The notes under the pieces: generated by a model
The model's database searches: none
What the model was told of the DNA's origin: nothing
What the model saw: only the letters and a program-made list of their open reading frames with translations
Made by a program: the position numbers and the translations under genes
Part shown: positions 1-64,000 of the stretch, in pieces
Numbering within the stretch: the stretch's first letter is position 1
Layout: the number at the start of each line of letters is the position of its first letter
Source: Escherichia phage vB_EcoM_LNA2
Direction: 5' to 3' (one strand)
Sequence record: MZ311865.1
Length of the DNA stretch: 64,000 nucleotides

Positions 1-2277
1 ACACTTACTACTAAATTAATGGGCCTTCGTAATGATGGCGCAATGGTATTACGTCGTTCGCTTGCTATTGGCACAATTACCACTGACGAAAATACTAATA
101 ACTATGGCTCTCCTACTCCAATGGGAGAAAGATATATTGCTTTGGGCGATGCTGCCACTGGTTTAAAATACATTAAGCAGGGTGTTTATGATTTAGTAGG
201 TAATTGGAATTCTGTTGCTTCTATTACTCCAGATAGTTTCCGTAGTACTCGTAAAGGTATATTTGGCCGTTCCGAGGACCAAGGTGGAACATGGATAATG
301 CCGGGAACCAATGCTGCTCTCTTGTCTGTTCAAACACAAGCTGATAATAACAATGCTGGAGACGGACAAACTCATATCGGGTACAACGCTGGCGGTAAAA
401 TGAACCACTATTTCCGCGGTACTGGTCAGATGAATATCAATACCCAACAAGGTATGAAAATTAACCCGGGTATTTTGAAACTGGTAACTGGCGGTGAAAG
501 TATTAGCTTTAATGCCGCAACTGGAAGTATTAATTCTACATTAGCTTTTCGTCTTAATAAAGGCATAATTATTGATGGACCTGATAATCAGGGATTCCAG
601 TTTAACGCCCCGACGGCTGCAGATGGTACTAGAAGTATATACTGGAACAGTGGTACTCGCGCAGGTCAAAACAAAATCCCTGTTACAGTTAAAGTGTGGG
701 GTAATTCATTTAACGCATCTGGCGATCGTTCTCGTGAAACGGTTTTTGAAGTAGCTGATGGGCAAGGTTACCATTTTTATTCTCAACGCGTAGCTCCTGC
801 TCCTGGTTCTACCGTCGGACCTATTCAATTTCGAGTTAATGGTGGTTTATTAACTTCAGGTAGTATTGTTACTTCTGGTTCTATTACAACTGAATCTTCT
901 TTAAGTGTTAATAATGGCATGTCAGTAAACGGACAAGCTAAATTCGGTGGAACAGCTGATGCATTAAGAATTTGGAATGCTGAATACGGCGCAATTTTCC
1001 GTCGTTCAGAAGCATCATTATATATTATCCCGACTCCTAAAGATGCTGGAGAATCAGGCGGTATAAGTAATCTTAGACCATTGATAATAGAACTGAACAC
1101 TGGCACAGTTAAAATGTCGCATGATGTTCATTTAGGAGATTCTGGATCTGGTACAGGATTATTACAAGTAAGTAATAGTCTTAAAACTATTAAAATGATA
1201 TGTCCAGTAACTATTACTGAACGTAATGCAGCGCTTACTCTAGATTCTCCTTCATCTTCTTCTGCTAATTATTTACAGGGTTCTAAAGCTGGAACTAGAA
1301 CGTGGTATGTTGGTCTTGGTGGCTCTGGAAATGATTTATCACTTTATAGTCAATCTTATGGACACGGTCTTGTTATAAGCGATAATTTCGTGGCAATCAG
1401 TAAACCTCTTAAAGTTGGAAATGCTCAATTCGGTACTGATGGTAACATTACTGGTGGTTCTGGTAATTTTGCTAACTTGAATACCACAATAAATAACCTT
1501 AAGACGGATATTGTGTCGAGTTACCCAATTGGTGCTCCGATTCCTTGGCCTACTGATACACCTCCTGAAGGTTATGCCATAATGGAAGGTCAAACATTTG
1601 ATGCTGGCTTGTATCCTAAGTTAGCTGCGGTGTATCCTTCCGGCACTCTGCCTGATATGCGTGGTCAAACTATCAAGGGTAAACCATCTGGGCGTGCTGT
1701 ATTAAGTACAGAAGCGGACGGCGTTAAGTCACATAGCCATAGTGCAAGTGCATCAAGCACAGATTTGGGTACTAAAACTACGTCAAGCTTTGATTATGGT
1801 ACTAAGACGACAAGTAGCTTCGACTATGGTACTAAGACCAGTAATACCACTGGTAACCATAACCATACCGTGAGTGGTAATACTGGTTCCGCTGGTGCGC
1901 ACCAACACGCGCGTTCAGGTCCTCAGGTACAAGGCGGCATACCCACTAGCGTATTCTATGATGGATACAATAGTGCTGGTCCAAACGGCAACGCTAAATT
2001 CACTGCAACCGTGAGCGGTGCTACTGCATCGTCGAATATGGCCAAAACTTCTTCAGACGGCGCCCACACCCATAGTTGGTCAGGAACTACTAGCGCTACT
2101 GGTAACCATGCTCATACTGTGGGTATTGGTGCTCATACCCATTCGGTAGGTATTGGTGCCCACTCTCATTCGGTAGCGATTGGTTCTCATGGCCATACTA
2201 TCACTGTAAATAGTACAGGTAATACAGAAAACACGGTTAAAAACGTTGCTTTTAACTATATCGTTCGTTTAGCATAA
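1..2277 (+). CDS. 37: Long tail fibre distal subunit gp37, C-terminal ~750 aa (5' end outside window)
   Basis: ORF open from nt 1; Gly/Ser/Thr-rich fibre sequence, C-terminal His-x-His boxes, ends ...NYIVRLA as I recall for T4 gp37; followed by gp38 and t. Confidence 0.9.
1771..1842 (+). repeat. Tandem 30-bp in-frame repeat in gene 37 ([10 protein letters not shown] x2.4)
   Basis: [26 protein letters not shown] with synonymous differences between copies. Confidence 0.8.
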
Positions 2278-2283
2278 GGAGAA

Positions 2284-2302
2284 GGGACTTCGGTCCCTTT
2301 TT
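2284..2302 (+). terminator. GGGAC-UUCG-GUCCC hairpin plus U5 between gene 37 stop and gene 38 start
   Basis: Perfect 5-bp stem, UUCG tetraloop, T-run; sits between the AAGGAG SD and the gene 38 ATG. Confidence 0.55.
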
Positions 2303-2307
2303 ATAAC

Positions 2308-2859
2308 ATGAAACTCTATCATTATTATTTTGACACTAAAGAATTTTACAAAGAAGAAAATTATAAACCATTAAAAGGCGTAGGATTTCCGGCTCATTCG
2401 ACACCAAAAAAACCTTTAGACCCTAAAGAAGGCTATGCTGTTATATTTGATGAACGCGAACAAGAATGGGTATATGTTGAAGACCATCGCGGAAAAACAG
2501 TATGGACTTATGATAAGCAAAAAATTGTTATTGACACCCCAGGTGCTCTTCAAAATGTTACTACAGAAGAACCTGGTGAATTTGACATTTGGACCGGTGA
2601 CGGGTGGAAGGAAGATGAAGCATATAAACGCGTAGTTCAACGTGATAAGAAAATTCATGAACTCTATAAATTATTCAGTGTTTTAAGTTCTCTTATTGAC
2701 GCAGAGGTTGCTAATAGAGAAGAAAAACGAAAATTTAAAGAGCTCAAAAAATTCTTTGCTCTTTTAGAAAAACATGAACATCTTGGCGGCGAATTCCCTA
2801 AATTCCCTGACCTTGAAAACAAATCTATTATCAAAGCGATTATAAATATCTTTAAGTAA
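2308..2859 (+). CDS. 38: Tail fibre assembly chaperone gp38 (T4 type)
   Basis: 183 aa, MKLYHYYFDTKEFYKEENYKP... very close to recalled T4 gp38; position after 37. Confidence 0.9.
   Translation: MKLYHYYFDTKEFYKEENYKPLKGVGFPAHSTPKKPLDPKEGYAVIFDEREQEWVYVEDHRGKTVWTYDKQKIVIDTPGALQNVTTEEPGEFDIWTGDGWKEDEAYKRVVQRDKKIHELYKLFSVLSSLIDAEVANREEKRKFKELKKFFALLEKHEHLGGEFPKFPDLENKSIIKAIINIFK
2841..2848 (+). promoter_or_regulatory. T4-type late promoter TATAAATA upstream of holin t
   Basis: Exact TATAAATA about 20 nt upstream of the t start, inside the 3' end of gene 38. Confidence 0.55.
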
Positions 2860-2868
2860 GGAGGTATT

Positions 2869-3528
2869 ATGGCAACACCAAAAGTGTCATTTTCGCCTAG
2901 TGATATTCTATTTGGGTTGCTAGATCGTATTTTCAAAGATAACGCTACTGGAAAGGTTTTAATGTCCCGAGTAGCGGTAATTATTCTTTTGTTCCTAATG
3001 GCACTAATATGGTACAAAGGAAGTATTTTGCTGGATTATTATGTAAGAGCTAAGTATGATACTTATACTGAAATAATCCAAAAAGAACGAGCTTTACGTT
3101 TTGAATCTGCGGCTCTAGAACAACTGCAAATAGTTCATATCTCATCTGGTGCAGATTTTAGTGCTGTGTATTCTTTCAGACCTAAAAACTTAAATTATTT
3201 TGTCGACCTTATAGCTTATGAAGGCAAACTACCTAGCACAATTTCTGAAAAGTCCCTTGGTGGATTCCCGGTGGATAAAACGGCCAATGAATATATAATT
3301 CATTTAAGTGGCCGTCATTTCTCGTCTAAATCAGAATTTGCATTTTTGCCTACAAAATCTAAGACTGCCGAACTTTCTTATATGTATAGTTGTCCATACT
3401 TTAATTTGGATAACATCTATGCTGGAACTGTGACGATGTATTGGTATAAGGGGAATAATATACTTGAGGAAGATCGCTTAGCGGCTATATGCAACCAAGC
3501 GGTCCGAATACTAGGAAGGGCTAAATAA
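2869..3528 (+). CDS. t: Holin T
   Basis: 219 aa, N-terminal TM segment, close to recalled T4 holin; SD GGAGG upstream. Confidence 0.9.
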   Translation: MATPKVSFSPSDILFGLLDRIFKDNATGKVLMSRVAVIILLFLMALIWYKGSILLDYYVRAKYDTYTEIIQKERALRFESAALEQLQIVHISSGADFSAVYSFRPKNLNYFVDLIAYEGKLPSTISEKSLGGFPVDKTANEYIIHLSGRHFSSKSEFAFLPTKSKTAELSYMYSCPYFNLDNIYAGTVTMYWYKGNNILEEDRLAAICNQAVRILGRAK

Positions 3529-3801
3529 TTAGTTGTTAGAATACATCGCTAAATGACGATAAATATTTTCAAAACCTTCATTGAATTCACTAATCAGTGT
3601 TTTCTTTTCTTCGGCAGTTAAATTTGTAATTAGTTTTCTGAACGAATTCTGATTTAGCTGCCGACCATCTTTTTTAATTCCAATCTCATTCAAGAATCCG
3701 ATGAAACTTGCTCGGTCTTCAACAATATCTTCCCTAGAGAATTTAATCAAAATAGAAGCAATAGTAATAATTTCACGTACGATTTCAATGTCTTTATTCA
3801 T
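3529..3801 (-). CDS. asiA: Anti-sigma70 AsiA
   Basis: 90 aa MNKDIEIVREIITIASILIKFSREDIVE... matches recalled T4 AsiA; convergent with t. Confidence 0.9.
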   Translation of the reverse strand: MNKDIEIVREIITIASILIKFSREDIVEDRASFIGFLNEIGIKKDGRQLNQNSFRKLITNLTAEEKKTLISEFNEGFENIYRHLAMYSNN

Positions 3802-3835
3802 AACGTTTTATTCATTCCACTTAATTGATAGGAGT

Positions 3836-3865
3836 ATAGTACCATTATCAGTGTTGATTGTAAAC
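3836..3865 (-). promoter_or_regulatory. Early promoter (GTTTAC-18-TACTAT) upstream of asiA
   Basis: Minus-strand sigma70-like T4 early promoter. Confidence 0.5.
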
Positions 3866-4009
3866 GGCTTTTTCTACGCTTTTAACGTAATCGGTATAGT
3901 CTTCCTGTTCGTACGAGTGTAAGACCAAGAATTGAACTAATAGTTCATTATAGACTAAAGCCTCACGCTCACGTTCGGCCTCTACTACGTTCTGAAGATT
4001 ATGACTCAT
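3848..4009 (-). CDS. Hypothetical early protein (53 aa from internal ATG with SD)
   Basis: ORF track 3848..4063; ATG at 4009 preceded by AAGGA; asiA-motA interval (T4 arn region). Confidence 0.35.
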   Translation of the reverse strand: MSHNLQNVVEAEREREALVYNELLVQFLVLHSYEQEDYTDYVKSVEKAVYNQH

Positions 4010-4298
4010 ATTGTTCCTTATAACTATCAATGTAGTCCTGTATGTCAAAGAATGACATTTCATATTCTAGGACATTAAGAGCCCGTTCTTCAGTATAGTC
4101 AGAACCAAAGACGATAGTGATTTCACCAGGATTCATGTGATTGAAATCGACACTAAAAGGAATACGAGAACAGACTTCATCTTCCATATCTACGATAACA
4201 CTACGACACACTTCTCGGTTAACCTGATAAAGCTCTGCAAGTTCTTCACAATGAATAACAAGTTCAGTGGCAGGATTTTCTTTGATTTTAGTAAGCAT
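3999..4298 (-). CDS. Hypothetical acidic early protein
   Basis: ORF track 3999..4385; likely start ATG 4298 with AGGG-type SD. Confidence 0.4.
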   Translation of the reverse strand: MLTKIKENPATELVIHCEELAELYQVNREVCRSVIVDMEDEVCSRIPFSVDFNHMNPGEITIVFGSDYTEERALNVLEYEMSFFDIQDYIDSYKEQYES

Positions 4299-4381
4299 AG
4301 TCTTTACCCTTATGTTTTTGTTTACGTTTAGATTGAAGTTCTGATTTCTTTTTGTCCTTATGGACGGAAGCCTTATTGAAA

Positions 4382-4600
4382 TCATGTTTTGCTACAAGAT
4401 TGTTCATAATGATTTATAACCTCGTTTAAACATTTGTCTGTGAAAGAAAACTTTTTAGCCACAGAACATTCTATAATGTGCTCTTTCAAATCTTTAGAGT
4501 CAGTATATCCCATCTCAGTAATAAAGTGACGAATTAAAGCTTTATTCTTATCATTAACAGAATTAAAATAATCTGCTTTAGAATCAATTATTCTCATCAT
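4382..4600 (-). CDS. Hypothetical protein, 72 aa
   Basis: ORF track; ATG-ATG start with AAGGA SD. Confidence 0.4.
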   Translation of the reverse strand: MMRIIDSKADYFNSVNDKNKALIRHFITEMGYTDSKDLKEHIIECSVAKKFSFTDKCLNEVINHYEQSCSKT

Positions 4601-4865
4601 CTAATTTCCTTAATTGATATTGCAATGAGCTAATAATTTCTTCGTTCATTTTAATATACATGTCGCGCAAGAAAGGTTTTAACCCATCACGAATAATTGC
4701 TAACGTATCACCTTTACATAAATTAACCAAATAAGGATGGTCTAAAGCCTCCCAACCAGGCTGATTAGCATACATACCATAATTTTCTTCCATCATAGCA
4801 TTCAGGCGTTTGATATGATTAATGTGGGCTTCAATAGCATCAATCTGGAGTTGTTTAAGATTCAT
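4584..4865 (-). CDS. Hypothetical protein, 93 aa
   Basis: ORF track; start overlaps stop of upstream gene (coupled). Confidence 0.45.
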   Translation of the reverse strand: MNLKQLQIDAIEAHINHIKRLNAMMEENYGMYANQPGWEALDHPYLVNLCKGDTLAIIRDGLKPFLRDMYIKMNEEIISSLQYQLRKLDDENN

Positions 4866-5326
4866 TAGTAAAGGTCCTCAGAGTAAAGTTCTTTTTCATT
4901 ACCACCACGTTCAATACGTACTTGTCCAGCGTAAGTTGCAATAATCATTGCTTCTTCACGTGTCCAATAATTACTATATTGGTCAATAAACCCTTGGTCA
5001 TCATCACAAACTTGTTGAGTAACTAATTGAGGTTTAACTACATCTAAAACTTCTGCCATATCTTTAGAATAATGACGAGCACCTGGAATAATAAGAGTTC
5101 GTCCATCTTTTAATTTAAAACGGTTGGCTGCACAGACAATTCGTCGTTGATACTTTTGGTTTTCATCCCAATACAAAGTCTGCCAACAGATTTCAGGAAC
5201 TTCATCTAAAACATTTTGTTCTGTATATTCACCACCGTAAGAAGCTAATTTAGCAGCCAAACTTTCCGGAGTCTCACGAGATAAAGCTTTATCTAACAGA
5301 GCTAAACGTTCTTTAAAAGTTTTCAT
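4865..5326 (-). CDS. Hypothetical protein, 153 aa
   Basis: ORF track; ATGA overlap with upstream ORF. Confidence 0.5.
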
Positions 5327-5652
5327 TTAAACCATCCTTTAATACGTTGCCACAAAGTTTTCTGCTGAGCTTTGTTAACACCAATCGAACGAATAACCGG
5401 TTGTGACTGCTGATATTCTTTATAATCTTCTTTATAGATTTCGTAAGCTGCATCAACAAATGAACTGATCGCTGCCATGTAGTTTTTACGAAGGCCAAAT
5501 GGCGCGTCATTATTTTCACGAATAACCGTATATTGGCCTGCTTTAATCTTTACAATTGTCCCTAAATAAGCCCCGTGGTACCAAATATCCCATCCTTCCT
5601 GAGTAGGTTCTGCACATTTACGAAGTTCGTTAATAATATTCAGCTTATTCAT
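5323..5652 (-). CDS. Hypothetical protein, ~109 aa
   Basis: ORF track 5323..5673; ATG at 5652 has GAGGAA SD. Confidence 0.5.
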
Positions 5653-5662
5653 TATGTATTCC

Positions 5663-6295
5663 TCACAGTACATTAGTTACAAGGGTAATGATTTCTTTGG
5701 ACACATTAGGGAAGTCAATGTAAGTATATTTACCACCGATCTTAATCTTAACATCATTTTCAAGAGAAGTAAACAGCTTTGATTCAGTTTCTGACATGTT
5801 GTATGCAAAGATTCTAAGAGCGCCATCTCGACGAATTTCAATTTGGCGAATGCCTAGAACTCGTTTAGCGAATCGAACTTCTAAGTTACTACGGTTTTCA
5901 CCAATTTCTTTAACTTCAACTTTATCTTTAATATTTTCAAAAACAAAGTTTGCTAATTCATGCATTTCAGGAGTAACTCCACGTGCTTTTCTAGTGTTAC
6001 GTTTCTGAAGAAGTTCTGGAGCATTTTCTTTGGCAAAGAGGTCTGCAGCTTTTTGGATAATATCCATTGCTTCGCCTGTTGCTACAAGTCCATCACCGGA
6101 TTTTTCGACTAAACCTTTCTTAATCAATACACCAATGTTAGAGTTAACAACTGATGCATTGTATTCCGCTTCCAGAGCTTCACGGACATTGGCAGCAGTG
6201 GTGAAGTTGTTCTTAATGATATAAACCATTATTGCAGCAGTTTTTTCATTCAGAGCGTTTTCAGAAGCTTTGATGATGTAAGTAACTTTAGACAT
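5663..6295 (-). CDS. motA: Middle-transcription activator MotA
   Basis: 210 aa, MSKVTYIIKAS...GVLIKKGLVEKSGDGL... matches recalled T4 MotA; early promoter upstream. Confidence 0.85.
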   Translation of the reverse strand: MSKVTYIIKASENALNEKTAAIMVYIIKNNFTTAANVREALEAEYNASVVNSNIGVLIKKGLVEKSGDGLVATGEAMDIIQKAADLFAKENAPELLQKRNTRKARGVTPEMHELANFVFENIKDKVEVKEIGENRSNLEVRFAKRVLGIRQIEIRRDGALRIFAYNMSETESKLFTSLENDVKIKIGGKYTYIDFPNVSKEIITLVTNVL

Positions 6296-6352
6296 TTTAT
6301 TTCTCCAAATTAGTATTTGTTTTGATAGGTCTATAATATCATGTTTGAAGCA
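6286..6352 (-). repeat. Direct repeat copy 1 (motA promoter/leader/start)
   Basis: About 65 bp near-identical to 6606-6673. Confidence 0.8.
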
Positions 6353-6361
6353 AAAGTAAAC
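6333..6361 (-). promoter_or_regulatory. Early promoter (GTTTAC-17-TATTAT) upstream of motA
   Basis: Part of duplicated ~65-bp leader. Confidence 0.6.
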
Positions 6362-6399
6362 TTTATTTTGGGCTCTTTTTCCAAAAGCCCTGGTAAAAT

Positions 6400-6615
6400 T
6401 TACAAACTCATTTCTTTAATAAGGCCAATAAGTTTTGCCTTTTTAGAACGAAGCTTTTCTAAACGATGTCCATTTGAACCGCGAACCACTAAAGAATTGA
6501 TTTCAACTTCTAAGAAATTTAATTCTTCAACAAGTGCTTTACGGGGAGCATTCATACCAGGTTTAACTTTACCAAAACGAGTAGTTGTGTTTTGGGTTAA
6601 TTTCATTTTAGACAT
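6400..6615 (-). CDS. Hypothetical basic protein, 71 aa
   Basis: ORF track; own promoter and leader duplicated from motA (starts MSK like motA). Confidence 0.5.
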   Translation of the reverse strand: MSKMKLTQNTTTRFGKVKPGMNAPRKALVEELNFLEVEINSLVVRGSNGHRLEKLRSKKAKLIGLIKEMSL

Positions 6616-6673
6616 TTTATTTCTCCAATTTGGTTGTTTTGTTTTGATAGGTCTATAATATCATGTTTGAAGC
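6606..6673 (-). repeat. Direct repeat copy 2 (motA promoter/leader/start duplicated)
   Basis: About 65 bp near-identical to 6286-6352 with small indels. Confidence 0.8.
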
Positions 6674-6683
6674 ACATGTAAAC
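6655..6683 (-). promoter_or_regulatory. Early promoter (GTTTAC-17-TATTAT), duplicate of motA promoter
   Basis: Drives ORF 6400..6615. Confidence 0.6.
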
Positions 6684-6708
6684 TGTTTTGTGAGAAAAAT
6701 GCACAAAA

Positions 6709-6724
6709 GGGAGCCGAAGCTCCC
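6709..6724 (-). terminator. Intrinsic terminator after gene 52
   Basis: GGGAGC-UUCG-GCUCCC followed by U-rich tract on the transcript. Confidence 0.6.
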
Positions 6725-6800
6725 TAATCATGTTTGTCCAACCAATACAGCCAAATCACTAGTGCAGCTATTGCACCGAGAAATCCTAAGGCTAGGGCAC

Positions 6801-8126
6801 TCAAAGTGCCTCCAAGTCTTTAGTGTACTCTGTCACAACATCGGTAGACTTCCAATACTCATTTTCTTCTTTCTTAGCTTTAGCTTCTTCGGCTAGTTTA
6901 CGTGCTTCATCGGAAGTGATATGGAAGATGTTAAGACCTACCAGTTTATCGACATGTTCTTTATACATTTCTATTTGTGCTAGCTCTTCAGTCAAAGCTT
7001 TACGAGTCTTGCCCTGAATCACAATTTCACCGTTGATAACTTTTTTGATGAAGTGTGCCTTAGCAAAAGCCAGTTTAAATGCTTTTTCAGATTCAAGGAT
7101 TTTGTTGTCAATACGTTTCTGAACGTAAGTCTTACGGACTTCAACAAAATCTTTGATTAAGTCCACTACGTTATCGTAGACAGCTAATTTACCCTTTTCA
7201 TTAATCACTGTGATGTTTTGTGAACGACGTTCGATGAGACTAAAATCTTTCATGATTTTTTCATGACGTAGCTCTTCATCATCAGGAAGCGAGTACTCTT
7301 TACGGAACTTCACCTTAAACCCAAAGCCGTGTTCACCACAATCATCTTCCCATGAGATTAGACCTTTGTCTTCCAACGGGTCAAGAACCTTACTCACATA
7401 CGTTTCACGGTCGAATTTATATGGGATTTCAGTTATCTGCATTTGAGTGCGAGATGTGAACTTATACGTTCCGTGAATCTCATAACGCCCATCAACTTCA
7501 TGTACTTCACCACGGAATTCCGGGAATTCAACTTTTGGCTTAGTGACATTTTTACCTTGAAGAGCTTGTAATACAGCCTTTTTTACCGATTTAAAACTAT
7601 GAGGCAGAATATTTGTTGCGTAACCGGTTGCAATACCAGAGACGCCATTCAAAAGAACTGTCGGAATAATAGGAAGATAGAATTTTGGTGGAATGTGTTC
7701 TTTATCTTCATGAGCTGGAGCATATTCAGTATCTTTATATACGTTATAGAAATTTTTACTTACACGAGCAAAAATATAACGAGATGCTGCAGCTTTTTGG
7801 ACTGTTCTAGAACCAAAGTTGCCTTGGCCATCTAACAGTGGATAGTTGTTGTTCCATGTGTTAGCCATCAATGCACCTGCATCTTGTGCAGAAGATTCAC
7901 CATGGTGATAACCTAAATCTGCAACACCGCCTGCAATTGACGCAAGTTTATGAAATTTTTCTTTATTACCACGAGCCAAATCTAACGCACGATGGACCAC
8001 AAAACGTTGAACCGGCTTAAATCCATCAATCATGTTTGGGATTGCACGGTTTTCAACGGTGTACATCGCATATGCTAAGGCTTCGTTATCAATAATACTT
8101 TTTAGATTACGAGAATTCAATTGCAT
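6801..8126 (-). CDS. 52: DNA topoisomerase II medium subunit gp52
   Basis: 441 aa, MQLNSRNLKSIIDNEALAYAMYTVENRAIPNMIDGFKPVQRF... GyrA-like; T4 synteny. Confidence 0.9.
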   Translation of the reverse strand: MQLNSRNLKSIIDNEALAYAMYTVENRAIPNMIDGFKPVQRFVVHRALDLARGNKEKFHKLASIAGGVADLGYHHGESSAQDAGALMANTWNNNYPLLDGQGNFGSRTVQKAAASRYIFARVSKNFYNVYKDTEYAPAHEDKEHIPPKFYLPIIPTVLLNGVSGIATGYATNILPHSFKSVKKAVLQALQGKNVTKPKVEFPEFRGEVHEVDGRYEIHGTYKFTSRTQMQITEIPYKFDRETYVSKVLDPLEDKGLISWEDDCGEHGFGFKVKFRKEYSLPDDEELRHEKIMKDFSLIERRSQNITVINEKGKLAVYDNVVDLIKDFVEVRKTYVQKRIDNKILESEKAFKLAFAKAHFIKKVINGEIVIQGKTRKALTEELAQIEMYKEHVDKLVGLNIFHITSDEARKLAEEAKAKKEENEYWKSTDVVTEYTKDLEAL

Positions 8127-8130
8127 ATTT

Positions 8131-8271
8131 TCACCATATTAATGAACGAATATCCATTATAACATCTGAAATGAAAAGCACTACTTGGATTAGTCCAAAC
8201 ATCACACCGTAGTACAGAACCGTAAGCAACAACAAGAGCCCGAAGGCTCCTGCTAAAATTTTCTTAATCAT
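8131..8271 (-). CDS. Small hydrophobic protein, 46 aa (not in ORF track)
   Basis: Hand translation MIKKILAGAFGLLLLLTVLYYGVMFGLIQVVLFISDVIMDIRSLIW; start overlaps upstream stop (TAATG); position of T4 ac/52.1-type small genes. Confidence 0.4.
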   Translation of the reverse strand: MIKKILAGAFGLLLLLTVLYYGVMFGLIQVVLFISDVIMDIRSLIW

Positions 8272-8417
8272 TACTCGCCTTTTAACACGTTAAGAAGAGC
8301 TAAGACCGCTAAGGTACCTTGTGATACGGCCTGTTGAAATACTGTTGTTTCGCCTGTAACTAAAGTGCTAACGAATAAAAATGTCCAACACAGCAATGCA
8401 ATAATCCATGCTATCAT
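8271..8417 (-). CDS. Small hydrophobic protein, 48 aa (not in ORF track)
   Basis: Hand translation MIAWIIALLCWTFLFVSTLVTGETTVFQQAVSQGTLAVLALLNVLKGE. Confidence 0.4.
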   Translation of the reverse strand: MIAWIIALLCWTFLFVSTLVTGETTVFQQAVSQGTLAVLALLNVLKGE

Positions 8418-8469
8418 TTTAATTACCTCAAAAATAAATTAAAGGCCCAACTTAATAGGCCTGTATAAA

Positions 8470-8916
8470 TTAGTAACTCTGCAGAATGAATTTGAAATTA
8501 TCTGCCAGAAGACGGTTCATTTCAGTGAGTGTTTGATATTCTGATGTATGGTTGCGAGTGAATGCCAGAGCCAATTGACCTTTACCATAACCAGTGGTCA
8601 GTGGTTTCATGTTCTTAGCTGCAACAAAGATTACATCATATTCAATATTGTTAGTGCCCATGGTACGGGCTAGTTGTGAACGGCCTTGACGAATGTGAGA
8701 AAGAATTGCATCCAACCCTTGTTTAGAACGTTGACGTCCTACAAAGAATCGTGCTGCTACTTGTCGCCAATCAGATGAACCTTTAACGAAGAAGTAAAAA
8801 CCTTCACGAGAACGAAACTCTTTAGAAACTTCAGAACCGTATTCGCCATTACGAACTACTGCAACAACTTCACCGCCAACTGCCAGAAGGTCTTTACGAG
8901 TTAAATATTTGGACAT
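8470..8916 (-). CDS. ndd: Nucleoid disruption protein Ndd-like
   Basis: 148 aa; position between 52 and rIIB; C-terminal ...[30 protein letters not shown] resembles my recollection of T4 Ndd. Confidence 0.55.
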
Positions 8917-8960
8917 GCTAATTTCCTCAATTGATTAATGTTTTTGTAATCCATGAGAGC

Positions 8961-8990
8961 ATTATACTCTGCTCTCAAGAGTTTGTACAA
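8961..8990 (-). promoter_or_regulatory. Early promoter (TTGTAC-18-TATAAT) upstream of ndd-like gene
   Basis: 34-bp core identical to the copy at 53686-53719. Confidence 0.5.
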
Positions 8991-8992
8991 TT

Positions 8993-9193
8993 TTATTCGG
9001 CTATATCAGAACGTTCAAAAAGCTCTTCAACAGTTAAACATTCAGTGTCATCTTCAATAAAGAATCGAGTCCAACACGTTGGGGCGATACAGTTATGAGT
9101 TTGTCCGGCTATAGAAGCTACACGAATAAGCTGCTGGCCATTGTTCAGGACAAATTTTTCACCAATTTCAACATCTTTAAAAAGCTTAGCCAT
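8993..9193 (-). CDS. Hypothetical protein, 66 aa
   Basis: ORF track; GAGGAA SD; own early promoter. Confidence 0.45.
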   Translation of the reverse strand: MAKLFKDVEIGEKFVLNNGQQLIRVASIAGQTHNCIAPTCWTRFFIEDDTECLTVEELFERSDIAE

Positions 9194-9221
9194 TTTGTGT
9201 TCCTCATGTTTCAGTAGGACT

Positions 9222-9251
9222 ACTATACCATAATCCTACCTTGTTGTAAAC
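9222..9251 (-). promoter_or_regulatory. Early promoter (GTTTAC-18-TATAGT)
   Basis: Upstream of ORF 8993..9193. Confidence 0.55.
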
Positions 9252-9443
9252 AATTAAATTACATTAAAATATGTTAAAGCCAACCATGTTCCAGTGAACG
9301 AACATGCAATGTAAAAACCCGTATCACAAATTGTTCTTAGTACAATAAGAAGTGCAATTTTCATAAGTACCTCAACACAATTGAAAATATTATACAAATC
9401 ATTGGGATACTAAGCAACCATATTCCTATCCACATTTTAGAGC

Positions 9444-9707
9444 TCATATCTCAACTTCCGCGAGTTCCATATATCCTTTGTTGATAACCTCTTTAAGGTC
9501 TTTAGAAAGAATAACACTAAAATGGTCGTTCATATGTCCATTAACTAAACGAGTTATTTCTGCTTCAGATGACATATAAGGCACGTCTGAGTCCCAATGA
9601 GATAGACCCAAATGGGTATAAATCATCCCTTCGTCATCTGCAGTGTTGTACATTGAAACAAATTCGCCTGTTACTTTATGTTTTGCGTAGAAAAATTTAA
9701 ATTTCAT
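9444..9707 (-). CDS. Hypothetical protein, 87 aa
   Basis: ORF track; GAGGA SD; own early promoter. Confidence 0.5.
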   Translation of the reverse strand: MKFKFFYAKHKVTGEFVSMYNTADDEGMIYTHLGLSHWDSDVPYMSSEAEITRLVNGHMNDHFSVILSKDLKEVINKGYMELAEVEI

Positions 9708-9733
9708 GATGTTATCCTCTTTTAGATAGGACT

Positions 9734-9763
9734 ACTATATCATAGTCCTACTTAGTTGTAAAC
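9734..9763 (-). promoter_or_regulatory. Early promoter (GTTTAC-18-TATAGT)
   Basis: Upstream of ORF 9444..9707. Confidence 0.55.
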
Positions 9764-9775
9764 ACTTTTATGAAA

Positions 9776-10333
9776 TTAAAGATGAAGATACCACCCGTTG
9801 TAGTTGCTCTTGCGGACGATTTTCTTTAGGTCTTCATGGTCTCCCACGAACTTTATAGAATAAGAGAAGACGTCAGGTGAGGTTTCTTTGACATCTAATA
9901 TAATAATGCAATCTGCGACTCGATGGTTCAAGAAGGGCCCTATATTGATTCCATTACCACCCGGATAATCACCACTGTATCCTGTGGTAACTGAAATCCA
10001 TTTAGAATCTATCTGGTGTGTCTTGACTTCTACACGAATTCCACAATACTTGGGATGGGCTAACACGTCCCACGCATACGTGTACGGGTCTTCTACGTCT
10101 TCAATACCTTTATTAACATATCCGTCTAGCCAATTTGCTACCACATACTCTGCAAAGACCGCAACCTTACAACGTCGAACTACATCTTCTTTGTTTTGGT
10201 CAGGATTTTGGCTCAGGGAATACCGAGCAGTGTCAGCAATCTTCACCTTCATTTCACTAGTCAAAAACTCATTCGACAGGATAAATGTCGGAAGATTCTT
10301 CAGTCTCAACAGTCCCAAGTTCGTCTTTACCAT
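9776..10333 (-). CDS. DenB-position protein (endonuclease IV-like by location), ~185 aa
   Basis: ORF track 9776..10396; ATG 10333 has SD; adjacent to rIIB as T4 denB; no catalytic motif recognised. Confidence 0.4.
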   Translation of the reverse strand: MVKTNLGLLRLKNLPTFILSNEFLTSEMKVKIADTARYSLSQNPDQNKEDVVRRCKVAVFAEYVVANWLDGYVNKGIEDVEDPYTYAWDVLAHPKYCGIRVEVKTHQIDSKWISVTTGYSGDYPGGNGINIGPFLNHRVADCIIILDVKETSPDVFSYSIKFVGDHEDLKKIVRKSNYNGWYLHL

Positions 10334-10556
10334 AGATACCTCTGATGTGTAGTTCGCCAAAATAAATGCGGTCACCTTCTTCAAGATATTCAGCATCTAC
10401 CGGTGGGATTTCAATAACAACTTCGTCGCATTCTAACCAGCCGTAGTGTGCATCACCAGGATGTTTTACCAATTTAGCACAATAAACTGATTTACACTTA
10501 TGATGACCACGAAGATTAGCAATTTTGGATTCTGATACGTCAAATGGATGAATCAT
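10269..10556 (-). CDS. Hypothetical protein, 95 aa
   Basis: ORF track; overlaps 5' end of downstream ORF; follows rIIB terminator. Confidence 0.35.
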   Translation of the reverse strand: MIHPFDVSESKIANLRGHHKCKSVYCAKLVKHPGDAHYGWLECDEVVIEIPPVDAEYLEEGDRIYFGELHIRGIYGKDELGTVETEESSDIYPVE

Positions 10557-10576
10557 AATTACCCCTAAAGAAAAAA

Positions 10577-10592
10577 GGGGACCGAAGTCCCC
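10577..10592 (-). terminator. Intrinsic terminator after rIIB
   Basis: GGGGAC-UUCG-GUCCCC plus U6. Confidence 0.65.
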
Positions 10593-10597
10593 AATTA

Positions 10598-11545
10598 TTA
10601 TTCTGCAAATAATTCAGTAACGTCTGAAATTACTTCATAACGACAAGTACGCATCTTAGCATCGCCATAGTCAACTGGGATAGATACAACATCACGTGGA
10701 TGAACTTTAACCTTCACAACTTTATCTGAGCTTGAACCAAAGTGGCGAATATAAGATTTAGCACAAACGTGGAGACCGCGAGAACAGGTTTGAGTATCAT
10801 CGTCGTTAACTCGAGTACGAGGCATTGAAACAACTTTACCTGGGGAGTTATCAAACGTACCACTATAGCAGTCTAAATAGTCCTTACGAACTACTTTCCA
10901 CGCATAGAAATGACCATCTTCAGTGATTTCAATATCGTTTGCAACCAAGAAGTCGAATAAACGTTGTACAGCTTTTTCGCTTGGGTTTTCTAACAGGTTT
11001 TCAAGGAATGGCAGATAGAATTTAAAGTCTTCACCTTTTTCCATGGAATCAATAATACGGTTAACCAGCCCTGAACGAATCTCTATACCTTGATAAAATA
11101 AACTACCACCTTCAATAACAACATTACCGTCAACAAACTTACTAATAGCTTTCTTGATGTTAATAAGTTCGACAGCTTTACTAAGGTTTCCTGCGACCAA
11201 ATTAGCTTTAATTTCTTCAAAATTTGCATGACTTGATGGAGTCGCATTGTATGCTACGCGTCCTTCAATAATTGAAATAAATTTAGATGACGCGTTCCAT
11301 ATGATTTCAGGACGATGTCCGCCGATAATAGGTTCATCATTTTCTGGAACTTCTTCGATTACATAAGAGGCATCGTTTGCTTCAGGGACAACGCCTTCTG
11401 CTTTAAAATTCTTAACAATCTTACGAAGAGTATCTGTTGAAATGTCGAAGTAATCGGCAATTTCTTTACGAGTCCATTTGCCTGATTCAACCAGGCCATA
11501 AGCTTCTAACTGTTCTTCTTGGGACAAGCATTTGATATTGTACAT
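10598..11545 (-). CDS. rIIB: Rapid-lysis protein rIIB
   Basis: 315 aa, MYNIKCL...; C-terminal half matches recalled T4 rIIB (DDDTQTCSRGLHVC...). Confidence 0.9.
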   Translation of the reverse strand: MYNIKCLSQEEQLEAYGLVESGKWTRKEIADYFDISTDTLRKIVKNFKAEGVVPEANDASYVIEEVPENDEPIIGGHRPEIIWNASSKFISIIEGRVAYNATPSSHANFEEIKANLVAGNLSKAVELINIKKAISKFVDGNVVIEGGSLFYQGIEIRSGLVNRIIDSMEKGEDFKFYLPFLENLLENPSEKAVQRLFDFLVANDIEITEDGHFYAWKVVRKDYLDCYSGTFDNSPGKVVSMPRTRVNDDDTQTCSRGLHVCAKSYIRHFGSSSDKVVKVKVHPRDVVSIPVDYGDAKMRTCRYEVISDVTELFAE

Positions 11546-11554
11546 AATGTTTCC

Positions 11555-13768
11555 TTATTTGGCCGCTTCCACGGCCTTCATGAATTTAACGATTTGAGCG
11601 ACCTGTTCTTTAGAAAGAGTACCACGTCGTCCCATGTATTCTGACACAATATGATAATTGGTTTCAAATTCAATAACCATTTTATCATCATTATCGTAAG
11701 CATTATCTTTAAGCTTATCGAAAATTTTAGCACACAATTCTAACTTCTTATTCAGATCTCTGTTAGTAGCACCCGAGAATCGATTCCAACCCCAACGATT
11801 ATTTACTGTTGAAAGTTTTGCAAAATCTTTACTGATTTCTTTGTTCTTAGAGCTAAAATACTTACTAAGGAAGTTAAGCTCTTCATTACGAGTAATATGA
11901 TTCAAATAAGGCTGTGCTCTACGACTTGGTGATACATACTCATCATAATCCACTTTATCAATTAGCGTAATATAGTCGTTAATTGATTTTTCGAACAAGC
12001 ATTCTACTTCACCAAGTTTACGAACTTTCTTAGCAATCTGTGGACGAACTACAGTGAACTCTTTAATACCTGACAAATCAGCAATACGGGTCAAGAAATT
12101 GGAGTCATAGTTCAACCAACCTTTATCTGCGTCAAGACATTCAGCATTAGAACGATTACGAACTATAGCATAACCTTGGATTTCATCAGCTTCACTCGCT
12201 GGAATAAAGAGATCTTCTAATACCCAAACATCGTTTTCATTCTTAAAGAACCGATGAGCACTTGGAGATTTAGGACGAGGCTCATTAGTTCGTTTCCTGA
12301 CTTCAATCCATGGTTTAACGATTTGTAAAAGCTCTGAAGTCTTGTACATGTTAATGCTATCGCCATCAAAGATAACTTTAAGGCGTTCCAGAAGTTTCAT
12401 TGCATCTTCGTCTGTAGGGTCAACGAATAGTACGCTTTTACCAAAACCGCGTGGAACTTTACCGGTTAATTTAACCTCGTCTTTAGACATTTCAATTGAA
12501 TTAAGAGCTCGCATTAATGGAACGCGTCCCTTAACGTCGTCAATAACAATTTCAACGTTTTTAATGTTAATGCCAATCAGACTGTTAATTGAAATGGTTG
12601 CCGTTGAGCTACCGCTTTCACGAATACGACGAAGACGAGGGGATTCAACGATATCGTATACGACACCAAGATTACACCACTCAGGCCCCATTTTAAAACG
12701 TTTGTACAACTCAGAATAAGTTAGTTGTTCTTTAGAGTATTTCAGTGATTCAATATTAGACCCGGCCTTTTCCATGTATTTACGAGCGGTATAGCCAAGA
12801 GAATCAATTTCACGGAACACATGACGTGGGTATTTACAATCAATCCATTTCTTAGAATCTTCAGCAAATAATTTTGCATCGATTTCTGCAACACGTTTAT
12901 GGATATTTGCTACTGTACGTTTATCAAATGACAATGCTTCACGAGACGGGGCTACATCTAGTTCACCCATAGGGAATTTAATATAAGCTGTAGTGCATCG
13001 CGTCATCATCCATGTTTGTTCTTTAATAACACTTCCGATTGGATATACAATACCACCATAAACAGCCATGATATTACCACGTTCACCCCATGGAGCTTCC
13101 TTGGCCAAATATACATCGTCAAATTCTGGGAAGTATTTGATATCTTTAACACCGCGAACTTCTGCAATATCACCTAGAGGACGCATAACATATGCAATTT
13201 CAGATGCGAACTTTTCAAAATCTTCTGGGTTAACCGGTACAACTACTTCTACACCCGTACGGTCATCAGGGCCCATCTTATCTACAAAGGTTGGCTTAAT
13301 CTGTGGACCACTGTCATCTTGGTAGATTACGTAACCACGAACTTCACCATTGTGATAAGACGTAAGGTTAAACGTATCAGTATATGCTAGCGGAGCTTTA
13401 GAGCCGAGTCCGAATCCACCAATGAAATCGTTACTCGATGTTTTAGTTGAAGCAAAATATGAGTTATAGATTCCTGGCTCTTCGTCATTACCTCGAATGG
13501 TGAAATCACTCATACCAGGACCAAAGTCTCGAACTACAAAACGTGGGTCTAAACGACCTGGAGCCTGAACAATAAACTTATCAGTGCAACCGTTAAGAAT
13601 TTGTCCATCGATACAGTTTGTAATTAATTCACGTACACAAGCCAATTCTTTGTTTGTATAAAGGTCATTAGACAAAATCTTATAAACTTTGCTATTGCCT
13701 TGAATAGTAAATGCTGTGCTCTTACCGCCTGAACCAATAATCGTTTCTTTAGCCGTTTCAATAATCAT
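11555..13768 (-). CDS. rIIA: Rapid-lysis protein rIIA
   Basis: 737 aa, N-terminus MIIETAKETIIGSGGKS...LYTNK...RELITN..D GHKL-ATPase-like as in T4 rIIA. Confidence 0.9.
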   Translation of the reverse strand: MIIETAKETIIGSGGKSTAFTIQGNSKVYKILSNDLYTNKELACVRELITNCIDGQILNGCTDKFIVQAPGRLDPRFVVRDFGPGMSDFTIRGNDEEPGIYNSYFASTKTSSNDFIGGFGLGSKAPLAYTDTFNLTSYHNGEVRGYVIYQDDSGPQIKPTFVDKMGPDDRTGVEVVVPVNPEDFEKFASEIAYVMRPLGDIAEVRGVKDIKYFPEFDDVYLAKEAPWGERGNIMAVYGGIVYPIGSVIKEQTWMMTRCTTAYIKFPMGELDVAPSREALSFDKRTVANIHKRVAEIDAKLFAEDSKKWIDCKYPRHVFREIDSLGYTARKYMEKAGSNIESLKYSKEQLTYSELYKRFKMGPEWCNLGVVYDIVESPRLRRIRESGSSTATISINSLIGINIKNVEIVIDDVKGRVPLMRALNSIEMSKDEVKLTGKVPRGFGKSVLFVDPTDEDAMKLLERLKVIFDGDSINMYKTSELLQIVKPWIEVRKRTNEPRPKSPSAHRFFKNENDVWVLEDLFIPASEADEIQGYAIVRNRSNAECLDADKGWLNYDSNFLTRIADLSGIKEFTVVRPQIAKKVRKLGEVECLFEKSINDYITLIDKVDYDEYVSPSRRAQPYLNHITRNEELNFLSKYFSSKNKEISKDFAKLSTVNNRWGWNRFSGATNRDLNKKLELCAKIFDKLKDNAYDNDDKMVIEFETNYHIVSEYMGRRGTLSKEQVAQIVKFMKAVEAAK

Positions 13769-13780
13769 ATTTTTCTCTCA

Positions 13781-13981
13781 TCACAAGTTACGTTTAAAAA
13801 TTTCTGCCACTTCGAGAAGTTCTTCTTTAGTAGCTGTATCGGTTTGTATTTTATATCGAATTTCTTTAAAGCGTTCTTTAAAGGACTCTGCTGACTCGAT
13901 ATCAAAAAATCTTTGGATAAGCCGGAATTCCCGGAGCACTGCTTTATCAAAAAGTTCCAAGTCCACGTTATATGTTCTCAT
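13781..13981 (-). CDS. Hypothetical protein, 66 aa (rIIA.1 position)
   Basis: ORF track; immediately upstream of rIIA. Confidence 0.5.
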   Translation of the reverse strand: MRTYNVDLELFDKAVLREFRLIQRFFDIESAESFKERFKEIRYKIQTDTATKEELLEVAEIFKRNL

Positions 13982-14005
13982 AATATTCTCTTCAGTAGAT
14001 TCCTA

Positions 14006-14057
14006 GGGCACTATTACTAAAGACCATATAATCTATCATCTTATGTGTAATAGTGCC
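14006..14057 (-). repeat. Imperfect 11-bp inverted repeat with 30-nt loop between GT gene and rIIA.1
   Basis: GGCACTATTAC ... GTAATAGTGCC; loop contains TATAAT-like sequence. Confidence 0.5.
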
Positions 14058-14073
14058 TCAGGCTATTCAGGAT

Positions 14074-15174
14074 TTACGCTGTGAAGATTTTATCCCACAT
14101 CGCAACAACTGCATCTCGATTATACTTCTTCCATACTGCTTCAGCACGTTTAACTCGAGCTTCGTATGTGTCAGTGAATTCTAATACAGCTTTTGTGTAA
14201 AGCGCAACTACTTCTTTCTTAGGAGTAGAGGAATCAATTTCTACACGCACAGTATCTGGGTCGTATTCGAATGTCGCATGAGGATAATCCTTAAAAACTA
14301 ACTGGATTACAGGGACACCTTTAGAGATGGCTTCAATAGAACTATTCTCTACCGTACCTGTGTCAGGACACGTATTAATAAGTGCTTTAGCTGTTTTAAG
14401 ACGTTCCATAATTTCACTGTGTGGAGCATCAATAATAACAGGATATTTAGCCGGTGGCGCCCATTTACTAGGACAGTATCCTACACCATTTTCGCCTAGT
14501 GCTTTAATCGCTTCAAGAGCAACATCAGTACGACGCATTTTAGTGTCATAACGTTGTGCACTAATAATCAGATCCGTCGCCGGAAGAACTTCTGGCTTTT
14601 CAGTCAAACAAATAACCGGATAATCTTCGGCTTCAAACAACGGATTTGCTCGCCAATAATCATAATCAATTTTGTCAGTCAGACCTGAAGTCATATAACA
14701 ATATTTGCGTTCAAATTCACGGAAGGCTTTAGTAGGAGCATAGCTCTTCCCACCATTCTTATGAATTTGAATAGTCTGGTCCCAAATTTGAACAATGCCA
14801 CGAGATACTGGTTCAAATGGTGTTGCCATAAAATTCTTATGAACTTTAGAGAGACCTGCGTCTTTAATTGCCTGAACGGTTAGTTTAGTCGGTTCCATAG
14901 TAACAACAAAATCGTATTCATGGATGCCGGCTAGTTCAACAATCTTACGAGCCATAGTATAACTCATACCTAGACTGAATTTTGTCAGATGACCAACAGG
15001 ATGATGATTAACTTTCCAATCACCAAATGTGTCATTATCAAAACCGATATAATCAATATCAGCACCGATGGACACAAGATATTTCAACACGTTCAAATGA
15101 ACCGCTTCAAGACCACCTTGTACACGTTCTGGGTTAAATGGGACTGCACGAGATGGGATAAACATAACTTTCAT
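14074..15174 (-). CDS. Glycosyltransferase-like protein (GT-B type motif), candidate DNA sugar transferase
   Basis: 366 aa; C-terminal ...DTGTVENSSIEAISKGVPVIQL... resembles GT-B E..EA..G.PVI motif; sits where T4 has gene 60/mobA. Confidence 0.55.
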   Translation of the reverse strand: MKVMFIPSRAVPFNPERVQGGLEAVHLNVLKYLVSIGADIDYIGFDNDTFGDWKVNHHPVGHLTKFSLGMSYTMARKIVELAGIHEYDFVVTMEPTKLTVQAIKDAGLSKVHKNFMATPFEPVSRGIVQIWDQTIQIHKNGGKSYAPTKAFREFERKYCYMTSGLTDKIDYDYWRANPLFEAEDYPVICLTEKPEVLPATDLIISAQRYDTKMRRTDVALEAIKALGENGVGYCPSKWAPPAKYPVIIDAPHSEIMERLKTAKALINTCPDTGTVENSSIEAISKGVPVIQLVFKDYPHATFEYDPDTVRVEIDSSTPKKEVVALYTKAVLEFTDTYEARVKRAEAVWKKYNRDAVVAMWDKIFTA

Positions 15175-15200
15175 AATTAAGCCTTATTAAAATTAAAATG

Positions 15201-15218
15201 AAGCTCCCGAAGGAGCTT
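15201..15218 (-). terminator. Hairpin terminator immediately after gene 39
   Basis: AAGCUCC-UUCG-GGAGCUU overlapping stop codon; U-rich tail. Confidence 0.5.
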
Positions 15219-17034
15219 AGGACATCCATTCTTTACGAAGTTCTGAATCATCACCCATCAACATTTCAAAGAGTTCTTTCCAATTTTCAGGAAGTTTAAC
15301 TACGTCGTACACAGGGTTCTGAATCATTTCACGATATTCTGACTTTTCAAGGGAGCCTAATCCCTTGATGTATCGAATACTGTGCTTAGGCAGTGTATCT
15401 TTAACTTCTTCGTACTCAGCCACAGTATAAAACCATTTTTGAGTTTTGCCAATTTGTGCAATAATTACAGGCGTTTTAACAAAGCGAATACGTCCTTGTT
15501 CAAACAATTCAGGCCAATTACTAAAGAAAGCAAGCAAAGCCGGATAGATACTTCCAAGACCGTCATGATCGGCATCGGTCATAATTGCAATATTACGATA
15601 GTTCGTATTCTCTGCCTTTTCACCAAGAATAAGACCCGTGATAGCACAGATATCAAAGAGCTCTTTGTTCTTCATCATATCAGCATATGACATACCCCAG
15701 CTATTCATCACCTTACCACGTAATGGGAATCCACCGTGTAGTTCACGGTCACGAACATCAATGAGATAACCAATTGCCGAATCACCTTCTGTTAAGAACA
15801 ATGTCGTATCTGCATCTTTACCGCATTGGTTAGCTTTAATATGCTTATGAACCTTAGCTTTAGTTGCCTTTTTAGCTGCTTTAGTTTCTGCAGCCTTTTC
15901 TGCTGCCAATTTACGAGCTAATGCTGCTTCAACAATAGGCATAATCAAGGCTTCGTTTTTAAGAAGTGCCTGAGCAATTTTCTTAGCATCTAATTGGATA
16001 TGATTACGAATATCACCATACGTTGACGTTAAACGTTCTTTAGTCTGAGAATCAAAACGCATGTTGCTCATGTCTCTAATAAACATCAACATTGTGAGAC
16101 ATTCTTTAACACGAGCTTTAGTGACTTCAATACCCTTATATTTCTTTTTAATACCAGGCAAAAGATGTTCGCAGATATCATCCATTACACATTCAACATG
16201 ATGACCACCATTTTTAGTATGGATGTTATTCACGTAAGTTAAATGACGGAAGCCATCTGGTGATGTTGTGAATGCCATAGAGACTCTATCGTTTTCTTGA
16301 ATGATGTTATCTTCGCCAAATTGTTTAGCAAATCGTTTAAAATTACCATCAACCTTTTTACCATTAAATGTGAACTTGATATCAGGATAAACGACTGCCA
16401 ATGTTTGAAGTCGGTCTAAAGTAATATCTAAATAAATTTGAGATAAATTATGCTCTTCAAATGAAGAGAAATCAGGAGTGAAGATTACTTTAGTGCCTTT
16501 ACCTTTAGATTTCTTAGAAGACCATGATTTGTTTTCCATTCCGTTTGAACAGTTAACAGTGATTTCATTTTCGCCATCTGACGTGATGCCTGTAAACAAC
16601 GTAGAGAAGATATTAGTTAAACTACTCCCGACGCCGTTCATACCACCAGTCTTGCGTTCAGAGTCATCACCAAAGTTACCACCAGCCTTTGGAATAGTCC
16701 AGGCTGCTACAGGCCCAGGAATTTGTTCACCTGTTTGGTCGGTAACTAAACCTTGAGGAATACCACGTCCGTTATCTTCCACTGAGACTTGATTATTTTT
16801 AATTTGCACATCGATTTTATTTGCAAACTTAAATGATGTACGAATAGCTTCATCAACCGAGTTGTCAATAATCTCATCGATTAATTTAACCAGACCAGGA
16901 ACATATTCAACTTGTTGATATTTGCCAAACAAAAAACGCTCATGTGCTTCTTTAGCAGAAGAACCAATATACATACCACTACGTTTCTTAATATGTTCTA
17001 CATCTGACAATACCTTAATTTCATTTTTAATCAT
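15217..17034 (-). CDS. 39: DNA topoisomerase II large (ATPase) subunit, contiguous 39+60 equivalent
   Basis: 605 aa; GHKL ATPase motifs (IIDNSVDEA, GLHG-type region); no split or bypass. Confidence 0.9.
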   Translation of the reverse strand: MIKNEIKVLSDVEHIKKRSGMYIGSSAKEAHERFLFGKYQQVEYVPGLVKLIDEIIDNSVDEAIRTSFKFANKIDVQIKNNQVSVEDNGRGIPQGLVTDQTGEQIPGPVAAWTIPKAGGNFGDDSERKTGGMNGVGSSLTNIFSTLFTGITSDGENEITVNCSNGMENKSWSSKKSKGKGTKVIFTPDFSSFEEHNLSQIYLDITLDRLQTLAVVYPDIKFTFNGKKVDGNFKRFAKQFGEDNIIQENDRVSMAFTTSPDGFRHLTYVNNIHTKNGGHHVECVMDDICEHLLPGIKKKYKGIEVTKARVKECLTMLMFIRDMSNMRFDSQTKERLTSTYGDIRNHIQLDAKKIAQALLKNEALIMPIVEAALARKLAAEKAAETKAAKKATKAKVHKHIKANQCGKDADTTLFLTEGDSAIGYLIDVRDRELHGGFPLRGKVMNSWGMSYADMMKNKELFDICAITGLILGEKAENTNYRNIAIMTDADHDGLGSIYPALLAFFSNWPELFEQGRIRFVKTPVIIAQIGKTQKWFYTVAEYEEVKDTLPKHSIRYIKGLGSLEKSEYREMIQNPVYDVVKLPENWKELFEMLMGDDSELRKEWMS

Positions 17035-17085
17035 GTTGTCTCCTCGTTATGAAGGTATTCTATCATCCGAAATCTAAAGCAAAAA

Positions 17086-17097
17086 GGGCCGAAGCCC
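17086..17097 (-). terminator. Intrinsic terminator after ORF 17098..17541
   Basis: GGGC-UUCG-GCCC plus UUUUUGCUUU. Confidence 0.55.
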
Positions 17098-17541
17098 TTA
17101 TTTAAATTTAATTTTCTGAAGTGCATCAATTGCAGCTAAACGCCCTTGTTCACTTTTAACTGTAATGACCACATCGCCTGATACGATCACCGAACCATCA
17201 ACAAATTCTATAGAGCCTTTTTTGAAATCGACAGCTGTATCTGGTTCCGGAACTTCTTCAAAGAATTTAAATTCTGCACCATAAATCAGAATATCACCTT
17301 GCATACTAATGATTGTACGTCTAGGTCCATCGGTTTCAGCGGCAATCATTGAAACACCATAACCAATCATCTCTTCTACAATAAAATCTCTTGATAATAA
17401 AACTGTATGCAGAGTAGTGTTAAGACGTTTACCAGTTGTATTAAGAATTCTCAAGAAATTATCTTCTTGACCTTTGATAATACGATATTTCTTACCAACT
17501 TCAAAACCTTTAAAACCTTTAAAAGCCGTATTAAAAGCCAT
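17098..17541 (-). CDS. Hypothetical protein, 147 aa
   Basis: ORF track; followed by UUCG terminator. Confidence 0.5.
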   Translation of the reverse strand: MAFNTAFKGFKGFEVGKKYRIIKGQEDNFLRILNTTGKRLNTTLHTVLLSRDFIVEEMIGYGVSMIAAETDGPRRTIISMQGDILIYGAEFKFFEEVPEPDTAVDFKKGSIEFVDGSVIVSGDVVITVKSEQGRLAAIDALQKIKFK

Positions 17542-17543
17542 AA

Positions 17544-17723
17544 TTAACCCTTCTTAAGTAAGTCGTAAAAACCACCGTTCACATGTTTAGGAGCAGAAAC
17601 CCGACGAGTAGACAGACGATGACATTCAGGGCAAACATCGTTTTCTCGTTCAGAAATCCTTTTAATTTTTTCATATTCATGACCACAATCTTCAGATTGA
17701 CATTTATAGTCGTATAACGGCAT
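17544..17723 (-). CDS. FmdB-like zinc-ribbon protein, 59 aa (not in ORF track)
   Basis: Hand translation [59 protein letters not shown]; C-x4-C ... C-x2-C. Confidence 0.5.
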   Translation of the reverse strand: MPLYDYKCQSEDCGHEYEKIKRISERENDVCPECHRLSTRRVSAPKHVNGGFYDLLKKG

Positions 17724-18136
17724 TATTGTTCCTTAAAGTGAGCTTTCAACATTTGATACAAAGACCATGCCTGGTCGTTATTTTCGATAGTAATCGTCAT
17801 CACCGGAAATTCAGACAATTCATCAAGTTCACCAGAATCTTGCTCTTCAGACTCTTGATACGGATTTCCAACTTCGTCAAAGAACTCTGCTTCATTCGTG
17901 GAGAGCCAGATAAAGTTTTCATCAAGGATGTCACCGCCTGTTGCGTATCCAACCATGCCAGTAGATGTCACAATTTTAGTAGGACGACCAAGATGGTCAA
18001 CATCTAATATTTTAAATGGTTCCATGCCAAGACGTCGTGCGTAAATCCCATTATCAGTGTGGTCTTTAATAAACTCTTCTTGGGCACGTTTATCTTTAAA
18101 TTGGTACCATGAGTTAACGCGGAATTTATTAGCCAT
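17723..18136 (-). CDS. Hypothetical acidic protein, ~137 aa
   Basis: ORF track 17723..18154 (TTG); ATG at 18136 with AAGGAA SD. Confidence 0.5.
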
Positions 18137-18363
18137 TAGTAAGTTTCCTTCCAATAAGTTGTACCATTTTCAGTGATTTCACGGAAGATACCATAGATAG
18201 GCATTTCGTCACCGAGTTTTTCGTAAACGTAAACCACTTCAGTGTAGCATAAAAATTCAGTCCAGTTTTTCTGTACAACAACTAAATCAGGATTAAACAG
18301 AACATCTTCAAACTCATCGATGTTTGAATCAGTAGTTACGTTTTTAATGATTTGACGTTTCAT
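18136..18363 (-). CDS. Hypothetical protein, ~75 aa
   Basis: ORF track 18136..18408; ATG 18363 with GAGGAG SD; the 18408 ATG lies inside the promoter. Confidence 0.45.
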
Positions 18364-18391
18364 AATATTCTCCTCTTGTTTTGATAGGTCT

Positions 18392-18421
18392 ATAGTATCA
18401 TAGACCATAGTTGTTGTACAT
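18392..18421 (-). promoter_or_regulatory. Early-like promoter (ATGTAC-18-TACTAT)
   Basis: Upstream of ORF 18136..18363; -10 within GGTCTAT/ATAGACC palindrome. Confidence 0.45.
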
Positions 18422-18945
18422 CATTTTAGCAAAATAAAATCAACTTGTTCTGCCAATGAACGTCTGAACATTAATTGACAACTTCCGAGGATGAAATCAG
18501 GTGCTTCATAGACCGCGATGTAGTATCCTTTAGCTTTCAAGAGTTCAACATCCACCTGGTCATCAAACCATGCATAAACCGCGTCAACACTTTCAAATCC
18601 AAAATAGAACTCTTGAGCCCAATCTTCGCTCAATTCAAATGTGTGCTCAATTCTATAGTATCTTAAGATATTTTGTTCAAGGAGTTTGTCTTCATTTACT
18701 GTAGGACGATTAGGGACATTATAGTTGTCGCCATGATGGTAGAAGTTACCTGAGAGTATTCCATGCTTATCAAGGAACTCCCATGTTTCTTCAGAGTTGT
18801 CGGTGCCCGACCAACCGTATGGCGAACGAGGTTCTTTATTCCAAGAGGTTTCCCAAATTCTGACGGCTTTACCGTCTTCAATAGCAATTCCTGGTAATGA
18901 TTCACGTTGAGTACAAAAACTACGTTCTACGCGGTAAACTAACAT
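18421..18945 (-). CDS. Hypothetical protein, 174 aa
   Basis: ORF track; GAGGAG SD inside a 12-bp inverted repeat. Confidence 0.5.
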   Translation of the reverse strand: MLVYRVERSFCTQRESLPGIAIEDGKAVRIWETSWNKEPRSPYGWSGTDNSEETWEFLDKHGILSGNFYHHGDNYNVPNRPTVNEDKLLEQNILRYYRIEHTFELSEDWAQEFYFGFESVDAVYAWFDDQVDVELLKAKGYYIAVYEAPDFILGSCQLMFRRSLAEQVDFILLK

Positions 18946-18950
18946 ATTAT

Positions 18951-18993
18951 TCTCCTCTGGTTGATATGGTTATAATATCAAAACCAGAGGAGA
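18951..18993 (-). repeat. 12-bp perfect inverted repeat enclosing promoter -10 (PeSL-like stem-loop)
   Basis: TCTCCTCTGGTT ... AACCAGAGGAGA; stem contains SD of ORF 18421..18945. Confidence 0.7.
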
Positions 18994-19000
18994 AGTAAAC
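18972..19000 (-). promoter_or_regulatory. Early promoter (GTTTAC-17-TATTAT) inside stem-loop
   Basis: Upstream of ORF 18421..18945; -10 in loop of a 12-bp inverted repeat. Confidence 0.55.
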
Positions 19001-19004
19001 AACT

Positions 19005-19424
19005 TTATGCAAAAGATGCTGGACAATATTTTTTGATTTGGAACTCAGGAACTACCATGAACTGTCCAGCAAAAACAATGTTATAAAGCTTGACTCCATC
19101 TTCAACCCATTGGTCACTGATGAACCCAGCGACTTGATTCGTTGTCCACGGTGTTCCATCTGTCGCAGAGGCAATGGTGAACTTGTGGTCTTTTACAACT
19201 AAAACCGATCTGCACAGTTTCCATTTGAACGCTTTTTCTTCCGGTTCAATGAATTGGCTTTTAACGTAACCAATGTTACCATCGGCGTCACGAACTTTAA
19301 CTTCGTTACGTCCAAAAACAGGATCACTCACATAAAGAACTTCAACCAACTTCCCGGCAACTTTAGAGCGAGAAGCATCCGATACGTGTACATAATCACC
19401 AATAGAGAGATTTGCAATATTCAT
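19005..19424 (-). CDS. Paralog A of a three-gene family (KOW-like N-term + conserved C-terminal domain)
   Basis: 139 aa; shares IGDYVHVSDASRSKVAGKLVEV and GFISDQWVEDGVKLYNIVF.G.F.VVPE with the next ORF. Confidence 0.55.
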   Translation of the reverse strand: MNIANLSIGDYVHVSDASRSKVAGKLVEVLYVSDPVFGRNEVKVRDADGNIGYVKSQFIEPEEKAFKWKLCRSVLVVKDHKFTIASATDGTPWTTNQVAGFISDQWVEDGVKLYNIVFAGQFMVVPEFQIKKYCPASFA

Positions 19425-19433
19425 AATAATTCC

Positions 19434-19931
19434 TTAAGCTTTACGAGGAGACACATAGCGAGTGATTTCAGATTCTTCAACAACTCGGAAGTCACCTAAG
19501 AATACAATATTGTATAGCTTTTTACCATCTTCAACCCATTGGTCGCTGATGAAGCCGCACATAGTATCAGTTTTGCTTGGATAACCGTATTCGTCGATGT
19601 AATCAAATTCTTTATCGGTTATAAATTCAACGCCTTTGCAAAGGGCCCATTTGAACTGTGTAGTAGGCTCAACGATATCGCTTGAAGCAAAGTGTGCAGG
19701 TGCAACTTCTTCGCTTGAAGCAAATTGGACTCGTATATGTTTTTCCAGGAATTTAGGACTTACGTAAGCATACTGGGCATCTTGTCCGCCAAAACTGGGG
19801 ATGATTCGAACTTTAACTTCTTTAACACGTCCCATGCCGTTAGTACGAAGCCCTGCTACTTCAACCAGACGACCTGCAGCTTTAGAACGAGAAGCAGGAG
19901 ATACACGAAGGATTTCACCAATAGTAATCAT
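19434..19931 (-). CDS. Paralog B of the same family
   Basis: ORF track 19434..19994; ATG 19931 (MITIGEILRVSPASRSKAAGRLVEV...) with SD; own promoter. Confidence 0.55.
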   Translation of the reverse strand: MITIGEILRVSPASRSKAAGRLVEVAGLRTNGMGRVKEVKVRIIPSFGGQDAQYAYVSPKFLEKHIRVQFASSEEVAPAHFASSDIVEPTTQFKWALCKGVEFITDKEFDYIDEYGYPSKTDTMCGFISDQWVEDGKKLYNIVFLGDFRVVEESEITRYVSPRKA

Positions 19932-19961
19932 ATTTTTTCTCTCTTTGTTTAAGTTGAATTC

Positions 19962-19991
19962 ATTATACTCCATCCATCCTTGGATGTAAAA
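19962..19991 (-). promoter_or_regulatory. Early promoter cassette (TTTTAC-18-TATAAT)
   Basis: TATACTCCA.CCATCCTTGG.TGTAAA family; upstream of paralog B. Confidence 0.5.
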
Positions 19992-19993
19992 CA

Positions 19994-20488
19994 TTAATTA
20001 AGAATATTAACTACTGCACTACGTGGAACAACACTAAAATCACCAGCATGAACAACGTTAATAAGTTCAACACCATCTTCAATCCACTGGTCAGTTACCC
20101 ATCCACTCACTGGACCTGCGAACGGACGTCGAATTGAAACGGCTTTACACAACAAATCAGTAGGCTCAATAGGCTTAATCAGAGTACCGTACATACAAGC
20201 GATGTCCATATCAAAGTGGAGACCATCTTTAACAGGTGCTTCTTCAATCAAGAGTTCAAAGTCGGTGCTCGGAAGGGCAGTAGTAGAAATTGTACCGTAT
20301 GAATTTTTAATTTCTAAGAATAACCAAGGGCCTTCAACTTGTTTGATGAAGTTAACAATAGTGAAACTATTACCTTGAGTGGCACCTAAAATTTCACAAA
20401 ACTTTTCATAAGCTCGCACTGAAGCACCGTACCAATTGATTTGTTTTTCGTCTTTCAGGATGTAAGTAGCCGTAGTATTGATATTCAT
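19994..20488 (-). CDS. Paralog C (shares C-terminal domain only)
   Basis: 164 aa; C-terminal GWVTDQWIEDGVELINVVHAGDFSVVP; own promoter. Confidence 0.55.
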   Translation of the reverse strand: MNINTTATYILKDEKQINWYGASVRAYEKFCEILGATQGNSFTIVNFIKQVEGPWLFLEIKNSYGTISTTALPSTDFELLIEEAPVKDGLHFDMDIACMYGTLIKPIEPTDLLCKAVSIRRPFAGPVSGWVTDQWIEDGVELINVVHAGDFSVVPRSAVVNILN

Positions 20489-20519
20489 AATGTTTTTCCT
20501 GTTTGGTTAAGATAGAAAG

Positions 20520-20549
20520 ATTATACTCCAACCATCCTTGGTTGTAAAC
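20520..20549 (-). promoter_or_regulatory. Early promoter cassette (GTTTAC-18-TATAAT)
   Basis: Same family; upstream of paralog C. Confidence 0.6.
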
Positions 20550-20554
20550 TGCTT

Positions 20555-21232
20555 TTATCGCTGTTTTACACTTAACGGGTCAGGATTCTCAGGGACATCT
20601 TCAAGGCCAAGCGCATAACGCTGAGCATATTTTAACATCAAAATATCTTTAGCACAATCATGAATACTATCATGGGCAACGAATCCTTTTAGCGTACCCA
20701 TCGGTAATGGACACATACTTAATCCTCGTGTCAACGAGTAAGCTTCGATTGCTGTACGAATATCACGTTGAGCCCAGAATTTAACCGGTTCTAATTTATC
20801 AGTATCAATATCTGGTTCAAGAACACCTTCATCACGATAGAGGTCACGAATCAAATCGACCAAGATTGGGAAGTCAAAGCTCATACCACGGCACCACATC
20901 TGTGATTTCCATTGGTCAACTTTATTAGCTCGACAATAATCTAAAAAGATTTTAATGCCTTCAAGCGTAGTGACATCGTCTTCAGACGGAGCCAAGTTTT
21001 TACGCGCTTCAGCAGATTGTTCTTTCCACCATTTCATAGTGGATTTAGCGAAAACTCGCTTCCCTTTCTGAGAAGCTAAATTAAATTTAATTCGCTTACC
21101 TCGTTGAACAAGGTCTTCAAATGATTCAACAACTTCTGGGTCGGAATTATATGCAATAACCGCAAGGTCAATAACAGCCGCTTTTGATGTATTGCCGAAT
21201 GTTTCAAAATCTATAATAACATCAGTGCTCAT
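20555..21232 (-). CDS. dexA: Exonuclease A (DnaQ-like 3'-5' exonuclease)
   Basis: 225 aa; IDFETFG exo motif; T4 synteny next to dda. Confidence 0.85.
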   Translation of the reverse strand: MSTDVIIDFETFGNTSKAAVIDLAVIAYNSDPEVVESFEDLVQRGKRIKFNLASQKGKRVFAKSTMKWWKEQSAEARKNLAPSEDDVTTLEGIKIFLDYCRANKVDQWKSQMWCRGMSFDFPILVDLIRDLYRDEGVLEPDIDTDKLEPVKFWAQRDIRTAIEAYSLTRGLSMCPLPMGTLKGFVAHDSIHDCAKDILMLKYAQRYALGLEDVPENPDPLSVKQR

Positions 21233-21241
21233 AATTTTCTC

Positions 21242-22555
21242 TCAAATAAAATGGACGTCAAACCGGCCACGAGTTGTGCCGACATACAATAACTGTTTAG
21301 CTAATTCTGAATCGGCATAATGGATACACGGTGTATAAACAAAGGCCGTGTCAACAGACATACCCTGAGCCTTATGGAAGGTTGATACTGGTAGTGCCTT
21401 CACCTTAGTGAACATACGTTTAGCATCCCAGAATTCGCTCCATGGAGCTTTACCACCTTTATTCCAGAATTTGTATGTTTCTGCTGTCTTAGCCAAAAAC
21501 AAATTGAATTTATAAAGCTCTTCTTCAGAAGAAATAACCTTTATATCTTCACGGATGTATTCTTCATCATCCCCATATGTTTCTACTGTAAGATTCCAGT
21601 ATCGTATCATATATTCGCCTGAAACACCACGTGCTTTAACGAATGTAGACGTTTCTACAGCATCTCGAATACGAACGAATTGCCCATTATTGAAAAGCAT
21701 TTCGGTCATATTTTTACCGTCTAGCTTATATGTCTTAGTAAATGGCTCTTGTAGAACAATGACTTCGTCTTTAATAAATGGTTTTTCTGTTTCAAGAAGT
21801 TTTCGGCGAATAATTGAATTTAACTTGTCCACCGACTTATTTGTGAATGCCATCATTCGATTTTCGAAAAGGTCTTCAGGAGTTTTAACGACGTTAAAAT
21901 AGTTCATCATATACGATTTAAGGTCTGTATATCCATGAACACCGTGTCCATCAACTACTTTATCGTAAATCCATTTGCCATTACGAATATCAGTCGCAAC
22001 ATCAATAATTGGTGCATTACTACGTTTAACTTCTGTAAGGTTGCATTGCACGAAGTCTTTGTGAGTGAAGAAAGGACTTAGATACGCAGTTGATTCGCCT
22101 GGGTCTACCGGTCGAATTTGACATCGGTCGCCGATTCCAATTACTGTGCACCATTTAGGGATACTAGCTAACATTATTTTAAACAGAGAACGGTCGCACA
22201 TTGACGCTTCATCAAATAACAGTACACGACACAAGGCTAAGTCGGGAACCTTTTTCTGTTCAAACAATACGTTTTCTTCGTATGTAGTTGGGTTGATTTT
22301 AAGAATGCTATGAATAGTCGATGCTTCTTGACCTGCAAGTTTGCTTAGAACCTTTTTAGCAGCATGTGTAGGGGCTGCTAAAATAATACCTGATTCTCCA
22401 GAAGAAATAAGGGCTTCAACGATGAATCTAGTAAGGGTTGTTTTACCTGTACCAGCAGGTCCATTAATAGTTACATGATGTTTCTTTTCTTTAATAGCTT
22501 CCATAACAACGTTGAAGGCGTTTTTCTGGCCTTCAGTCAAATCATCAAATGTCAT
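21242..22555 (-). CDS. dda: Dda DNA helicase (SF1)
   Basis: 437 aa; MTFDDLTEGQKNAF...GPAGTGKTT Walker A; close to recalled T4 Dda. Confidence 0.9.
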   Translation of the reverse strand: MTFDDLTEGQKNAFNVVMEAIKEKKHHVTINGPAGTGKTTLTRFIVEALISSGESGIILAAPTHAAKKVLSKLAGQEASTIHSILKINPTTYEENVLFEQKKVPDLALCRVLLFDEASMCDRSLFKIMLASIPKWCTVIGIGDRCQIRPVDPGESTAYLSPFFTHKDFVQCNLTEVKRSNAPIIDVATDIRNGKWIYDKVVDGHGVHGYTDLKSYMMNYFNVVKTPEDLFENRMMAFTNKSVDKLNSIIRRKLLETEKPFIKDEVIVLQEPFTKTYKLDGKNMTEMLFNNGQFVRIRDAVETSTFVKARGVSGEYMIRYWNLTVETYGDDEEYIREDIKVISSEEELYKFNLFLAKTAETYKFWNKGGKAPWSEFWDAKRMFTKVKALPVSTFHKAQGMSVDTAFVYTPCIHYADSELAKQLLYVGTTRGRFDVHFI

Positions 22556-22863
22556 CGTAAAGTCCCTGCAATTGGAATACTAACAATACGGCCTGTATCC
22601 AGGATTCGTTGATACAATTTTTGCGTCTCCGCATCTAGTTTAATGTGTTTCATTTCAAGCTTATTAAACCAGAATTTACGCGGAGTTTCGACCATTCTTA
22701 GAACTCCCATTTTTAAATCTGTTTTATACTGTGTTTTCAAAGTATCGAAAACTTTATCTGCAATATCCTTTCTAAAAAATACTGCAGGACGATGCTCATC
22801 AAGTGGAACCGGGACAGTAAATCCTTCCATATCTCGATAAACTATTGCATATACATAAACCAT
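22552..22863 (-). CDS. Hypothetical protein, 103 aa (dda.1 position)
   Basis: ORF track; ATGA overlap with dda. Confidence 0.5.
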   Translation of the reverse strand: MVYVYAIVYRDMEGFTVPVPLDEHRPAVFFRKDIADKVFDTLKTQYKTDLKMGVLRMVETPRKFWFNKLEMKHIKLDAETQKLYQRILDTGRIVSIPIAGTLR

Positions 22864-22865
22864 AA

Positions 22866-23612
22866 TTAACCTTTAATCAGTTGGAATAATGATGCGCTAA
22901 GTGGTAAGCCACGTTTCAATTTTAATTTACCAATGAAACCGATCTTTTCAAAACGTTGCAGACCTTGGATAACTTTATCATATGTATCGAAAAGCGATTC
23001 AGCGTCAGTTAATTTAGTTTTAGTTTTCCAGTCAGAGCCTTTAAGAAGAACGTTGAGTTTAGTAAGTTCACGGCCTTCTGCTTGATGTGAGCCATTAATG
23101 CGTGCTTTCAAAGCAACAATTCTAAGTTTAGATTCGTTAGATAAAGGTTGATTTTTCATCATGTTCGCCATATGCTTAACACGATTTTCACGTTTTGCTC
23201 GGATTTTTAAAATAGTACCATAAACCTTTTTAATTTGGGCCCATTTCTTCTCGTCGAGATTAAGTTTCTCTACTTTACTGGCAGAAGGATTAGCGATACG
23301 TCTTGCAATGGCATCACGTTTCTCAATAAGCTCTTCTAATGTTAAATCAGAACGAGCCGTGTTATATTTTTTCTTAACTGGGATAACATTACCTTTAATG
23401 TAGCCTATATCATTATTAAAACGTTCTAAGGATAATTTCTCACCTTCAACAGAGTTATTGAAAGATTCACCTGAGTAAGCGCAGACCTTTTGATCAAGAA
23501 TGTTTTTAAGGTAATTAAAGTCTAAGTTAAAATCCTTAGAGCGCCTCTTCGCAGAAGCTCTGGTGTGGTCAAGACGACGATTGATTTTGTTAATTTTATT
23601 ATTAGATAACAT
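22866..23612 (-). CDS. srd: Srd-position protein (putative sigma-decoy), 248 aa
   Basis: Size and position between dda.1 and modA as in T4; basic, coiled-coil rich. Confidence 0.55.
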   Translation of the reverse strand: MLSNNKINKINRRLDHTRASAKRRSKDFNLDFNYLKNILDQKVCAYSGESFNNSVEGEKLSLERFNNDIGYIKGNVIPVKKKYNTARSDLTLEELIEKRDAIARRIANPSASKVEKLNLDEKKWAQIKKVYGTILKIRAKRENRVKHMANMMKNQPLSNESKLRIVALKARINGSHQAEGRELTKLNVLLKGSDWKTKTKLTDAESLFDTYDKVIQGLQRFEKIGFIGKLKLKRGLPLSASLFQLIKG

Positions 23613-23661
23613 AATATTTTCCTCTGTCTTACGGACGTTAGGTCATTTAGCTGATGGGTCT

Positions 23662-23690
23662 ATAATATCATGCCCTCAGGTAGTGTACAC
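23662..23690 (-). promoter_or_regulatory. Early-like promoter (GTGTAC-17-TATTAT) upstream of srd
   Basis: Minus strand, about 50 nt upstream of srd ATG. Confidence 0.45.
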
Positions 23691-23764
23691 TCCTTTTTCG
23701 TAAAATGCTTTAATTTTTTATGTGTTATAATGGTTCTGAGTTCCATCCGGTTATTCCAATCCAG

Positions 23765-24373
23765 TCAGTAACCGACAATAGACAGATTCCAGATTGTATA
23801 ACGTCCATCTTGAATAATAGAATCTACACGCAGTGTAGTCCCTATAGGGAGCATAAATTCACATTCGTCAGATATAAGCCTAGCATTAGACCGTCTTGTC
23901 GCTTCAGGGAAAGCTCCATTGAACTCACAAGATGGCGCAGCCAGAATCATGTTAAGCATATGTTCACGGAAGTTGAAAGCAAATGGCGCATCTTTGATGC
24001 AGAACATATTAAATGTTCCGTAAAAATTATACGAAGCAAAGTTACGTGCTACACCGAACACTGGGCTGAAGCTCATTACTCTGTCAAATTTAATAATACT
24101 ACCAATGCCTTTATCATCAAGTGTGGCCATAGTTTTCTTAGAGATTCCACGATACATTGTCTCAGGAACAGAAGATGTCCAATTTCTACGAACGATTGAA
24201 CTTAACTCCTGTTGAATACAGTCTGGCTTGTTTTCCATACACTGCCAAAGGATGCTTTGTTCATTATCGTTGAATTGACTATCAATTTCATACTGCAATT
24301 CATCTTGATATTCAGGGTTTTGAGCACGTCGAACCATTTCTTCAATTTCACACTCGTTATACGGCATAAACAT
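23765..24373 (-). CDS. modA: ADP-ribosyltransferase ModA-like
   Basis: 202 aa; YRG ... SFS ... ECEFM (R-S-E type ART motifs); paralog of next gene. Confidence 0.7.
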   Translation of the reverse strand: MFMPYNECEIEEMVRRAQNPEYQDELQYEIDSQFNDNEQSILWQCMENKPDCIQQELSSIVRRNWTSSVPETMYRGISKKTMATLDDKGIGSIIKFDRVMSFSPVFGVARNFASYNFYGTFNMFCIKDAPFAFNFREHMLNMILAAPSCEFNGAFPEATRRSNARLISDECEFMLPIGTTLRVDSIIQDGRYTIWNLSIVGY

Positions 24374-24401
24374 TTAGGTTTCTCCTGTGGTTGATAAAGG
24401 T

Positions 24402-24431
24402 ATAGTATCATCATCGGAAGAGTTTGTACAC
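24402..24431 (-). promoter_or_regulatory. Early-like promoter (GTGTAC-18-TACTAT) upstream of modA
   Basis: Minus strand. Confidence 0.45.
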
Positions 24432-25012
24432 TAAAAATTCAACATTTTCAAATGAATGATTTTGTATAATCGAGATAAAGGGTCATATTCTAAGTCTTCA
24501 ATTTCCACAATCTCAAATCTAGAGATACCTGAGACCATGTACTCTTGTTCAGATTCAATCATATCTAGGATGTCAACACGCGTTTCTTCCATAACATGCT
24601 TAGGGTTCTTTCCGGCGAGTACAATGTTAACCATGTTTTGGTAGTAATCAAAAATGAATGGAGCATTCCTGAGACTAAGAATAGTGTACGTCTGATATTC
24701 CCATCTCCCAGAGAATTGACGAGCTGTACTGAAATCAGTTGTGAATGATGTTACTCGTCCAGGAGACCAATAGCATCCAACAGAAAGAAGTGAAAGACGT
24801 TCTACTTCTTCTGGAGTTACACCACGGTAGAGTTCTACTGGTACTGTAGAAGTCATATGCTTACGAACAAGATGGTCTAATTCATAGTGGAAATCCGGGT
24901 CTTCCTTAGAATCGGTGCAAGCCCAGAGAATGTTTTGTTCTTGGCGGGTGAATTTGCTATCAATCAGATTTGTTAGGTATTCACGTTCTTGAAGTTCAGA
25001 TTGACATGTCAT
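24431..25012 (-). CDS. modB: ADP-ribosyltransferase ModB-like
   Basis: 193 aa; LYRG ... SFT ... EQEYM; paralog of modA. Confidence 0.7.
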   Translation of the reverse strand: MTCQSELQEREYLTNLIDSKFTRQEQNILWACTDSKEDPDFHYELDHLVRKHMTSTVPVELYRGVTPEEVERLSLLSVGCYWSPGRVTSFTTDFSTARQFSGRWEYQTYTILSLRNAPFIFDYYQNMVNIVLAGKNPKHVMEETRVDILDMIESEQEYMVSGISRFEIVEIEDLEYDPLSRLYKIIHLKMLNF

Positions 25013-25039
25013 GATAGACCTCCATTTAAAGATAAGCCT

Positions 25040-25068
25040 ATCATAACACGAGAGGAGGGAATGTAAAC
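25040..25068 (-). promoter_or_regulatory. Early promoter (GTTTAC-17-TATGAT) upstream of modB
   Basis: Minus strand. Confidence 0.5.
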
Positions 25069-25228
25069 TACTTTTTAAGCTTTCCTACTAAAGGTCCGTC
25101 AGGTCCAGGTTGTTCTAACATGAATAAGGATGCTTTAAAAAGCAATGTCAACCCTTTCACCATTCGATACCATGTCTCAAAGTCTTTTTCCTTGATTTCT
25201 AGTAAGAATTTCTCTTTAAATTTCTCTT

Positions 25229-25408
25229 TCATTTCCAAGGACTCCATGGTGGAGGGTCGTCATAATAAGAGGCAAGGTCTTTCAGGGCTTCAACAGGTAA
25301 ACTAAAGCCGTGACGTTGTATAATACTATCTAGTTCATCAACAAGTTCACTACGATGCACTTTAGGAGCCTCAACTTCAGGCTCATCAAACATACTCATC
25401 AAGTCCAT
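25229..25408 (-). CDS. Hypothetical acidic protein, ~59 aa
   Basis: ORF track 25229..25417 (GTG); ATG 25408 directly after upstream stop. Confidence 0.4.
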   Translation of the reverse strand: MDLMSMFDEPEVEAPKVHRSELVDELDSIIQRHGFSLPVEALKDLASYYDDPPPWSPWK

Positions 25409-25409
25409 A

Positions 25410-25874
25410 TTATTCACCGAGATAAAAACTAGCAGGTTCAGAGAATGTTTCTAGCGCTACACCTTTTGTCTTAAAAAATTTCCAAATAGCCCGTTGCAAA
25501 TGGATTAAATCCGCTAATGATGTGATAAAGTATTTTTTGGCAAAATACTTATGGTCTCGCTTTTCAAACAAGTCTAAACGCTTTTCTGGATTCACATAAA
25601 CTGCATTTTCCGTAGATTCATAACCTAAGTCCTTTATGCCTTCTTCAAGACTAAACGGAGAATTTTTAGAACGAGTAATAGCTCCAACTCGCTCTACACG
25701 AATTTTGTAACCTTTAGGAATCTGCAATTTACAGAATTCTTCTACGATATATTGCGGATTATTTAGACTTTTGTTAATGAGAATAGCTATTTCTAGTGGA
25801 GTCTTATCTTCTACTGGTATATGTTTAAACGACTTGGCTTCAAGCAAATACATTTTAAATAACATAACATCCAT
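25410..25874 (-). CDS. Hypothetical protein, 154 aa
   Basis: ORF track. Confidence 0.5.
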   Translation of the reverse strand: MDVMLFKMYLLEAKSFKHIPVEDKTPLEIAILINKSLNNPQYIVEEFCKLQIPKGYKIRVERVGAITRSKNSPFSLEEGIKDLGYESTENAVYVNPEKRLDLFEKRDHKYFAKKYFITSLADLIHLQRAIWKFFKTKGVALETFSEPASFYLGE

Positions 25875-26053
25875 TATAATTTCCTCGATGGTTCACCCAT
25901 ATAAAGTTTTACAATACGTTCGCCTTCATCTTCGATGAGCTTCTCTTCGTGTTTCTGGAATTCTTTAGCCATATTCTCTTCAAGAACATCCAGCCAATCT
26001 TCTGGACCGACACCATCGTCCCAGCTTTTAAACCATTTTACTATTCTGTTCAT
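25874..26053 (-). CDS. Hypothetical protein, ~59 aa
   Basis: ORF track 25874..26080 (TTG); ATG 26053 with GGGAG SD. Confidence 0.4.
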   Translation of the reverse strand: MNRIVKWFKSWDDGVGPEDWLDVLEENMAKEFQKHEEKLIEDEGERIVKLYMGEPSRKL

Positions 26054-26250
26054 TCGCAGCTCCCTGAGCTTGAACCACAATCAGAATAACTTGACCCAGA
26101 ATCACCAGGCCAAGACGATACGTATGAATGATTATAATCGGAAGAGCTTGAAGCATTAACCTGTTTTGTTTTTGGACGAACAACTTCTTCCATCATTCCG
26201 TCACCGATATATTCCCAACTTTTTTCGTGTGTATCAGGAATAGGCATCAT
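26050..26250 (-). CDS. Hypothetical Ser-rich protein, ~66 aa
   Basis: ORF track 26050..26373 overlaps the next ORF; shortened to ATG 26250; ATGA-coupled to downstream gene. Confidence 0.3.
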   Translation of the reverse strand: MMPIPDTHEKSWEYIGDGMMEEVVRPKTKQVNASSSSDYNHSYVSSWPGDSGSSYSDCGSSSGSCE

Positions 26251-26263
26251 ACCTTCGCCTGGA

Positions 26264-26491
26264 TTAACAGCAAACAACTTCTTCAGCATCGTAAGCATTA
26301 ATTGTTCCTCGAACAAAACGAACACCGCCATCGTCCCAACGGATTTCGGCGTTAAATTTGACGTCTTCACCATCCATCATGAATGAGTGTACGACTACAT
26401 CATCATAGTATCCAAGACCATACTTCAATGAAACTTCTTGAGCAATCAAAGCACCTAATGTGTTATTAGGTTTAATCCAACGATTTAACAT
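26264..26491 (-). CDS. Hypothetical protein, 75 aa
   Basis: ORF track; GAGGAG SD. Confidence 0.45.
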   Translation of the reverse strand: MLNRWIKPNNTLGALIAQEVSLKYGLGYYDDVVVHSFMMDGEDVKFNAEIRWDDGGVRFVRGTINAYDAEEVVCC

Positions 26492-26569
26492 ATTGTTCTC
26501 CTCTTAAGTAAGTAAGAATATCTTAACACAGTTTTTAGTGGTTGTAAACTGTAGAAACAAAAAAAAAAA

Positions 26570-26587
26570 GGAATCCCGAAGGATTCC
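26570..26587 (-). terminator. Intrinsic terminator after soc
   Basis: GGAAUCC-UUCG-GGAUUCC plus U11. Confidence 0.7.
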
Positions 26588-26595
26588 TTGAATTA

Positions 26596-26832
26596 TTAAC
26601 CAGCTACTGGTGTAGGCGTAAACATTGCGGCGTTCTTAGTTTTCCAATCAGATGCATCAGAAACTACAGTAGAATATGCTGCCTTTTCTGACGGAAAGAT
26701 TTGGTAATGAGAATCCGCAATCCGATGTTCGTTTGAATAAATCTCAAACGGCACAGAAACTTCCATACCTTTAACTTCTTTACCTTCACCAGCAGGATGC
26801 GTAAAGGTTTTGATGTTTACATAACCACCCAT
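26596..26832 (-). CDS. soc: Small outer capsid protein Soc
   Basis: 78 aa; GYVNIKTF...HYQIFPSEKAAYSTV... matches recalled T4 Soc; late promoter TATAAATA upstream. Confidence 0.85.
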   Translation of the reverse strand: MGGYVNIKTFTHPAGEGKEVKGMEVSVPFEIYSNEHRIADSHYQIFPSEKAAYSTVVSDASDWKTKNAAMFTPTPVAG

Positions 26833-26863
26833 AATTAACTCCTTTGTTGTTTAATTACAGGTG

Positions 26864-26871
26864 TATTTATA
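26864..26871 (-). promoter_or_regulatory. T4-type late promoter TATAAATA upstream of soc
   Basis: Minus-strand TATAAATA about 30 nt upstream of soc ATG. Confidence 0.55.
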
Positions 26872-26878
26872 TCAGTAA

Positions 26879-27400
26879 TCAGTAACCATTATCCTGGCGT
26901 TCAAAGTTGTGTTGGTTTTTCAAGTAGTAAAGTTTAAAGATTTCTTCAGCGGAAAGACCAAGACCTTGGAACATATTCAGAACAAAGTGCAGAATATCAA
27001 TCATCTCGAATTTAATTTCGAGCTGGTCTTCAGGAGACAGTTCATCGATACGACGATTTCGATATTCAGCATGTTGAGCTTTCCAAGGCTTCCATACAGA
27101 GCTAGCGGCTTTTTCACCATTGCTCATACCACCAAGTGAAGTCAACAGTTCACGGAATTCATCATCAATATAATCTTTCTGATTACGCAGCCAATCAACA
27201 ACATCGCCAGCAGTGGCCAATTCGTCAGGATGTTTGTTATGTTCAGGCTTATCATTTGCCAGACGAACCTGTAAAGATTTCTGCATATCAAGCATTACCT
27301 GCAGAGGGTCTTTATCTTCATGAATCAGAGCATTAAAATAAGCTTCTTCTGCTTTATCAACACCAGAAATAAGTTGTGAACATTCGTTAAAGTGCGCCAT
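26879..27400 (-). CDS. 56: dCTP pyrophosphatase gp56 (MazG-like)
   Basis: ORF track 26879..27415; ATG 27400 gives MAHFNEC... matching recalled T4 gp56. Confidence 0.85.
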   Translation of the reverse strand: MAHFNECSQLISGVDKAEEAYFNALIHEDKDPLQVMLDMQKSLQVRLANDKPEHNKHPDELATAGDVVDWLRNQKDYIDDEFRELLTSLGGMSNGEKAASSVWKPWKAQHAEYRNRRIDELSPEDQLEIKFEMIDILHFVLNMFQGLGLSAEEIFKLYYLKNQHNFERQDNGY

Positions 27401-27490
27401 TATTTTTCCTTTCAATTCAGTATAAGAGAGTTTAATTCTAACATTAATTTTATAAAGCGTAATAAATAATAAGGTAACTAAGGAGATATT

Positions 27491-27688
27491 ATGTTTAAAC
27501 TTCCATCGTTAATCAACGCTATTAAAGGCAATAAAAAGAAAACTGCTATCGCTGCAATAGTTGTAGGTGGCATTATTTCATGGAACTTCGGGATTGCGCC
27601 ATTGTTAGTTGCCCATGGTGTTATGGTTCCTTCTGTTCCATTGGATACTGTAGTTGATTTGGCCTTTGCTATTATAGGGCTTGTTTAA
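27491..27688 (+). CDS. Small membrane protein, 65 aa (isolated + strand gene)
   Basis: ORF track; strong SD AAGGAG 7 nt upstream; hydrophobic; convergent with gene 61. Confidence 0.45.
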   Translation: MFKLPSLINAIKGNKKKTAIAAIVVGGIISWNFGIAPLLVAHGVMVPSVPLDTVVDLAFAIIGLV

Positions 27689-28707
27689 ATCTTAGAATAA
27701 TGAGATAATCTCATTTTAGCATGCAACCCACTTGAAATATTCTGTTTCATATATTCTAAAATTTCTTGTGGTGTTGCATTTTCTTTCATTACCATATCAT
27801 TCACATCCTTTGATCTCCACGGAGCTCGGTCCCAGAACATGACACGTTCGCCTGCATCAACTAATCGCTTCATGCGAGCTATAGTATCCGGATGCCTAGG
27901 TTCATTATCCATCACCCATACCCGACGTTCTTTAAATGGTACCACATCTAAATCTATTGAGCCGCCTGTAATAGCTATTGCATTGGGTATGAATAAACTA
28001 TCAATAGGGCCTTCCATTACCCAGACGTCTCCTTCCTTAACACGTTCAACACCATAAATTTTTGTTGCAGACTCAAATGCTTTAATAGTGATATATTTCT
28101 GAGGAGCATCTTTACGAAGTGCACGTCCTTGGAATGACTCAGCCTTCCCGTCTTTATTAAAAATAGGAATCACTAAACGTGGTTCGGGAATCTCTTTCTT
28201 ATACGTACCAGGTTGAATCTTGTTGACCAATTTAGGCCATTCTAATGTGAACCATAATCTGTTCCATGATTCTTTAGGAATGCATCGAGACTTAACATAT
28301 TTCACAATAGGATGCTCTTCAGGCAGCTTGTCCAGACGAGAACAAGACGGCAAAGAATTTATAGTCTTTTTCTCCGGTTCTGGTTTATGTTCAGGAACCT
28401 TTTCAATCTTTGGTTCCATTCTAGCTTTTTCTTTACGAACTTCCATTAGATATTCGCGGTAAAGCTCTTCATCATACTCTTTTAAGTATCCGGAAATTGT
28501 ATTGTGGTATTGGCAGTTATAGCAATGTACATTACCAGGAGTACCGCCATAATACCATCCACGAGCTTTCATTGCATCTGTCTGGGAGTCGCCACAAACT
28601 GGACAACGAAATGTTAATTTAAATGTGCTTGAATTATTGATTTGTCTAAAACGAGGTAGGTGAGAAAACGCACGATAAGCAAATTCATTATCTATCCATT
28701 CAGCCAT
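27685..28707 (-). CDS. 61: DNA primase gp61
   Basis: 340 aa; zinc-ribbon CPVCGDS...CYNCQ and TOPRIM-like region. Confidence 0.9.
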   Translation of the reverse strand: MAEWIDNEFAYRAFSHLPRFRQINNSSTFKLTFRCPVCGDSQTDAMKARGWYYGGTPGNVHCYNCQYHNTISGYLKEYDEELYREYLMEVRKEKARMEPKIEKVPEHKPEPEKKTINSLPSCSRLDKLPEEHPIVKYVKSRCIPKESWNRLWFTLEWPKLVNKIQPGTYKKEIPEPRLVIPIFNKDGKAESFQGRALRKDAPQKYITIKAFESATKIYGVERVKEGDVWVMEGPIDSLFIPNAIAITGGSIDLDVVPFKERRVWVMDNEPRHPDTIARMKRLVDAGERVMFWDRAPWRSKDVNDMVMKENATPQEILEYMKQNISSGLHAKMRLSHYSKI

Positions 28708-28746
28708 AGTATTCTCCAGAGGCCTTAAATTAATAAGGCCATCATA

Positions 28747-29214
28747 TCACAACTTATTAATATTTACTTTAATTCGCTTTCTTTTCTTGGAAGGAATTTG
28801 TTCTGGACCTTTATTTACGACTGCACCTGTAGTTGTTCCTGATGCAACAGCTTGAGGACTACCGCCTGAATCACCAGCAACCATATCCTCAAATAAAGGG
28901 AGTTCTTTAAATATTTCTTTCTGTTGTTCTTCCGTAATGTTATAGCGTGAAGCTACAGCACTCCAGGCAGACATCATTGAGGCCATTCCATTAAGACCTG
29001 GAACAGTGCTCATCATTCGCTTCATTGAACGAACTGAAGCATGAAAAGGTGTATAAGCCGCTTTCTCTTCGGGAGTAGAAGGACGTTTAAGAACACTTCC
29101 ACGTTCATCGATGATTTTGGCTTCGTATGCTTTCCATTCGGTAAAAGGTTTTTGCATTAGCCGAATAAACTTATATGCATAAACAGAATCTATTGCAGTG
29201 TTAATAATACCCAT
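28747..29214 (-). CDS. Hypothetical protein, ~155 aa
   Basis: ORF track 28747..29241 (TTG); ATG 29214 with AGGAGG SD. Confidence 0.5.
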   Translation of the reverse strand: MGIINTAIDSVYAYKFIRLMQKPFTEWKAYEAKIIDERGSVLKRPSTPEEKAAYTPFHASVRSMKRMMSTVPGLNGMASMMSAWSAVASRYNITEEQQKEIFKELPLFEDMVAGDSGGSPQAVASGTTTGAVVNKGPEQIPSKKRKRIKVNINKL

Positions 29215-29233
29215 AGGTACCTCCTGAGTATAT

Positions 29234-29431
29234 TTAATCAATTACAAAGATTGCTTTGTCACCATTTATATCTGTGACTTCATACGTAGTGCCTTCATAC
29301 TGTGGAATATTCCAAATTACACCATCATTAGCTTTTACGCTAATATGGCATTGGTGTTTTGAAACAACTTCATAATCTTCAAAACTTGTAAAAACACTAA
29401 TTTTAGAACCAGTGCAAATTGCAGTAGTCAT
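29234..29431 (-). CDS. Hypothetical protein, 65 aa
   Basis: ORF track; GAGGT SD. Confidence 0.45.
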   Translation of the reverse strand: MTTAICTGSKISVFTSFEDYEVVSKHQCHISVKANDGVIWNIPQYEGTTYEVTDINGDKAIFVID

Positions 29432-29432
29432 T

Positions 29433-30083
29433 TTAACCTCGATTCATAAATGCATTAAATATTTGGTCATCAACAGAAATTTCTAATTCGACTTCAATTG
29501 TTTCAGCCTTTTCTTCAGGTGGTAATTCGTATCCACACACTACAATTTTTTCATCGATATCAAAATATACAGAAGCAATACGATTAATGTTACTTTCAGT
29601 TAAGTCTAAATCAACATCAACATCTTTTTGACCTACACTTAAAGGATAACTAATACGGGTTATTTTATTATCTTTAACAAAGAGTCCACCGACATACTCT
29701 GTACTACGTTTGAAGTTTACACGTTTCCGAAATGAAAGATATGATGCATCTTTACCGTGAGCTCGGCTCATAGGACATAATGAATAGCTAGAATAAGAGA
29801 TGTCAAATCCTACACCTTCAATATGAGCCAACGCGTCATGATTAAACCAATTATAATCATATGCCAAATCCATTATATTGTAATATGTGAAAGGCACCGG
29901 ATTAACATCATACGTTGTACCTTTAAAATCTGCCCAGGCAACGATTTCGTTATCTTTAACAATTACAAAAATTACACCAATATGGTATCCGTTATTATTT
30001 TCGTTAGGCGTTATATTATAACATTGTGCATTAGGAAATTTACCATATTTAAATGGCGCATTTTTGTGCATATAATAAATCAT
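29433..30083 (-). CDS. Hypothetical protein, ~216 aa
   Basis: ORF track 29433..30092 (GTG); ATG 30083. Confidence 0.5.
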   Translation of the reverse strand: MIYYMHKNAPFKYGKFPNAQCYNITPNENNNGYHIGVIFVIVKDNEIVAWADFKGTTYDVNPVPFTYYNIMDLAYDYNWFNHDALAHIEGVGFDISYSSYSLCPMSRAHGKDASYLSFRKRVNFKRSTEYVGGLFVKDNKITRISYPLSVGQKDVDVDLDLTESNINRIASVYFDIDEKIVVCGYELPPEEKAETIEVELEISVDDQIFNAFMNRG

Positions 30084-30084
30084 A

Positions 30085-30378
30085 TTATTCACCTGTGATT
30101 TCGGTTACGATATCTTTGTTATCGAAATTAGGGTCACAATACAAAACATAATTGTACTGCATGATACCACCAGACTTAAGTTGTTCAACAACTTTATTAA
30201 CCATATTAGGACGGTCTCGTTTAGTGATGTTCATGATATCAGAGAAGATTTGTTGTTCAACATCTTCTTGATTTGCAGTCATTGACCACTCACAGAGGTC
30301 TTTATCATAACCTGCTGTAACTGGAGCCGGTGCACATGATACTGCAAGTAAGATTGCTGCCAATGATAACTTTTTCAT
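30085..30378 (-). CDS. sp: Spackle-like periplasmic protein (signal peptide)
   Basis: 97 aa; MKKLSLAAILLAVSCAPAPVTAGYDKDLCEWSM... signal peptide; size and position as T4 sp. Confidence 0.65.
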   Translation of the reverse strand: MKKLSLAAILLAVSCAPAPVTAGYDKDLCEWSMTANQEDVEQQIFSDIMNITKRDRPNMVNKVVEQLKSGGIMQYNYVLYCDPNFDNKDIVTEITGE

Positions 30379-30407
30379 TTTAACTCCTTAGTTGATTTGA
30401 TAGGACT

Positions 30408-30437
30408 ACTATACTATAGTCCATCTATAATGTAAAC
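30408..30437 (-). promoter_or_regulatory. Early promoter (GTTTAC-18-TATAGT) upstream of sp
   Basis: Minus strand. Confidence 0.55.
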
Positions 30438-30441
30438 AAGT

Positions 30442-30690
30442 TTATTCTTTTTCGCGAATAATAATTACTTGTTGAGGCTGCTGAGCAGATTTCTTTTCGG
30501 CAACGATAGACCAAATTAAAGTTCCAATCCAACCAATCATCGTCCAGTTAAAGAGTAAAGATACAAAGAAGATTGCTGTTGTGCTTTTTGTGCCACGAAT
30601 AAGTGCGATTACCCAAGGCAACATGTAAATGATGATTGAACCAATACCTGCGATTAAAACTGCTACTGAACTAGCTACGAATAATTCCAT
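30442..30690 (-). CDS. Two-TM inner-membrane protein, possibly superinfection-immunity-like
   Basis: 82 aa; ...YMLPWVIALIRGTKSTTAIFFVSLLFNWTMIGWIGTLIWSIV...; own early promoter. Confidence 0.5.
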   Translation of the reverse strand: MELFVASSVAVLIAGIGSIIIYMLPWVIALIRGTKSTTAIFFVSLLFNWTMIGWIGTLIWSIVAEKKSAQQPQQVIIIREKE

Positions 30691-30718
30691 GTTAATTTCC
30701 TCTTGATTTGTTATGTTT

Positions 30719-30748
30719 ATAATATCTTGTTTTAACTTTGGTGTAAAC
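30719..30748 (-). promoter_or_regulatory. Early promoter (GTTTAC-18-TATTAT)
   Basis: Upstream of membrane protein 30442..30690. Confidence 0.55.
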
Positions 30749-30751
30749 CAA

Positions 30752-31120
30752 TTAATTAAATTTGTTTAAACGTTCAATACACTGGACGTAGTTATTTGCG
30801 ATTTGTTTCTGGGTAGGCTCTTTACCAGTTGTTTCAACATAGCGAATGAATGCGATTTCAGTAGCCTGTAGACAATGTTCTTTAACGCGTTGTTCTTTTG
30901 ACAATGCTACAGTATCAGAGTCACGATAACGTTGAGCATGGGCATCAGCTTGAATCATTCGATTACCTACAGTAACCGGGTCTTCCACTTCAACTTTAGG
31001 TTGGTCGTACTGTTTAACATTCGGATTGTAAATCAGTTGGCCAACGTTATTAGGGATAAAGCCATGGGCACCACATCCGGTTAATCCAAATACCATTGTT
31101 AAAGCGATTAATTTTTTCAT
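30752..31120 (-). CDS. Lipoprotein (lipobox LTGC)
   Basis: 122 aa; MKKLIALTMVFGLTGCGAHG signal peptide with lipobox; own promoter. Confidence 0.55.
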   Translation of the reverse strand: MKKLIALTMVFGLTGCGAHGFIPNNVGQLIYNPNVKQYDQPKVEVEDPVTVGNRMIQADAHAQRYRDSDTVALSKEQRVKEHCLQATEIAFIRYVETTGKEPTQKQIANNYVQCIERLNKFN

Positions 31121-31148
31121 TTTAATTTCCTCTGTAGTTGATAGAAAG

Positions 31149-31178
31149 ATAGTAACATAGTATGTGGTGCTTGTAAAC
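31149..31178 (-). promoter_or_regulatory. Early promoter (GTTTAC-18-TACTAT)
   Basis: Upstream of lipoprotein gene. Confidence 0.5.
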
Positions 31179-31191
31179 AGTTATTTTAAAA

Positions 31192-31380
31192 TTATCGAAA
31201 ATCTGCTTCGAAAACTTTCTCGTCATTAACAAATGCTTTAACTAATGCGTTGTTCACTTCAGCAAGTTGTACCGTAACCCACTCGATTTCTTCGCGATCA
31301 CCTGATAACATGATATCTTTAGTGAACATCTCACCGCTTTTAAACCAACCGATAAAAGTAACTTTAGTTAATTTGCTCAT
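31192..31380 (-). CDS. Dmd-position small protein, ~62 aa
   Basis: ORF track 31192..31401; ATG 31380 with GAGGAA SD; ATGA-coupled. Confidence 0.4.
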   Translation of the reverse strand: MSKLTKVTFIGWFKSGEMFTKDIMLSGDREEIEWVTVQLAEVNNALVKAFVNDEKVFEADFR

Positions 31381-31694
31381 ATTTCCTCGCAAAATGCCCA
31401 TTCAGCGTGATAAACTGTAGCACCTTTAGTATCATTCATTTGAACTACGTCTACCGGAGAAATTACTCGATAGAGACGTGGTTCACCTCCATAAGAGCGT
31501 GCTGCTCGTCCTGCATAAATCTTTGCTAAACCGATATCTTCAGTAAAGAATACACGATCCAAGTTTTTCTTACGTCCAGTTTCAGACAGAACTCCTGTTT
31601 CCTCAGGAGGACAAAGCATGTTTTCGATGTTAGCTGAACTACTTGAACCGTGATAAAAAATCTTAAATTCTGCTTTACAATCGATGGTTTTCAT
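31377..31694 (-). CDS. Hypothetical protein, 105 aa
   Basis: ORF track; own early promoter. Confidence 0.5.
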   Translation of the reverse strand: MKTIDCKAEFKIFYHGSSSSANIENMLCPPEETGVLSETGRKKNLDRVFFTEDIGLAKIYAGRAARSYGGEPRLYRVISPVDVVQMNDTKGATVYHAEWAFCEEI

Positions 31695-31720
31695 TTTGTT
31701 CTCCAGTAGTTGATAGGTCT

Positions 31721-31749
31721 ATAATAACACAACTACTGGAGAAGTAAAC
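31721..31749 (-). promoter_or_regulatory. Early promoter (GTTTAC-17-TATTAT)
   Basis: Upstream of ORF 31377..31694; TTGATAGGTCTATAATA motif. Confidence 0.55.
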
Positions 31750-32124
31750 TTAAAAACGTAATTTAGATATATCTGCGTTGATTTCGGTTTGGTTTGCGTC
31801 GTATGCAATTAAACGAACAGCTTTAGATGGATCATTCAATGCATAGAAATGATGGAACATTGCTCGAACGATATCACCATTTACGAGTTCTACCTGGATA
31901 GGAGAACCTTTTTCGAGTTGGAAATGTTCATAGGCTTTGATGGTTCGCAGATAATCAAGTTTTTGATTTCCGGCTCCAACAATTTGTACGATACGTTTGC
32001 CCATGTTTTCCATACGAGATACAATAGTTTTAGGAGCAAGAATAACGTAGGTTGCCAGCGGAGAAACTACTTCAACAGTGGTGTTTTCGGTGATTGCAGT
32101 AAAAATTGCTTGAGACATATTCAT
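31750..32124 (-). CDS. Hypothetical protein, 124 aa
   Basis: ORF track; own early promoter. Confidence 0.5.
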   Translation of the reverse strand: MNMSQAIFTAITENTTVEVVSPLATYVILAPKTIVSRMENMGKRIVQIVGAGNQKLDYLRTIKAYEHFQLEKGSPIQVELVNGDIVRAMFHHFYALNDPSKAVRLIAYDANQTEINADISKLRF

Positions 32125-32153
32125 AATGTTTTCCTCTTGGTTTGTGTAAGTAC

Positions 32154-32183
32154 ATCATATCATGCCTAGAGGAAGATGTAAAC
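32154..32183 (-). promoter_or_regulatory. Early promoter (GTTTAC-18-TATGAT)
   Basis: Upstream of ORF 31750..32124; adjacent to gene 41 terminator. Confidence 0.5.
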
Positions 32184-32190
32184 CCCGAAA

Positions 32191-32206
32191 GGAGACCGAA
32201 GTCTCC
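32191..32206 (-). terminator. Hairpin after gene 41 (terminator-like, strand ambiguous)
   Basis: GGAGAC-UUCG-GUCUCC; the T-run is stronger on the + strand side. Confidence 0.4.
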
Positions 32207-32212
32207 TTTTTG

Positions 32213-33655
32213 TTAAAATTTTAACTCATTGGCTAAGCTATCTAGGTCAGCACGTGTTGCTTTGGCTTTACCTACGCGTTCCGTACGATTCACCTCTGCC
32301 TGACGCATCTGAGCACCTGCGTTTTCATTTACTGTGTTAGGTGTGTTCATGCCTTCTTGCTCAATCTCAACCCATTTCTGGTTGCCTTTACGTACACCCA
32401 TCAGGAATTTATTCCACTTATTCTTATCACCATATCGTGATTTGATTTGTTTGATAAGTTGTTGTTCAGCTTGTGCAAGTTCTTCGGTTTCAATTACGGC
32501 CAACATGAAATCTGCTGTTGCTGGTAAACCTGCTGATTCTGCAATATCGCTCATGTTCATATCCGAAGCATCCCATGCTGCACGTCCTACTTGAGCTGCA
32601 GTCCATAGAACTGTTTCAGATTCTACTGCTAATGCACGAAGTTCTTCTGCGATAGCTTTAACTAATGTGTAGCTATTTTCAGTGTAAACTCTGATACGAC
32701 AAGACCCACAAATACCTAAGTAATCAACCATGATTACAGATGGCACAAAGTTCTTCTTGAGTTTCAATTCATTAAGCAATGCACGGAATGTATTAGCATT
32801 AGCTCCGCCAGTAGGATACTGTTTAACTACTAAACGTCCTAATGTGGATTTTGAACGCCATTTTTCCATCTTGGCTTTATATTCAGCATAAGATACGTTA
32901 CCATCATCAATATCATCGAGTGATACATCAAGCATGTTTGCATCTATACGCTTAGCACAAACTTCTTCGGCCATTTCCATGGAAATATAAAGAACATTAT
33001 GACCTGTTTGAAGATAATCTGCAGCAAGTGAACAAAGGCCTAAAGATTTACCAACGTTAACACCAGCCATTAAAACATTCAGCGTACCGGTTTCAGCACC
33101 ACCTTTAGTGATTTTATTCAGAATGTTTAATTTGAACGGGACCTTACGTGCTTTATTTAGATAAGAAAGCCAGCGTGCTTCATAGTCTTCCATCCAGTCA
33201 TGTCCAACATAACTATCAAACGAAATTGAAAGTGCTTGACGCATAATATCAGGAATAGCTCCTACGTCAGGCATTTTCTTGTTACGTTGTTCTGGAGGTA
33301 GTTCAGCATTAGACTGAATCTCAATGATTTTGGACGTAGCGTTATACATCGCTTTTTGCTGGACATATTTCTCAGTTTCTTTAACCAACCATTCGTGGTC
33401 TTCAGGAGTATCAGCCAATTTTTCAATTAGGTCTGAAGTTCCTTTATATTCAGCTTCAGTTAAAGAACTGTTATCTAAAGCCACCTTTAATGCATTGATA
33501 GACGGCATTGCATTATATTCGTTAACGTGGCTCTTTATAATTTTAAAGACATTTTTTGCCGGTCCACGCTCAAAATACTCAGAATCCATATAAGGCCAGA
33601 CCTTAGAAAAATAAGCCTGGTCATATACTAGATGAGACAAAATAATTTCTACCAC
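32213..33655 (-). CDS. 41: Replicative DNA helicase gp41 (DnaB family)
   Basis: 480 aa; Walker A GVNVGKS; very close to recalled T4 gp41; GTG start with AAGGAG SD. Confidence 0.9.
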   Translation of the reverse strand: MVEIILSHLVYDQAYFSKVWPYMDSEYFERGPAKNVFKIIKSHVNEYNAMPSINALKVALDNSSLTEAEYKGTSDLIEKLADTPEDHEWLVKETEKYVQQKAMYNATSKIIEIQSNAELPPEQRNKKMPDVGAIPDIMRQALSISFDSYVGHDWMEDYEARWLSYLNKARKVPFKLNILNKITKGGAETGTLNVLMAGVNVGKSLGLCSLAADYLQTGHNVLYISMEMAEEVCAKRIDANMLDVSLDDIDDGNVSYAEYKAKMEKWRSKSTLGRLVVKQYPTGGANANTFRALLNELKLKKNFVPSVIMVDYLGICGSCRIRVYTENSYTLVKAIAEELRALAVESETVLWTAAQVGRAAWDASDMNMSDIAESAGLPATADFMLAVIETEELAQAEQQLIKQIKSRYGDKNKWNKFLMGVRKGNQKWVEIEQEGMNTPNTVNENAGAQMRQAEVNRTERVGKAKATRADLDSLANELKF

Positions 33656-33664
33656 GATAACTCC

Positions 33665-34024
33665 TTAAAAGAATTTAAATTTTTTCTTGGTCCGTTCATT
33701 AAAAGCTTGTTGTACTTGCATTGTAATACATTTTTCAACATGCGGTGCAAGTTCTGCTTTTCTGTCCTGGTCAAGAACTGCAAAGTCCATTACGATTTTA
33801 CCATCAACCCAGTCTAGTTTTGTAATATAGACTATATGATGAGAACCATCTTCAAGTGTAATCAGAATCTCTTGAATGACATTTTCCATTGCTGAACGGA
33901 TAATTTTAAGAGATTCATTAAACACTCGTTCTTTGCGAATGTCTTCCCCTTCCGAAGAAGGGGATTCATCAACGATTTCTAGATTTAAATCATCGAGATT
34001 ATTCATCGAAATCTTCCATTTCAT
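33665..34024 (-). CDS. Gene 40-position protein, ~119 aa
   Basis: ORF track 33665..34027; overlaps uvsX 3' end; position between uvsX and 41. Confidence 0.45.
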   Translation of the reverse strand: MKWKISMNNLDDLNLEIVDESPSSEGEDIRKERVFNESLKIIRSAMENVIQEILITLEDGSHHIVYITKLDWVDGKIVMDFAVLDQDRKAELAPHVEKCITMQVQQAFNERTKKKFKFF

Positions 34025-35171
34025 CAAGGTCGTTTTCTATATCTGCTGCAGACGGAGCATCAGAAGTTTTAACCGGAACTTTAGTTGTTGCTTTGCAATT
34101 AATAAGGTCATTAACAGCGTCATCAACTTCTTTAATAGAAGAGATAGCACCTAGTTTATATTTAGTTTCAATTGCATCTCGGAAAGGTTTGTGTTTAAAC
34201 AAAGGTCCCCAGAATTCTACACAATCAGTAGCTTTAGCACGCCATGATTTTTCTTCACGAATCATTTCGCCAGTTTCTTCGTCAAGGAATTCACGAGCAT
34301 ACCAACCAGCTTTAGGCTTAACTACAAAACCAATTTCAGTTGCCATTTCTAACAAGCCACTGAATGGGTCGATACCACCATCAAAATTAACAGTGATTGG
34401 GAAAGTAGATTTTTCTTTAACGGTGCGAGATTTTTCCGCTTTCAACGTGAAGTCATAACCGGTCAATTCTGTACCTTCTTTAACCTGACGTTTAGAGATA
34501 AAAAATACCGTGTTGGCAGAATAAAGAATACCTGTACCACCACCCATAATCTCTTTAGGATACAATCCGCCGATTTCCATTGCTGTATGGTTGATTGCAA
34601 CACATGGAATATCTTTAATAGTCAGATAAGGAGTCACAATGCGGAACAGAGATTTAAGTGCCTTAGCACGAGACATATCACCTACAACTTTCTCGTTCAA
34701 TGCATCTTCAGTTTCTTTCTTAGATGCAGTATTACCGATTGAATCGATAAAGATAATAACTTTATCACCGCGTTCAATCGCGTCAAGCTGATTAGTCATA
34801 TCAACTTTAAGTTGTTCGACAGATTGAATCGGAGTATGAACTACACGGTCTAAATCAACACCCATTGAACGAAAATAAGATTCTGAAGCACCAAATTCAG
34901 AATCATAGAACAAACAAATTGCATCTTTATATTTCTTCATATATGCTGCAACCATGGTCAGCCCAAACAACGTTTTAAAGTGTTTAGAAGGAGCAGCAAA
35001 AATAGTTAAGCCTGATTGCAACCCGGCATTCAGTGCACCACCTAATGCAATATTCAACATCGGAATACGAGTAGGGACTTCATCACGATTATTAAACAGC
35101 TTAGACTTAGTCAAGTCTGCAGTCATTTTAGAAGTAGAAGCTTTAATCAGACGAGATTTTAAATCAGACAT
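33999..35171 (-). CDS. uvsX: Recombinase UvsX (RecA family)
   Basis: 390 aa; MSDLKSRLIKASTSK...; Walker A-type region; close to recalled T4 UvsX. Confidence 0.9.
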   Translation of the reverse strand: MSDLKSRLIKASTSKMTADLTKSKLFNNRDEVPTRIPMLNIALGGALNAGLQSGLTIFAAPSKHFKTLFGLTMVAAYMKKYKDAICLFYDSEFGASESYFRSMGVDLDRVVHTPIQSVEQLKVDMTNQLDAIERGDKVIIFIDSIGNTASKKETEDALNEKVVGDMSRAKALKSLFRIVTPYLTIKDIPCVAINHTAMEIGGLYPKEIMGGGTGILYSANTVFFISKRQVKEGTELTGYDFTLKAEKSRTVKEKSTFPITVNFDGGIDPFSGLLEMATEIGFVVKPKAGWYAREFLDEETGEMIREEKSWRAKATDCVEFWGPLFKHKPFRDAIETKYKLGAISSIKEVDDAVNDLINCKATTKVPVKTSDAPSAADIENDLDEMEDFDE

Positions 35172-35270
35172 TGTATTTTTCCATAGGCATCATTATATTT
35201 TACTCATGTTTAAAAGATAAGACGATTATATAATAAGGGTTATACAGCATTTAAAACTTTAAACAGGCTC

Positions 35271-35819
35271 TTAACGAGCCCATTTGATAATTTCTGTAAT
35301 CAAATTATTACGTTCGCTTGCATTAAATCCTATAACTTTGTTAGCACCATCATGATTAAGTAATTGATACGTTTGGATTTCGTTATGAATTGCAAACTCT
35401 TCAAAATATGAAATGACTGTATTAAAACCAAATGAAGACAAAGTAATAAGGTCGTCTTCAAAACTTTCAGTCATTTCGTTACGTGTTAAAATAATTGTGA
35501 ACACATCATGGTTTTGGCAAAGACGAACATAGTCCTGTTCATAAACGTCAAGAACCGAGTCCGCATCTTGTCGAATACGTCCGTAAACCCAGTTACTAAT
35601 ATATCCACGGTCTAATAGATAAATCTTAGTAGGGTCTAAATAATTCAACATCGTTTCGAAACAGCCAACTTCATTTCGAGACTTAACATCGAAACGTCCA
35701 TCAACTGTTCGTTTAGGGAAATCAATCTTTACATATCTTTCACTAATTTCCATTATGTCATTAATGAAAGTTGTTTTACCAGCATTATCTGGGCCATCTA
35801 CTAAAATAATTTTAGCCAT
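35271..35819 (-). CDS. P-loop kinase (nucleotide/nucleoside kinase-like)
   Basis: 182 aa; Walker A VDGPDNAGKTT; LLDRGYIS resembles dNK-type motif. Confidence 0.6.
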   Translation of the reverse strand: MAKIILVDGPDNAGKTTFINDIMEISERYVKIDFPKRTVDGRFDVKSRNEVGCFETMLNYLDPTKIYLLDRGYISNWVYGRIRQDADSVLDVYEQDYVRLCQNHDVFTIILTRNEMTESFEDDLITLSSFGFNTVISYFEEFAIHNEIQTYQLLNHDGANKVIGFNASERNNLITEIIKWAR

Positions 35820-35820
35820 T

Positions 35821-36720
35821 TTATTCCTCGATTACGACATCTTCATATTTAGGTATATTATACGGTGAAGAAATTAAAGCGTTAAAGTAGATGAACTCAC
35901 CAAGACCTGGATGGAATACTTCTTCAGGATTTTCGAAATATTGAATTTTCGGACGTCCTTTAAGAATTTGATAGTACTCAGTTTTAGTTGGTTTAAAAAT
36001 TCGAATCAACGCTTCTTCAGGATACTTATTTCTGTCGAAGCTATTATTTGGATCGGTTATATAAAGCGGTTGACCTAATTGAATTGCGCATTCAACAACT
36101 TGTTCAAAACGATAGCATGGGTCACTAATTCGAAATGGATGAAAAATACCATCTAGATGAATAGGAGCCAAATCACCTACAAGACGCTGCATGATGGAAG
36201 GACGTATAACTTTCTGCGTTACGATAATCTTATTACCATCTGCACCAGCGTTAACCAGCACTTCTTTTTGACGTTCATTCAACACAGTAGTTTGAAGTGA
36301 ACGATTAACCGACAACATATCGGTTTTTAAGAATTCGTCAATATAAAAACGTGGTTTATTAGGGTCTGCAGTGATATTGAAATTGAATTCCGCATCAAAA
36401 GCGCCGTCATATCCAGTGATATCTGTGATTAGAAAATCACAGTCATAATAAGCAATTAATGAATCAACCACAAATTCATTTTCAGACCAGAAATATTTAC
36501 GAGTGTTATACGCGTTATCTTTATACCATAATGGAACAAACTTAAATTCTGGAAAAAGACGTTCGCATTCTTTAATATCAGATGCATTACGTGGATATGT
36601 AATCACATCACCCGGATTAGCACGGTGCAAATGAAGTTGGAAGTTGCCATCCTTAAGGATAGCATACTGTCCAGTTTCATAAGACCGCATACTCAAGATA
36701 GGTACGCGGAAAATAGCCAT
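35821..36720 (-). CDS. Hypothetical protein, 299 aa (occupies T4 beta-gt position)
   Basis: ORF track; no recognised motif; TAATG-coupled to TS-like gene. Confidence 0.5.
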   Translation of the reverse strand: MAIFRVPILSMRSYETGQYAILKDGNFQLHLHRANPGDVITYPRNASDIKECERLFPEFKFVPLWYKDNAYNTRKYFWSENEFVVDSLIAYYDCDFLITDITGYDGAFDAEFNFNITADPNKPRFYIDEFLKTDMLSVNRSLQTTVLNERQKEVLVNAGADGNKIIVTQKVIRPSIMQRLVGDLAPIHLDGIFHPFRISDPCYRFEQVVECAIQLGQPLYITDPNNSFDRNKYPEEALIRIFKPTKTEYYQILKGRPKIQYFENPEEVFHPGLGEFIYFNALISSPYNIPKYEDVVIEE

Positions 36721-37436
36721 TAGTCAAGGAATCCTTTAACATAATCAAAATCACGTTCAAACACATGGGCACTTACCATGGTATGAGTATAATCACCAAC
36801 TTCTACACCACATTCTTTAGCGATATAATGAAGTAATTTTCCTTGGAGATAAAAATCCAACTGCATAACAACAGCACAGTTCTGAGAACGCATATGACAG
36901 TGGGTATAAAGCTTACCATCACGAATATAATAAGTCACTGAGTCAGTACATGGATATTCAAGTGTTTCGTCCGAATCAAGCAAAGCCTGATCAGAACTTT
37001 CTAGAATTTGGAACACAACTCTTCGAGAGTTAGGCTTCTCTTTAAGTTCTTTTAGAAGAGCTGGTAATTGGGCCGCAATGCGAGGACCATAGAAAGTGTT
37101 GAAGTTCGCCGGCAAAACATCTGATTTTGGTTTAGAAATAAATTTAGCGACATTAGGATATGCCTTAAACGCTTCTTCTGCGTTGGTACCACCAGAAATC
37201 ATAAACTTCCAGAAGTCTTCGGCATATTCATAAGAGATGCGGTTAATACGTGGGTCGGTCATTTTGAATGATGATGGAGTGTCAACAACTACTGTCATAG
37301 ACCCAATTTCATTACAACGTCCAATACGAGAATCAGTTACGAATTCCGGGTTTTCTAAAATTTCACGATTGACAGCTTTAAATGCGGATTGAAAATCTGC
37401 GGCTTTAATATATTTCATTGTGTTATGTTTTCCCAT
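36720..37436 (-). CDS. Thymidylate-synthase-family pyrimidine hydroxymethylase-like enzyme (gene 42 position, divergent)
   Basis: 238 aa; NSRRVVFQ, YPCTDSVTYY and MRSQN resemble recalled T4 gp42 DSRRGIMIY, FMCTNTVQY, MRSND, but overall divergent. Confidence 0.65.
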   Translation of the reverse strand: MGKHNTMKYIKAADFQSAFKAVNREILENPEFVTDSRIGRCNEIGSMTVVVDTPSSFKMTDPRINRISYEYAEDFWKFMISGGTNAEEAFKAYPNVAKFISKPKSDVLPANFNTFYGPRIAAQLPALLKELKEKPNSRRVVFQILESSDQALLDSDETLEYPCTDSVTYYIRDGKLYTHCHMRSQNCAVVMQLDFYLQGKLLHYIAKECGVEVGDYTHTMVSAHVFERDFDYVKGFLD

Positions 37437-37714
37437 GTTTACCTCAATACAATTTATTATATACTCAATTCATAAAGCTTATTTGAATTTCTTAGCGATG
37501 TTGATATAACGTAAAGCTTCAGCATCGATATTTCCAAGAACACTATGAAGAAATGCATCAGCGTAGTATTACAGTTGAACAGGTTCTTTAATCACTTTAG
37601 CCGCTTTAGTTTCAAACAGGCCCATCAGGGCCTTTTTAAGAATTTGTTCGTTAGTGTTCAGTTTCGTAGTCAAAATCTCTTCATTAAGTTGGTGGTTAAA
37701 AGTTTTTCTAGAAA

Positions 37715-38875
37715 TCATTCCGGGTACCTCAAAGCGTCATCAGAGTTAGTTATATCAATAATAGATATAGAGTTTTCTGATAACCCATTTTTAGATAACT
37801 GACGTTTATAATATCTTTCACAATATGTACACGTTGACCCACAGATTTCATTAGCACAATCGAAATCTGGATGTCTGAACCACCTTTTTTCTAAAAAGCC
37901 ATCTAACAAAGAGGTTTCAATATTTACTGTATGTGAAAACTCAGTTTCGTTTTCAAGAGTGAAAATAGTCTCTAAAGGCTTCCACAGTTCTAACAAATTA
38001 CCTTCAAACTTTTCAGAAGCGTATGCTTCAAGAACTTTCAAAATGTAGTCTGTGCTACCTGTACGTCCTGAAACTTTGAATTGAGTGATACCAATATCAT
38101 TATAAAGTTTCAAATCTTGAGGACGAACAAAACGAGTTCTCAACCAGTTAAATGGGTCTGTATCACGAGCTTTAATACAGTGCTGCATAGGATATCCGTT
38201 TAAGGATTTAGCATCATCAGCTGTAACATCAGTACTATGGAAAATATAGCAAGAGTCACGATAGCTACAATGTGTTGTATACCCTTTACCAGCATTAGAA
38301 CAGAACTCATTTACAAGAACTTCAAATATTATATTGTTCTTATTACAAAACTCTGCTGCACGCTTCAGGAAAGAAACTGAACGGTTCTTATGAATTCCAC
38401 AGCAGACCTTTTTGATATTATATTGGTCGTGCAAGTATTTGATTTGAGTTACAGCATCGACATGTAGAATTGTTGAAACTTCAATCTCAATGTCTTTATT
38501 GACTTCACGAACAATTTCCATAACAACAGGGTTAGCGATAGTAATACGCCATACGCCTATTGACCAAAGATACTGAACATAATCCTGAATAGCTTTCTTC
38601 TTCCACTCAACTAGTTCTCTTTTTGAACCAGGATTTATCGTGTTGAGTGTATAGTTAAAGCAAATACCTAATTCGTTACAACGTTTAACGTAATCTTCTA
38701 ACATCTTTTTGTCAACGTCAGGAAGCCTAAAATCAGGTCTGGCTGCTACAAAAGCCATTTCTCTTGTAGAGCCGTATACTTCGTTTATCAAGCTATTAGG
38801 ATAAGTTTTATTGAGCTCTACGATTTTATCAAGAAGAGCTAAATCAAAATTCGTTCCGATTTTAAAAGTATTCAT
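37715..38875 (-). CDS. Hypothetical enzyme with C-terminal Cys cluster, 386 aa
   Basis: ORF track; DCANEICGSTCTYCE cluster; no confident family. Confidence 0.5.
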   Translation of the reverse strand: MNTFKIGTNFDLALLDKIVELNKTYPNSLINEVYGSTREMAFVAARPDFRLPDVDKKMLEDYVKRCNELGICFNYTLNTINPGSKRELVEWKKKAIQDYVQYLWSIGVWRITIANPVVMEIVREVNKDIEIEVSTILHVDAVTQIKYLHDQYNIKKVCCGIHKNRSVSFLKRAAEFCNKNNIIFEVLVNEFCSNAGKGYTTHCSYRDSCYIFHSTDVTADDAKSLNGYPMQHCIKARDTDPFNWLRTRFVRPQDLKLYNDIGITQFKVSGRTGSTDYILKVLEAYASEKFEGNLLELWKPLETIFTLENETEFSHTVNIETSLLDGFLEKRWFRHPDFDCANEICGSTCTYCERYYKRQLSKNGLSENSISIIDITNSDDALRYPE

Positions 38876-38933
38876 TTTTTTGCATCTCGCGTTAATTGAT
38901 GCGATGGTTTTTTTGCAGGTCTTACTTAAATTA

Positions 38934-39335
38934 TTATAGATTCGGTTTATACGATTTAAATGTTTCGAATTCGCCTTTATTCATAAGAGCTTTGAATTCG
39001 TCAGGACGCATAGCTTTGTCGTCGATAATCCAATCATATACTGGTTTATGTGTTAGCAAATTATGGTACTTCAAGCCAATGTTTGCCAAGTTCTGAATCA
39101 GACTTGGGAGAATGTCAATTGCTATACGACCAGGACCTACTGACTTCATACCGCGAGCAGTGTAAAGCGTTATGGTATGCCCTGCATCATACAGAGCATT
39201 AATGGCAGACACCATTTCGGTGTCTGGTTTGAAGTTCACGTAATCACGATTGTTATTCCATTCCGTGATGCAATCATCGACATCAAAACAAAGATTAAGC
39301 ATGTTTTCTACACGGTGCATTAGATTCGTTCCCAT
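38934..39335 (-). CDS. HAD-superfamily phosphatase (KdsC/GmhB-like small phosphatase)
   Basis: 133 aa; motif I FDVDDCIT, motif II LYTAR, later K and IIDD. Confidence 0.6.
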   Translation of the reverse strand: MGTNLMHRVENMLNLCFDVDDCITEWNNNRDYVNFKPDTEMVSAINALYDAGHTITLYTARGMKSVGPGRIAIDILPSLIQNLANIGLKYHNLLTHKPVYDWIIDDKAMRPDEFKALMNKGEFETFKSYKPNL

Positions 39336-41005
39336 TGATGAGTGATATCGCCACCGATTGGACGATAGGAAACACCAGTTTCTTTATCAGTTAGTACCCA
39401 TTTACCAGGATTTTTTGTAATCAGAGTAGCCGTTACAGGTTCTGCTACGTCATAACTAATAGAGCCGTCTTGAAGTACACGGCCCATATTACGTAATTGC
39501 TTAGTCAGAAGTTCCATACCTTTATAATATGCGGCTACCGCTTTAAGTGGATTATTCTTGAAATAACCACCTAATGCAATCCAGATAATTGCTACAGCCA
39601 AATGATGATACTCGTTAAACGAACTCATCTTTCCATATTTGTAAACTAGTGGATTGATGTTAATAGTCACATTACAAGTTGTTTCGTCAATAGTAAACTG
39701 TCCCCAGGTCGGATTAGCGTTGAATTCATCATAACCTGAAACAGCATAAAGCACTTTAGCTTCATCGTACAATTTTGGCCCGTAAATCTTGGTTTCACCA
39801 AAATATCCACGAGGGTCGATAAACTTGACTTCGCCGTTATCAGTAATCATAGTATTACTGAAGTTCGGGTCGCCGTGAATAACAGAGTACTGTCCCTGAG
39901 AACGGTTATGATAACGAATAAGGTGTTCTAAAGCTTGTTTCAGCATTGGCTTCAGACGTCCAATCTTAGTGTAGTTCACATGTGTGATTTTACCAAATGA
40001 ATCAATCAATGGTTGAATGCTTTCACAACGATCAATAACTTTCGTATAGAATTCTTTAGTGAAATCACGACGAACAGTTTCAGGACTTACAAAATAAGTG
40101 TCTGTGCTGAATTTCAGTGCATCTAAAATTGCACCAACAATTTGTGGACGAGCAAGACTTGATTTGGATTTAATATATTCAAATGCCGGCTTACCTTTAA
40201 TGCGTTCCATTTCAAAGTTATTTTCATTAACAGAAACTAACTGAGGGACTGAATCTGATTTCACTTTAAGATACCATGAAATCTCATCTTTCTGAAGAGC
40301 TCGACCCTGTTCGGTTAATGCGAATTTAGTTACAGTTTCTTCACCAATTTCAACTGCATTAAAACTACGATTAAGTTCACGAACTTCATGAGCTTTTTCA
40401 AGTTTAGGCATATCACCTAAATCAATTAGATTCATAAGCTCTGATTTATTGAATGTGCTGCCGTAAAGGAATTCTACGAAATCACGTCCTTTGCAGTATT
40501 CATGAATTTCCTCATCAGTAGAACCCATATAGAATTCCCAGTCTTTGAACTGATAAATTCCTACAACATTACCACCTGTTGAACCTACGTTAGTGATATT
40601 TTCACCGTCGAAATTATATCGACATTCGTCACCCTTAACATAGATTGCGTTAACATTCCAAGACCATGAACCAAAATCGGGAATAATATCACACCAGTTA
40701 ACAATTACGTTATGGCCGTCTAAATCTTTGTGTAATTTAGCAAGAGCATAAGCAGAACCATACGCTTCATCAACTGTACGAATAGTCACATTGAACTCTT
40801 CTTGCTCACAATAAGCTCGAACAGTTTCAGCAAATTTTGAATGAACTACTACAATAATTTCATCTGCGCCAAGGTCAGAATAAATTGTATACAAATTGCT
40901 CAGAATAGTGTCTTGTTTATAGTTAACAAGCACCTTAGGAATATGATGCGTTATTGGATACAAACGAGTTGCTAATCCAGCACCAAGAATAACAGCTTTT
41001 TTCAT
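39320..41005 (-). CDS. Bifunctional sugar-1-phosphate nucleotidyltransferase / APH-type sugar kinase
   Basis: 561 aa; N-term KAVILGAGLATRL (G-x-G-T-R nucleotidyltransferase signature); C-term VIHGDPNFSNTMI...KFIDP (APH/choline-kinase catalytic motif). Confidence 0.65.
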   Translation of the reverse strand: MKKAVILGAGLATRLYPITHHIPKVLVNYKQDTILSNLYTIYSDLGADEIIVVVHSKFAETVRAYCEQEEFNVTIRTVDEAYGSAYALAKLHKDLDGHNVIVNWCDIIPDFGSWSWNVNAIYVKGDECRYNFDGENITNVGSTGGNVVGIYQFKDWEFYMGSTDEEIHEYCKGRDFVEFLYGSTFNKSELMNLIDLGDMPKLEKAHEVRELNRSFNAVEIGEETVTKFALTEQGRALQKDEISWYLKVKSDSVPQLVSVNENNFEMERIKGKPAFEYIKSKSSLARPQIVGAILDALKFSTDTYFVSPETVRRDFTKEFYTKVIDRCESIQPLIDSFGKITHVNYTKIGRLKPMLKQALEHLIRYHNRSQGQYSVIHGDPNFSNTMITDNGEVKFIDPRGYFGETKIYGPKLYDEAKVLYAVSGYDEFNANPTWGQFTIDETTCNVTININPLVYKYGKMSSFNEYHHLAVAIIWIALGGYFKNNPLKAVAAYYKGMELLTKQLRNMGRVLQDGSISYDVAEPVTATLITKNPGKWVLTDKETGVSYRPIGGDITHQWERI

Positions 41006-41033
41006 GTTGTGGTCCTCATTGGTAAGTAGGTGT

Positions 41034-41058
41034 ATTGTACACTATTCTAGTTAAAGCA
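41034..41058 (-). promoter_or_regulatory. Middle-promoter-like element (MotA box TGCTTTA, 12-nt spacer, TACAAT)
   Basis: Minus-strand AATGCTTTAA-N12-TACAAT about 30 nt upstream of the nucleotidyltransferase/kinase gene. Confidence 0.45.
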
Positions 41059-41190
41059 TTCATACTTTGCTTGTAGTCCAATCATAATCCATCCAATTAC
41101 AAGTGTTGGAATCATTACTGGAGCCGTTAAGCTCCAGTAGATAGTCATGGCAAGCATCAATAGTAAAAGTCCTATTGTTATTGCTTTCAT
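41047..41190 (-). CDS. Small hydrophobic protein, 47 aa (not in ORF track)
   Basis: Hand translation MKAITIGLLLLMLAMTIYWSLTAPVMIPTLVIGWIMIGLQAKYECFN; ATGA overlap with SIS gene. Confidence 0.35.
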   Translation of the reverse strand: MKAITIGLLLLMLAMTIYWSLTAPVMIPTLVIGWIMIGLQAKYECFN

Positions 41191-41822
41191 TGTTCGCCTC
41201 GTAACATGGCACCTAGTGCACCGCCTGGATGGAACTTAAGGAAGTCATTAGAGGTAAATCCACGTTCAGACGAAAGGTTGATAGCAAACGTATCGATAAG
41301 CGCTAACAACAATGTAGTGGACATAGTCGGAGCCAGAGAATTCTCATCAACCTCTACCGCGATGCCTGTACAGAAAGAGTAATCAAAAAGGGCTTCATTT
41401 TCTTGTGGAATGTCTGGGTTACAATGCAACAGAATCTGTTTGACGTTCGGTCGAATCATTTTAAGATGCTTAGCCACGCCTATCATTTCTTCAGTTTTAC
41501 CAGAACGACTAATATGAATCAACACATCATTAGGCGCAATGAATCCTGCATCACCGTGAGAATAATGCCCAGTGTTCAAGTACATACTCGGGATACCGAG
41601 TGAAGCAAATGTCTCAGAAGCTTTAGTTGCAATATTAGCATTCTTACCAACACCTGTAATAATTACTCGGCTTTCATAATTACTAAGTCCCGGGCGTCGA
41701 AGAGTTTCTAGAATAGCATTATAACGAGCAGGGTTTTGACTAATTACTTTGGCCATAGCGGCCAAAGAAGAAGCTTGTTTTATGATTGCGTCAATAGCGA
41801 TAGTAATAGGAGTAGTTTTCAT
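41187..41822 (-). CDS. SIS-domain sugar-phosphate isomerase, KdsD/GutQ arabinose-5-phosphate isomerase-like (no CBS domains)
   Basis: 211 aa; GVGKN...TFASLGIPS...HGD.G...ISRSGKTEE...LAPTMSTT...FHPGGALG parallels E. coli KdsD SIS domain as I recall it. Confidence 0.65.
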   Translation of the reverse strand: MKTTPITIAIDAIIKQASSLAAMAKVISQNPARYNAILETLRRPGLSNYESRVIITGVGKNANIATKASETFASLGIPSMYLNTGHYSHGDAGFIAPNDVLIHISRSGKTEEMIGVAKHLKMIRPNVKQILLHCNPDIPQENEALFDYSFCTGIAVEVDENSLAPTMSTTLLLALIDTFAINLSSERGFTSNDFLKFHPGGALGAMLRGEQ

Positions 41823-41862
41823 ATTTCTCTCATTTAATTAGTTTACCGTCCATGGCATTATA

Positions 41863-44574
41863 TCAAAAATCGAACATATCGAACAGAGATGCTTTCTTCT
41901 CGTAATCGAGTTTCGCTGCTGATGTGAATCCTTCAAGTGGTTTAATAAATGTCTTCTCAAGGAGAACAGTGTAGTCCATCCAATGAAGTACATCGTCTTT
42001 AATTAAATCTGTGATTTCAGTACCAGAAGGCCATGCGATACATTTATCACCGAATGGGTTTCCTTCACGTAAAGGCAGAACATATACTTTTTCACCTTCT
42101 ACAACTTGTGGTGCATCGATATTACCTTTGATAGCCCGGTTATACGTCAGAATTCCACGAATATGGAACGGGCATTTAGGACCAGGGAATCCACCGACGT
42201 CATATTTAGCAATGTTATTCGCAGAAGATACCGACGCGATGCTAATATAATTCAATTGACGGAATTCTTTTTCAAACTCTTTAAAATATTCTTGTAATGA
42301 TTCTTCACCTTCTTGAAGCATACGACGAATACATTCTTTAAGAGCTTTCTGTACTGCTTTAGGAGTCGAAGATTTCTGAGTCTCTAGACCCATGATTTTG
42401 AGTTTAGGCTCAGCGTAACGAGTACCTTCCATATCCCACACGTTTAATGCATAACGTTTCTTACCAGTCCAAAATCCGCCAATACCTTTAGAACCGAGTG
42501 GAGGCCCAGCGATAGCTTCTCGGTCCATGAACATTAAGTGTTGTTTATTGTTCATGTATTCACACATTTCACGGAAACCTCTATCAATAGCAGGTTCCAT
42601 ACGTTCATGTGCAAACTTATCTAAGAAGTCTACCCAATGGTTGGTATCACGGAATTTAGATTCACCAACCTTATCAATAATTTTATCTGCAGATACGTAA
42701 ATGGAGTCTGTATCACCATATAGAACGAAAGCTTCACCTTCTGTACCACAAACTTCATTCAGATATTCATTAACTTTACGTTCAATCCACTGTAAAGCCA
42801 TTTGCCCGAATGTTGTGATTGCAGTAGCATTACGCAAATCATAATAACGGAACCAAACGTTTCCAAGTGCACCATAAAGCGAGTTGATGAGCAATTTACG
42901 GTTAATCTGTGCAGTCATACCTGCAACTTCAGTACGTTGAGCTCTAAACAACATTTCATTAAGAGATTTAGCAGACAACTTTTTAATCTTTTCTTTAATC
43001 TCGTCAGTGAAGTCGAAACGATAATCAACATCTAATGGTTCGTCAACAGAAAGATTAGGATTATGCAATGCCTCTTTAATTATTTCACCATTACGTTGAG
43101 CTGCAAGCATGTAACCTTTATGTTCTTTACGTTGATTAAAGACCTTAGTGATTTCAGTTGGAACTACACCATCACGGTCTTTATAATACATCATGCCGTT
43201 AGGAGAACAACTGTACACATCAGAAGGACGTTCAGCAACAGCGTTAATATAATCATGCAATGGAGCTACTTTAAACGTTCCTGCTATTGTTTCTGGGCTA
43301 ATATTCACTTGGCGAATGATGCTTGGATACAGAGATGTAAGGTCGAAACTCATTACATATTTGTATCGATTTGGAATAGGTTCCTTAACAAAAGCGCCAG
43401 GATAAGGTTGAACCGGGTGAGAACGACCTTGTGGAATCACCTTGTTCTGCTCTTTAAGGCTATTAAAAATAATAGCATCCCATGTTTTAATTGGACTAAA
43501 CACAGATTGAATCTGTATCTTAGCATAATAACCCATGTCCAAACTCAAGTTGATGAACTGACGCTTAGCATCAATTTGCAATACACGATACACGTCGATA
43601 ATGTTATAAGAAATATATCGTTGGTGATTGCTTTCACGAAGCTTAGAAATAGGGCCGTCATATTTCAGTTTACCAACGTTCAATTCAAATTCTGAAATGT
43701 AATCCAGAGAATACGACGGTTGATTGGTAAAAGAGAATTTTTTGTAAAGGTCAATGTAATCAAGAACAGAGATACCGAACAATGTAATGATTTCACGAGA
43801 ACCATACATGTTTTCGATAACTTTAACACGAGTTTTACGATGTGGTGATAAACGTTTCGCAGTAGATTCGCCAAAAATATTCTTGATTCGGTTATACACA
43901 TATGGAATATCAAATGACTCAACGTTCCATCCAGTCAAAATGACAGGAGTTTTCTGTTGCCAGAAGTTGAGATATTCCATCAACAATTCTTTTTCGTTAT
44001 CGAACGGCATATAAATGATTTTATCGATAATTTCAGATGGAACTTCATCACCACCTTGTTCTTGAAGTTTAGCAGCGATTTCAATAGACCATTCTTCTAC
44101 ATTACCGTATGGAGAATTCAATAGATCAAATACGTAGAACCTGTCGTCAATTGAGTCATAATGGGTGATAGCATCAATCGGATGTTTTGCTTGTGACGGC
44201 TCAGGGAACCCATCTGGAGATGTTACTTCGATGTCGAAGTTAGCCACACGAATTTTTGTATGGTCGTATTTGATTTCATAGTTATAAGTGTCAGACAAAT
44301 ACGCCAATTTGAAATCGTCCATGCCAAGTGCTTCAAGTCCGATATCTTCCATGCGTTTAATCCATTGGGAGGCATCACGCATATTAGCGAACAACTTACG
44401 AGTACACGGCTTACCGTAGATATCGAAATATTTCGTAGCCTGACTTTCCGGACAATGAGCAAACAGTGATGGTTTATATTCTACTTCACGAGTACGTTCA
44501 CGGCCATTAGAATCGATGTAACGTTCAAAAATTGAATCACCAATCTGTTCAACCGTTAAGTAAAATTCTTTCAT
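41863..44574 (-). CDS. 43: DNA polymerase gp43 (family B)
   Basis: 903 aa; exo motifs FDIE; pol motifs DxxSLYPS and YGDTDS. Confidence 0.95.
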   Translation of the reverse strand: MKEFYLTVEQIGDSIFERYIDSNGRERTREVEYKPSLFAHCPESQATKYFDIYGKPCTRKLFANMRDASQWIKRMEDIGLEALGMDDFKLAYLSDTYNYEIKYDHTKIRVANFDIEVTSPDGFPEPSQAKHPIDAITHYDSIDDRFYVFDLLNSPYGNVEEWSIEIAAKLQEQGGDEVPSEIIDKIIYMPFDNEKELLMEYLNFWQQKTPVILTGWNVESFDIPYVYNRIKNIFGESTAKRLSPHRKTRVKVIENMYGSREIITLFGISVLDYIDLYKKFSFTNQPSYSLDYISEFELNVGKLKYDGPISKLRESNHQRYISYNIIDVYRVLQIDAKRQFINLSLDMGYYAKIQIQSVFSPIKTWDAIIFNSLKEQNKVIPQGRSHPVQPYPGAFVKEPIPNRYKYVMSFDLTSLYPSIIRQVNISPETIAGTFKVAPLHDYINAVAERPSDVYSCSPNGMMYYKDRDGVVPTEITKVFNQRKEHKGYMLAAQRNGEIIKEALHNPNLSVDEPLDVDYRFDFTDEIKEKIKKLSAKSLNEMLFRAQRTEVAGMTAQINRKLLINSLYGALGNVWFRYYDLRNATAITTFGQMALQWIERKVNEYLNEVCGTEGEAFVLYGDTDSIYVSADKIIDKVGESKFRDTNHWVDFLDKFAHERMEPAIDRGFREMCEYMNNKQHLMFMDREAIAGPPLGSKGIGGFWTGKKRYALNVWDMEGTRYAEPKLKIMGLETQKSSTPKAVQKALKECIRRMLQEGEESLQEYFKEFEKEFRQLNYISIASVSSANNIAKYDVGGFPGPKCPFHIRGILTYNRAIKGNIDAPQVVEGEKVYVLPLREGNPFGDKCIAWPSGTEITDLIKDDVLHWMDYTVLLEKTFIKPLEGFTSAAKLDYEKKASLFDMFDF

Positions 44575-44586
44575 TTAATTTCCTTT

Positions 44587-44602
44587 AGACGAGTTATTGT
44601 CT
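44587..44602 (-). promoter_or_regulatory. Gene 43 translational operator hairpin (loop AAUAACUC)
   Basis: mRNA AGAC-AAUAACUC-GUCU just 5' of the gene 43 SD; loop matches the T4 gp43 operator loop as I recall it. Confidence 0.55.
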
Positions 44603-44635
44603 TTTGTTTGTTGATGAACTTATTATACTCCAAAT

Positions 44636-44649
44636 GGGACCGAAGTCCC
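44636..44649 (-). terminator. UUCG-tetraloop hairpin after regA (terminator or stabilising element)
   Basis: GGGAC-UUCG-GUCCC 6 nt after regA stop; weak U-tract. Confidence 0.4.
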
Positions 44650-44655
44650 ATTGCT

Positions 44656-45024
44656 TTAATTACCAATTGTATATTTTGCTTTCAAAGTCCAGTCATCTTT
44701 CTGTTTAAAAGAGATGACACGGAAGTTATTAGTCAGGCCAAACAGATCTTCACGAGCAGAGTCTTCAATAACAATCAAGCCCCAGTCTTCAAGCAACTGA
44801 GCAATCGAATCACGTCGCTGATAGTCTTCACCATCAATATCAACCTGCCGTCCATCCATACGCAACATTTCTTTAAAGTGGACGATGTAGTATTTACCTT
44901 GCTTTTGGAGGATATGACAGGACTGATAAAGGACTTTATCCTTGTTATTAGCGATGCCCATACGGGTCAGAGTCTCTTTGACTTTCAGAAAATCTTCGGG
45001 GTTCTTCAATTTAATTTCGATCAT
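44656..45024 (-). CDS. regA: Translational repressor RegA
   Basis: ORF track 44656..45033; from MIEIKLKNPEDFLKVKETLTRMGIANNKDKVLYQSCHILQK... matches recalled T4 RegA. Confidence 0.85.
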   Translation of the reverse strand: MIEIKLKNPEDFLKVKETLTRMGIANNKDKVLYQSCHILQKQGKYYIVHFKEMLRMDGRQVDIDGEDYQRRDSIAQLLEDWGLIVIEDSAREDLFGLTNNFRVISFKQKDDWTLKAKYTIGN

Positions 45025-45026
45025 TT

Positions 45027-45590
45027 TTACCATTCCAATGCTAATTTTTTAAATTGTTTTTGTTCTTTCACATTTTTTGTAACTTCTTTGAGAAACTCAT
45101 CAGTGACCATGGCCTTCAGTTCTTTAAGGACTATTGGCAACTTGTTATTTTTTTCAAGGAGCCGCTTATACTCGGTAGCATCATTCATGTTGATTGTGTA
45201 ATGTTTCATCAACAGTTTGATAACTAGTAACTCTGAAGTGTCTTCGACTAGTTTAGCCCATTTAGAGAATCGACGACCACGCGGAATTGCCGCCATCATA
45301 TAGTTGAAGTGCGCTTCATCACTTAATTCAGAACCGACTAAGTTCATCATGTAAACAGCTGGCATACATTCTGGGAACTGGGATAATGAGTTCTCAACCA
45401 TAAATTTTGAATAGTCGACCTGAGCAATTGACATAGATTTCTTTTCATTAATAGCATTAATGATTTTAAAAAATTCATTCTCAGGTTTTTCTTTAAACAT
45501 ATCAGCACATTTTTGAATCGCATCAGCGTCATTAGACTTCCATGCAATTTGGTGCTCGTTAAGCTGGACGTCATCATCAAATAAGTTCAT
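45027..45590 (-). CDS. 62: Clamp loader small subunit gp62
   Basis: 187 aa; T4 synteny 45-44-62-regA-43. Confidence 0.85.
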
Positions 45591-45591
45591 A

Positions 45592-46554
45592 TTATTTCCA
45601 AGTCAGTTCGCAGGTCAGTTGAAGAAGCATATACATAACATGTAATTCAATATTACTTGCTAATCCATGAAACTTATTATTTTCGCCTGCAATTTCATAA
45701 AGCGAAATAATACTTTTACCAGGTGCAACTTGGTCATAACATTCTGAAACTAATTTATCGATGAACCATGAATAATCTGCGGCATATTTTGGAGCTAATG
45801 CACGAAGCTGTTTGATATCTTTATTTTTCATTGCTTCTATGACATCATCTACTGTGCCACGATCATTGGTCACAATCGACAAAATACCTGCGTCAAGAAC
45901 ACCTTTAGACGAGTACTGGTCTAATTGACCAATTGTACGACGAAAGTCCGGGAAGTTCTTTTTAACCAGAGCTGCAACAACTTTCATATCAGCGATTTCG
46001 ATATTTTCGTTCTTACAGATTTCAACCATACGATGAATCATTTTCTTCATCATCGAGATTTTATCTTCTTCGGTTGGACGTCCGAATTCGATAACTCGAC
46101 AACGACTACGTAATGGTTCAATAATTCCATCGATGTTGTTAGCAGTAATAATAATAGAACAGTTACTAGAGAATTCTTCCATGAATGTACGAAGGTGCCG
46201 TTGTGATTCGGCGAGGCCACTACGGTCAAATTCATCAATAACAATAACTTTAGGCTTGCCTTCCATTGAGACTGAACGAGCGAATGCAGTTAACGGACCA
46301 CGTACAAAATCAATTTTACAATCAGAACCGTTGACGAACATCATTTCAGCGTTGATATCGTTACATAATGCTTTTGCTACGGTTGTTTTACCGGTACCAG
46401 GAGATGGAGAGTGCAAAATAATATGAGGAAGTTTTCCTTTAGATACTAAAGACTTGAATGTTTCATGGTCATACGCAGGCAGAATACATTCGTCAATGGA
46501 AGAAGGACGATATTTCTGTTCTAGAATGTGCTCTTTGGAATTGATAGTAATCAT
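45592..46554 (-). CDS. 44: Clamp loader large subunit gp44 (AAA+)
   Basis: 320 aa; Walker [11 protein letters not shown]; close to recalled T4 gp44. Confidence 0.9.
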
Positions 46555-46629
46555 GTAATTTTCCTCATTATCATTAAACTGGAGGATTTCTCCTCCATAA
46601 TCGTATCACAATAAACGTAAAGCTTTGAC

Positions 46630-47316
46630 TTAGAAGTCGTGAGTAGAATCGGCTTCCATCGCAATAACATAACTTACTTGAGAGCTTTCAAACTTAGCTG
46701 CAACTTTATCACCAGCTCCCCACAACATTACTTTATAGTTACCTGGCTGGATTTTCATATTAGCCATATTGATTACGAAGTTAAAGTTGTTAGAACCATC
46801 ATAATCGGTAAGAGTCAAAGAATACTTAGGACGAGTTAGTCCAGAATCTTCAACTTTATTGTAGCCATTGATAACAATTTTACCATCTTTATTTGTAATA
46901 GCAATTGTATCAATCTGAAGACCACGTGAAACTCGAAGCAATTGTTGAAGGTCTTCGGCTTTAATTTCAGTAATCACAGAAGCCACTGGGAATTGAATTG
47001 GCTTATTAGGAAAAACAATGGTGCTCTTGTCGGCAGCAGGCCAATAAACTGTAGAACGTGTATCTGCAATTTTAATATTGCCATCAGTATGCATTGAAAT
47101 TTCGGCATCATCAGACACTAGACTCAAAATGCTTAAGAAGCTATTCAAATCATAAAGTGCTACGTCAAAATCAATTTCATCAGAGATATTTGCTTCCGCA
47201 TAAGTGGTGCCATTAACTGCACGAGTCATAATAAATTTACCTTGACTCAGCAGAATACCGGAGTTAATAGAGGCAAAGTTTTTCAGAATAGCGATAGTAT
47301 CTTTAGACAGTTTCAT
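46630..47316 (-). CDS. 45: Sliding clamp gp45
   Basis: ORF track 46630..47331 starts at TTG; ATG 47316 (MKLSKDTIAILKNFASINSG...) with AAGGAA SD; 228 aa as T4. Confidence 0.9.
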   Translation of the reverse strand: MKLSKDTIAILKNFASINSGILLSQGKFIMTRAVNGTTYAEANISDEIDFDVALYDLNSFLSILSLVSDDAEISMHTDGNIKIADTRSTVYWPAADKSTIVFPNKPIQFPVASVITEIKAEDLQQLLRVSRGLQIDTIAITNKDGKIVINGYNKVEDSGLTRPKYSLTLTDYDGSNNFNFVINMANMKIQPGNYKVMLWGAGDKVAAKFESSQVSYVIAMEADSTHDF

Positions 47317-47358
47317 TTTATTTCCTTTCAAGACAATTCAAAGTTTATAACAAATTTA

Positions 47359-47775
47359 TTATGCAGCAACCATCTGCTTTTTAATAGCTTCAGGCAGTGA
47401 TTCAATATATTCTGGAATTTTGGAAGCAACAATTTCGCCAGCTGCAATTAGTTGTTCGTCGGCATCAACACAATAGAAATCTTCCAGACGCTCAGAACCG
47501 TCTTTATCAAGAACGATTTTTCCGCCGGCTTCAATAGAATCTTTATAGTGCTTACGCATCAGATGAATCCACATATCAGATACATCGTTATCAATAAAAC
47601 CATAAATCATAAAACGAGTTTCTTGTGGCAAAGATTGGAGTTTTTTAGCACTTGCGTCATCACAATGCAGGACCCATGCTTTACGAACACGATTATGGTT
47701 ATGTGGGTTAGCGTCAGTACGGATAGAAGTAACTTTCAGATCAGCAGCAGTGAAACCTTTAGCAGTAGTAAACAT
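47359..47775 (-). CDS. Hypothetical protein, 138 aa (rpbA/45.x position)
   Basis: ORF track; between 45 and 46. Confidence 0.45.
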   Translation of the reverse strand: MFTTAKGFTAADLKVTSIRTDANPHNHNRVRKAWVLHCDDASAKKLQSLPQETRFMIYGFIDNDVSDMWIHLMRKHYKDSIEAGGKIVLDKDGSERLEDFYCVDADEQLIAAGEIVASKIPEYIESLPEAIKKQMVAA

Positions 47776-47787
47776 ATTATTTCTCTC

Positions 47788-47988
47788 TTATTCGTAGAAG
47801 TCGGTAACTGTCCATGCGGAATTGCGATTAGACATTATTTTATTATACTCATCTTTAAAAGCAGATTTGAGCATTTGTTCAGTAACAATATGTTCTTCAC
47901 CTGAAAACGTATTGGTCAAAACATATTTTTTAATTTCAGGGACAACGAGAAGATGTTGACCGGTTGAATACTCCATGTTGTTCTCCAT
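47788..47988 (-). CDS. Hypothetical protein, 66 aa
   Basis: ORF track. Confidence 0.45.
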   Translation of the reverse strand: MENNMEYSTGQHLLVVPEIKKYVLTNTFSGEEHIVTEQMLKSAFKDEYNKIMSNRNSAWTVTDFYE

Positions 47989-48030
47989 TTAATTTGATGT
48001 GGTCATTATAACCACATCATGTTAAAGCGT

Positions 48031-49719
48031 TTATGAAACAGTCATTACCGTAAATCGTCCAACTTTGCTCATCTGAAGATGTTGTCCATACCGTTGAGGG
48101 TCATGGTCTCGATGAGAGATAATGAACACATTAGTATTTTGTAAACTTCCAAGAATGGTATCTATAGCCTTAACAGCCTCAGAATCGACAGCACCATCAA
48201 AAACCTCATCAAGAATCAGAGTGTTGATTTTAACACCAGAGACCTTTTCAGCAATATCTCGCCATGTAAACAACAATGCGATATCGATACGTGCCTTTTC
48301 ACCTTGACTAAATGAAGCATAGCTAAAATCTTCACGACCACGTGATTTTATAGATTCATTGAATTCTTCGTCAATAGAAAACACGTAATCAGCTTCCATG
48401 ATTTTAAGATAATGATTAATCTGCTTGTTGAACAGAGGCACATATTTTTTAATGATAGCACCTTTAATACCAGAATCTTTTAACATATCTGTGATAATAC
48501 CACGATGGTATTTTTCAAGAACGATATCCGATTTTGTTTTAATGATTTTATCAAGTTCTTTTTGAAGCAAAGCTATCTCATCAGCATGGTCGATAAATTC
48601 CGCCGAGGCTTGTTCTATTGCAGCTTTAACTTTCTTAGCTTTATCAATAGTGGCAATCATTGCTTGTTTCTTGGTACGAATATCAGATGCAAGGTCCTGT
48701 TTAGTCTTAACATTAGCTCTATATTCGTCCACTAGGACACTCAGATTATCTCTGTGATAGGTAAGTTGCTCGAATGAGTGATTACATTCATGAAGCTTAT
48801 CGGTAATCTTAGAGACAATAGGATCGCCCTGATGCAACTGTGATGCACAAGTAGGACATGTACCGCCATCATGATACATCTTAATAACTTTGTTATATGA
48901 GTCAATTTTAGATTTAATCAAGAATGCTTCTTGTCCTATCTTGTTGAATGCCTCAGTAGGGTCTTCATCAAGAACGATATTAAGTAGTCGCTCATTAGCT
49001 TCTTCGATTTCTGCTTTTAATGAACGAGCTTCTTTGGCTAGGTCGTCATACATATTCTGTAGACGCGCTACATTATCACCAGATAATTTCTTTTGACGTT
49101 CGATATTCTCGTTATAAATCTTAATTTGTTGGATAATACCATCTTTCTTGGCATCGAGAACTTGTCCCTGGGAATTAAGTTCTCGAACTTGAGACTTATT
49201 GATTTTATCCATTTCAGCGAGTGTGCCGACTTCTAAAAGGTCTTCGACAAGTTTTCTACGAGCAGGGGTGCTAAGAGCCATGAAAGGGGTATACCCTGCC
49301 GTCCCAAGCACAACGATCTGTTTAAAAGACGCGTATGACATTCCGATGCTACGTTCAAATTCTTCTTGGAAGTCACGACTGCTGGCAGATTCATCAAGAC
49401 GAACACCGTCAACGGAGATTTCGAAAATATTGGGCTTTTGGCCACGTTTAATGAAGTATTTTTTATCATCGAATTCCATCCAAAGCTCAACTAAGAGCTC
49501 TTTCTTGTTCGTGCTATTAATGATTTGTCCTTTCTTAACATCACGAAATGGTTTACCGAAAAGTCCGAAAGTAATGGCTTCTAACATCGTAGATTTACCA
49601 CCGCCATTTTTACCAGTGATTAATGTCTTTTGGACTTTATCTAATTGGATATCAATAGGATTCCCACCTACCGACATGATGTTTTGATAACGAACACGAT
49701 TTAATTTAAATGATTTCAT
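48031..49719 (-). CDS. 46: Recombination nuclease subunit gp46 (SbcC/Rad50-like ATPase)
   Basis: 562 aa; Walker A GKNGGGKST, coiled-coil middle, C-terminal signature/Walker B region. Confidence 0.9.
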   Translation of the reverse strand: MKSFKLNRVRYQNIMSVGGNPIDIQLDKVQKTLITGKNGGGKSTMLEAITFGLFGKPFRDVKKGQIINSTNKKELLVELWMEFDDKKYFIKRGQKPNIFEISVDGVRLDESASSRDFQEEFERSIGMSYASFKQIVVLGTAGYTPFMALSTPARRKLVEDLLEVGTLAEMDKINKSQVRELNSQGQVLDAKKDGIIQQIKIYNENIERQKKLSGDNVARLQNMYDDLAKEARSLKAEIEEANERLLNIVLDEDPTEAFNKIGQEAFLIKSKIDSYNKVIKMYHDGGTCPTCASQLHQGDPIVSKITDKLHECNHSFEQLTYHRDNLSVLVDEYRANVKTKQDLASDIRTKKQAMIATIDKAKKVKAAIEQASAEFIDHADEIALLQKELDKIIKTKSDIVLEKYHRGIITDMLKDSGIKGAIIKKYVPLFNKQINHYLKIMEADYVFSIDEEFNESIKSRGREDFSYASFSQGEKARIDIALLFTWRDIAEKVSGVKINTLILDEVFDGAVDSEAVKAIDTILGSLQNTNVFIISHRDHDPQRYGQHLQMSKVGRFTVMTVS

Positions 49720-49955
49720 ATGTATTCTCTTCGAATGAAGTCCTCTACATATTTTAACATGTCATCTCTATCAGCAAAATACTCATCTAGTTCTGCATAC
49801 ATAACAACACCTGGTGCGTACTCGCAGGTAACATACATTGTTCCAAAGAAACGAGGAGTTGATTCCTCGTAATTCTCAGTCCATTCAACGATACCAATAT
49901 AACCATCACCAATACTAAATTCATGACGATGGATTTCATAATCAGTCTTCGTCAT
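49716..49955 (-). CDS. Hypothetical protein, ~79 aa
   Basis: ORF track 49716..49970 (TTG); ATG 49955 with GAGGAT SD. Confidence 0.45.
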   Translation of the reverse strand: MTKTDYEIHRHEFSIGDGYIGIVEWTENYEESTPRFFGTMYVTCEYAPGVVMYAELDEYFADRDDMLKYVEDFIRREYI

Positions 49956-50199
49956 TATACGCATCCTCAATACACGCTTCAGCCATTTTAAGAATAGATC
50001 CAGGAGTATCGTTGTCCATTATATTAAAGCTAAATTCAATAGCCCAGTCGGTGCAGACATGAACTGCTTTAACTTCATTGCCTTCAACGCGTAATGGCTC
50101 AATCCAATACTTGATAGTGTTCTCGAATCCATCATCATCTTTAACGTCCATTTCAACTTCAAGCCCGAGCCCAGCATTATTAAATTCATCTAAAGTCAT
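49942..50199 (-). CDS. Hypothetical acidic protein, 85 aa
   Basis: ORF track; ATGA-coupled to gene 47. Confidence 0.45.
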   Translation of the reverse strand: MTLDEFNNAGLGLEVEMDVKDDDGFENTIKYWIEPLRVEGNEVKAVHVCTDWAIEFSFNIMDNDTPGSILKMAEACIEDAYNDED

Positions 50200-51215
50200 T
50201 GTGTTGCCTCAATATAAAGTTCGTTGGAATATTTGACCAGCGCTTCTCTGTCTTCGTCTGAGATATCTGGAATCGCGTCAATATATTCTTTAATGATATC
50301 TTGAAGTGATTTAATCTCGATTTCCTGGTCGTCATCAGATTCAACACTGTTATCAACTTTAGAAACCATACGAAGAGAGTGAACTACTTTTTCAAGTTCA
50401 GATTCAAACTTAGTCAACTCTGAATCAATTTCTGATACTATAACACGTACGGCTAGATTAGTATAATCAGAATAATTGATTTTGCCTTTAAACGGATAAG
50501 TGATTCGTCTATGCCATGTTGTTTCATTAGGAATAAATTCCATACGTTCAACATCAGTGTCAAATACCCAGAATCCGCGCGGGTCATTCTCATCACCTGC
50601 AGTAAGGGTCCATGGTGTCCCAATATATTTGACGTTAGCAGCTTCAGAGATTGTGTGGAAGTGGCCAGACCAGACTTGTTTATAGGTCTTTAAGAAATCA
50701 GGTTCAAGCCCATGAGACTTCATTCCTTTATAGAAATAAAAGCCGTTCAGTTCCCAGTGACCAACACAATACGCAGCAGAAGAAGTCTTGATGTGCTCTA
50801 AGATTTCACCTGTATTTTCTTCACACATCCATGGAACGATATCAATCAGACATCCGTCAAAATCTACAGTAGTTGGATGCTCGTAAATAGTAAAGTTTTC
50901 AAATTGAGTCAACAATTCAGAAACAGTGTTAGGTGTTATTGTATTCTTAAACGCCATGTCATGGTTTCCTATCGTGACATGAACGTGAATGCCTGCTTTA
51001 GAAATCATATCAACGATTTCACGATTGAATTCCATTGTACGATGTGTTATTGCTTTACGGACGTCAAACCAATCACCGTACTGAATCCAAGTTTTAATCC
51101 CGTGTTTCTTAGAGTATTCAATTGCTTGTCGAATACCATCACGTTGAATATCTTGAACCCATGGGTCGTCTTGTTTGACTCCGATATGGAAGTCGCCTAA
51201 GTGCAAAATTTTCAT
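50196..51215 (-). CDS. 47: Recombination nuclease subunit gp47 (SbcD/Mre11-like)
   Basis: 339 aa; MKILHLGDFHIG... phosphoesterase motifs (GNHD, GHWE). Confidence 0.9.
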   Translation of the reverse strand: MKILHLGDFHIGVKQDDPWVQDIQRDGIRQAIEYSKKHGIKTWIQYGDWFDVRKAITHRTMEFNREIVDMISKAGIHVHVTIGNHDMAFKNTITPNTVSELLTQFENFTIYEHPTTVDFDGCLIDIVPWMCEENTGEILEHIKTSSAAYCVGHWELNGFYFYKGMKSHGLEPDFLKTYKQVWSGHFHTISEAANVKYIGTPWTLTAGDENDPRGFWVFDTDVERMEFIPNETTWHRRITYPFKGKINYSDYTNLAVRVIVSEIDSELTKFESELEKVVHSLRMVSKVDNSVESDDDQEIEIKSLQDIIKEYIDAIPDISDEDREALVKYSNELYIEATQ

Positions 51216-51267
51216 ATTATTTCCTCATTAGTTAATTCATTTTATCATCCGTTTATAAAGCAAAAAA

Positions 51268-51287
51268 AGGAACTCCGAAGAGTTCCT
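51268..51287 (-). terminator. Intrinsic terminator upstream of gene 47
   Basis: AGGAACU-CUUCGG-AGUUCCU plus U7. Confidence 0.55.
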
Positions 51288-51459
51288 ATCCACATAGTAC
51301 ACCGTACAGAGGCTCATTTGAACTTTTAAATCGAATGGGCTTGTACGTAATAGTTCCTTCGGCTTTAGCTTTATCATAAGACTCTTTAAAACGTCTCATT
51401 CTTTCTGCTTTGCCTTTACGGATTTTATCAAAATTTTCAGAAGTCAGGATGTTCGTCAT
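51286..51459 (-). CDS. Possible small basic protein, 58 aa (not in ORF track)
   Basis: Hand translation MTNILTSENFDKIRKGKAERMRRFKESYDKAKAEGTITYKPIRFKSSNEPLYGVLCG; GAGGTG SD. Confidence 0.3.
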   Translation of the reverse strand: MTNILTSENFDKIRKGKAERMRRFKESYDKAKAEGTITYKPIRFKSSNEPLYGVLCG

Positions 51460-51498
51460 GCATAAGCACCTCTCAGAAAATGCCTAAACCGATTTCTC

Positions 51499-51705
51499 TC
51501 ATCGTTTCCACCATTTCTTAACTTGAAATGAATCGACCCACACGAGTTGTTTTGGGTCTGCCTTTACAATAGGCGGACAAATTTCTGTAATAGAACCGTC
51601 GTGATATTCCTTTTCAGAAATTTTAACACAAAGAGGACCTCCCAATTTAAGGGTGAACCCTGCGTTCAGCTTCAGACGTTTAAACTTTGTTTGAACTAGC
51701 GCCAT
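51499..51705 (-). CDS. Hypothetical protein, ~68 aa
   Basis: ORF track 51499..51720 (TTG); ATG 51705 with GAGGA SD. Confidence 0.4.
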   Translation of the reverse strand: MALVQTKFKRLKLNAGFTLKLGGPLCVKISEKEYHDGSITEICPPIVKADPKQLVWVDSFQVKKWWKR

Positions 51706-52003
51706 TAATGATGTCCTCAATAGCCTGACGAGTAGTAACCCACTGGATTTTAATTAACTTGTCATTATACGGTTGTCGTAGAATATCCCGAGATTTCTTA
51801 ATAGCATATTCGTAAGCTTCGAAGTTGTTTTGAATTGCTGCTTCTTGAGCATGAGCATAAAGACGGTTTAGTTCAAAACGATTCTTTTTAAGAATCTTTT
51901 CGGATTTTTTACGTGCTTCAGCTTCATTTTTCTTTTGGATTTCTTGTAGCATTTTAGCTACTGCATCTTCTGCTTCTTTATTTTCAATAATCTCGGTAGT
52001 CAT
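51680..52003 (-). CDS. Hypothetical protein, 107 aa
   Basis: ORF track. Confidence 0.45.
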   Translation of the reverse strand: MTTEIIENKEAEDAVAKMLQEIQKKNEAEARKKSEKILKKNRFELNRLYAHAQEAAIQNNFEAYEYAIKKSRDILRQPYNDKLIKIQWVTTRQAIEDIINGASSNKV

Positions 52004-52004
52004 A

Positions 52005-52214
52005 TTATCTCATTAAATTAAAATAAAAACGTCCATCCTCTTCAATACAGAACTCATATTCAACTGGAGTCCCGTTTATCGAAAATGACACGTCATGTGG
52101 GTTCAAAGGGTCGATGTCAAAATTAATTTTAAATTCACGACCCAACAGTTTTACCAAATAAGGGATTGCTTCGTCAAAAGGTTCTTCTAAGTAGTTAGAG
52201 ATGTCAATTGTCAT
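52005..52214 (-). CDS. Hypothetical protein, ~69 aa
   Basis: ORF track 52005..52298 overlaps gp55; shortened to an internal ATG. Confidence 0.35.
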
Positions 52215-52761
52215 CCTCATATAAAAAATCCAAACTAGGCGAATCGCTAACAACTTCCTTCTTTTCAGCCCCAGGAGCTTTATAAGCGGATTCTTCATAA
52301 TGCGTCATTTTATCGTAGATGTCTTGAATAAACGTTTCATCTACCAACGCTACCATATCATCGTCATGACTGTCGTAGACATTATGAACGAAGTAACTAT
52401 ATTTCTTTGCAACTTCCTTACGTTCTTTTTTGATACGTTGGACAAAAGCATTAAAACAAGCTCGAGTTATGTATGCATGTGGGTTATTGTACTTAGTTTC
52501 GTCGAAATTATGAAGTCCCTTAATAGAGGCTTCAATCCCATCTGCAATCATCTCCTGCTTCCAAGACTGGGTATATCCTGAAAAGTTGAAACGTTTGGAC
52601 AGGCCTTCGGCGATAAGCATAATTGCTAAACCGATGGTATCATTCTGACGAATAATTTTGTTTGGGTCTTTATTATTTAAGAGCTCCTTTTTCCACTCGA
52701 TTATAGCGGCGAGAAGCTCTTTATTATTCACATAGTTATTTTTAGGTTTTTGTTCAGTCAT
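52204..52761 (-). CDS. 55: Late-transcription sigma factor gp55
   Basis: 185 aa; ...[45 protein letters not shown]... matches recalled T4 gp55. Confidence 0.9.
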
Positions 52762-52833
52762 AAGTACCTCTTAGCTCAATTCATAGGTCTATTATATCAT
52801 AATATTTAGAGACCTATCTTAAAGCACGAGATA

Positions 52834-53103
52834 CTATCGGAGCAAACAATAAGCCTGAAACACTTTTTCCATTAAACGTTTGAACTCATGGATATCGATA
52901 TAAAGCTCAGTAAGACCGGCATTATAAAGAAAATCTAAAAAGTTCTCATGTGTTTCGTTATAGTCGCCTTCGTTTAATTTAGATACATGAGTTTCCCAAA
53001 AACCAACACCTTTAACGAATGGAAAATACGTGACTTTCATATATTCGTCAACATAAAATTCGCCCAGCTTTTCTTCAGTTATACTGATTCGAGTTAATTT
53101 CAT
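52834..53103 (-). CDS. Hypothetical protein, 89 aa
   Basis: ORF track. Confidence 0.45.
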   Translation of the reverse strand: MKLTRISITEEKLGEFYVDEYMKVTYFPFVKGVGFWETHVSKLNEGDYNETHENFLDFLYNAGLTELYIDIHEFKRLMEKVFQAYCLLR

Positions 53104-53327
53104 TCTAGTTCCTTTGCTGCTTCAAGAGCATCATCCAACGAATCAAATTGGTCAACGAAATCGATATTCAACGCATCGTCAGCCGTAGCATATAGCCACC
53201 ATTGTTTGAATTCATATTCTAGGATAAATCCAAGCCCTTCAATCTGAGAAAGACCTAGGCTATTTGTACCAACTTCGTAACCAGCTAGACGCAGGTCATT
53301 AATCAAAGATTCTGTTAATACGCTCAT
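53100..53327 (-). CDS. Hypothetical acidic protein, 75 aa
   Basis: ORF track; ATGA coupling. Confidence 0.45.
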   Translation of the reverse strand: MSVLTESLINDLRLAGYEVGTNSLGLSQIEGLGFILEYEFKQWWLYATADDALNIDFVDQFDSLDDALEAAKELE

Positions 53328-53656
53328 TTTACCGCCTTAACAATTTTCAGGTCAACGAATTTTTTCTTACGTTGATTTTTCATACGACGGATAGTCTTTT
53401 CAGAGATTTCATGTTTCTGATAAGCTTTAGATTCAACACCAAATGCAGCAACATCAAATTCAGAAAGAATATATTGTACTAGAATTTCACGAATAGAATT
53501 ACGTCCAATTTTCTGGTCGTGTTTTTGCATGATTTCATAAAGACGGAATTCCCACGCGTCAAGAACTTGAGGAGTAACAATATTGCCGGATTCCAGAAGA
53601 GCAACAACTTTATCGAAAGCGAAAGAATTAACTACATTTTTGATTTTAGTAGACAT
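53324..53656 (-). CDS. Hypothetical protein, ~110 aa
   Basis: ORF track 53324..53695; ATG 53656 with GAGGA SD; the 53695 ATG lies in the promoter -10. Confidence 0.45.
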   Translation of the reverse strand: MSTKIKNVVNSFAFDKVVALLESGNIVTPQVLDAWEFRLYEIMQKHDQKIGRNSIREILVQYILSEFDVAAFGVESKAYQKHEISEKTIRRMKNQRKKKFVDLKIVKAVK

Positions 53657-53693
53657 ATTATTTTCCTCGGTTATTTTATTATCCAATGAGAGC

Positions 53694-53723
53694 ATTATAC
53701 TCTGCTCTCAAGAGTTTGTGCAT
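53694..53723 (-). promoter_or_regulatory. Early-like promoter (ATGCAC-18-TATAAT), repeat copy
   Basis: 34-bp core identical to 8953-8986. Confidence 0.45.
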
Positions 53724-53962
53724 TATTCCGTGATAAGATAATGTAAATAGTTTGCTTGACGAACACTGATATCAACACCCATATCAAAGATACCTTTATA
53801 GAACGGGTATTTGTTTTCAGTAGAATCTAGACTAAAAGCCTTTCCACCACAACTAACGGTAATAGCATCAGTTAAAGTGTCATATACAAACTTAATAGTT
53901 GAGCCATTCACTACGACTTCAAGACGTTTTTTCGATGTAATAACGTCTAATTCTTGTTCCAT
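53723..53962 (-). CDS. Hypothetical protein, 79 aa
   Basis: ORF track; GAGGAA SD. Confidence 0.45.
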   Translation of the reverse strand: MEQELDVITSKKRLEVVVNGSTIKFVYDTLTDAITVSCGGKAFSLDSTENKYPFYKGIFDMGVDISVRQANYLHYLITE

Positions 53963-53982
53963 GATATTTTCCTCATTTTAAG

Positions 53983-54016
53983 ACGATAGGAAGATAATAA
54001 CATGACTTCCTATCGT
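53983..54016 (-). repeat. 11-bp inverted repeat hairpin between small early genes
   Basis: ACGATAGGAAG ... CTTCCTATCGT with 12-nt AT-rich loop. Confidence 0.6.
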
Positions 54017-54025
54017 TGTATATTA

Positions 54026-54226
54026 TTATCCGAACTTTTTAGCGCCTTTCCAACCTTCGTACATAGCTGCGCAAGTCAATAGCACGGCATGTTGGCATTC
54101 TTTGTATTTGTAAATCCAGAACCAGCGTAAGAAGTCTTCATCCTCAACGCCGTTGAGTTTCATATTGGCAAAGAATTCGGCACGTTCTTCACGAAGCTTT
54201 TGCGATAACATAGATTCAGGATTCAT
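54026..54226 (-). CDS. Hypothetical protein, ~66 aa
   Basis: ORF track 54026..54238 (GTG); ATG 54226 ATGA-coupled. Confidence 0.4.
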   Translation of the reverse strand: MNPESMLSQKLREERAEFFANMKLNGVEDEDFLRWFWIYKYKECQHAVLLTCAAMYEGWKGAKKFG

Positions 54227-54357
54227 TTTGTGTTCCACGCCCCATTTTCATCGATGAACTTAATCCAGTCATTTACAGACCATTTAGTTGTATCACCCTT
54301 TGGATTAACATTTAAAGTATATAATCCCTGCTTAAAAAGCATTCGTTTGATATTCAT
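54223..54357 (-). CDS. Hypothetical protein, ~44 aa
   Basis: ORF track 54223..54450 overlaps the next ORF; ATG 54357 with GAGGAA SD. Confidence 0.3.
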   Translation of the reverse strand: MNIKRMLFKQGLYTLNVNPKGDTTKWSVNDWIKFIDENGAWNTK

Positions 54358-54364
54358 AATTTCC

Positions 54365-54658
54365 TCAACTGTAACGATAACATTCGTTAGCTTTACGTTT
54401 GGCTTCAGTATGAGAAGTATTATAATCATACTCTTCTTTACTGTAAACATCTTTTTTCAACTTACGAACTTCTTTGCGGAGTTGTCGATTCATTTCATTC
54501 TTGACTTCAGAATCAACGCCTTTCATACGTTTCCATTTATCTGAGCGGAAAATGTTTTCAACCATGTCTTTGTGGCTAACACCGTCAGGAGCTTTACGCT
54601 TACCAAAATAGTCGTAATCGCGAACTTTCAAATCTTTACGACGATATGTTTTACCCAT
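54365..54658 (-). CDS. Hypothetical highly basic protein, ~97 aa
   Basis: ORF track 54365..54685 (TTG); ATG 54658 with SD. Confidence 0.4.
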   Translation of the reverse strand: MGKTYRRKDLKVRDYDYFGKRKAPDGVSHKDMVENIFRSDKWKRMKGVDSEVKNEMNRQLRKEVRKLKKDVYSKEEYDYNTSHTEAKRKANECYRYS

Positions 54659-54665
54659 AAGTACC

Positions 54666-54914
54666 TCAGAGGTTGATTGATACAACGCGTTTGATAAAAT
54701 TCACTTCACTTACTGAAAGGTCTTTAAGACCGATTGATTCTAAACGCTGAGTAAGCGTCAACATCGGGATATAATCCCAATGAGTTTTAGTTGCTTGATA
54801 AGTACGAACTCCATTAGCAATTTCAACGTTCAAATCGGAAATGGTAATGAATATCGGACGCTCGTCATTAACTTTAAGGGTTAGAACAACTTTCTTTGAA
54901 TCTAAACTAATCAT
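54666..54914 (-). CDS. Hypothetical protein, 82 aa
   Basis: ORF track. Confidence 0.45.
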   Translation of the reverse strand: MISLDSKKVVLTLKVNDERPIFITISDLNVEIANGVRTYQATKTHWDYIPMLTLTQRLESIGLKDLSVSEVNFIKRVVSINL

Positions 54915-55093
54915 GACTTAATTTCCTTCGCAATTGAACAGAAGATACCACGGTCACAAAGCATTTCACCAATTTCTGGATATTTGATTGAACGGTACCA
55001 AACATCCAGGCTTGAAACTCTGGTTATCTGTATGGCATTACCATTGACAGAATAGTACTGGTCAACCTTAATTTCTTTATCTTCAATTGTCAT
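54911..55093 (-). CDS. Hypothetical protein, ~60 aa
   Basis: ORF track 54911..55255; ATG 55093 with GAGGA SD; upstream part is leader with promoter and terminator. Confidence 0.4.
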   Translation of the reverse strand: MTIEDKEIKVDQYYSVNGNAIQITRVSSLDVWYRSIKYPEIGEMLCDRGIFCSIAKEIKS

Positions 55094-55242
55094 TTTATTT
55101 TCCTCTATAGTAGATGGTTTAATCTTAACACATCTATTGAGGATGTAAACTGTTTTATGAAAATATTTTTTGATTTGAGAGGGGCACAAGGAGATAGTGA
55201 AGTGAAGATTCCAATGGATTATATTAGAAATGAGATAAAGAA

Positions 55243-55261
55243 GACCAGGCGGCACCTGGTC
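55243..55261 (-). terminator. Intrinsic terminator after nrdH-like gene
   Basis: GACCAGG-UGCCG-CCUGGUC then U-rich tract. Confidence 0.5.
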
Positions 55262-55568
55262 AATCTTCTATGATATCAGAGTCATATCCTAATGAAATCA
55301 AGGTCTTTTTAAACTCTGCAATATTCTTTTGTTTCTTATCATTTAAAAATATGACAGGATAACGAATATTAAGTGAAGTGAATCCTGCACGTTTAGCAAG
55401 AGATACGATTAAAGGACGGTCATATTCAATCTTACCATTATTAGTGAGGACTTTATAAAATGTATAAGGGGCATTGAGCTCCTTTAAAAGTTTTGTAACA
55501 GTATAACATCCTGGACAACGTCCTACTTCTTCAGGGATGCCATAAATTTCAATCTTGTTGTGTTCCAC
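55260..55568 (-). CDS. Glutaredoxin/NrdH-like redoxin
   Basis: 102 aa; CPGC redox motif near N-terminus; upstream of nrdG/nrdD; GTG start with AAGGA SD. Confidence 0.5.
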   Translation of the reverse strand: MEHNKIEIYGIPEEVGRCPGCYTVTKLLKELNAPYTFYKVLTNNGKIEYDRPLIVSLAKRAGFTSLNIRYPVIFLNDKKQKNIAEFKKTLISLGYDSDIIED

Positions 55569-55570
55569 AA

Positions 55571-55783
55571 TTATTCCTTACCAAAAACAGAATTCAGTTT
55601 ATTAGTAATTTTGTCCAAACGTTCATTGAATTCGCTGGAGGATAATCCCTTTTCCGGAGAAATTAAACTAATCACGAAAAATACAACAGTAAAAGGAATA
55701 AGAAAAATAGCTCCAACTGCCATAAACAAAAATAACGTTACAGTTGTAAGAAAATCAGCTAAACCTTTACGAAATTTATACAT
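55571..55783 (-). CDS. Small membrane protein, 70 aa
   Basis: ORF track; hydrophobic core. Confidence 0.45.
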   Translation of the reverse strand: MYKFRKGLADFLTTVTLFLFMAVGAIFLIPFTVVFFVISLISPEKGLSSSEFNERLDKITNKLNSVFGKE

Positions 55784-55893
55784 ATTTACCCTTAATTAAC
55801 TAAGCATTGATAATCATTAAACTATATTGCGAATAAAATTCTGGACCAAAACGAAAAATCATATCATTTATAGTATCCATAATGTAATTCAAT

Positions 55894-56364
55894 TTAATCA
55901 TGTTTCCACACCCCATCGGTATTTGACCAAAGTCGCTGATTATCTGATCCTCGCCACAGCTTTTTAGTCGGAAGATTTTTCTCATACTTCCCATCAATAA
56001 TAACATCAACATATTTAAGCATTTCTAGTTGTTTAATATCTTCAAACTTATATCCTGTCCACAACCAAATGCTTTTATTGGGATAAAGATTTTTTACTGT
56101 TTGAGCAATGCGATGAATAACATCTCGGTTATCAGGATAGAGAGGGTCTCCTCCGGTTATAGTTAATCCTTCTATATAATCATTATTCAAACATTCAATC
56201 AATTGTTCTAGTGTCTCTCCAGTGAATGGAATACCATTTCTAGCATTCCATGTTGATTTATTATAACACCCTTCACATTTATGCAAACAACCTGTAACGA
56301 AAAGAACGACCCTGCAACCAGGGCCATTCACAAAATCGCAAGGATAAAATCTATCATAATTCAT
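55894..56364 (-). CDS. nrdG: Anaerobic ribonucleotide reductase activase NrdG (radical SAM)
   Basis: 156 aa; Cys-rich N-terminal CDFVNGPGC...C..C..C region. Confidence 0.9.
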   Translation of the reverse strand: MNYDRFYPCDFVNGPGCRVVLFVTGCLHKCEGCYNKSTWNARNGIPFTGETLEQLIECLNNDYIEGLTITGGDPLYPDNRDVIHRIAQTVKNLYPNKSIWLWTGYKFEDIKQLEMLKYVDVIIDGKYEKNLPTKKLWRGSDNQRLWSNTDGVWKHD

Positions 56365-58178
56365 TGGTGTTTAACCCTATGCATGATTTCTTTATTTTTA
56401 CCGAGATTAAATCCGCGTTCGTTCGGATTTCCCAAATAACCGCACGTTCTTCTTATTGTGTTCATCTTTTTAGGATCAGTTTCTCCACAAATAGAACAAA
56501 CAAATCCGTTTTCAGTAGGAGTCATTTCATGGGTACTTCCACACGTAAAACATTTATCTACTGGCATATTAACACCAAAATAATCTAAATGTTGTGCAGC
56601 ATAATCCCACACGGCCTCAAGACCTTTTAAGTTATTTTTCATATCAGGAAGTTCAACATAAGAAATGTGACCGCCGGTCGCTATGAAATGATATGGTGCT
56701 TCGCGAGAAATCTTTTCAAACGGAGTGATATTTTCTTCTACTGAAACGTGGAAACTGTTAGTATACCAGCCTTTATCGGTAACATCTTTTACACTTCCAT
56801 ATTTTTCGGTATCAAGTTTACAGAAGCGATAACAAAGGTTTTCAGCAGGAGTAGAATATAAACTAAAAGCAAATCCAGTTCTTTCAGACCACTGTTTAAG
56901 ATGAGCATTCATTTTAGTTAAAATTTCTTGCCCAATATCACGACCAACAAGAATATTCAATTCGTGAATACCAATGTATCCTAAGGACACTGAACTTCTA
57001 CCGTTTTTAAATAACTCAATTATATCGTCATCAGGTTTAAGACGAACCCCGAATGCACCTTCTTGGTAAAGAATAGGAGCAACAGTTGCTTTAACACCCT
57101 TTAAAGAACTAATTCTACACATCAAGGCTTCAAAACACAGATCCATTCGTTCATTAAATAGCTCAACAAATTTCTGTTCATTGAATTGTGTTCCAATATA
57201 AGAATCTAACGCAATACGAGGAAGATTCAGTGTTACAACACCAAGATTATTACGTCCATCAAGAATTTCATTTCCAGTCGAATCTTTCCATACACTCAAG
57301 AAACTACGACAACCCATTGGAGAAACAGGAATAGATGAACCAGTGATAGCTTTATTGTTCTTAACTGAAATAATATCAGGATACATTCTTTTGCTTGCAC
57401 ACTCTAGGGCAAGCTGCTTAATATCATAGTTCGGGTCGTCTTTATAAAGATTGACACCCTCTTCAATGAACATAACAAGTTTAGGGAAAATAGGAGTTAT
57501 TCCATCACGACCAAGGCCTTTAATGCGGTTTTTAAGAATTGCTTTCTGAATAATTCGTTCAGTCCAGTCAGTTCCAGTACCAAATGTAATTGTTACAAAA
57601 GGCGTTTGACCGTTTGAGCTAAAAAGAGTATTTACTTCATACTCATAAGCTTGAAATGCATCGTATACGTCTTTTTCTGTTTTAGATTGGGCATAATTCA
57701 ACGCATCAGCGATTTGCCATTTTTCTGCATCCTCAATATGTTTTGCATAGGTGCGTTTAACATAAGGAGAAAGTACTTTATCTACATTAGCAAAAGTCGT
57801 TCCGCCGTACTGATGTGAAGCAACCTGTGCGGTAATTTGTGCCATAATTGCAGTAGCAACACCAATCGATTTAGGCGTTTCAATTTGAGCATTACCTAGC
57901 TTAAACCCGTTTTCAAGCATTCCTTTTAAATCTACTAAACAGCAATTAGTAAATGGAAGAGCAGGGGAATAATCAATATCATGGAAATGGATAATTCCGC
58001 TTTCATGTGCTTTCATAATAAAAGACGGGACCATATTTTTGGCAATGTGCTTAGACACAATACCAGCCATAAGGTCCCGTTGAGTTGGAAAAACACGAGA
58101 ATCTTTATTAGCATTCTCGTTCAAAAGATCTTTATTAGTTTTATGAATTAATCCTTCAATTTCTTTTTCAATTTTCAT
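56361..58178 (-). CDS. nrdD: Anaerobic ribonucleotide reductase NrdD (glycyl radical enzyme), uninterrupted
   Basis: 605 aa; C-terminal glycyl radical motif RRTCGYLG and Zn-ribbon CxxC...CxxC. Confidence 0.9.
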   Translation of the reverse strand: MKIEKEIEGLIHKTNKDLLNENANKDSRVFPTQRDLMAGIVSKHIAKNMVPSFIMKAHESGIIHFHDIDYSPALPFTNCCLVDLKGMLENGFKLGNAQIETPKSIGVATAIMAQITAQVASHQYGGTTFANVDKVLSPYVKRTYAKHIEDAEKWQIADALNYAQSKTEKDVYDAFQAYEYEVNTLFSSNGQTPFVTITFGTGTDWTERIIQKAILKNRIKGLGRDGITPIFPKLVMFIEEGVNLYKDDPNYDIKQLALECASKRMYPDIISVKNNKAITGSSIPVSPMGCRSFLSVWKDSTGNEILDGRNNLGVVTLNLPRIALDSYIGTQFNEQKFVELFNERMDLCFEALMCRISSLKGVKATVAPILYQEGAFGVRLKPDDDIIELFKNGRSSVSLGYIGIHELNILVGRDIGQEILTKMNAHLKQWSERTGFAFSLYSTPAENLCYRFCKLDTEKYGSVKDVTDKGWYTNSFHVSVEENITPFEKISREAPYHFIATGGHISYVELPDMKNNLKGLEAVWDYAAQHLDYFGVNMPVDKCFTCGSTHEMTPTENGFVCSICGETDPKKMNTIRRTCGYLGNPNERGFNLGKNKEIMHRVKHQ

Positions 58179-58648
58179 TTTAAACTCTTTCTAAGCTGCT
58201 TTTTGAATGAAGCTATTAATTGTGTTTTGGTATCAGATTCATTATATTCAAATCCTCTTTGAAGCATCTCAGCCATCATTTCCTCTTTACCTAGTCTTGA
58301 GAACTCTTTAGTTTTGTCTGGAACAAAATTAGGATGGATATTATTATCAGAATAATCTTGTTTCAAATAAGCAAGAAGAGCTTCAAGCCATTCGAGGTAG
58401 TCGACATCACGTCCTTTAAGACCGGAGCGGTTGAACTTATGCTTCATTTGGCCTTCTGCTGCGTTGCACAGATTACAGAGTAATCCACGAACTCTACCGG
58501 CTTTTGGCCCGTTTAATTCGTGGTCGTGGTCAAGATGGTTACCTTGAACATCAGGGTCTAATTCACGGTGACAAATAGGACACTTACCGTTCTGTGCATA
58601 ATAAAATTTTTGTTTTTCTTCTTTATATTTTGCGCCTGATAATAACAT
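58175..58648 (-). CDS. 49: Endonuclease VII (Holliday junction resolvase) gp49
   Basis: 157 aa; CPICHRELDP...HLDHDHELNGPKAGRVRGLLCNLCN; close to recalled T4 EndoVII; late promoter upstream. Confidence 0.9.
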   Translation of the reverse strand: MLLSGAKYKEEKQKFYYAQNGKCPICHRELDPDVQGNHLDHDHELNGPKAGRVRGLLCNLCNAAEGQMKHKFNRSGLKGRDVDYLEWLEALLAYLKQDYSDNNIHPNFVPDKTKEFSRLGKEEMMAEMLQRGFEYNESDTKTQLIASFKKQLRKSLK

Positions 58649-58677
58649 GATAAACCCTTACCTTAAATAGATAAGGG

Positions 58678-58685
58678 TATTTATA
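58678..58685 (-). promoter_or_regulatory. T4-type late promoter TATAAATA upstream of gene 49
   Basis: Minus-strand TATAAATA 30 nt upstream of gene 49 ATG. Confidence 0.5.
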
Positions 58686-58687
58686 AT

Positions 58688-58867
58688 TTAGTAAACGTTA
58701 TAAAAGTCTCGATGAAAACGTTTATATTGACGAATCATTTTCTTAGTAGGACGTGTTACTGAAATAATTGAAGTAGTCATAGTCGGATTGTTTGGAGCAC
58801 CAGTCATAACAAATTTCCAGGATTTTTGTCCATTTTTTCTTTCACCATAAAATAATTCAGTTTTCAT
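58688..58867 (-). CDS. Possible small protein, 59 aa (not in ORF track)
   Basis: Hand translation MKTELFYGERKNGQKSWKFVMTGAPNNPTMTTSIISVTRPTKKMIRQYKRFHRDFYNVY. Confidence 0.3.
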   Translation of the reverse strand: MKTELFYGERKNGQKSWKFVMTGAPNNPTMTTSIISVTRPTKKMIRQYKRFHRDFYNVY

Positions 58868-58876
58868 AATAAACCT

Positions 58877-59290
58877 TTAACTTAAACGTCTTTCTAAATA
58901 TTCAATGTATTCCGCTGCGGCTTGCATCAGATTACCTTCATAACCGTCATTATTTTCTTGGGCGGCTAATTTAGCTAAAGCATAAGAAATACGTTCACCT
59001 TCGAATTCGCCAAGTCCACCATCACAAACTACTTGGTCAATTTCTTCGAGTTCATCTATTGAATGGGCTTCCCAGAAGCACCAAAGAGAAGTATCACGGT
59101 CATAGATGCAAAGTTTCTCACCTGTGTTCAACATCACTTCGATAATGCCATGGTCGCCATAACCATCTTCGGTAGTAGTACCAATTACCTTGATGATTGT
59201 TCCTTTCTTTAATTCAGGAAACTTGACTTGTAGTTCTTCATCTTCTTTAACAATCTTGAACCATTTACCGCGAGTTTCAGAAATATTCAT
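58877..59290 (-). CDS. Hypothetical protein, ~137 aa
   Basis: ORF track 58877..59308 (TTG); ATG 59290 with GGAG SD. Confidence 0.45.
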   Translation of the reverse strand: MNISETRGKWFKIVKEDEELQVKFPELKKGTIIKVIGTTTEDGYGDHGIIEVMLNTGEKLCIYDRDTSLWCFWEAHSIDELEEIDQVVCDGGLGEFEGERISYALAKLAAQENNDGYEGNLMQAAAEYIEYLERRLS

Positions 59291-59415
59291 AACCATACTC
59301 CATATCAATTAATTCATTTATTGAAGGTTCATCATAACACGTTTCTTCGTCGTTGTAAACTGTTTCGACGTCTGGCTCGACTGTCTCCCATCGAGCCGAA
59401 TACCACGGTTTAACC

Positions 59416-59580
59416 GCGGAGCTTATTGAGCTCTTCATAATCAATCCAGGATTCTAGCCCAGATGGCAAATCAGATTCAATTTCCCAAAGAAGCTCTTCA
59501 ATTTTCTGAAGACGATCCAATTCTTCAACAGGAATAGTAACCATTGATGGAGCTCTTGCTGCACTAATATCGTAAATCAT
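59416..59580 (-). CDS. Possible small acidic protein, 54 aa (not in ORF track)
   Basis: Hand translation MIYDISAARAPSMVTIPVEELDRLQKIEELLWEIESDLPSGLESWIDYEELNKLRG; an acidic open frame continues downstream in another frame. Confidence 0.3.
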
Positions 59581-59582
59581 AT

Positions 59583-59798
59583 TTACCCCAGTTTAACCAT
59601 GCAATCGCCGTATTTCCATTTAGAAATAGACTTTTCGCCATTAGAATAATAAACTTCGAGTTTAGCACGATTATTTTTAATTTGAATAACCTTGGCTGTC
59701 ATCAAAGTTCCATACCCATAGTAAACTGCAACTTCATCACCTACATATACCGCGTTTCCACGGTAGTCATGGATATAATCAGTTCCTTCAAGCATCAT
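59583..59798 (-). CDS. Hypothetical protein, 71 aa
   Basis: ORF track. Confidence 0.45.
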   Translation of the reverse strand: MMLEGTDYIHDYRGNAVYVGDEVAVYYGYGTLMTAKVIQIKNNRAKLEVYYSNGEKSISKWKYGDCMVKLG

Positions 59799-60058
59799 TT
59801 AAAATATTCTCGCAGTTGATCAAATCCACCAATGTGACTTCCGTCAGGAGCAAACACTTGAGGCATAGTCAATCCAACTTGTGATTCGCGTCCAAGCTTA
59901 ACAAGAAGCTCAGTAATTTTCTCATCGTCGAACACACCTTTTTCTGGCATAACATTAATGAATTCGAACGGCTGTTTCTTAACAGTCAGCAATCGTTTCG
60001 CATTATCACAATAAATGCATTTATGAATAGTAGAGTCATACCCGTACACTTTAAACAT
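59795..60058 (-). CDS. nrdC: Thioredoxin/glutaredoxin NrdC
   Basis: ORF track 59795..60076; ATG 60058 gives MFKVYGYDSTIHKCIYCDNAKRLL... matching recalled T4 NrdC. Confidence 0.85.
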   Translation of the reverse strand: MFKVYGYDSTIHKCIYCDNAKRLLTVKKQPFEFINVMPEKGVFDDEKITELLVKLGRESQVGLTMPQVFAPDGSHIGGFDQLREYFK

Positions 60059-60464
60059 TATTTTTCCTTTCATCAATTAAATATGCAATGCCAAATACAA
60101 TACATGTAATAAAACCTGTGATACAGATAGAAACCAACAACACTGTACCAAAGAACCAAATCAAGTTATCTTTAGTAGTTTGTTTGATATCCATCTCACG
60201 AATTTCTATAGCTATCGTATCACCTTTATTCAGAAGCGTATAAAACGATGGCGATACACGCCTGTCAAAAACTCGTCCTTGCTCATCTTTATAGACTGCA
60301 ATAAATTCTAATTTAGAATATTTTCCTGTAGATTGGCCTGAGATTAATTCCACTACCTCCACAGGAATTACTTTAGTTTCCATGTAAGTATTCTGGCTGT
60401 TCCAAATGAATGGAATAATAGCAAAAACTAAAGCTGTGATAAAACAACGAAGGCTATATCTCAT
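60051..60464 (-). CDS. Membrane protein, 137 aa
   Basis: ORF track; N- and C-terminal TM segments. Confidence 0.5.
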   Translation of the reverse strand: MRYSLRCFITALVFAIIPFIWNSQNTYMETKVIPVEVVELISGQSTGKYSKLEFIAVYKDEQGRVFDRRVSPSFYTLLNKGDTIAIEIREMDIKQTTKDNLIWFFGTVLLVSICITGFITCIVFGIAYLIDERKNNV

Positions 60465-60769
60465 TATAATGTTCTCTCAAATTTGTGGAAGCATTTACGG
60501 CATTTCAATTTCAAGTTATCAGTGGTCCAGTTAACCAGTTGGACTTGGATAGTTCCACATTCCGGACATGGATGTTTTGCTGCCGATTTGGCAGCATTTT
60601 CACGTCGTTCAACCATTTTCATTATTTCGTTCCATGCCGGAGGAACAAACTCTTCTTCACCGTGGATTTTATCTCGCTGAACAAATTCAATCTTTGAACT
60701 ATCGTCAATAAACTTAACCAAGCCATGATTAGTGCTCATACCAATATCCTCTAAAAGACGTAGTTTCAT
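60464..60769 (-). CDS. Zinc-ribbon protein, 101 aa
   Basis: ORF track; CPECG ... CRKC. Confidence 0.5.
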   Translation of the reverse strand: MKLRLLEDIGMSTNHGLVKFIDDSSKIEFVQRDKIHGEEEFVPPAWNEIMKMVERRENAAKSAAKHPCPECGTIQVQLVNWTTDNLKLKCRKCFHKFERTL

Positions 60770-61719
60770 TATAACACCTCAATGGCATTTCGTAAACCAT
60801 CCGCTTTCGCATTCAGAGCTTTTAACGATTTAGTTTGTTCTGCAATCTGGGCTTCGACTTCTTTCAGACGAGATTTGAGATATTCGCGTTCTTCTCTTAA
60901 GTTATCAACTTTTTCTGCTTTAGGCTCTTTAATAGGCTTAGGCTTATACTCGTTAGGGTTCTTCAACTTAATTTGAATGCGAGAACTGTATAACATTGAA
61001 CCATTATCTTCGGTTTCATCATACATTTCTACCACGTCCATGATTCTTAACATCATGCGAAGTTTATAAGACAGCGAACGAATGGTTTTATTGTGCTTCT
61101 TAATTTCTTCAGCTTTCATGGTGCCGAGATTACGTGAGTAATAATAAGGAACCTGAATATCAATTGATAATGATGCGGTACCATTACCGGTTGGTTTGAA
61201 CACTGCAGTAACCCAATCTTTAGCATGAACTGTATTTGTACGATCATCGCCGCCTGTGAATAATTTACGAGAATGTTTAAAAAGCATATTCACTTGGTTA
61301 TTGAATTCACAAGCAAATTTATCAACAAATTTAGTTTCAGGAATGGTAGATAACCAATCAGCCAAATGAGTCTTTTTAACATCGTTAATAATAGTAAATT
61401 CAACCAAATCGGTTTTAGATGTCACAGATTTAATAAAGCTCGGCTTCATAAAGTTTTTAATGTTATCGCGAGCTACAGTAGAAGATAATAAACGAGAACG
61501 TTTGAACCATTGAAGCAGTGTCCCTAATGAATGAGAATACGCATTCTGAGTATCTTTACAGATATGATTTTCTTGGCCTGTGTATGTACCAAAATCGCGA
61601 AGAATACCACTTACTACAACTCGGTGTGGAACATCAAATCCTAATGAACCAGAAGCACGTTGGGCATGAACGTTAGCGATAAGACCTGCAAAGTATTCAA
61701 TGTAATGTGAACGTGTCAT
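60769..61719 (-). CDS. Hypothetical protein with C-terminal coiled coil, 316 aa
   Basis: ORF track; heptad-like C-terminus; own promoter cassette. Confidence 0.5.
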   Translation of the reverse strand: MTRSHYIEYFAGLIANVHAQRASGSLGFDVPHRVVVSGILRDFGTYTGQENHICKDTQNAYSHSLGTLLQWFKRSRLLSSTVARDNIKNFMKPSFIKSVTSKTDLVEFTIINDVKKTHLADWLSTIPETKFVDKFACEFNNQVNMLFKHSRKLFTGGDDRTNTVHAKDWVTAVFKPTGNGTASLSIDIQVPYYYSRNLGTMKAEEIKKHNKTIRSLSYKLRMMLRIMDVVEMYDETEDNGSMLYSSRIQIKLKNPNEYKPKPIKEPKAEKVDNLREEREYLKSRLKEVEAQIAEQTKSLKALNAKADGLRNAIEVL

Positions 61720-61747
61720 AATATTTTCCTCTCGTTAAGATAGATTC

Positions 61748-61777
61748 ATTATACTCCAACCATCCTTGGTTGTAAAC
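61748..61777 (-). promoter_or_regulatory. Early promoter cassette (GTTTAC-18-TATAAT)
   Basis: Same family as 20520-20549; upstream of ORF 60769..61719. Confidence 0.6.
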
Positions 61778-61781
61778 TGAT

Positions 61782-62741
61782 TTATGATTTTAATGCATTC
61801 ATTGCGTTAAAAAGTTTAGAGTACTGTAACTGGAGATTCGTTACAACACTTTGAGCATCACGAAGCTTAGCTTGTGCTTTGTCAAGTTCAACAGACAGTT
61901 GGTCCATAGTGGCCTTGATTTGATTGTAATGGTAATCTTCGGCCGGAAGAAGGTCATTAGAAACATTTAGTTTTACTGCAGACAGTTTGCACACATTTGG
62001 CAAACCTTTAAACATTGATTTACCCGAAGTAGAATAAGCACTTAGGACTTCGGCCTGTTCAATTGGGGTCCCAGTAAGCGATGCTTCAAACAATGCATTT
62101 TCCTTTTTAAGATTTTGATAGTATTCAGAGTCTTTGTGCCACCATGGCGCAGGAACCTTTTTACCAATAGATACACGAGCCTGGATAGCGATATTGCCCT
62201 TATTCTTGATAGGGTCAATAATATTAAGCTCACGAGAATAAATCGCTTTAATCTGGTGGATATTATCGCCTAAAACTTCCAGTGCTTGGTGGAATACACG
62301 AGCAACGTTATCATTCTTAGGATTATATGTAAGAGTGAACTCGTTCTCACTGATAACCATGATTTCTAACTTATCGTAAGTATATTTCAAATGTTTCATG
62401 TTAATTGCTTGAGGACGAATACGAGAAGCAATGGCCATCAGATTGTTAAGGTTATTTCGGAACTGTTTAGCGAAATATTGTCCTTCACCGCCGATACAAA
62501 AATTACGAAGTTTCTGTTTGGCTAATAAACGGCTGAACTCACCATTTTTAATGAACTCTTTAACGGGTGTGTTAGTAATGCATTCAAATTGAGTAAACAT
62601 ACGAGAATTAATCCCATAATATGAACAGATTTCCTCAATCTCTTCAGGAGTCTTTACAGGCATACGGATAGGATTAGGTCCTGGGGTATATGCGTTCGAG
62701 GTAAATTCTTTGATAAGTTCTCTACGTGTAATAAAAGCCAT
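61782..62741 (-). CDS. Hypothetical protein with C-terminal coiled coil, 319 aa
   Basis: ORF track; own promoter cassette. Confidence 0.5.
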   Translation of the reverse strand: MAFITRRELIKEFTSNAYTPGPNPIRMPVKTPEEIEEICSYYGINSRMFTQFECITNTPVKEFIKNGEFSRLLAKQKLRNFCIGGEGQYFAKQFRNNLNNLMAIASRIRPQAINMKHLKYTYDKLEIMVISENEFTLTYNPKNDNVARVFHQALEVLGDNIHQIKAIYSRELNIIDPIKNKGNIAIQARVSIGKKVPAPWWHKDSEYYQNLKKENALFEASLTGTPIEQAEVLSAYSTSGKSMFKGLPNVCKLSAVKLNVSNDLLPAEDYHYNQIKATMDQLSVELDKAQAKLRDAQSVVTNLQLQYSKLFNAMNALKS

Positions 62742-62767
62742 TTTATATTCCTCATGTTGAAAAATTT

Positions 62768-62797
62768 ATTATACTCCAACCATCCCTGGTTGTACAT
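62768..62797 (-). promoter_or_regulatory. Early promoter cassette (ATGTAC-18-TATAAT)
   Basis: Same family; upstream of ORF 61782..62741. Confidence 0.5.
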
Positions 62798-63792
62798 CAT
62801 TCCTTAAGAAGTTTTACTACTTGAATAAGATTAGCTCGTTCCGTTTTATTTTTACCATTTAAGCCTGCTAATCGTGAGATTTCATCGTCAGTCTGTTGAA
62901 TAGTTACATTAAGTTCGTTAATCAAAGCTTCAAAGTATTTGATTTGCTCAGCATGTTTTGATTCAAATTTCTGAACCGGAATAACGTCTTGATTCAGTTC
63001 ATCAATAAGGTCTTTAAGAGCATCTTCTTGGTTGATATCATATTCAACTTCTTTTATTTCTTCAACGAGCTCGTCTTTATATCTAACGTCTTTTAGTCCT
63101 GGTGCTGGTCCTGAAATCTCTTCTTTAAGAGTACAAACATATCCAATACGGTATCCAATGCTGTCTCGCTTGATATCAACTTCGTCAATAAATCCACAAT
63201 GTTTAAGACCAGAGCCGATTAGGTCAAAATATCCTTGACGTCGTCCTTCAAACGTTACACGAACTACTAAGACAGTTTTACCTGCGACCTTTTGAAGCTC
63301 ACATTTATAAAAGTCTGTTGAACCTGAATAACGTGGATGAGTTTTAAAGTTCATCTGACGATCTAGGCCCATTTGTAAGCGTGCTGATACGGCCATAAAA
63401 CGTGTTTGATTCTCGTTAAGATGAGCAACAATCCATTTCAAAGGCATTTTACACTGTTCACGGCCGAACAAATCAGTACGTCCTAGATTACGCAGGATGT
63501 TGTTAGAGTTAATCATCGACAGAACGTTAAGTTTATTCAGCGCGCTGAAGATTCCATCGGCCATTGATTTTCCGTAACCTTTACACGCTTTAATAAGCGC
63601 TCGTGGTAGGTTAGTATAGATTTCAGACGGCATATGAAAATCAAATTTACTAGTCAGTAATTGATGAACTTGGATAGCAATTTGCTCATAATTAAGTGCT
63701 CTGCGATCATTATGGTCTTTAAACCACACTTTAATCTGTGAAGCACATAAACCGTTAATTTCATGTTTTACCGCATCAGATGTAATGCTCAT
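62797..63792 (-). CDS. Hypothetical protein with C-terminal coiled coil, 331 aa
   Basis: ORF track; degenerate copy of the promoter cassette upstream. Confidence 0.5.
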   Translation of the reverse strand: MSITSDAVKHEINGLCASQIKVWFKDHNDRRALNYEQIAIQVHQLLTSKFDFHMPSEIYTNLPRALIKACKGYGKSMADGIFSALNKLNVLSMINSNNILRNLGRTDLFGREQCKMPLKWIVAHLNENQTRFMAVSARLQMGLDRQMNFKTHPRYSGSTDFYKCELQKVAGKTVLVVRVTFEGRRQGYFDLIGSGLKHCGFIDEVDIKRDSIGYRIGYVCTLKEEISGPAPGLKDVRYKDELVEEIKEVEYDINQEDALKDLIDELNQDVIPVQKFESKHAEQIKYFEALINELNVTIQQTDDEISRLAGLNGKNKTERANLIQVVKLLKE

Positions 63793-63854
63793 AACTATTT
63801 CCTCAGATTGAATTGGAACTCAAAACCATTATAACCCGTCCTTGGGTAAAGCGT

Positions 63855-64000
63855 TTATGCGTGAACCGTCTTTAAACGTTCTTCAAATTTCCGAAGAGTA
63901 CTAATACGTTCTGCTTTCTGTTTTGTATAGTTTGCAATACGTTCTGAAGTGAGAGCGTATCGTTCATTTACTGTTTCTTTCATGAAGTCAGGGATTTCAC
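63855..64000 (-). CDS. 3' end of a gene continuing beyond the window (partial)
   Basis: Open minus-strand frame from window edge to stop near 63855 (...ERLKTVHA*). Confidence 0.35.
   Translation of the reverse strand, partial: EIPDFMKETVNERYALTSERIANYTKQKAERISTLRKFEERLKTVHA

Follow-up and report, generated by a model that had tools for sequence, protein, structure and literature searches.

The closest described cases are phage T4 genes 38 and 25, in which, according to a published review (PMC3014915), a Shine-Dalgarno (SD) sequence lies too far from its AUG and is made functional by intervening RNA structure. For gene 38, the review gives a reduction of the spacing from 22 to 5 nt through structure (Nivinskas et al., 1999, cited there), and for gene 25, located at the 26-25 junction, a reduction from 27 to 11 nt (Nivinskas et al., 1999; Malys and Nivinskas, 2009). 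Evidence cited for the gene 25 structure comes from mutations, DMS probing and fusions to lacZ, and destabilising mutations are said to lower initiation, a statement made of genes 38 and 25 jointly. Hairpins of the CUUCGG type are abundant in T4 intergenic regions and have varied roles, mRNA stability among them (Tuerk et al., 1988, as cited in PMC8948821).

The window analyzed here, a 64,000-nt stretch of Escherichia phage vB_EcoM_LNA2 (MZ311865.1), comes from a T4-like phage. Its first 24 kb are ~96.6% identical to Escherichia phage p000v, and in this part O157 typing phages 3 and 6, classed in Mosigvirus, are close relatives as well. The two genes at its left end had been labelled 37 and 38 in the original prediction, and rightly so: the upstream protein contains the Pfam domains gp37_trimer, Collar and Gp34_trimer, its gene is named long tail fibre distal subunit in the records of relatives, the downstream product is 66.5% identical to T4 gp38, and the gene 3' of it encodes the T holin. 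The features of this region are the following:

1..2277, + strand: gene 37 (distal long tail fibre subunit), 3' portion, with its frame open from the first base and its 5' portion cut off by the left window edge
2275-2277, + strand: stop codon UAA of gene 37, ending the frame as GCA UAA (sequence reading)
2276-2281, + strand: AAGGAG, SD sequence of gene 38, sharing bases with the gene 37 stop (UAAGGAG, 2275-2281)
2279..2302, + strand: predicted 10-bp helix of the free RNA (G2279-U2302)
2282..2299, + strand: 7-bp hairpin left when the SD is held single-stranded (constrained fold, -10.0 kcal/mol)
2284-2297, + strand: core hairpin, with 5' arm GGGAC (2284-2288), loop UUCG (2289-2292) and 3' arm GUCCC (2293-2297)
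2298-2302, + strand: run of five U immediately 3' of the core stem (sequence reading)
2308-2310, + strand: start codon AUG of gene 38
2308..2859, + strand: gene 38, tail fibre assembly chaperone, 183 aa (Pfam Caudo_TAP)
2841..2848, + strand: late-promoter consensus TATAAATA for gene t, located within the 3' end of gene 38; an annotated T4-late promoter lies there in the SA79RD record

Read in order, the junction consists of GCA, the UAA stop, GGAG, two A residues, GGGAC, UUCG, GUCCC, five U, AUAAC and AUG, the leader 2298-2307 being UUUUUAUAAC. The distance from the last G of the SD to the A of the AUG is 26 nt by sequence reading, close to the ~25 nt originally given. The hairpin GGGAC-UUCG-GUCCC predicted between them is indeed found at 2284-2297, and the predicted helix of the free RNA is longer than had been described. 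No purine-rich SD closer to AUG 2308 was seen on reading the junction sequence. An alternative gene 38 start nearer the SD was ruled out, as no in-frame ATG, GTG or TTG is present between the gene 37 stop and 2308 (2278-2307); AUG 2308 is the only possible start of the gene. The junction therefore has an SD far from the start codon, with neither a nearer SD nor another start, as expected of a split ribosome-binding site of the T4 gene 38 type.

The T4 counterpart, also between genes 37 and 38, is composed of UAAGGAG, a single A, GGGGC, UUCG, GCCCC, UUCUAAAU and AUG. The T4 junction (UAAGGAGAGGGGCUUCGGCCCCUUCUAAAUAUG) is homologous to that of the window in both position and sequence, and the 81-nt region is ~88% identical to T4. 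Shared features are the position, the UAAGGAG placed over the stop, a 5-bp GC-rich stem, the UUCG loop and the looped-out spacing. The two differ in the fourth stem pair, which is G-C in T4 and A-U in the window type, and in length, as the window carries an additional A 5' of the stem and two additional bases 3' of it (gap of 26 vs 23 nt). In addition, the window type has the run of five U where T4 has UUCUAAAU, and a predicted CAUA/UAUG helix joining the stop and the start in T4 is absent from the window type. The split site of T4 gene 25 is similar in that an overlong SD-AUG spacing is cut by an intervening stem-loop, but it belongs to another gene junction and is unrelated in sequence. An Rfam search at 2100-2500 yielded four matches, all far below the gathering scores (best 21.1 bits vs 50), and hence no family.

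The 71-nt stretch 2260-2330 has a predicted folding energy of -16.3 kcal/mol, whereas its dinucleotide shuffles average -9.5 (z = -2.64) and 5 in 200 of them fold as stably; the core hairpin 2284-2297 is predicted at -7.5 kcal/mol. In the free RNA, the predicted 10-bp helix takes in all five U, U2298-U2302 doubling as the 3' partners of the stem extension, and masks the GAG of the SD by three weak pairs to U2300-U2302. Since this helix reaches into the SD, the structure would partly mask the site that it supposedly helps. The 7-bp hairpin obtained with the SD held open consists of the core plus A2282-U2299 and A2283-U2298, adjoins the SD without a gap and is separated from the AUG by 8 nt (2300-2307); in both the core and the 7-bp form, a stable hairpin is located wholly between the SD and the AUG, as in a split site. 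Opening the SD would cost ~3.6 kcal/mol (-14.3 kcal/mol free vs -10.7 kcal/mol SD-open), compared with -9.3 kcal/mol predicted for the 7-bp duplex of the SD with the 3' end of E. coli 16S rRNA. The masking is weak, and the ribosome should win.

The 81-nt junction used as a query matched 208 phage records, all across at least 80% of the query length and all at least 80% identical. About 100 of them reached an identity of 90% or more and represent the window type, and 108 fell within 80-90%, comprising the T4 type with its variants. Sixteen distinct variants were obtained from records of Tequatrovirus, Mosigvirus, Gaprivervirus and Dhakavirus and from four metagenome contigs. The UAAGGAG overlap of stop and SD was invariant in all 16, and all stem cells across these variants (102/102, 100%) formed standard pairs. 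Four of the five core pairs show no variation; the fourth pair (A2287-U2294 in the window) is G-C in 11 variants, A-U in four, including the window, and G.U in one, found in ESh33 and phage 55. Such a G-C, G.U, A-U series is the usual route of compensated change. The observed paired fraction and covariation score were reached by no shuffle, and when the partner columns were slid, pairing fell to 29-80%. Support for compensatory maintenance of the stem is real but thin, coming from one varying pair among close relatives; moreover, the junction travels between phages as a recombining cassette, so that its conservation comes partly from shared descent. Three of the four loop columns vary: the loop is UUCG in most variants and UUCU, UUUG, UUAU, UUAG or GUUA in others.

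The geometry was compared in 11 SD-bearing variants by folding them with AAGGAG forced single-stranded, mimicking its pairing with 16S rRNA. In each of these folds the SD is followed by the hairpin with 0 nt in between, and the spacing to the AUG after loop-out is 6-8 nt (8 nt in the window), a functional distance, while the linear gap is 22-26 nt. In the window type, the extra A 5' of the stem is matched by a pairing U 3' of it, which gives the 7-bp hairpin and leaves 8 nt. A special arrangement occurs in the Salmonella phage Lv5cm, whose single, unconfirmed record has a 76-nt tandem duplication at the junction: an 18-codon ORF ending in UAG directly precedes a second hairpin-AUG copy, which has no SD and stands before the full-length gene.

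Environmental searches added few junctions. In IMG/VR, two contigs only were recovered by the gp38 protein and a 19-nt pattern of the junction. A metagenome scan with TCGTTTAGCATAAGGAG returned 63 stretches, and T4-like junctions were present in only four of them (L031, L037, L056 and L057); about 45 of the remainder came from a human-gut locus that is highly conserved but unrelated, and the others looked like chance matches.

Taken with the T4 review (PMC3014915), the anatomy of the junction, its homology to the T4 element, the compensated pairing of the stem in the 16 variants and the constant spacing of 6-8 nt argue for the view, already raised as a possibility in the original prediction, that hairpin formation moves a distant SD to a working distance. 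In this phage, the junction hairpin probably represents the split ribosome-binding site known from T4 gene 38, the effect on translation being taken from the T4 literature. We infer the following order of events at the ribosome. The 30S subunit would pair with the SD, and the three weak pairs masking GAG would open; the UUCG-capped 7-bp hairpin 2282-2299 would stay and loop out 18 nt, starting from the first base after the SD. About eight unstructured A/U-rich bases (2300-2307) would then separate the SD from the AUG, a workable spacing.

Several other roles for the hairpin have to be weighed against, or beside, a split ribosome-binding site. Short GC-rich hairpins followed at once by a U-run are the form of intrinsic (Rho-independent) terminators, and the hairpin had also been said to look like a terminator or attenuator for gene 37 transcripts. 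As far as resemblance goes, this holds: the core stem is GC-rich (5 bp, four of them G-C), the loop has 4 nt, and the tail is UUUUUAUA, U occupying six of the eight bases 3' of the core stem. Exactly this 14-nt hairpin is given as a putative terminator (-11.80) in the ARNold-based annotation of phage WFbE185 (MK373778.1); in MK373782.1, too, the junction match covers a terminator feature. Window-type variants have U5-U6 after the stem (U6 in O157 typing phage 6), and elements made of a hairpin and a U-run are found between other co-directional genes of the window (e.g., 10592-10577). A polymerase stopping at the five U on some late transcripts would end the gene 37 mRNA and lower the dose of gp38, and such leaky termination would be compatible, as a second role, with the split ribosome-binding site. 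We consider it unlikely, however. The core stem has merely 5 bp and -7.5 kcal/mol, and consecutive U number five only. T4-type variants carry UUCUAAAU or UUCUGAAU in place of the U-run, so termination is not the reason why the element stays conserved. The hairpin was unlisted by the terminator scan of the window, probably because the scan extends the stem through the U-run, and it is unmarked in the SA79RD record, annotated with TransTermHP and WebGeSTer. Furthermore, it stands 10 nt 5' of gene 38, which is essential and co-transcribed. A late promoter of gene 38's own was considered and rejected: the sole match to TATAAATA on the + strand of the window is that at 2841-2848, and every gene 38 mRNA must therefore read through the hairpin. 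With no promoter after it, efficient termination would remove an essential assembly factor. Thus, the terminator likeness is borne out in appearance, but a conserved terminator function is not supported, and the element is at most a leaky attenuator specific to the window-type lineage. A literature search for terminators of T4 late transcripts and for RNA 3' ends at 37-38 found no 3'-end data, and the TransTerm table of Nolan et al. (2006) has no RB69 37-38 terminator, an entry that would carry weight only if RB69 has this junction. Attenuation also enters a combined scheme, in which the window-type hairpin would be a two-in-one switch that terminates a set fraction of gene 37 transcripts and builds the gene 38 ribosome-binding site on read-through, gene 37 translation unmasking the SD. 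This we regard as very unlikely; if it were true, these activities together would fix the ratio of fibre protein to chaperone, and the Lv5cm duplication would indicate that ribosomes can reinitiate across the hairpin even where no SD is present. The U5-U6 run is taken in that scheme as a gain of the window-type lineage.

Given the overlap of the SD with the gene 37 stop, initiation at gene 38 could be due, partly or entirely, to ribosomes terminating there. Under such termination-reinitiation coupling, ribosomes ending gene 37 would open the lower stem, stay on the mRNA and restart at AUG 2308; the hairpin would shorten the path from stop to start, and the SD would mainly hold the 30S subunit after termination rather than recruit free subunits. 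The core begins 7 nt past the stop, so that, to judge from the sequence, a ribosome terminating on gene 37 would open the pairs that mask the SD and probably leave the core intact. Every variant keeps the UAAGGAG overlap, as coupling would have it, but strict keeping of the 7-bp SD is also expected under ordinary initiation. Synthesis of full-length gp38 in Lv5cm would need reinitiation, since its second copy is without an SD, but this arrangement rests on one unverified record; the published T4 account, moreover, credits the SD-hairpin-AUG geometry (PMC3014915). We find coupling as the main route somewhat doubtful. The hairpin could also be one of the general C(UUCG)G hairpins and serve mainly as a 3' barrier, stabilizing the gene 37 mRNA against 3' exonucleases or marking a processing site, its location in the gene 38 leader being a by-product of tight gene packing. 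The window contains 11 C(UUCG)G hairpins of at least 5 bp, compared with 0.27 expected (first-order Markov model, maximum of two in 300 simulations); ten of these are intergenic, mostly 0-7 nt past the end of an ORF, and the 37-38 hairpin, with its C-G-closed UUCG loop and intercistronic location, is a member of this enriched set. It is the only one of the 11 on the + strand. Still, the barrier is an improbable explanation of the element: most hairpins of the set sit after a gene, ahead of a normal downstream SD, whereas that at 37-38 is alone among the 11 in separating an SD from its start codon where a second SD is lacking. Orthologues of the hairpin tolerate the other loops listed above in place of UUCG, while the stem and the looped-out spacing are kept. 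Membership in the T-even C(UUCG)G hairpins placed just after stop codons nevertheless suggests an additional role, in that the hairpin may also protect the 3' end of the gene 37 mRNA or weakly attenuate transcription. Coupling, attenuation and 3' stabilization are each compatible with a split ribosome-binding site.

The main idea behind the split ribosome-binding site is already published for the homologous T4 element, and the element described here is real but ordinary; it matters little past correct annotation. Finders of ribosome-binding sites and gene callers will miss or misplace that of gene 38, one record placing it as 3 nt inside the hairpin, and terminator finders will call the hairpin a terminator, as in MK373778.1. 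The natural variants, spanning G-C, G.U and A-U stem pairs, six loops and gaps of 22-26 nt, form a ready-made small mutant series on a structured spacer that sets the distance between the SD and the AUG.

The window contains 11 C(UUCG)G hairpins in total, against a chance expectation of 0.27. Besides the hairpin at the junction of genes 37 and 38, there are ten, with stems of 6-11 bp, all on the - strand of the window. Nine of these ten are intergenic, most lying 0-7 nt past the end of an ORF, and U-runs stand behind several of them, as indicated in the list.

C(UUCG)G hairpins on the - strand of the window
51287-51268, -, followed by a U-run
44652-44633, -, AAUGGGACUUCGGUCCCAUU; 14-nt core identical to that of the 37-38 hairpin, with UGGAG immediately after
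33964-33945, -, 8 bp, -13.5 kcal/mol; the sole member of the set located inside a long ORF and not in an intergenic region
32209-32188, -, AAAGGAGACUUCGGUCUCCUUU; AAGGAG within the 5' arm
26589-26568, -, followed by a U-run
17099-17084, -, followed by a U-run
15218-15201, -, hairpin
10592-10577, -, followed by a U-run
8255-8230, -, hairpin
6725-6708, -, hairpin

The hairpin at 32209-32188 lies 4 nt past an ORF end, and the next long ATG-initiated ORF starts 64 nt downstream. The late-promoter consensus TATAAATA is rarer than expected from shuffled sequences, with three occurrences in the whole window vs. 7.2. The 17-nt pattern used in the metagenome scan is also contained in an unrelated, strongly conserved locus, TAAATTATCGTTTAGCATAAGGAGAAAT..TTGAAATTATTTTTTGATGA, present in about 45 human-gut contigs (among L007-L068); this locus is found in many gut assemblies, with variable upstream sequence.

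In the predicted fold of T4-type junctions (T4 itself, record L003, 566-603, and others), an additional 4-bp helix, CAUA/UAUG, is formed between the last codon of gene 37 together with the U of its stop codon and the start of gene 38. In these variants, the helix would place the gene 37 stop and the gene 38 start next to each other. The window type, which has ACAUG at this position, differs from the T4 type in lacking the helix.

In Escherichia phage 55 (L086, OQ599310.1), a 3-nt "ribosome_binding_site" is annotated at 343-345, in the 3' arm of the hairpin and not at AAGGAG; thus, the split site misleads automatic calling of ribosome-binding sites. Salmonella phage Lv5cm (L073, MZ150757.1, 296-405) carries a tandem 76-nt duplication of the hairpin, the AUG and gene 38 codons 1-17. 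The first copy retains the Shine-Dalgarno (SD) sequence and reaches a UAG stop after 18 codons; the second has no SD before the hairpin, and full-length gene 38 begins there. Unless it arose through misassembly, this duplication is a natural example of reinitiation across the hairpin without an SD.

Finally, gene 38 is in frame with gene 37 in the window (2275-2310), with UAA and ten sense codons lying between the two. If the stop codon at 2275-2277 were read through, a gene 37-gene 38 fusion protein would result.

Follow-up and report, generated by a model that had tools for sequence, protein, structure and literature searches.

The distal end of the tail-fibre gene

The window analysed here, a 64,000-nucleotide stretch of Escherichia phage vB_EcoM_LNA2 (record MZ311865.1), opens within the gene for the distal subunit of a long tail fibre. 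Frame 1 of positions 1-2277 encodes the C-terminal 758 residues of a gp37-like protein whose reading frame is cut by the left window edge. Pfam profiles match gp37_trimer, Collar and Gp34_trimer domains, and the counterpart in 308Ecol101PP, the closest phage record, is annotated as gp37; an NCBIfam search gave no match for gp37 or gp38. The gene order g37-g38-t is that of phage T4 and of the Mosigvirus phage 308Ecol101PP (Table 1). The genomic backbone is that of a Mosigvirus, with 97.8% identity to AV117 over 12 kb, and no identical record was present in the phage collection searched.

RNA folding places a stable hairpin (dG -14.3 kcal/mol, z = -4.0) between genes 37 and 38. It was detected by folding and not reported by a terminator scan. 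Both T4 and AV117 conserve it, one base pair having changed in a compensatory way. An earlier note on this DNA had taken gp38 for a chaperone of the T4 type and had concluded that the tip of gp37 is the adhesin. The assignment of gp38 holds: it is 66% identical to T4 gp38 over 179 residues (E=2e-90) and matches the Pfam family Caudo_TAP. Because gp38 is a T4-type chaperone, gp37 itself should carry the adhesin, and the argument of the note is supported to that extent.

Table 1. Features of the gene 37-gene 38-gene t locus, in window coordinates.
Feature	Position	Strand	Details
Gene 37, 3' part (long tail fibre distal subunit)	1..2277	+	Last 758 codons and TAA stop; left edge open
Collar/knob domain D10, first part	1516..1728	+	Residues 506-576, equivalent to T4 811-881; 2XGF alignment, borders from PMC6957217
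D11 stem, up-arm	1729..1908	+	Residues 577-636 (60); T4 882-931 (50); boxes 1-3: HSH, HNH, HQH
Decapeptide units, three; predicted outer-strand modules of the proximal stem	1762..1851	+	T4 has 2 units
Tip (head) subdomain	1909..2046	+	Residues 637-682 (46); T4 932-959 (28), unrelated sequence; predicted receptor-binding cassette
D11 stem, down-arm	2047..2223	+	Residues 683-741 (59); T4 960-1009 (50); boxes 4-8: HTH, HAH, HTH, HSH, HGH
Nonapeptide units, three; predicted inner, box-bearing partners of the decapeptides	2116..2196	+	TVGIGAHTH / SVGIGAHSH / SVAIGSHGH; T4 has 2 units
D10, second part, C-terminal return strand	2224..2274	+	Residues 742-758; one residue differs from T4
Hairpin with UUCG loop, between g37 stop and g38 start	2279..2302	+	RNA folding
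Gene 38, T4-type tail-fibre assembly chaperone	2308..2859	+	183 residues; T4 gp38 match, Pfam Caudo_TAP
Gene t, holin	2869..3528	+	219 residues; Pfam Phage_holin_T, E=4e-92

A needle with eight histidine boxes

The gp37 fragment contains exactly eight His-x-His boxes, at residues 578, 620, 634, 689, 703, 712, 721 and 730 (nucleotides 1732-1740, 1858-1866, 1900-1908, 2065-2073, 2107-2115, 2134-2142, 2161-2169 and 2188-2196), which are the eight that the earlier note had listed, in the same order. None is found in the remaining 577 residues of the 758-residue fragment, and 16 of its 22 histidines lie within the final 189 residues. Shuffling the protein 5000 times gave a mean of 0.61 boxes and a maximum of 5, compared with the 8 of the real sequence. 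All ten histidines of five of the boxes are invariant in an alignment of 68 homologous sequences. The Pfam family PF03335 (Phage_fiber, a 14-residue repeat) matches D11 in six stretches within residues 570-745, scoring 26.2 bits against a cut-off of 20, and just ahead of the first box residues 511-558 match PF07484 (Collar; 42.5 bits, cut-off 24).

Chain A of PDB entry 2XGF (T4 gp37 residues 785-1026; chain residues 2-242) matches residues 481-758 with E=1.5e-87. [quoted passage not shown] The T4 needle is an insertion within D10. With these borders transferred from T4, the span 1729-2215 singled out in the earlier note is almost exactly D11. The layout differs from that of T4 in only three respects: ten additional residues in the up-arm (a decapeptide after box 1), a longer tip that cannot be aligned, and nine additional residues in the down-arm (a box-bearing nonapeptide). 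The up- and down-arms are thus 60 and 59 residues long, against 50 and 50 in T4. All seven T4 boxes have aligned counterparts and the extra eighth box lies within the nine-residue insertion. Judged by this homology, nucleotides 1729-2223 encode D11 of gp37, an ordinary T4-like needle, and the 2XGF match, with every T4 box accounted for, argues for the metal-coordinating needle of a T4-type long tail fibre that the earlier note had proposed.

The in-frame 30-bp tandem repeat with synonymous differences that had also been described is present in the up-arm. Tandem Repeats Finder reports it with a period of 30 at 1768-1835 (2.3 copies, 78% matches, score 80); in codon register its units are 1762-1791, 1792-1821 and 1822-1851, with the decapeptide consensus D[LY]GTKTTSSF. 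Units 1 and 2 share 21 of 30 nucleotides and differ by five synonymous and one non-synonymous codons, and in pairwise comparison of the units 17-21 of 30 nucleotides are alike, with longest identical runs of 8-14 nucleotides. The down-arm carries a second tandem repeat of 27 bp, with units of similar divergence (Tandem Repeats Finder 2122-2190, period 27, 2.6 copies; 2116-2196 in register), which encodes the nonapeptide [ST]V[GA]IG[AS]HxH; the earlier note had listed the boxes of this stretch but had not flagged the tandem repeat in its DNA.

The decapeptides occupy residues 588-617, in the proximal half of the up-arm, a span some 20-50 residues before the tip that ends about 20 residues short of it. 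They had been taken as part of the receptor-binding tip; the T4 domain alignment instead puts them in the proximal stem and, as far as homology mapping goes, outside the receptor-binding domain. In T4 the residues that contact the receptor map to the tip (PMC6957217; PMC5221442).

Two published T4 contacts, G921-F970 and G964-H929, have residue sums of 1891-1893, equal to 882+1009, which indicates that the arms run in symmetric antiparallel register. If the T4 register is applied here, the down-arm boxes at residues 712, 721 and 730 would align with the boundaries separating consecutive decapeptides, a layer-by-layer placement derived from arithmetic and these two contacts. An AlphaFold2 monomer prediction for residues 481-758, from the 68-sequence alignment, gave a mean pLDDT of 50.3 and a pTM of 0.20 and is unusable as a model; such low scores are expected because a single chain of an intertwined trimer was modelled. 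Its predicted strands (residues 611-614, 622-628, 691-697 and 705-708) are symmetric around the centre given by the homology mapping, an observation not counted as evidence.

Coupled arms and a divergent tip

Box spacings were parsed in about 197 distinct needles, drawn from 120 close homologues, 150 sequences that represent clusters at 50% identity, 80 IMG/VR loci and 6 phage-record loci, among them T4, 308Ecol101PP, AV117, AV110 and AV112. If n denotes how many 9-residue spacings a down-arm has, the gap between boxes 1 and 2, in which the decapeptides lie, measures 12+10n residues across this set. The observed gaps are 22 (n=1), 32 (n=2, T4), 42 (n=3, this phage), 52 (n=4), 62 (n=5) and 73 residues (n=6); one gap of 41 and one of 73 are a single residue off the rule. 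The 14-residue spacings likewise occur in the same number on both arms, being 0, 1 or 2. T4 has two modules per arm and this phage three, giving seven and eight boxes, respectively.

The modules of the two arms match in all but one of these needles. The exception is L004, whose g37-g38-t locus is intact and whose three decapeptides face only two 9-residue spacings. Strict matching of the arms is therefore strongly favoured without being an absolute requirement for folding, unless the L004 allele is defective. At least nine matched architecture classes were found, from which seven or more coordinated changes can be deduced; the sequences are related and recombining, and these counts are not counts of independent events. 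No statement of the pairing rule was found in the literature searched, and it may already stand in Bartual 2010 or Tetart 1996/1998.

Sequence conservation differs sharply along the needle. Averaged over 1500 randomly drawn pairs, identity is 0.78 in the collar, 0.61 and 0.60 in the two stems, and 0.25 in the tip. In P0002, P0006, P0122 and P0123 the stems are 85-97% identical to those of this phage and the tips merely 22-37%. Conserved stems carrying divergent tips suggest that tips are swapped as cassettes, within the interval bounded by the final box of the up-arm and the first of the down-arm.

Substitution rates were compared among five phages of one tip type (this phage, 308Ecol101PP, AV110, AV112 and L003). 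The pN/pS ratio of the tip is about 0.3-4, and at least 0.65 in nine of ten pairs, compared with 0-0.2 for the stems; the up-arm has a pN of 0-0.09 against a pS of 0.13-0.56. At synonymous sites the tip has diverged less than the stems. Fisher tests of non-synonymous against synonymous changes, tip versus stems, gave p=4.5e-4 for AV110 and p=1.5e-3 for 308Ecol101PP, with small counts in the tip for each pair (1-5 synonymous and 2-14 non-synonymous changes) and pairs that overlap. This apparent excess of amino-acid change in the tip is suggestive rather than decisive.

Taken from the sequence comparisons, host recognition most likely resides in the 46-residue tip between the arms, a segment to which the earlier note had given no separate mention. 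For AV110, AV112 and AV113, which have the tip type of this phage, OmpC has been proposed as receptor from phylogeny only, with an alignment to T4 gp37 (PMC10844046). OmpC dependence has been demonstrated experimentally for AV117, but its tip is of another type, and a receptor assignment by way of AV117 was rejected. Since the tip cannot be aligned with that of T4, the residues by which T4 contacts OmpC and LPS (PMC6957217, PMC5221442) are not transferable either.

Needle length, host specificity and known systems

We consider it highly probable that this gp37 forms a matched-module needle one layer longer than that of T4, in which the decapeptide repeat is structural and specificity resides in the tip. 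The chain would run outward along the up-arm, form the small tip and return along the down-arm, and at each box the three chains would together hold a single metal ion on the fibre axis through six histidines, so that eight boxes predict eight metal sites compared with the seven iron sites of T4. In the proximal stem each up-arm decapeptide would lie level with one down-arm nonapeptide, and the distal stem would consist of 14-residue box units in equal numbers on each arm. With three proximal modules instead of the two of T4, the needle would gain one layer and one metal site, adding roughly 2-3 nm as estimated from residue counts. The decapeptide repeat would then act as a length-setting element under purifying selection; its duplication is an old one, preserved in the protein sequence. 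The tip would determine host specificity, as a cassette that is swapped while the stems on either side stay conserved and that gathers amino-acid changes, and the role of gp38 would be confined to folding of the trimer.

The earlier note had instead regarded the decapeptide repeat as a likely site of slippage or recombination altering host range. Members of the family do differ in copy number, having between one and six units, and relative to T4 this phage has precisely one more 30-bp and one more 27-bp unit, placed in a way that fits unequal crossing-over between units; L004 provides one unbalanced allele, and duplications in T4 gene 37 are reported, in work cited by PMC7002106 (Tetart 1996), to widen host range to Yersinia. 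Against this, units that have diverged so far, with such short identical runs, are a poor substrate, and the architecture of three modules on each arm is kept, L004 aside, in every one of the 12 relatives whose up-arms reach 85% identity. Even L004 has three decapeptides and differs only on the down-arm, this being the one case among the ~197 needles in which copy number changed on one arm alone; elsewhere the arms change together. The repeat also lies well before the tip, in a stretch where pN is close to zero. Because the copies have diverged synonymously and their number is constant in close relatives, the repeat does not behave as a slippage hot spot, and we think it improbable that changes in its copy number set host range. 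A slippage-prone contingency repeat was likewise rejected, near-identical DNA copies being absent and copy number not being polymorphic among close relatives.

It is also conceivable, though we regard it as unlikely, that needle length is itself adaptive, matched modules letting the tip reach its receptor through surface layers that differ in depth and so affecting host range indirectly. The discrete lengths from n=1 to n=6 are consistent with this, as are the occurrence of n=2 or n=3 with quite different tips, in T-even phages and in prophage side fibres, and a gp37-like tip described as 'similar but truncated' among the BASEL phages (PMC11990801), but the variation in n could be neutral or could hitch-hike with tip cassettes. 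We are similarly doubtful that the needle is a quantised modular ruler, its length changing only in matched pairs and tuned to the depth of the host surface layers; in such a ruler each metal-stapled layer would come from a decapeptide with its box-bearing nonapeptide or else from two paired 14-residue box units. Least credible of all, to the point of being negligible, is that the boxes belong to the shaft only and that the fibre is capped by gp38 as a separate adhesin, the arrangement of T2, T6 and S16. Most T4-type phages, some Mosigvirus members included, do use a gp38 adhesin (PMC3157838; PMC10844046), a protein of about 260 residues with glycine-rich motifs (PMC3157838; PMC7917993), but here the gene after g37 encodes 183 residues of the chaperone type, gp37 ends in a complete T4-type D10/D11 module, and it is without the autocleaved C-terminal chaperone region of fibres that dock gp38 (PMC7917993). 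A fibre end of the T2/T6/S16 type was rejected on these grounds.

If the matched-module needle is correct, host specificity in this phage should be sought in the 46 codons at 1909-2046 and not in the decapeptide repeat. The architecture of any T4/lambda-type fibre tip could be read from sequence alone, by counting box spacings to obtain its layers and predicted metal sites, and chimeric fibres would be engineered by keeping the arms balanced or by exchanging the tip between the last up-arm and first down-arm box. A modular ruler, were it real, would supply a simple design rule for making T4/lambda-type fibre tips longer or shorter, and host range could adapt along a second axis in addition to tip sequence. 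In other respects the structure is well understood and the phage group well sampled.

The closest structural precedent is T4 gp37 D10-D11 (PDB 2XGF), a collar followed by an iron-stapled needle. The seven T4 boxes are kept in position, the final 26 residues differ at one position, and both the order g37-g38-t and a gp38 with 66% identity are shared. This phage differs in its one extra up-arm decapeptide and one extra box-bearing down-arm nonapeptide, hence eight boxes for seven, and in a tip of 46 residues against 28 that is not alignable.

Among close relatives, the needles of 308Ecol101PP, AV110 and AV112 were read and have the same three modules on each arm and the same tip family; JS09, HX01, APCEc01 and Yersinia phage phiD1 are likened to this phage by DNA similarity only. 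Matching phage records number roughly 290. The best related records show 94-96% DNA identity over nucleotides 1400-2900, with AV112/AV113 at 91.4%. Tip identity to this phage is 74-85% in AV110, AV112 and 308Ecol101PP and 98% in P0001. Differences from the gp37 of Mosigvirus and related phages are concentrated, at the amino-acid level, in the tip, and the upstream shaft (window 1-1400) is a different mosaic.

The lambda Stf-type side fibres of enterobacterial prophages, members of the 'T4- and lambda-based RBP family' (PMC9659904; PF03335), share the collar, the deca- and nonapeptide modules, the box-spacing rules, a very similar C-terminus and a Tfa-type chaperone, with 60-70% identity over the final ~250 residues. 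They differ in having unrelated shafts on siphovirus or P2/Mu-type tails, other tips and a wider range of modules (n=1-6). The fibre ends of T2, T6 and S16 resemble this one in genome position and in serving to recognise the host at the long tail fibre's far end, but they are unrelated proteins with no box needle, in which a monomeric gp38 of about 260 residues caps a cleaved gp37 (PMC3157838; PMC7917993).

The region belongs to a family already well known, that of the T4/lambda-type fibre tips (PMC9659904), and GenBank already contains alleles nearly identical to it. To that family the present analysis adds a needle with one matched module and one predicted metal site more than T4, the coupling of the arm repeats family-wide, and a tip that appears to be a fast-evolving cassette.

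Shaft, needle and tip of gp37

Judged by DNA identity, the shaft and the needle of gp37, the distal long-tail-fibre subunit, are different mosaics. The shaft (window 1-1400) has only 47-84% identity to the closest Mosigvirus record, 308Ecol101PP, and window 1500-3528 has 89-100% identity to the same phage. The best overall match, at 92%, was phage EP02SG, and none of the phage records compared gave a good match across the entire gp37 gene. Within the needle, among phages of the window's tip type, divergence at synonymous sites (pS) is 0.03-0.15 in the tip (1909-2046), lower than the 0.13-0.56 of the flanking stems (1729-1908 and 2047-2274). This lower divergence suggests a more recent spread for the tip cassette than for its flanking stems.

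Unusual needle architectures

Only one of the approximately 197 distinct needles parsed was unbalanced, that of the IMG/VR locus L004 (UViG_3300030021_000020, 1501-2118), in which three decapeptides in the up-arm face only two 9-residue box spacings in the down-arm. The locus has intact g37, g38 (chaperone) and t (holin) genes; its unbalanced needle may result from a recombination that is tolerated, belong to a defective allele or reflect an error in the assembly. A second unusual protein, the 938-residue cluster representative P0121, contains two collars: the first, with an up-arm that ends abruptly within the tip, is followed by approximately 260 residues of shaft and then by the other collar, whose needle is complete. 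This looks like either the product of two fused prophage fibre genes or a chimera created in the assembly.

Genomic context and the g37-g38 hairpin

Across the 64-kb window (1-64000) no tRNA genes were found, nor any Rfam families at gathering score. Homologues of asiA and motA form an ordinary early-gene context of T4 type.

Features downstream of g37 in the window
Feature	Position	Strand	Basis or details
Stable hairpin GAGAAGGGAC-UUCG-GUCCCUUUUU	2279-2302		Between g37 stop and g38 ATG; folding -14.3 kcal/mol, z = -4.0
asiA (anti-sigma factor) homologue	3529-3801	-	Synteny (position, gene order) with T4 and 308Ecol101PP
motA homologue	5663-6295	-	Synteny (position, gene order) with T4 and 308Ecol101PP

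Some related records carry a terminator annotation at the position of the hairpin. T4 and the Mosigvirus relative AV117, which has a different tip, also keep the hairpin, with a compensatory change of an A-U to a G-C pair. In the window, the g38 ATG has an AAGGAG motif 26 nt upstream. In the 'split' ribosome-binding site of T4 gene 38, a hairpin draws the Shine-Dalgarno sequence near the start codon, an arrangement that the g37-g38 hairpin resembles. The hairpin may also act as a terminator.

Follow-up and report, generated by a model that had tools for sequence, protein, structure and literature searches.

Probable PeSL-type promoter cassettes on either side of a small accessory gene in the variable 52-motA interval of RB69-like Mosigvirus phages

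Introduction

Promoter-early stem-loop (PeSL) cassettes of T4-type phages were described by Arbiol, Comeau, Kutateladze, Adamia, and Krisch in 2010 (PMC2839356) and by Comeau, Arbiol, and Krisch in 2014 (PMC4122927). The motif comprises a stem-loop, an A/T-rich region, sigma-70-like -35 and -10 elements, and an SD sequence with a start codon at the 3' end (PMC4122927; PMC2839356). PeSLs flank ORFans in hyperplastic regions, and crossovers between the -10 element and the ATG give rise to indels and minicircles (PMC2839356, PMC4122927). The hosts described for them are RB49/phi1, PST/T4, and nt-1/KVP40 (PMC2839356, PMC4122927). RB69, JS98, and motA are not mentioned in the main text of either paper.

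The other system closely related to the present one is the motA promoter of T4, where the interval between gene 52 and motA contains only motA.1 and has a single promoter. Strong early promoters of T4 are of the UP/-35/TGn/-10 type (PMC2988021). The GGAG SD sequence of the T4 motA mRNA is a RegB cleavage site (PMC2988021). The consensus of the RegB/S1 site reads GGAGRAYARAA (PMC1702504), and the RegB encoded by RB69 is divergent and cuts GGAG (PMC3014915). Here we analyzed the 52-motA interval of an RB69-like phage, in which the promoter, leader, and start codon of motA are present twice.

Results

The window analyzed was a stretch of 64,000 nucleotides from Escherichia phage vB_EcoM_LNA2 (MZ311865.1). 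All genes at the locus lie on the minus strand. The gene motA (5663..6295, minus strand; 210 aa) encodes the activator of middle transcription, and gene 52 (6801..8126, minus strand), which encodes the topoisomerase II medium subunit, forms the conserved upstream boundary of a variable interval. The locus was 98-99% identical to that of RB69-like Mosigvirus phages, e.g. SHSML-52-1, HX01, and AlbertHofmann, and the MotA protein of the window was 50-51% identical to Tequatrovirus MotA (T4, T6, and relatives).

The interval was found to harbor two direct repeats, both on the minus strand and 320-322 bp apart. Copy A (6287..6361, 75 nt) is located upstream of motA and extends into it. It consists of the -35 hexamer GTTTAC (6361..6356), a 17-nt spacer, TGa plus the -10 hexamer TATTAT (6338..6333), a leader of ~31 nt, the SD sequence GGAGAAATAAA, and ATGTCTAAA, which represents codons 1-3 of motA. 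Copy B (6607..6683, 77 nt) is arranged in the same manner upstream of and into an ORF of 71 aa; its -35 (6683..6678) and -10 (6660..6655) hexamers are followed by the leader, the SD sequence, and ATGTCTAAA as codons 1-3 of that ORF. Upon global alignment of the two copies, 70 of 77 columns were identical. Two mismatches fall right after the -35 hexamer; the leader, which is ~31-33 nt long in the two copies, has three more and differs by a 2-nt indel. A core of 36 nt, GCTTCAAACATGATATTATAGACCTATCAAAACAAA, was the same in A and B (the longest exact run was 37 nt in another computation). The final 22 nt, TTGGAGAAATAAAATGTCTAAA, were also identical, and so was the SD plus start segment GGAGAAATAAAATG, which closes both copies at the 3' end as it does in PeSLs. 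The first-pass annotation had described a duplication of ~65 bp. The duplicated promoter, leader, SD sequence, and start codon proved to be real, but the repeat measures 75-77 nt, and the end coordinate assigned to it, 6673, falls short of the -35 hexamer of copy B. The promoter had been given as GTTTAC-17-TATTAT, which is correct for both copies; each has in addition TG at -15/-14.

The core occurred exactly twice in the 64-kb window with up to 3 mismatches allowed, against an expectation of 0.00 from 100 shuffles. A promoter scan returned 16 early-promoter-like sites on the minus strand of the window, the pairwise identity of which over 80 nt averaged 0.59 (sd 0.05). The A/B pair was the top pair among them, with an identity of 0.87, ~5 sd above the mean. 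Thus, the likeness of A and B goes well beyond a shared promoter consensus, and the shuffles together with the 16-site comparison ruled out chance or such a consensus as its source. A related idea is that functional constraint alone, i.e. the presence of two optimal early promoters and ribosome-binding sites, keeps the copies alike without exchange. It is in keeping with the extended consensus of T4-type early promoters, which reaches beyond the hexamers (PMC2988021; PMC1524935), and with the -10/+1 motifs that other promoters of the window have in common, e.g. TATTATAGACCTATCAA. However, the A/B identity exceeds the mean of this promoter family by the margin given above and includes non-consensus positions of the spacer and the leader. 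Further evidence against this idea came from related phages (see below).

In sequence, GTTTAC-17-TGaTATTAT of both copies matches a sigma-70-type early promoter, as is expected for a PeSL. In agreement with the PeSL motif, AAAATAAAG precedes copy A and TTTTTCTCACAAAACA precedes copy B. The leaders were predicted to be unstructured (fold z = -0.57 for copy A), and a search of Rfam with positions 6100..6900 on either strand yielded no match at E <= 1. Both copies read GGAGAAAUAAA, matching the RegB/S1 consensus at 9 of 11 positions and deviating from it at positions 7 and 8. From this match and by analogy with T4, RegB may plausibly switch off the motA and 71-aa ORF mRNAs together.

Upstream of each copy lies a different hairpin, which corresponds to the stem-loop of the PeSL motif. 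Stem-loop A (6370..6390, minus strand), GGGCUUUU-GGAAA-AAGAGCCC, is situated between the stop codon of the 71-aa ORF and promoter A. Its folding energy was -12.2 kcal/mol (z = -2.9), and that of its JS98 equivalent was -13.1 kcal/mol (z = -4.75). The hairpin is conserved in Dhakavirus, where a compensatory change preserves the pairing (GAGCUCUU/AAGAGCUC; G-C to A-U in JS98), and EcS1 carries a near-identical hairpin ahead of its motA promoter. Downstream of stem-loop A follows AAAAUAAA. This sequence lacks a U-tract, and a role of stem-loop A as a terminator is therefore doubtful. Stem-loop B (6708..6725, minus strand), GGGAGC-UUCG-GCUCCC followed by the U-rich sequence UUUUGUGCAUUUUU, is located directly upstream of promoter B and had a folding energy of -15.7 kcal/mol (z = -3.55). 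It looks like an intrinsic terminator that closes the gene 52 transcription unit, and T4 has an equivalent of it. The terminator scan gave the 6708-6725 hairpin as a plus-strand candidate only, and it was not in the minus-strand list. The UUCG form of the loop is shared by the window and most other relatives. In RB69 (~3720..3740 of the RB69 locus), the tetraloop is flipped on the same stem, which reads GGGAGC-CGAA-GCUCCC on the mRNA strand.

The 71-aa ORF (6400..6615, minus strand) represents the cargo between the two cassettes. It was assigned to phrog_6200 (PHROGs, E = 1.6e-39), a family of unknown function, and Pfam returned only a sub-threshold match and no family for the protein. A search of 5.8 billion proteins produced 8 clusters only, all from this phage group, and in database searches the ORF was confined to Mosigvirus and Dhakavirus-type phages. 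The protein is basic, as had been stated in the first-pass annotation (pI 10.6; 15 K+R versus 6 D+E). It was 72-76% identical to the Dhakavirus orthologues, with ~23% nucleotide divergence, and a dN/dS of 0.16-0.22 (~0.19) at dS > 1 was obtained against the orthologues of JS98, Bp7, VR5, and Manna. Judged by these comparisons, the ORF is a real conserved gene under purifying selection. An AlphaFold model of the protein (pLDDT 76) contained helices at residues 23-44 and 50-70, which form a generic helical hairpin. No helix was present before residue 23, and the first ~10 residues were coil-predicted with a pLDDT below 50. A Foldseek search of the model against the PDB found nothing below E = 0.8.

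Two further observations were made on this ORF. In ECCR664 (901..1116 of its locus), it has a divergent C terminus and a stop 3 codons early (68 aa). Its dN/dS versus the window was 0.8, and this copy may be decaying. On the plus strand, antisense ORFs are found at 6341..6658 (105 aa) and 6663..6896 (77 aa). Both start with MFEA(K/H)VN because each begins inside one repeat copy. They were set aside as genes: the sense frame is under purifying selection, and the antisense stretch shrinks or shifts frame in Dhakavirus. Most likely, they are repeat artefacts.

The comparison with the T4 motA-52 interval, which had been proposed in the first-pass annotation, was carried out. In T4, the terminator and the region upstream of the promoter, TTTTTTCACAAAACGGTTTAC, are the counterpart of the copy B flank, TTTTTCTCACAAAACAGTTTAC, and not of the copy A flank. 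By this correspondence, copy B, together with the terminator and TTTTTCTCACAAAACAGTTTAC upstream of it, stands where T4 has its sole motA promoter. Thus, the ORF occupies the place of the motA promoter of T4.

In JS98, Bp7, and VR5, the ORF, stem-loop A, and both promoters were present at the same place. The homology between A and B ends ~10 nt past the -10 hexamer in Dhakavirus, where the ORF has its own leader, ...GAAATGGAGACACAAAAATGAATAAG, and the start ATGAATAAG (MNK), and the motA leader reads ...CGGAGATTAAAATGTCTAAA. The start of motA is ATGTCTAAA in T4, in JS98, and in the window. Because this sequence opens motA in all three and the Dhakavirus ORF opens with MNK, we deduced that MSK is ancestral for motA and that the ORF obtained it in the Mosigvirus lineage. 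The presence of two promoter copies with different leaders in Dhakavirus likewise implies that the ORF is older than the duplication of leader and start. On the basis of these alignments, the duplication is an event that overwrote the 5' end of the ORF with motA-type sequence in Mosigvirus and did not create the gene. The earlier suggestion that the MSK start of the second gene stems from motA was therefore borne out by the motA starts, but the accompanying suggestion that the duplication created this gene had to be given up in view of the ORF conserved in Dhakavirus, its dN/dS, and its own leader and MNK start there.

The same data bear on the possibility that the motA 5' region simply underwent a recent tandem duplication and that the ORF then arose de novo behind the copied signals. 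Such an event would fit the inclusion of the motA start and first three codons in the repeat, and T4 has one promoter and no such ORF. It is nevertheless scarcely credible, given orthologues at the same locus in Dhakavirus with the identity and dN/dS reported above, the leader, SD sequence, and MNK start of which are not motA-like. The Dhakavirus orthologues with their non-motA leader, SD sequence, and start show that the coding body of the ORF is older than the homology of leader and start.

MotA proteins at least 95% identical to that of the window were found in 152 phage records, and the ORF at the same threshold of at least 95% was found in 76 only (both counts include GenBank/RefSeq duplicates). 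About half of the database phages with near-identical MotA, RB69 among them, do not have the ORF. The gene 52-motA interval measures 185 nt in RB69, AV115, RPN187, and 308Ecol101PP versus 505 nt in the window, a shortfall of exactly one repeat period. AlbertHofmann (Bas47, with the ORF) and ChristianSchoenbein (Bas46, without it) share both their assigned species and the sewage plant of origin.

Copies were typed by two segments, namely the start of the spacer (TTTT in A versus ATGT or ATAT in B) and the leader (CAAATACTAATTTGG in A versus CAAAACAACCAAATTGG in B), and junction classes were read from 14 individually retrieved loci. Counts of junction classes from BLAST identity bands were dropped as only roughly informative, some ORF-carrying genomes having homogenised leaders. 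In the ORF-less class B-B (AV115, RPN187, 308Ecol101PP, AV109, ChristianSchoenbein, O157tp3, JK45, and moha), the remaining copy is B-type up to ATGTCTAAA, which places the crossover within the 22-nt identity of the SD-start region. RB69 and PTK form the ORF-less class B-A, and the combination of a B-type spacer with an A-type leader places their crossover within the 36-nt core. The reverse combination, an A-type spacer with a B-type leader, was found in mar005P1 (ORF-less class A-B). The breakpoints of the 320-bp indel consequently lie inside the repeat motif, within the core in some genomes and within the SD-ATG segment in others, as reported for the indels at PeSLs. Mosaic copies were also seen in ORF-carrying genomes: NHEP10 has a B leader in copy A, and UGJNEcP2 has an A spacer and a B leader in both copies.

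The 41-nt cores of the two copies within one genome were identical in JS98 and VR5 and at most 1 nt apart in Dhakavirus overall. Lineage-specific changes were present in both copies, i.e. GCTTTAAAC and GATACTAT in Dhakavirus and TTATGC in VR5. This is a signal of concerted evolution of the two copies, read from only ~3 diagnostic sites; the 41-nt core containing them is under functional constraint as well. Functional constraint alone, introduced above, does not predict lineage-specific substitutions common to both copies, and it is already contradicted by the mosaic A/B combinations and by deletion junctions inside the repeat, which amount to physical exchange. We consider this explanation highly improbable. 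The first-pass annotation had also suggested that the ORF likely captured the motA expression signals. A complete copy of motA-type signals does stand ahead of the ORF, but the presence/absence polymorphism and the mosaic copies do not agree with a one-off capture.

Salmonella phage Manna was found to carry a Dhaka-type ORF in a T4-type backbone. The left junction coincides with the SD sequence of a T4-type motA promoter/leader; on the right, the junction falls within the spacer of what is now the motA promoter. Different small ORFs occupy the 52-motA interval of T4, IME523, HMGUkp2, EcS1, and JS98, as would be the case in a PeSL hyperplastic region, and in other genera unrelated small ORFs are found in this interval, each behind an early promoter. 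By comparison of all these loci, we showed that related phages gained, lost, and swapped the ORF by recombination between the copies.

Since the ORF occupies the same position in Dhakavirus, we favor, by parsimony, its ancestral presence; the junction alone reads the same for a deletion and for an insertion. A variant of this explanation, differing only in direction, assumes that the ORF-less state is ancestral in Mosigvirus and that the module of ORF, stem-loop, and promoter was inserted, e.g. as a PeSL minicircle from a co-infecting phage. The symmetrical junctions are compatible with it, Manna demonstrates that the module is able to enter a foreign backbone, and the type strain RB69 is without the ORF. 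On the other hand, the identical position of the ORF in Dhakavirus, at the nucleotide divergence given above, suggests long residence, and at least one ORF-less junction class must derive from an ORF-carrying genome because both A-type and B-type leaders precede motA. Insertion is thus a possibility that we take seriously but doubt.

Discussion

The two repeats are very probably a pair of PeSL-type cassettes, each with a stem-loop, an A-rich upstream region, a strong sigma-70 early promoter, an SD sequence, and a start codon. They enclose a small accessory gene in the variable 52-motA interval of RB69-like Mosigvirus and would function in expression as well as in recombination. Because their anatomy and behavior are those of PeSLs and this locus is absent from the main text of both PeSL papers, we regard them as a new instance of a known mechanism. 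Shared features are the repeated composite motif, the flanked small ORFans, the indels between close relatives, and the crossovers from -10 to ATG. The position of the stem-loop upstream of the promoter is that seen in PST, whereas in RB49/phi1 it is often within the promoter. Unlike the PeSLs described so far, a cassette of the window serves an essential regulator, motA, and the first 9 nt of each coding region are part of the homology. A further difference is the polymorphism itself, which comprises several junction classes as well as mosaic copies and extends over ~150 sequenced genomes. Minicircles and promoter activity were shown experimentally for the published PeSLs and are putative for the cassettes of the window.

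With regard to expression, each cassette would direct immediate-early transcription of its downstream gene by host RNA polymerase, and both genes would be translated from the same unstructured initiation region. The GGAG and A-rich tail of this region resemble the RegB/S1 site on the T4 motA mRNA. The 71-aa protein and MotA would consequently be made in the same short early burst. With regard to recombination, comparison of the loci shows that the 75-77-nt direct repeats act as substrates for homologous recombination and gene conversion. Exchange between them deletes or inserts the 320-bp module (ORF, stem-loop, and promoter) and homogenises the copies. This exchange extended the homology to the SD sequence and the first three codons, changing the ancestral MNK of the ORF to the MSK of motA.

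The cassettes also resemble the early promoter of T4 motA, which drives the same gene from the same position after the gene 52/motA.1 terminator and has a related upstream region, the GTTTAC -35 hexamer, a GGAG SD sequence with an A-rich tail, and the start ATGTCTAAA. In contrast, the T4 promoter exists as a single copy, its spacer and leader differ, and the RegB site is putative in Mosigvirus.

Morons of lambdoid phages are ORFs with their own promoter and terminator that are inserted between genes. The 71-aa ORF is similar in that it, too, is small and accessory, lies between two conserved genes, and comes with a promoter and a hairpin of its own. It differs from morons in its GC content of 0.33, which is near that of the phage (0.37) and not host-like, and in its movement via homologous exchange of phage regulatory cassettes rather than via illegitimate capture. 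The novel ORFs of T4-like phages were argued by Nolan et al. (2006) not to be moron-like (PMC1524935).

The locus provides a clean, population-scale natural example of the shuffling of a small accessory gene in T4-type phages, in which copies of a regulatory cassette are expression signals and recombination sites at once. Public genomes display several independent junction classes, mosaic copies, and one inter-genus transfer. Being a further case of a mechanism already described in T4-type phages, the locus leaves the current view of phage genome evolution as it is. For annotation pipelines, ORFs with first codons copied from a neighbor have to be expected. Bas46 and Bas47 offer an almost isogenic natural contrast for the role of the 71-aa protein.

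A MotA-box-like heptamer, TGCTTCA, is present on the minus strand in the 17-nt spacer of both promoters (6346..6352 and 6668..6674). JS98, Bp7, and VR5 have the perfect form TGCTTTA, and TGCTT(C/T)A is kept in Mosigvirus. On the other strand, the motA promoter of T4 carries AAAGCATA (= TATGCTTT). Taken over the whole window, TGCTTYA is over-represented (64 found versus 24 expected). A MotA-dependent middle promoter, defined by a MotA box (a/t)(a/t)(a/t)TGCTTtA located 12 +/- 1 bp upstream of the -10 element, was rejected on spacing: TGCTTCA is 7 nt from TATTAT, and there is no usable -10 at 11-13 nt. A literature search on motA autoregulation found nothing relevant. One could speculate that the 71-aa basic helical-hairpin protein is a dispensable partner or modulator of the early-to-middle switch, strictly co-expressed with MotA, and that the spacer heptamer, ~5 bp out of register for activation, lets MotA shut off both early promoters in a negative autoregulation of motA. 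The shared signals would then be more than a recombination scar. We regard this proposal as unlikely.

Further observations concern the neighborhood of the cassettes and the window as a whole. At 6724..6804 (minus strand), an ORF encodes a hydrophobic peptide of 26 residues, (M)SALALGFLGAIAALVIWLYWLDKHD. The ORF begins with a TTG that shares bases with the gene 52 stop codon TGA (TTGA), and GGAGG is found just ahead. In the same overlapping position (ATGA), JS98 has an unannotated hydrophobic ORF of 34 aa, and T4 has motA.1 (49 aa); the sequences are essentially unrelated. From its placement, the 26-residue ORF looks like one for a membrane micro-peptide that is translationally coupled and conserved in position. 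In phage Bp7, motA (1222..1856 of its locus) is annotated as two CDS, 1222..1431 and 1431..1856; the split reflects a sequencing error or else a frameshift in this essential regulator.

Apart from copies A and B, the window contains another group of near-identical early promoters, GTTTACAACCAAGGATGGTTGGAGTATAAT, with -35 hexamers at 61777, 20549, and 19991 (minus strand). The promoters at 61777 and 20549 share an exact run of 32 nt and 77% identity over 80 nt. The ORFs downstream of the three promoters (214, 164, and 165 aa, respectively) are unrelated, which suggests that the LNA2 genome generally contains repeated promoter cassettes.

Follow-up and report, generated by a model that had tools for sequence, protein, structure and literature searches.

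A Conserved Gene between rIIA.1 and Gene 39

The window analyzed here is a 64,000-nucleotide (64-kb) stretch of Escherichia phage vB_EcoM_LNA2 (MZ311865.1) and represents an RB69-like (Mosigvirus) genome. On its reverse strand it carries an ORF of 366 codons with an ATG start, which lies, as a first-pass annotation of this DNA had placed it, between rIIA.1 and gene 39 (Table 1). The downstream neighbor is rIIA.1 (Pfam T4_RIIA1, E 2e-30), and the upstream neighbor, gene 39, encodes an unsplit topoisomerase II large subunit of 605 aa (GyrB/HATPase/TOPRIM_C). The corresponding interval of T4 is occupied by genes 60, 60.1, and mobA, which bears out the description of the locus as the T4 60/mobA position. 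GC-rich hairpins with UUCG-type tetraloops occur at gene ends in this part of the window, including AAGGGC-TTCG-GCCCTT at 17084–17099 in addition to the intercistronic stem-loop listed in Table 1, and terminator-like sites are enriched between 13.7 and 17.3 kb (7 found vs. 2.0 expected).

Table 1. Features of the glycosyltransferase locus and of the sugar-nucleotide island in the window
Feature	Position	Strand	Remarks
366-aa GT-B (GT4-like) UDP-sugar glycosyltransferase, as modeled	14074..15174	-	Ortholog of RB69 ORF003c/gp3 and of the phage HY126 glycosyltransferase; proposed second (chain-extending) DNA arabinofuranosyltransferase
Shine-Dalgarno sequence AAGG	15182..15185	-	7 nt 5′ of the ATG at 15174; read directly from the sequence
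Stem-loop AAGCTCC-TTCG-GGAGCTT (UUCG loop)	15201..15218	-	Overlaps the gene 39 stop codon; intercistronic, just upstream of the glycosyltransferase gene
182-aa ORF	35271..35819	-	Position of RB69 gp45 and DLP3 gp78 (nucleotide kinase-like); no Pfam match of its own
299-aa ORF, proposed first arabinosyltransferase (alpha-Araf onto O5 of 5-hydroxycytosine)	35821..36720	-	T4 beta-gt position; homolog of RB69 gp46:47, DLP3 gp79, and Thanatos TH1_063
Thymidylate-synthase-like protein, predicted 5-hydroxy-dCMP synthase	36720..37436	-	MRSQNC (D169N) signature (PMC13326640); replaces T4 gp42
U32-family protein	37715..38875	-	Counterpart of RB69 gp50
HAD-type phosphatase (capsule biosynthesis phosphatase subfamily)	38934..39335	-	Counterpart of AfhF/RB69 gp51 (Araf-1,5-P2 to Araf-1-P)
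561-aa bifunctional nucleotidyltransferase and kinase	39320..41005	-	Counterpart of AfhE/RB69 gp52:53; makes UDP-arabinofuranose
SIS-domain arabinose-5-phosphate isomerase	41187..41822	-	Counterpart of RB69 gp55

Codon changes show that the ORF is a real gene under purifying selection. Relative to RB69 there are 26 synonymous and 4 nonsynonymous changes, and relative to Bas47 there are 50 and 9, respectively, far below the 78% nonsynonymous changes expected if changes were random. The protein is kept at 95–100% identity across about 155 Mosigvirus records, and megablast found the gene at 90–99% identity in 163 phage records, most of which label it “hypothetical protein.” The comparison with RB69-like genomes that the first-pass annotation had called for was especially close: RB69 ORF003c/gp3 (NP_861693) is likewise flanked by rIIA.1 and gene 39, is equal in length, and is identical at 362/366 residues, with E16D, T191N, V231A, and T327I as the only substitutions. 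Judged by its sequence, the window ORF is the RB69 gp3 gene in a different isolate.

One phage record departs from this arrangement. The gene of Shigella phage JK45 appears split, and we considered an intron or another disruption, which we ruled out: an intact copy is followed by a partial tandem duplicate. The duplicate is a 411-bp ORF downstream of the intact copy (MK962757.1, 2520–2930) in which the first five codons of rIIA.1 (MRTYN) are fused to the last 131 glycosyltransferase residues. It may have arisen by a tandem duplication of about 500 bp, or it is possibly an assembly artifact.

Structural Evidence for a GT-B-Fold Glycosyltransferase

Structure, rather than sequence libraries, identifies the protein. 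The first-pass annotation took it for a glycosyltransferase from a C-terminal GT-B-like motif, TGTVENSSIEAISKGVPVIQL (residues 272–292). The motif alone is not statistically diagnostic of GT-B, since the protein has no match in Pfam even at E ≤ 10 or in NCBIfam even at E ≤ 1; its PHROGs group, PHROG 8302, is labeled “unknown function.” AlphaFold reached a pLDDT of 38 from the single sequence, and a pLDDT of 91.5 and a pTM of 0.88 when given an alignment of 13 sequences. The resulting model has two Rossmann-like halves, that is, the two beta/alpha/beta domains facing a cleft that define GT-B. A Foldseek search with this model placed PDB entries 9IR0 and 9IQZ at the top (TM 0.95–0.97), and the next neighbors were GT-B enzymes of the GT4 type, namely BshA, PimA, MshA, WaaG, and a tetrahydrobiopterin glucosyltransferase. 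T4 alpha-GT, which also has the GT-B fold (PDB 1Y6F), was a more distant structural match than these bacterial enzymes.

The chain solved in 9IQZ and 9IR0 is 98% identical to the window protein over its full length, from which it differs by a few substitutions. Both entries were released on 2025-07-16, the first under the title “phage HY126 glycosyltransferase” (apo) and the second under the same title “with UDP,” and they presumably stem from He et al. 2026 (Nat Chem Biol). The title of the UDP entry, together with the near-identity of the sequences, points to a nucleotide-sugar donor for the window protein. The model and the near-identical crystal structure thus give a GT-B fold even though the sequence libraries are silent, so that the earlier call of a glycosyltransferase held up and the non-glycosyltransferase fold named as its refutation did not appear. 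On this modeling, the protein is a soluble, UDP-sugar-dependent glycosyltransferase with a GT-B fold of the GT4-like kind.

Sequence comparisons place the protein at some distance from the bacterial GT4 enzymes. The alignment shows G20, R208, R214, and E281 to be invariant or almost invariant. Retaining GT4 enzymes (BshA, PimA, MshA, WaaG, and sucrose-phosphate synthase) share with the window protein an N-terminal GG loop, as well as R208 and E281 in the nucleotide-binding half. The EX7E motif of GT4 enzymes is only half kept, because its second Glu is the invariant E281 while the window protein has T272 at the first position; the phage clade instead has a conserved E276, giving E-X4-E. A Glu at the first position occurs only in a remote relative (P0015) that the family profile reached at E 1.7e-4. 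This relative alone matches the Pfam GT4 models, with 31.9 bits to Glyco_transf_4 (cutoff 28.5) and 24.5 bits, below the cutoff, to Glycos_transf_1, whereas the window protein has no significant match to either. It differs from the bacterial enzymes, moreover, in its proposed acceptor, which is glycosylated DNA.

Those bacterial neighbors act on lipids, LPS, thiols, and sugars, and an enzyme of their kind might in principle glycosylate something other than DNA, such as a host envelope glycan, a small molecule, or a protein. We find a non-DNA target scarcely credible for the window protein. Its homologs in Acinetobacter phages are embedded in a DNA-modification cluster and are active on DNA in vitro, and its family is restricted to phages with poly-arabinosylated DNA. 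The family is also narrow, since an exhaustive search yielded only 12 representatives among 1.84 billion protein clusters; a word-indexed protein search returned 5–6 relatives.

Absence of T4-Type Glucosyltransferases and Presence of an Arabinosylation Island

T4-type DNA glucosyltransferases were not detected in the window, where tblastn with T4 alpha-gt and beta-gt gave nothing better than E = 1.4 over the whole 64 kb. The alpha-gt locus was reported as empty in the first-pass annotation, and we find the same: the 988 bases between gene 47 (50196–51215) and gene 55 (52204–52761; 91% identical to T4 gp55) contain only ORFs of 42–107 aa, two of which are DUF2654 and DUF5491. Nor did the search of the window uncover the T4-like homologs at other positions that would have spoken against a role for the 366-aa protein. 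That protein itself has no sequence homology to the T4 alpha-glucosyltransferase family and neither sequence nor close structural homology to the beta-glucosyltransferase family.

The beta-gt locus was likewise thought to look empty, and here the earlier reading stands only in part. The 299-aa ORF at this position has no sequence similarity to T4 beta-gt, as claimed, but the locus is not functionally empty, as this ORF is the proposed first arabinosyltransferase. The assignment of the 299-aa protein as a glycosyltransferase rests on published structure predictions, because our own sequence and profile tests of it were negative: comparison with the 366-aa glycosyltransferase gave E = 3 by blastp and a probability of 0.2% by hhalign, and a search of its profile against PDB sequences found nothing. 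Its homolog in the Shewanella phage Thanatos, TH1_063 (48% identical), was reported to make UDP-xylose from UTP and xylose-1-phosphate in vitro (PMC12838424), an activity that is odd for a protein with a glycosyltransferase fold and is not reconciled with the transferase assignment.

The surrounding island at 35–42 kb matches the published arabinosylation pathway gene for gene. Arabinose was found in RB69 DNA by Thomas et al. in 2018 (PMC6024577). The modified base proved to be beta-D-Araf-(1->3)-alpha-D-Araf ether-linked to 5-hydroxycytosine rather than arabinosyl-hmC (PMC13326640 and the Durham Collection paper, PMC13390438), so that the linkage of the second sugar in the product is beta. 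Both mono- and di-arabinosyl forms occur in RB69-type DNA (PMC13326640, PMC13390438), and the DNA of RB69 and of NP is a mixture of the two species. A flavin- and O2-dependent ThyA homolog produces 5-hydroxy-dCMP, and UDP-Araf is made by an arabinose-5-phosphate isomerase, a bifunctional kinase/uridylyltransferase, and an HAD phosphatase (PMC13326640). Between 35.2 and 41.8 kb the window thus combines a predicted 5-hydroxy-dCMP synthase, the UDP-Araf pathway, and the 299-aa glycosyltransferase, all co-occurring with the 366-aa gene.

The identity of the base changes the acceptor to be considered. The ThyA-like protein of the window is 25% identical to T4 gp42 and reads MRSQNC where T4 reads MRSNDV, and the D169N change is a signature of 5-hydroxy-dCMP synthases (Lee et al., PMC13326640). 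The first-pass annotation had proposed an assay of transfer onto hmC-DNA, which is the wrong substrate because the RB69-type base is 5-hydroxycytosine and the gene-42 counterpart of the window carries the D169N signature. In many GenBank records the gene at the gene-42 position is still annotated as dCMP hydroxymethylase or thymidylate synthase.

Homologs of the 366-aa Protein in Arabinosylation Clusters

Full-length homologs in Acinetobacter phages connect the 366-aa protein to the island. Acinetobacter phage Konradin encodes two paralogs (gp071 and gp072) that are 40–42% identical to the window protein; the one at 42% is syntenic with DLP3 gp77 and the one at 40% with gp76, and both are contiguous with the cluster, in the same order as DLP3 gp76–gp83. 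Since two Acinetobacter-phage homologs sit inside that cluster, the earlier view that the 366-aa enzyme serves the sugar made by the island is retained. The further claim that it is the best candidate transferase needs tempering: it is one candidate, and most likely the enzyme of the second step. Homology to enzymes of the chain-extending type runs from 99% identity with RB69 gp3 and 98% with the HY126 glycosyltransferase to the two Konradin paralogs.

In vitro evidence for this family comes from DLP3. Purified gp76 and gp77 together add a third Araf to RB69 DNA from UDP-Araf, each is inactive alone, and no single DLP3 glycosyltransferase is active on 5hoC-DNA (PMC13326640). DLP3 and Mosigvirus share the protein family, the cluster partners, and probably the UDP-Araf-dependent extension of arabinosylated DNA, and they differ in arrangement and product. 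DLP3 has two paralogs inside the cluster, which jointly add the third (beta-1,5) arabinose, whereas Mosigvirus has a single enzyme about 20 kb from the cluster, which would add the second (beta-1,3) arabinose. A functional analogy, and only that, exists with the T2/T6 beta-alpha-GT/TAGT enzymes (gentiobiosyl-hmC), where a second phage glycosyltransferase extends a DNA-bound sugar; those enzymes belong to another protein family and use another sugar.

The 366-aa Enzyme Probably Adds the Second Arabinose

Two glycosyltransferases have been proposed for RB69: gp46:47, encoded beside the ThyA homolog, would act first, and gp3 is named “beta-arabinosyltransferase 2” (Lee et al. 2026, PMC13326640); gp3 is not marked there as experimentally confirmed, and we found no report of activity for RB69 gp3 or its orthologs alone in the accessible literature. 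The phylogenetic distribution of the two families is consistent with this order. The 299-aa family occurs in 348 phage records, covering phages of Escherichia, Klebsiella, Serratia, Enterobacter, Proteus, Yersinia, Acinetobacter, and Shewanella. Phage records with the 366-aa family number 211 and come from Mosigvirus and from Acinetobacter phages, the latter with two copies each. Phages that have the 299-aa gene and lack the 366-aa family include Thanatos, Serratia phages LC53 and 92A1, Klebsiella, Yersinia, and Proteus phages, and E. coli phages such as Bp7 and WG01. One “Tegunavirus” record matches the 366-aa glycosyltransferase, and the other Yersinia/Tegunavirus phages seemed to have the 299-aa glycosyltransferase only.

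Across phages, a 366-aa family copy number of 0, 1, or 2 tracks a sugar number of 1, 2, or 3, a correlative pattern that agrees with the published proposal. Thanatos, which has a 48%-identical homolog of the 299-aa protein and no homolog of the 366-aa protein, is described as mono-arabinosylated with a single glycosyltransferase (Lee et al., PMC13326640); the Thanatos paper itself describes a (deoxy)pentose of unknown configuration (PMC12838424). We also examined Thanatos TH1_065 (378 aa), which occupies the slot of the Acinetobacter glycosyltransferase paralogs, as a possible divergent relative of the 366-aa protein, and ruled it out, as it is a U32-family protein.

These sequence comparisons suggest that the 366-aa enzyme is probably the second, chain-extending transferase, yielding beta-D-Araf-(1->3)-alpha-D-Araf-O5-cytosine. 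A second-step role is suggested by the 299-aa family at the beta-gt position being the one published as the proposed first arabinosyltransferase, and it is favored because that family is the more widely spread and because copy number tracks sugar count. We infer that the 366-aa enzyme uses the first arabinose, not the base, as its acceptor and that it forms the beta-1,3 linkage.

In the mechanism that we propose, 5-hydroxycytosine would take the place of every cytosine, the ThyA-like enzyme supplying it as 5-hydroxy-dCMP, while the island would convert ribulose-5-phosphate to UDP-D-arabinofuranose. The 299-aa transferase encoded beside the ThyA homolog would place the first alpha-D-Araf on O5 of the base, and the 366-aa enzyme would most likely add the second beta-D-Araf to O3 of that sugar, acting on polymerized DNA. 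The product would be the di-arabinosylated base, the predominant form in quantified Mosigvirus virion DNA, and the extra sugar may give the DNA more shielding from nuclease-based host defenses.

The original proposal assigned the protein differently. In 2018, HMM and HHpred searches singled out ORF003c as the putative arabinosyltransferase, and it was tied to the gene 43-uvsX module (PMC6024577); the first-pass annotation argued along the same lines. If it were the primary DNA arabinosyltransferase, it would put the first arabinose directly on the modified cytosine, and the 299-aa protein would be otherwise employed, for example in sugar-nucleotide metabolism. The singular “phage HY126 glycosyltransferase” of the PDB title, like “the” arabinosyltransferase of 2018 (PMC6024577), fits a primary role, which we nevertheless hold to be unlikely. 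A primary transferase should be universal, and many arabinosylating phages lack the 366-aa family yet keep the 299-aa gene. The correspondence of copy number with sugar number also argues against it, as does the fact that the Acinetobacter enzymes gp76 and gp77 work on DNA that is already di-arabinosylated.

The joint requirement for gp76 and gp77 raises another question, namely whether the window enzyme works by itself. The one reaction of this family that has been reconstituted required two glycosyltransferases at once, so the 366-aa enzyme could function only when paired with the unrelated 299-aa transferase, or could carry out both additions itself. This would amount to a two-protein machine that acts on duplex DNA, is directed by the sugar, and does not flip bases, unlike T4 alpha-GT and beta-GT; we judge it quite unlikely. 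An obligate complex of the two proteins, or a need for the 366-aa protein in both steps, perhaps as a subunit that binds DNA or has an activating role, appears very unlikely. It would accord with the inactivity of single DLP3 glycosyltransferases on 5hoC-DNA and with the mono/di mixture in RB69 and NP DNA, which suggests incomplete or coupled reactions. However, in Mosigvirus about 20 kb separate the two genes, whose transcription contexts differ, the HY126 protein was crystallized with and without UDP under a title that names the glycosyltransferase only, and phages with the 299-aa glycosyltransferase alone still arabinosylate. Second-step addition by the 366-aa enzyme thus remains our preferred reading.

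Relation to Published Work and Significance

The gene, its identity as a glycosyltransferase, and its proposed role in arabinosylation were already known. The finding is correct and not new, because it has been in the literature since 2018, with refinement and a crystal structure of a 98% identical protein in 2025–2026. Bas46 and Bas47 show double arabinosylation (PMC12923530), and the ortholog in Bas47 bears the GenBank label “putative hmC-arabinosyltransferase.” Deletion of the arabinosyltransferase Aat makes Bas46 sensitive to a plasmid-borne defense (PMC13216743); the glycosyltransferase gene behind Aat is not stated in that paper.

The practical value of the window lies in correct annotation, as a DNA arabinofuranosyltransferase (RB69 gp3 family) in place of “hypothetical protein,” and with 5-hydroxycytosine in place of hmC as the base. 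The Mosigvirus phages form a large group of T4-like coliphages that is in therapeutic use. Arabinosylated 5-hydroxycytosine shields them from restriction enzymes, CRISPR-Cas, and some glycosylases, but type IV systems such as BrxU target them because of it. Assigning each enzyme to its sugar would allow phages to be built with defined mono- or di-arabinosylated DNA.

A Possible Oxygen-Independent Route to 5-Hydroxycytosine

The U32 gene of the island offers a side lead that looks more novel than the glycosyltransferase itself. The encoded protein is unusually conserved: its versions in this E. coli phage and in the Shewanella phage Thanatos are 81% identical, against only 48% for the adjacent 299-aa glycosyltransferase. 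The gene occurs in 221 phage records, with no Acinetobacter phage in the ten most frequent organism groups, and it was not found in the Acinetobacter phage cluster examined (Konradin); Acinetobacter is a strict aerobe. In Serratia phage LC53 and in Thanatos (TH1_065/066), a gene with a chorismate-mutase domain (Pfam CM_2, E 1.7e-11) directly follows the U32 gene.

Cellular U32 proteins (UbiU/UbiV, TrhP, and RlhA) are O2-independent hydroxylases, and prephenate is the product of chorismate mutase. Prephenate has been identified as the U32 oxygen donor (PMC10990095, PMC6599085). Because U32 hydroxylases are O2-independent and fed by prephenate while the phage ThyA-like hydroxylase needs O2, a testable idea is that the U32 protein and chorismate mutase may, by analogy, provide a prephenate-dependent, O2-independent route to 5-hydroxycytosine in anaerobically growing hosts, alongside the ThyA-like enzyme. 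Lee et al. label the U32 protein only as a “sugar or heterocycle reductase” (PMC13326640), and we found no paper in the searchable literature that links U32 to phage 5-hydroxycytosine. At the position of the LC53 and Thanatos chorismate mutase, the window has a 49-aa ORF (37569–37718, reverse strand) that overlaps the U32 stop codon (ATGA); it has no detectable similarity to chorismate mutase and could represent either a remnant or some small gene of unrelated origin.
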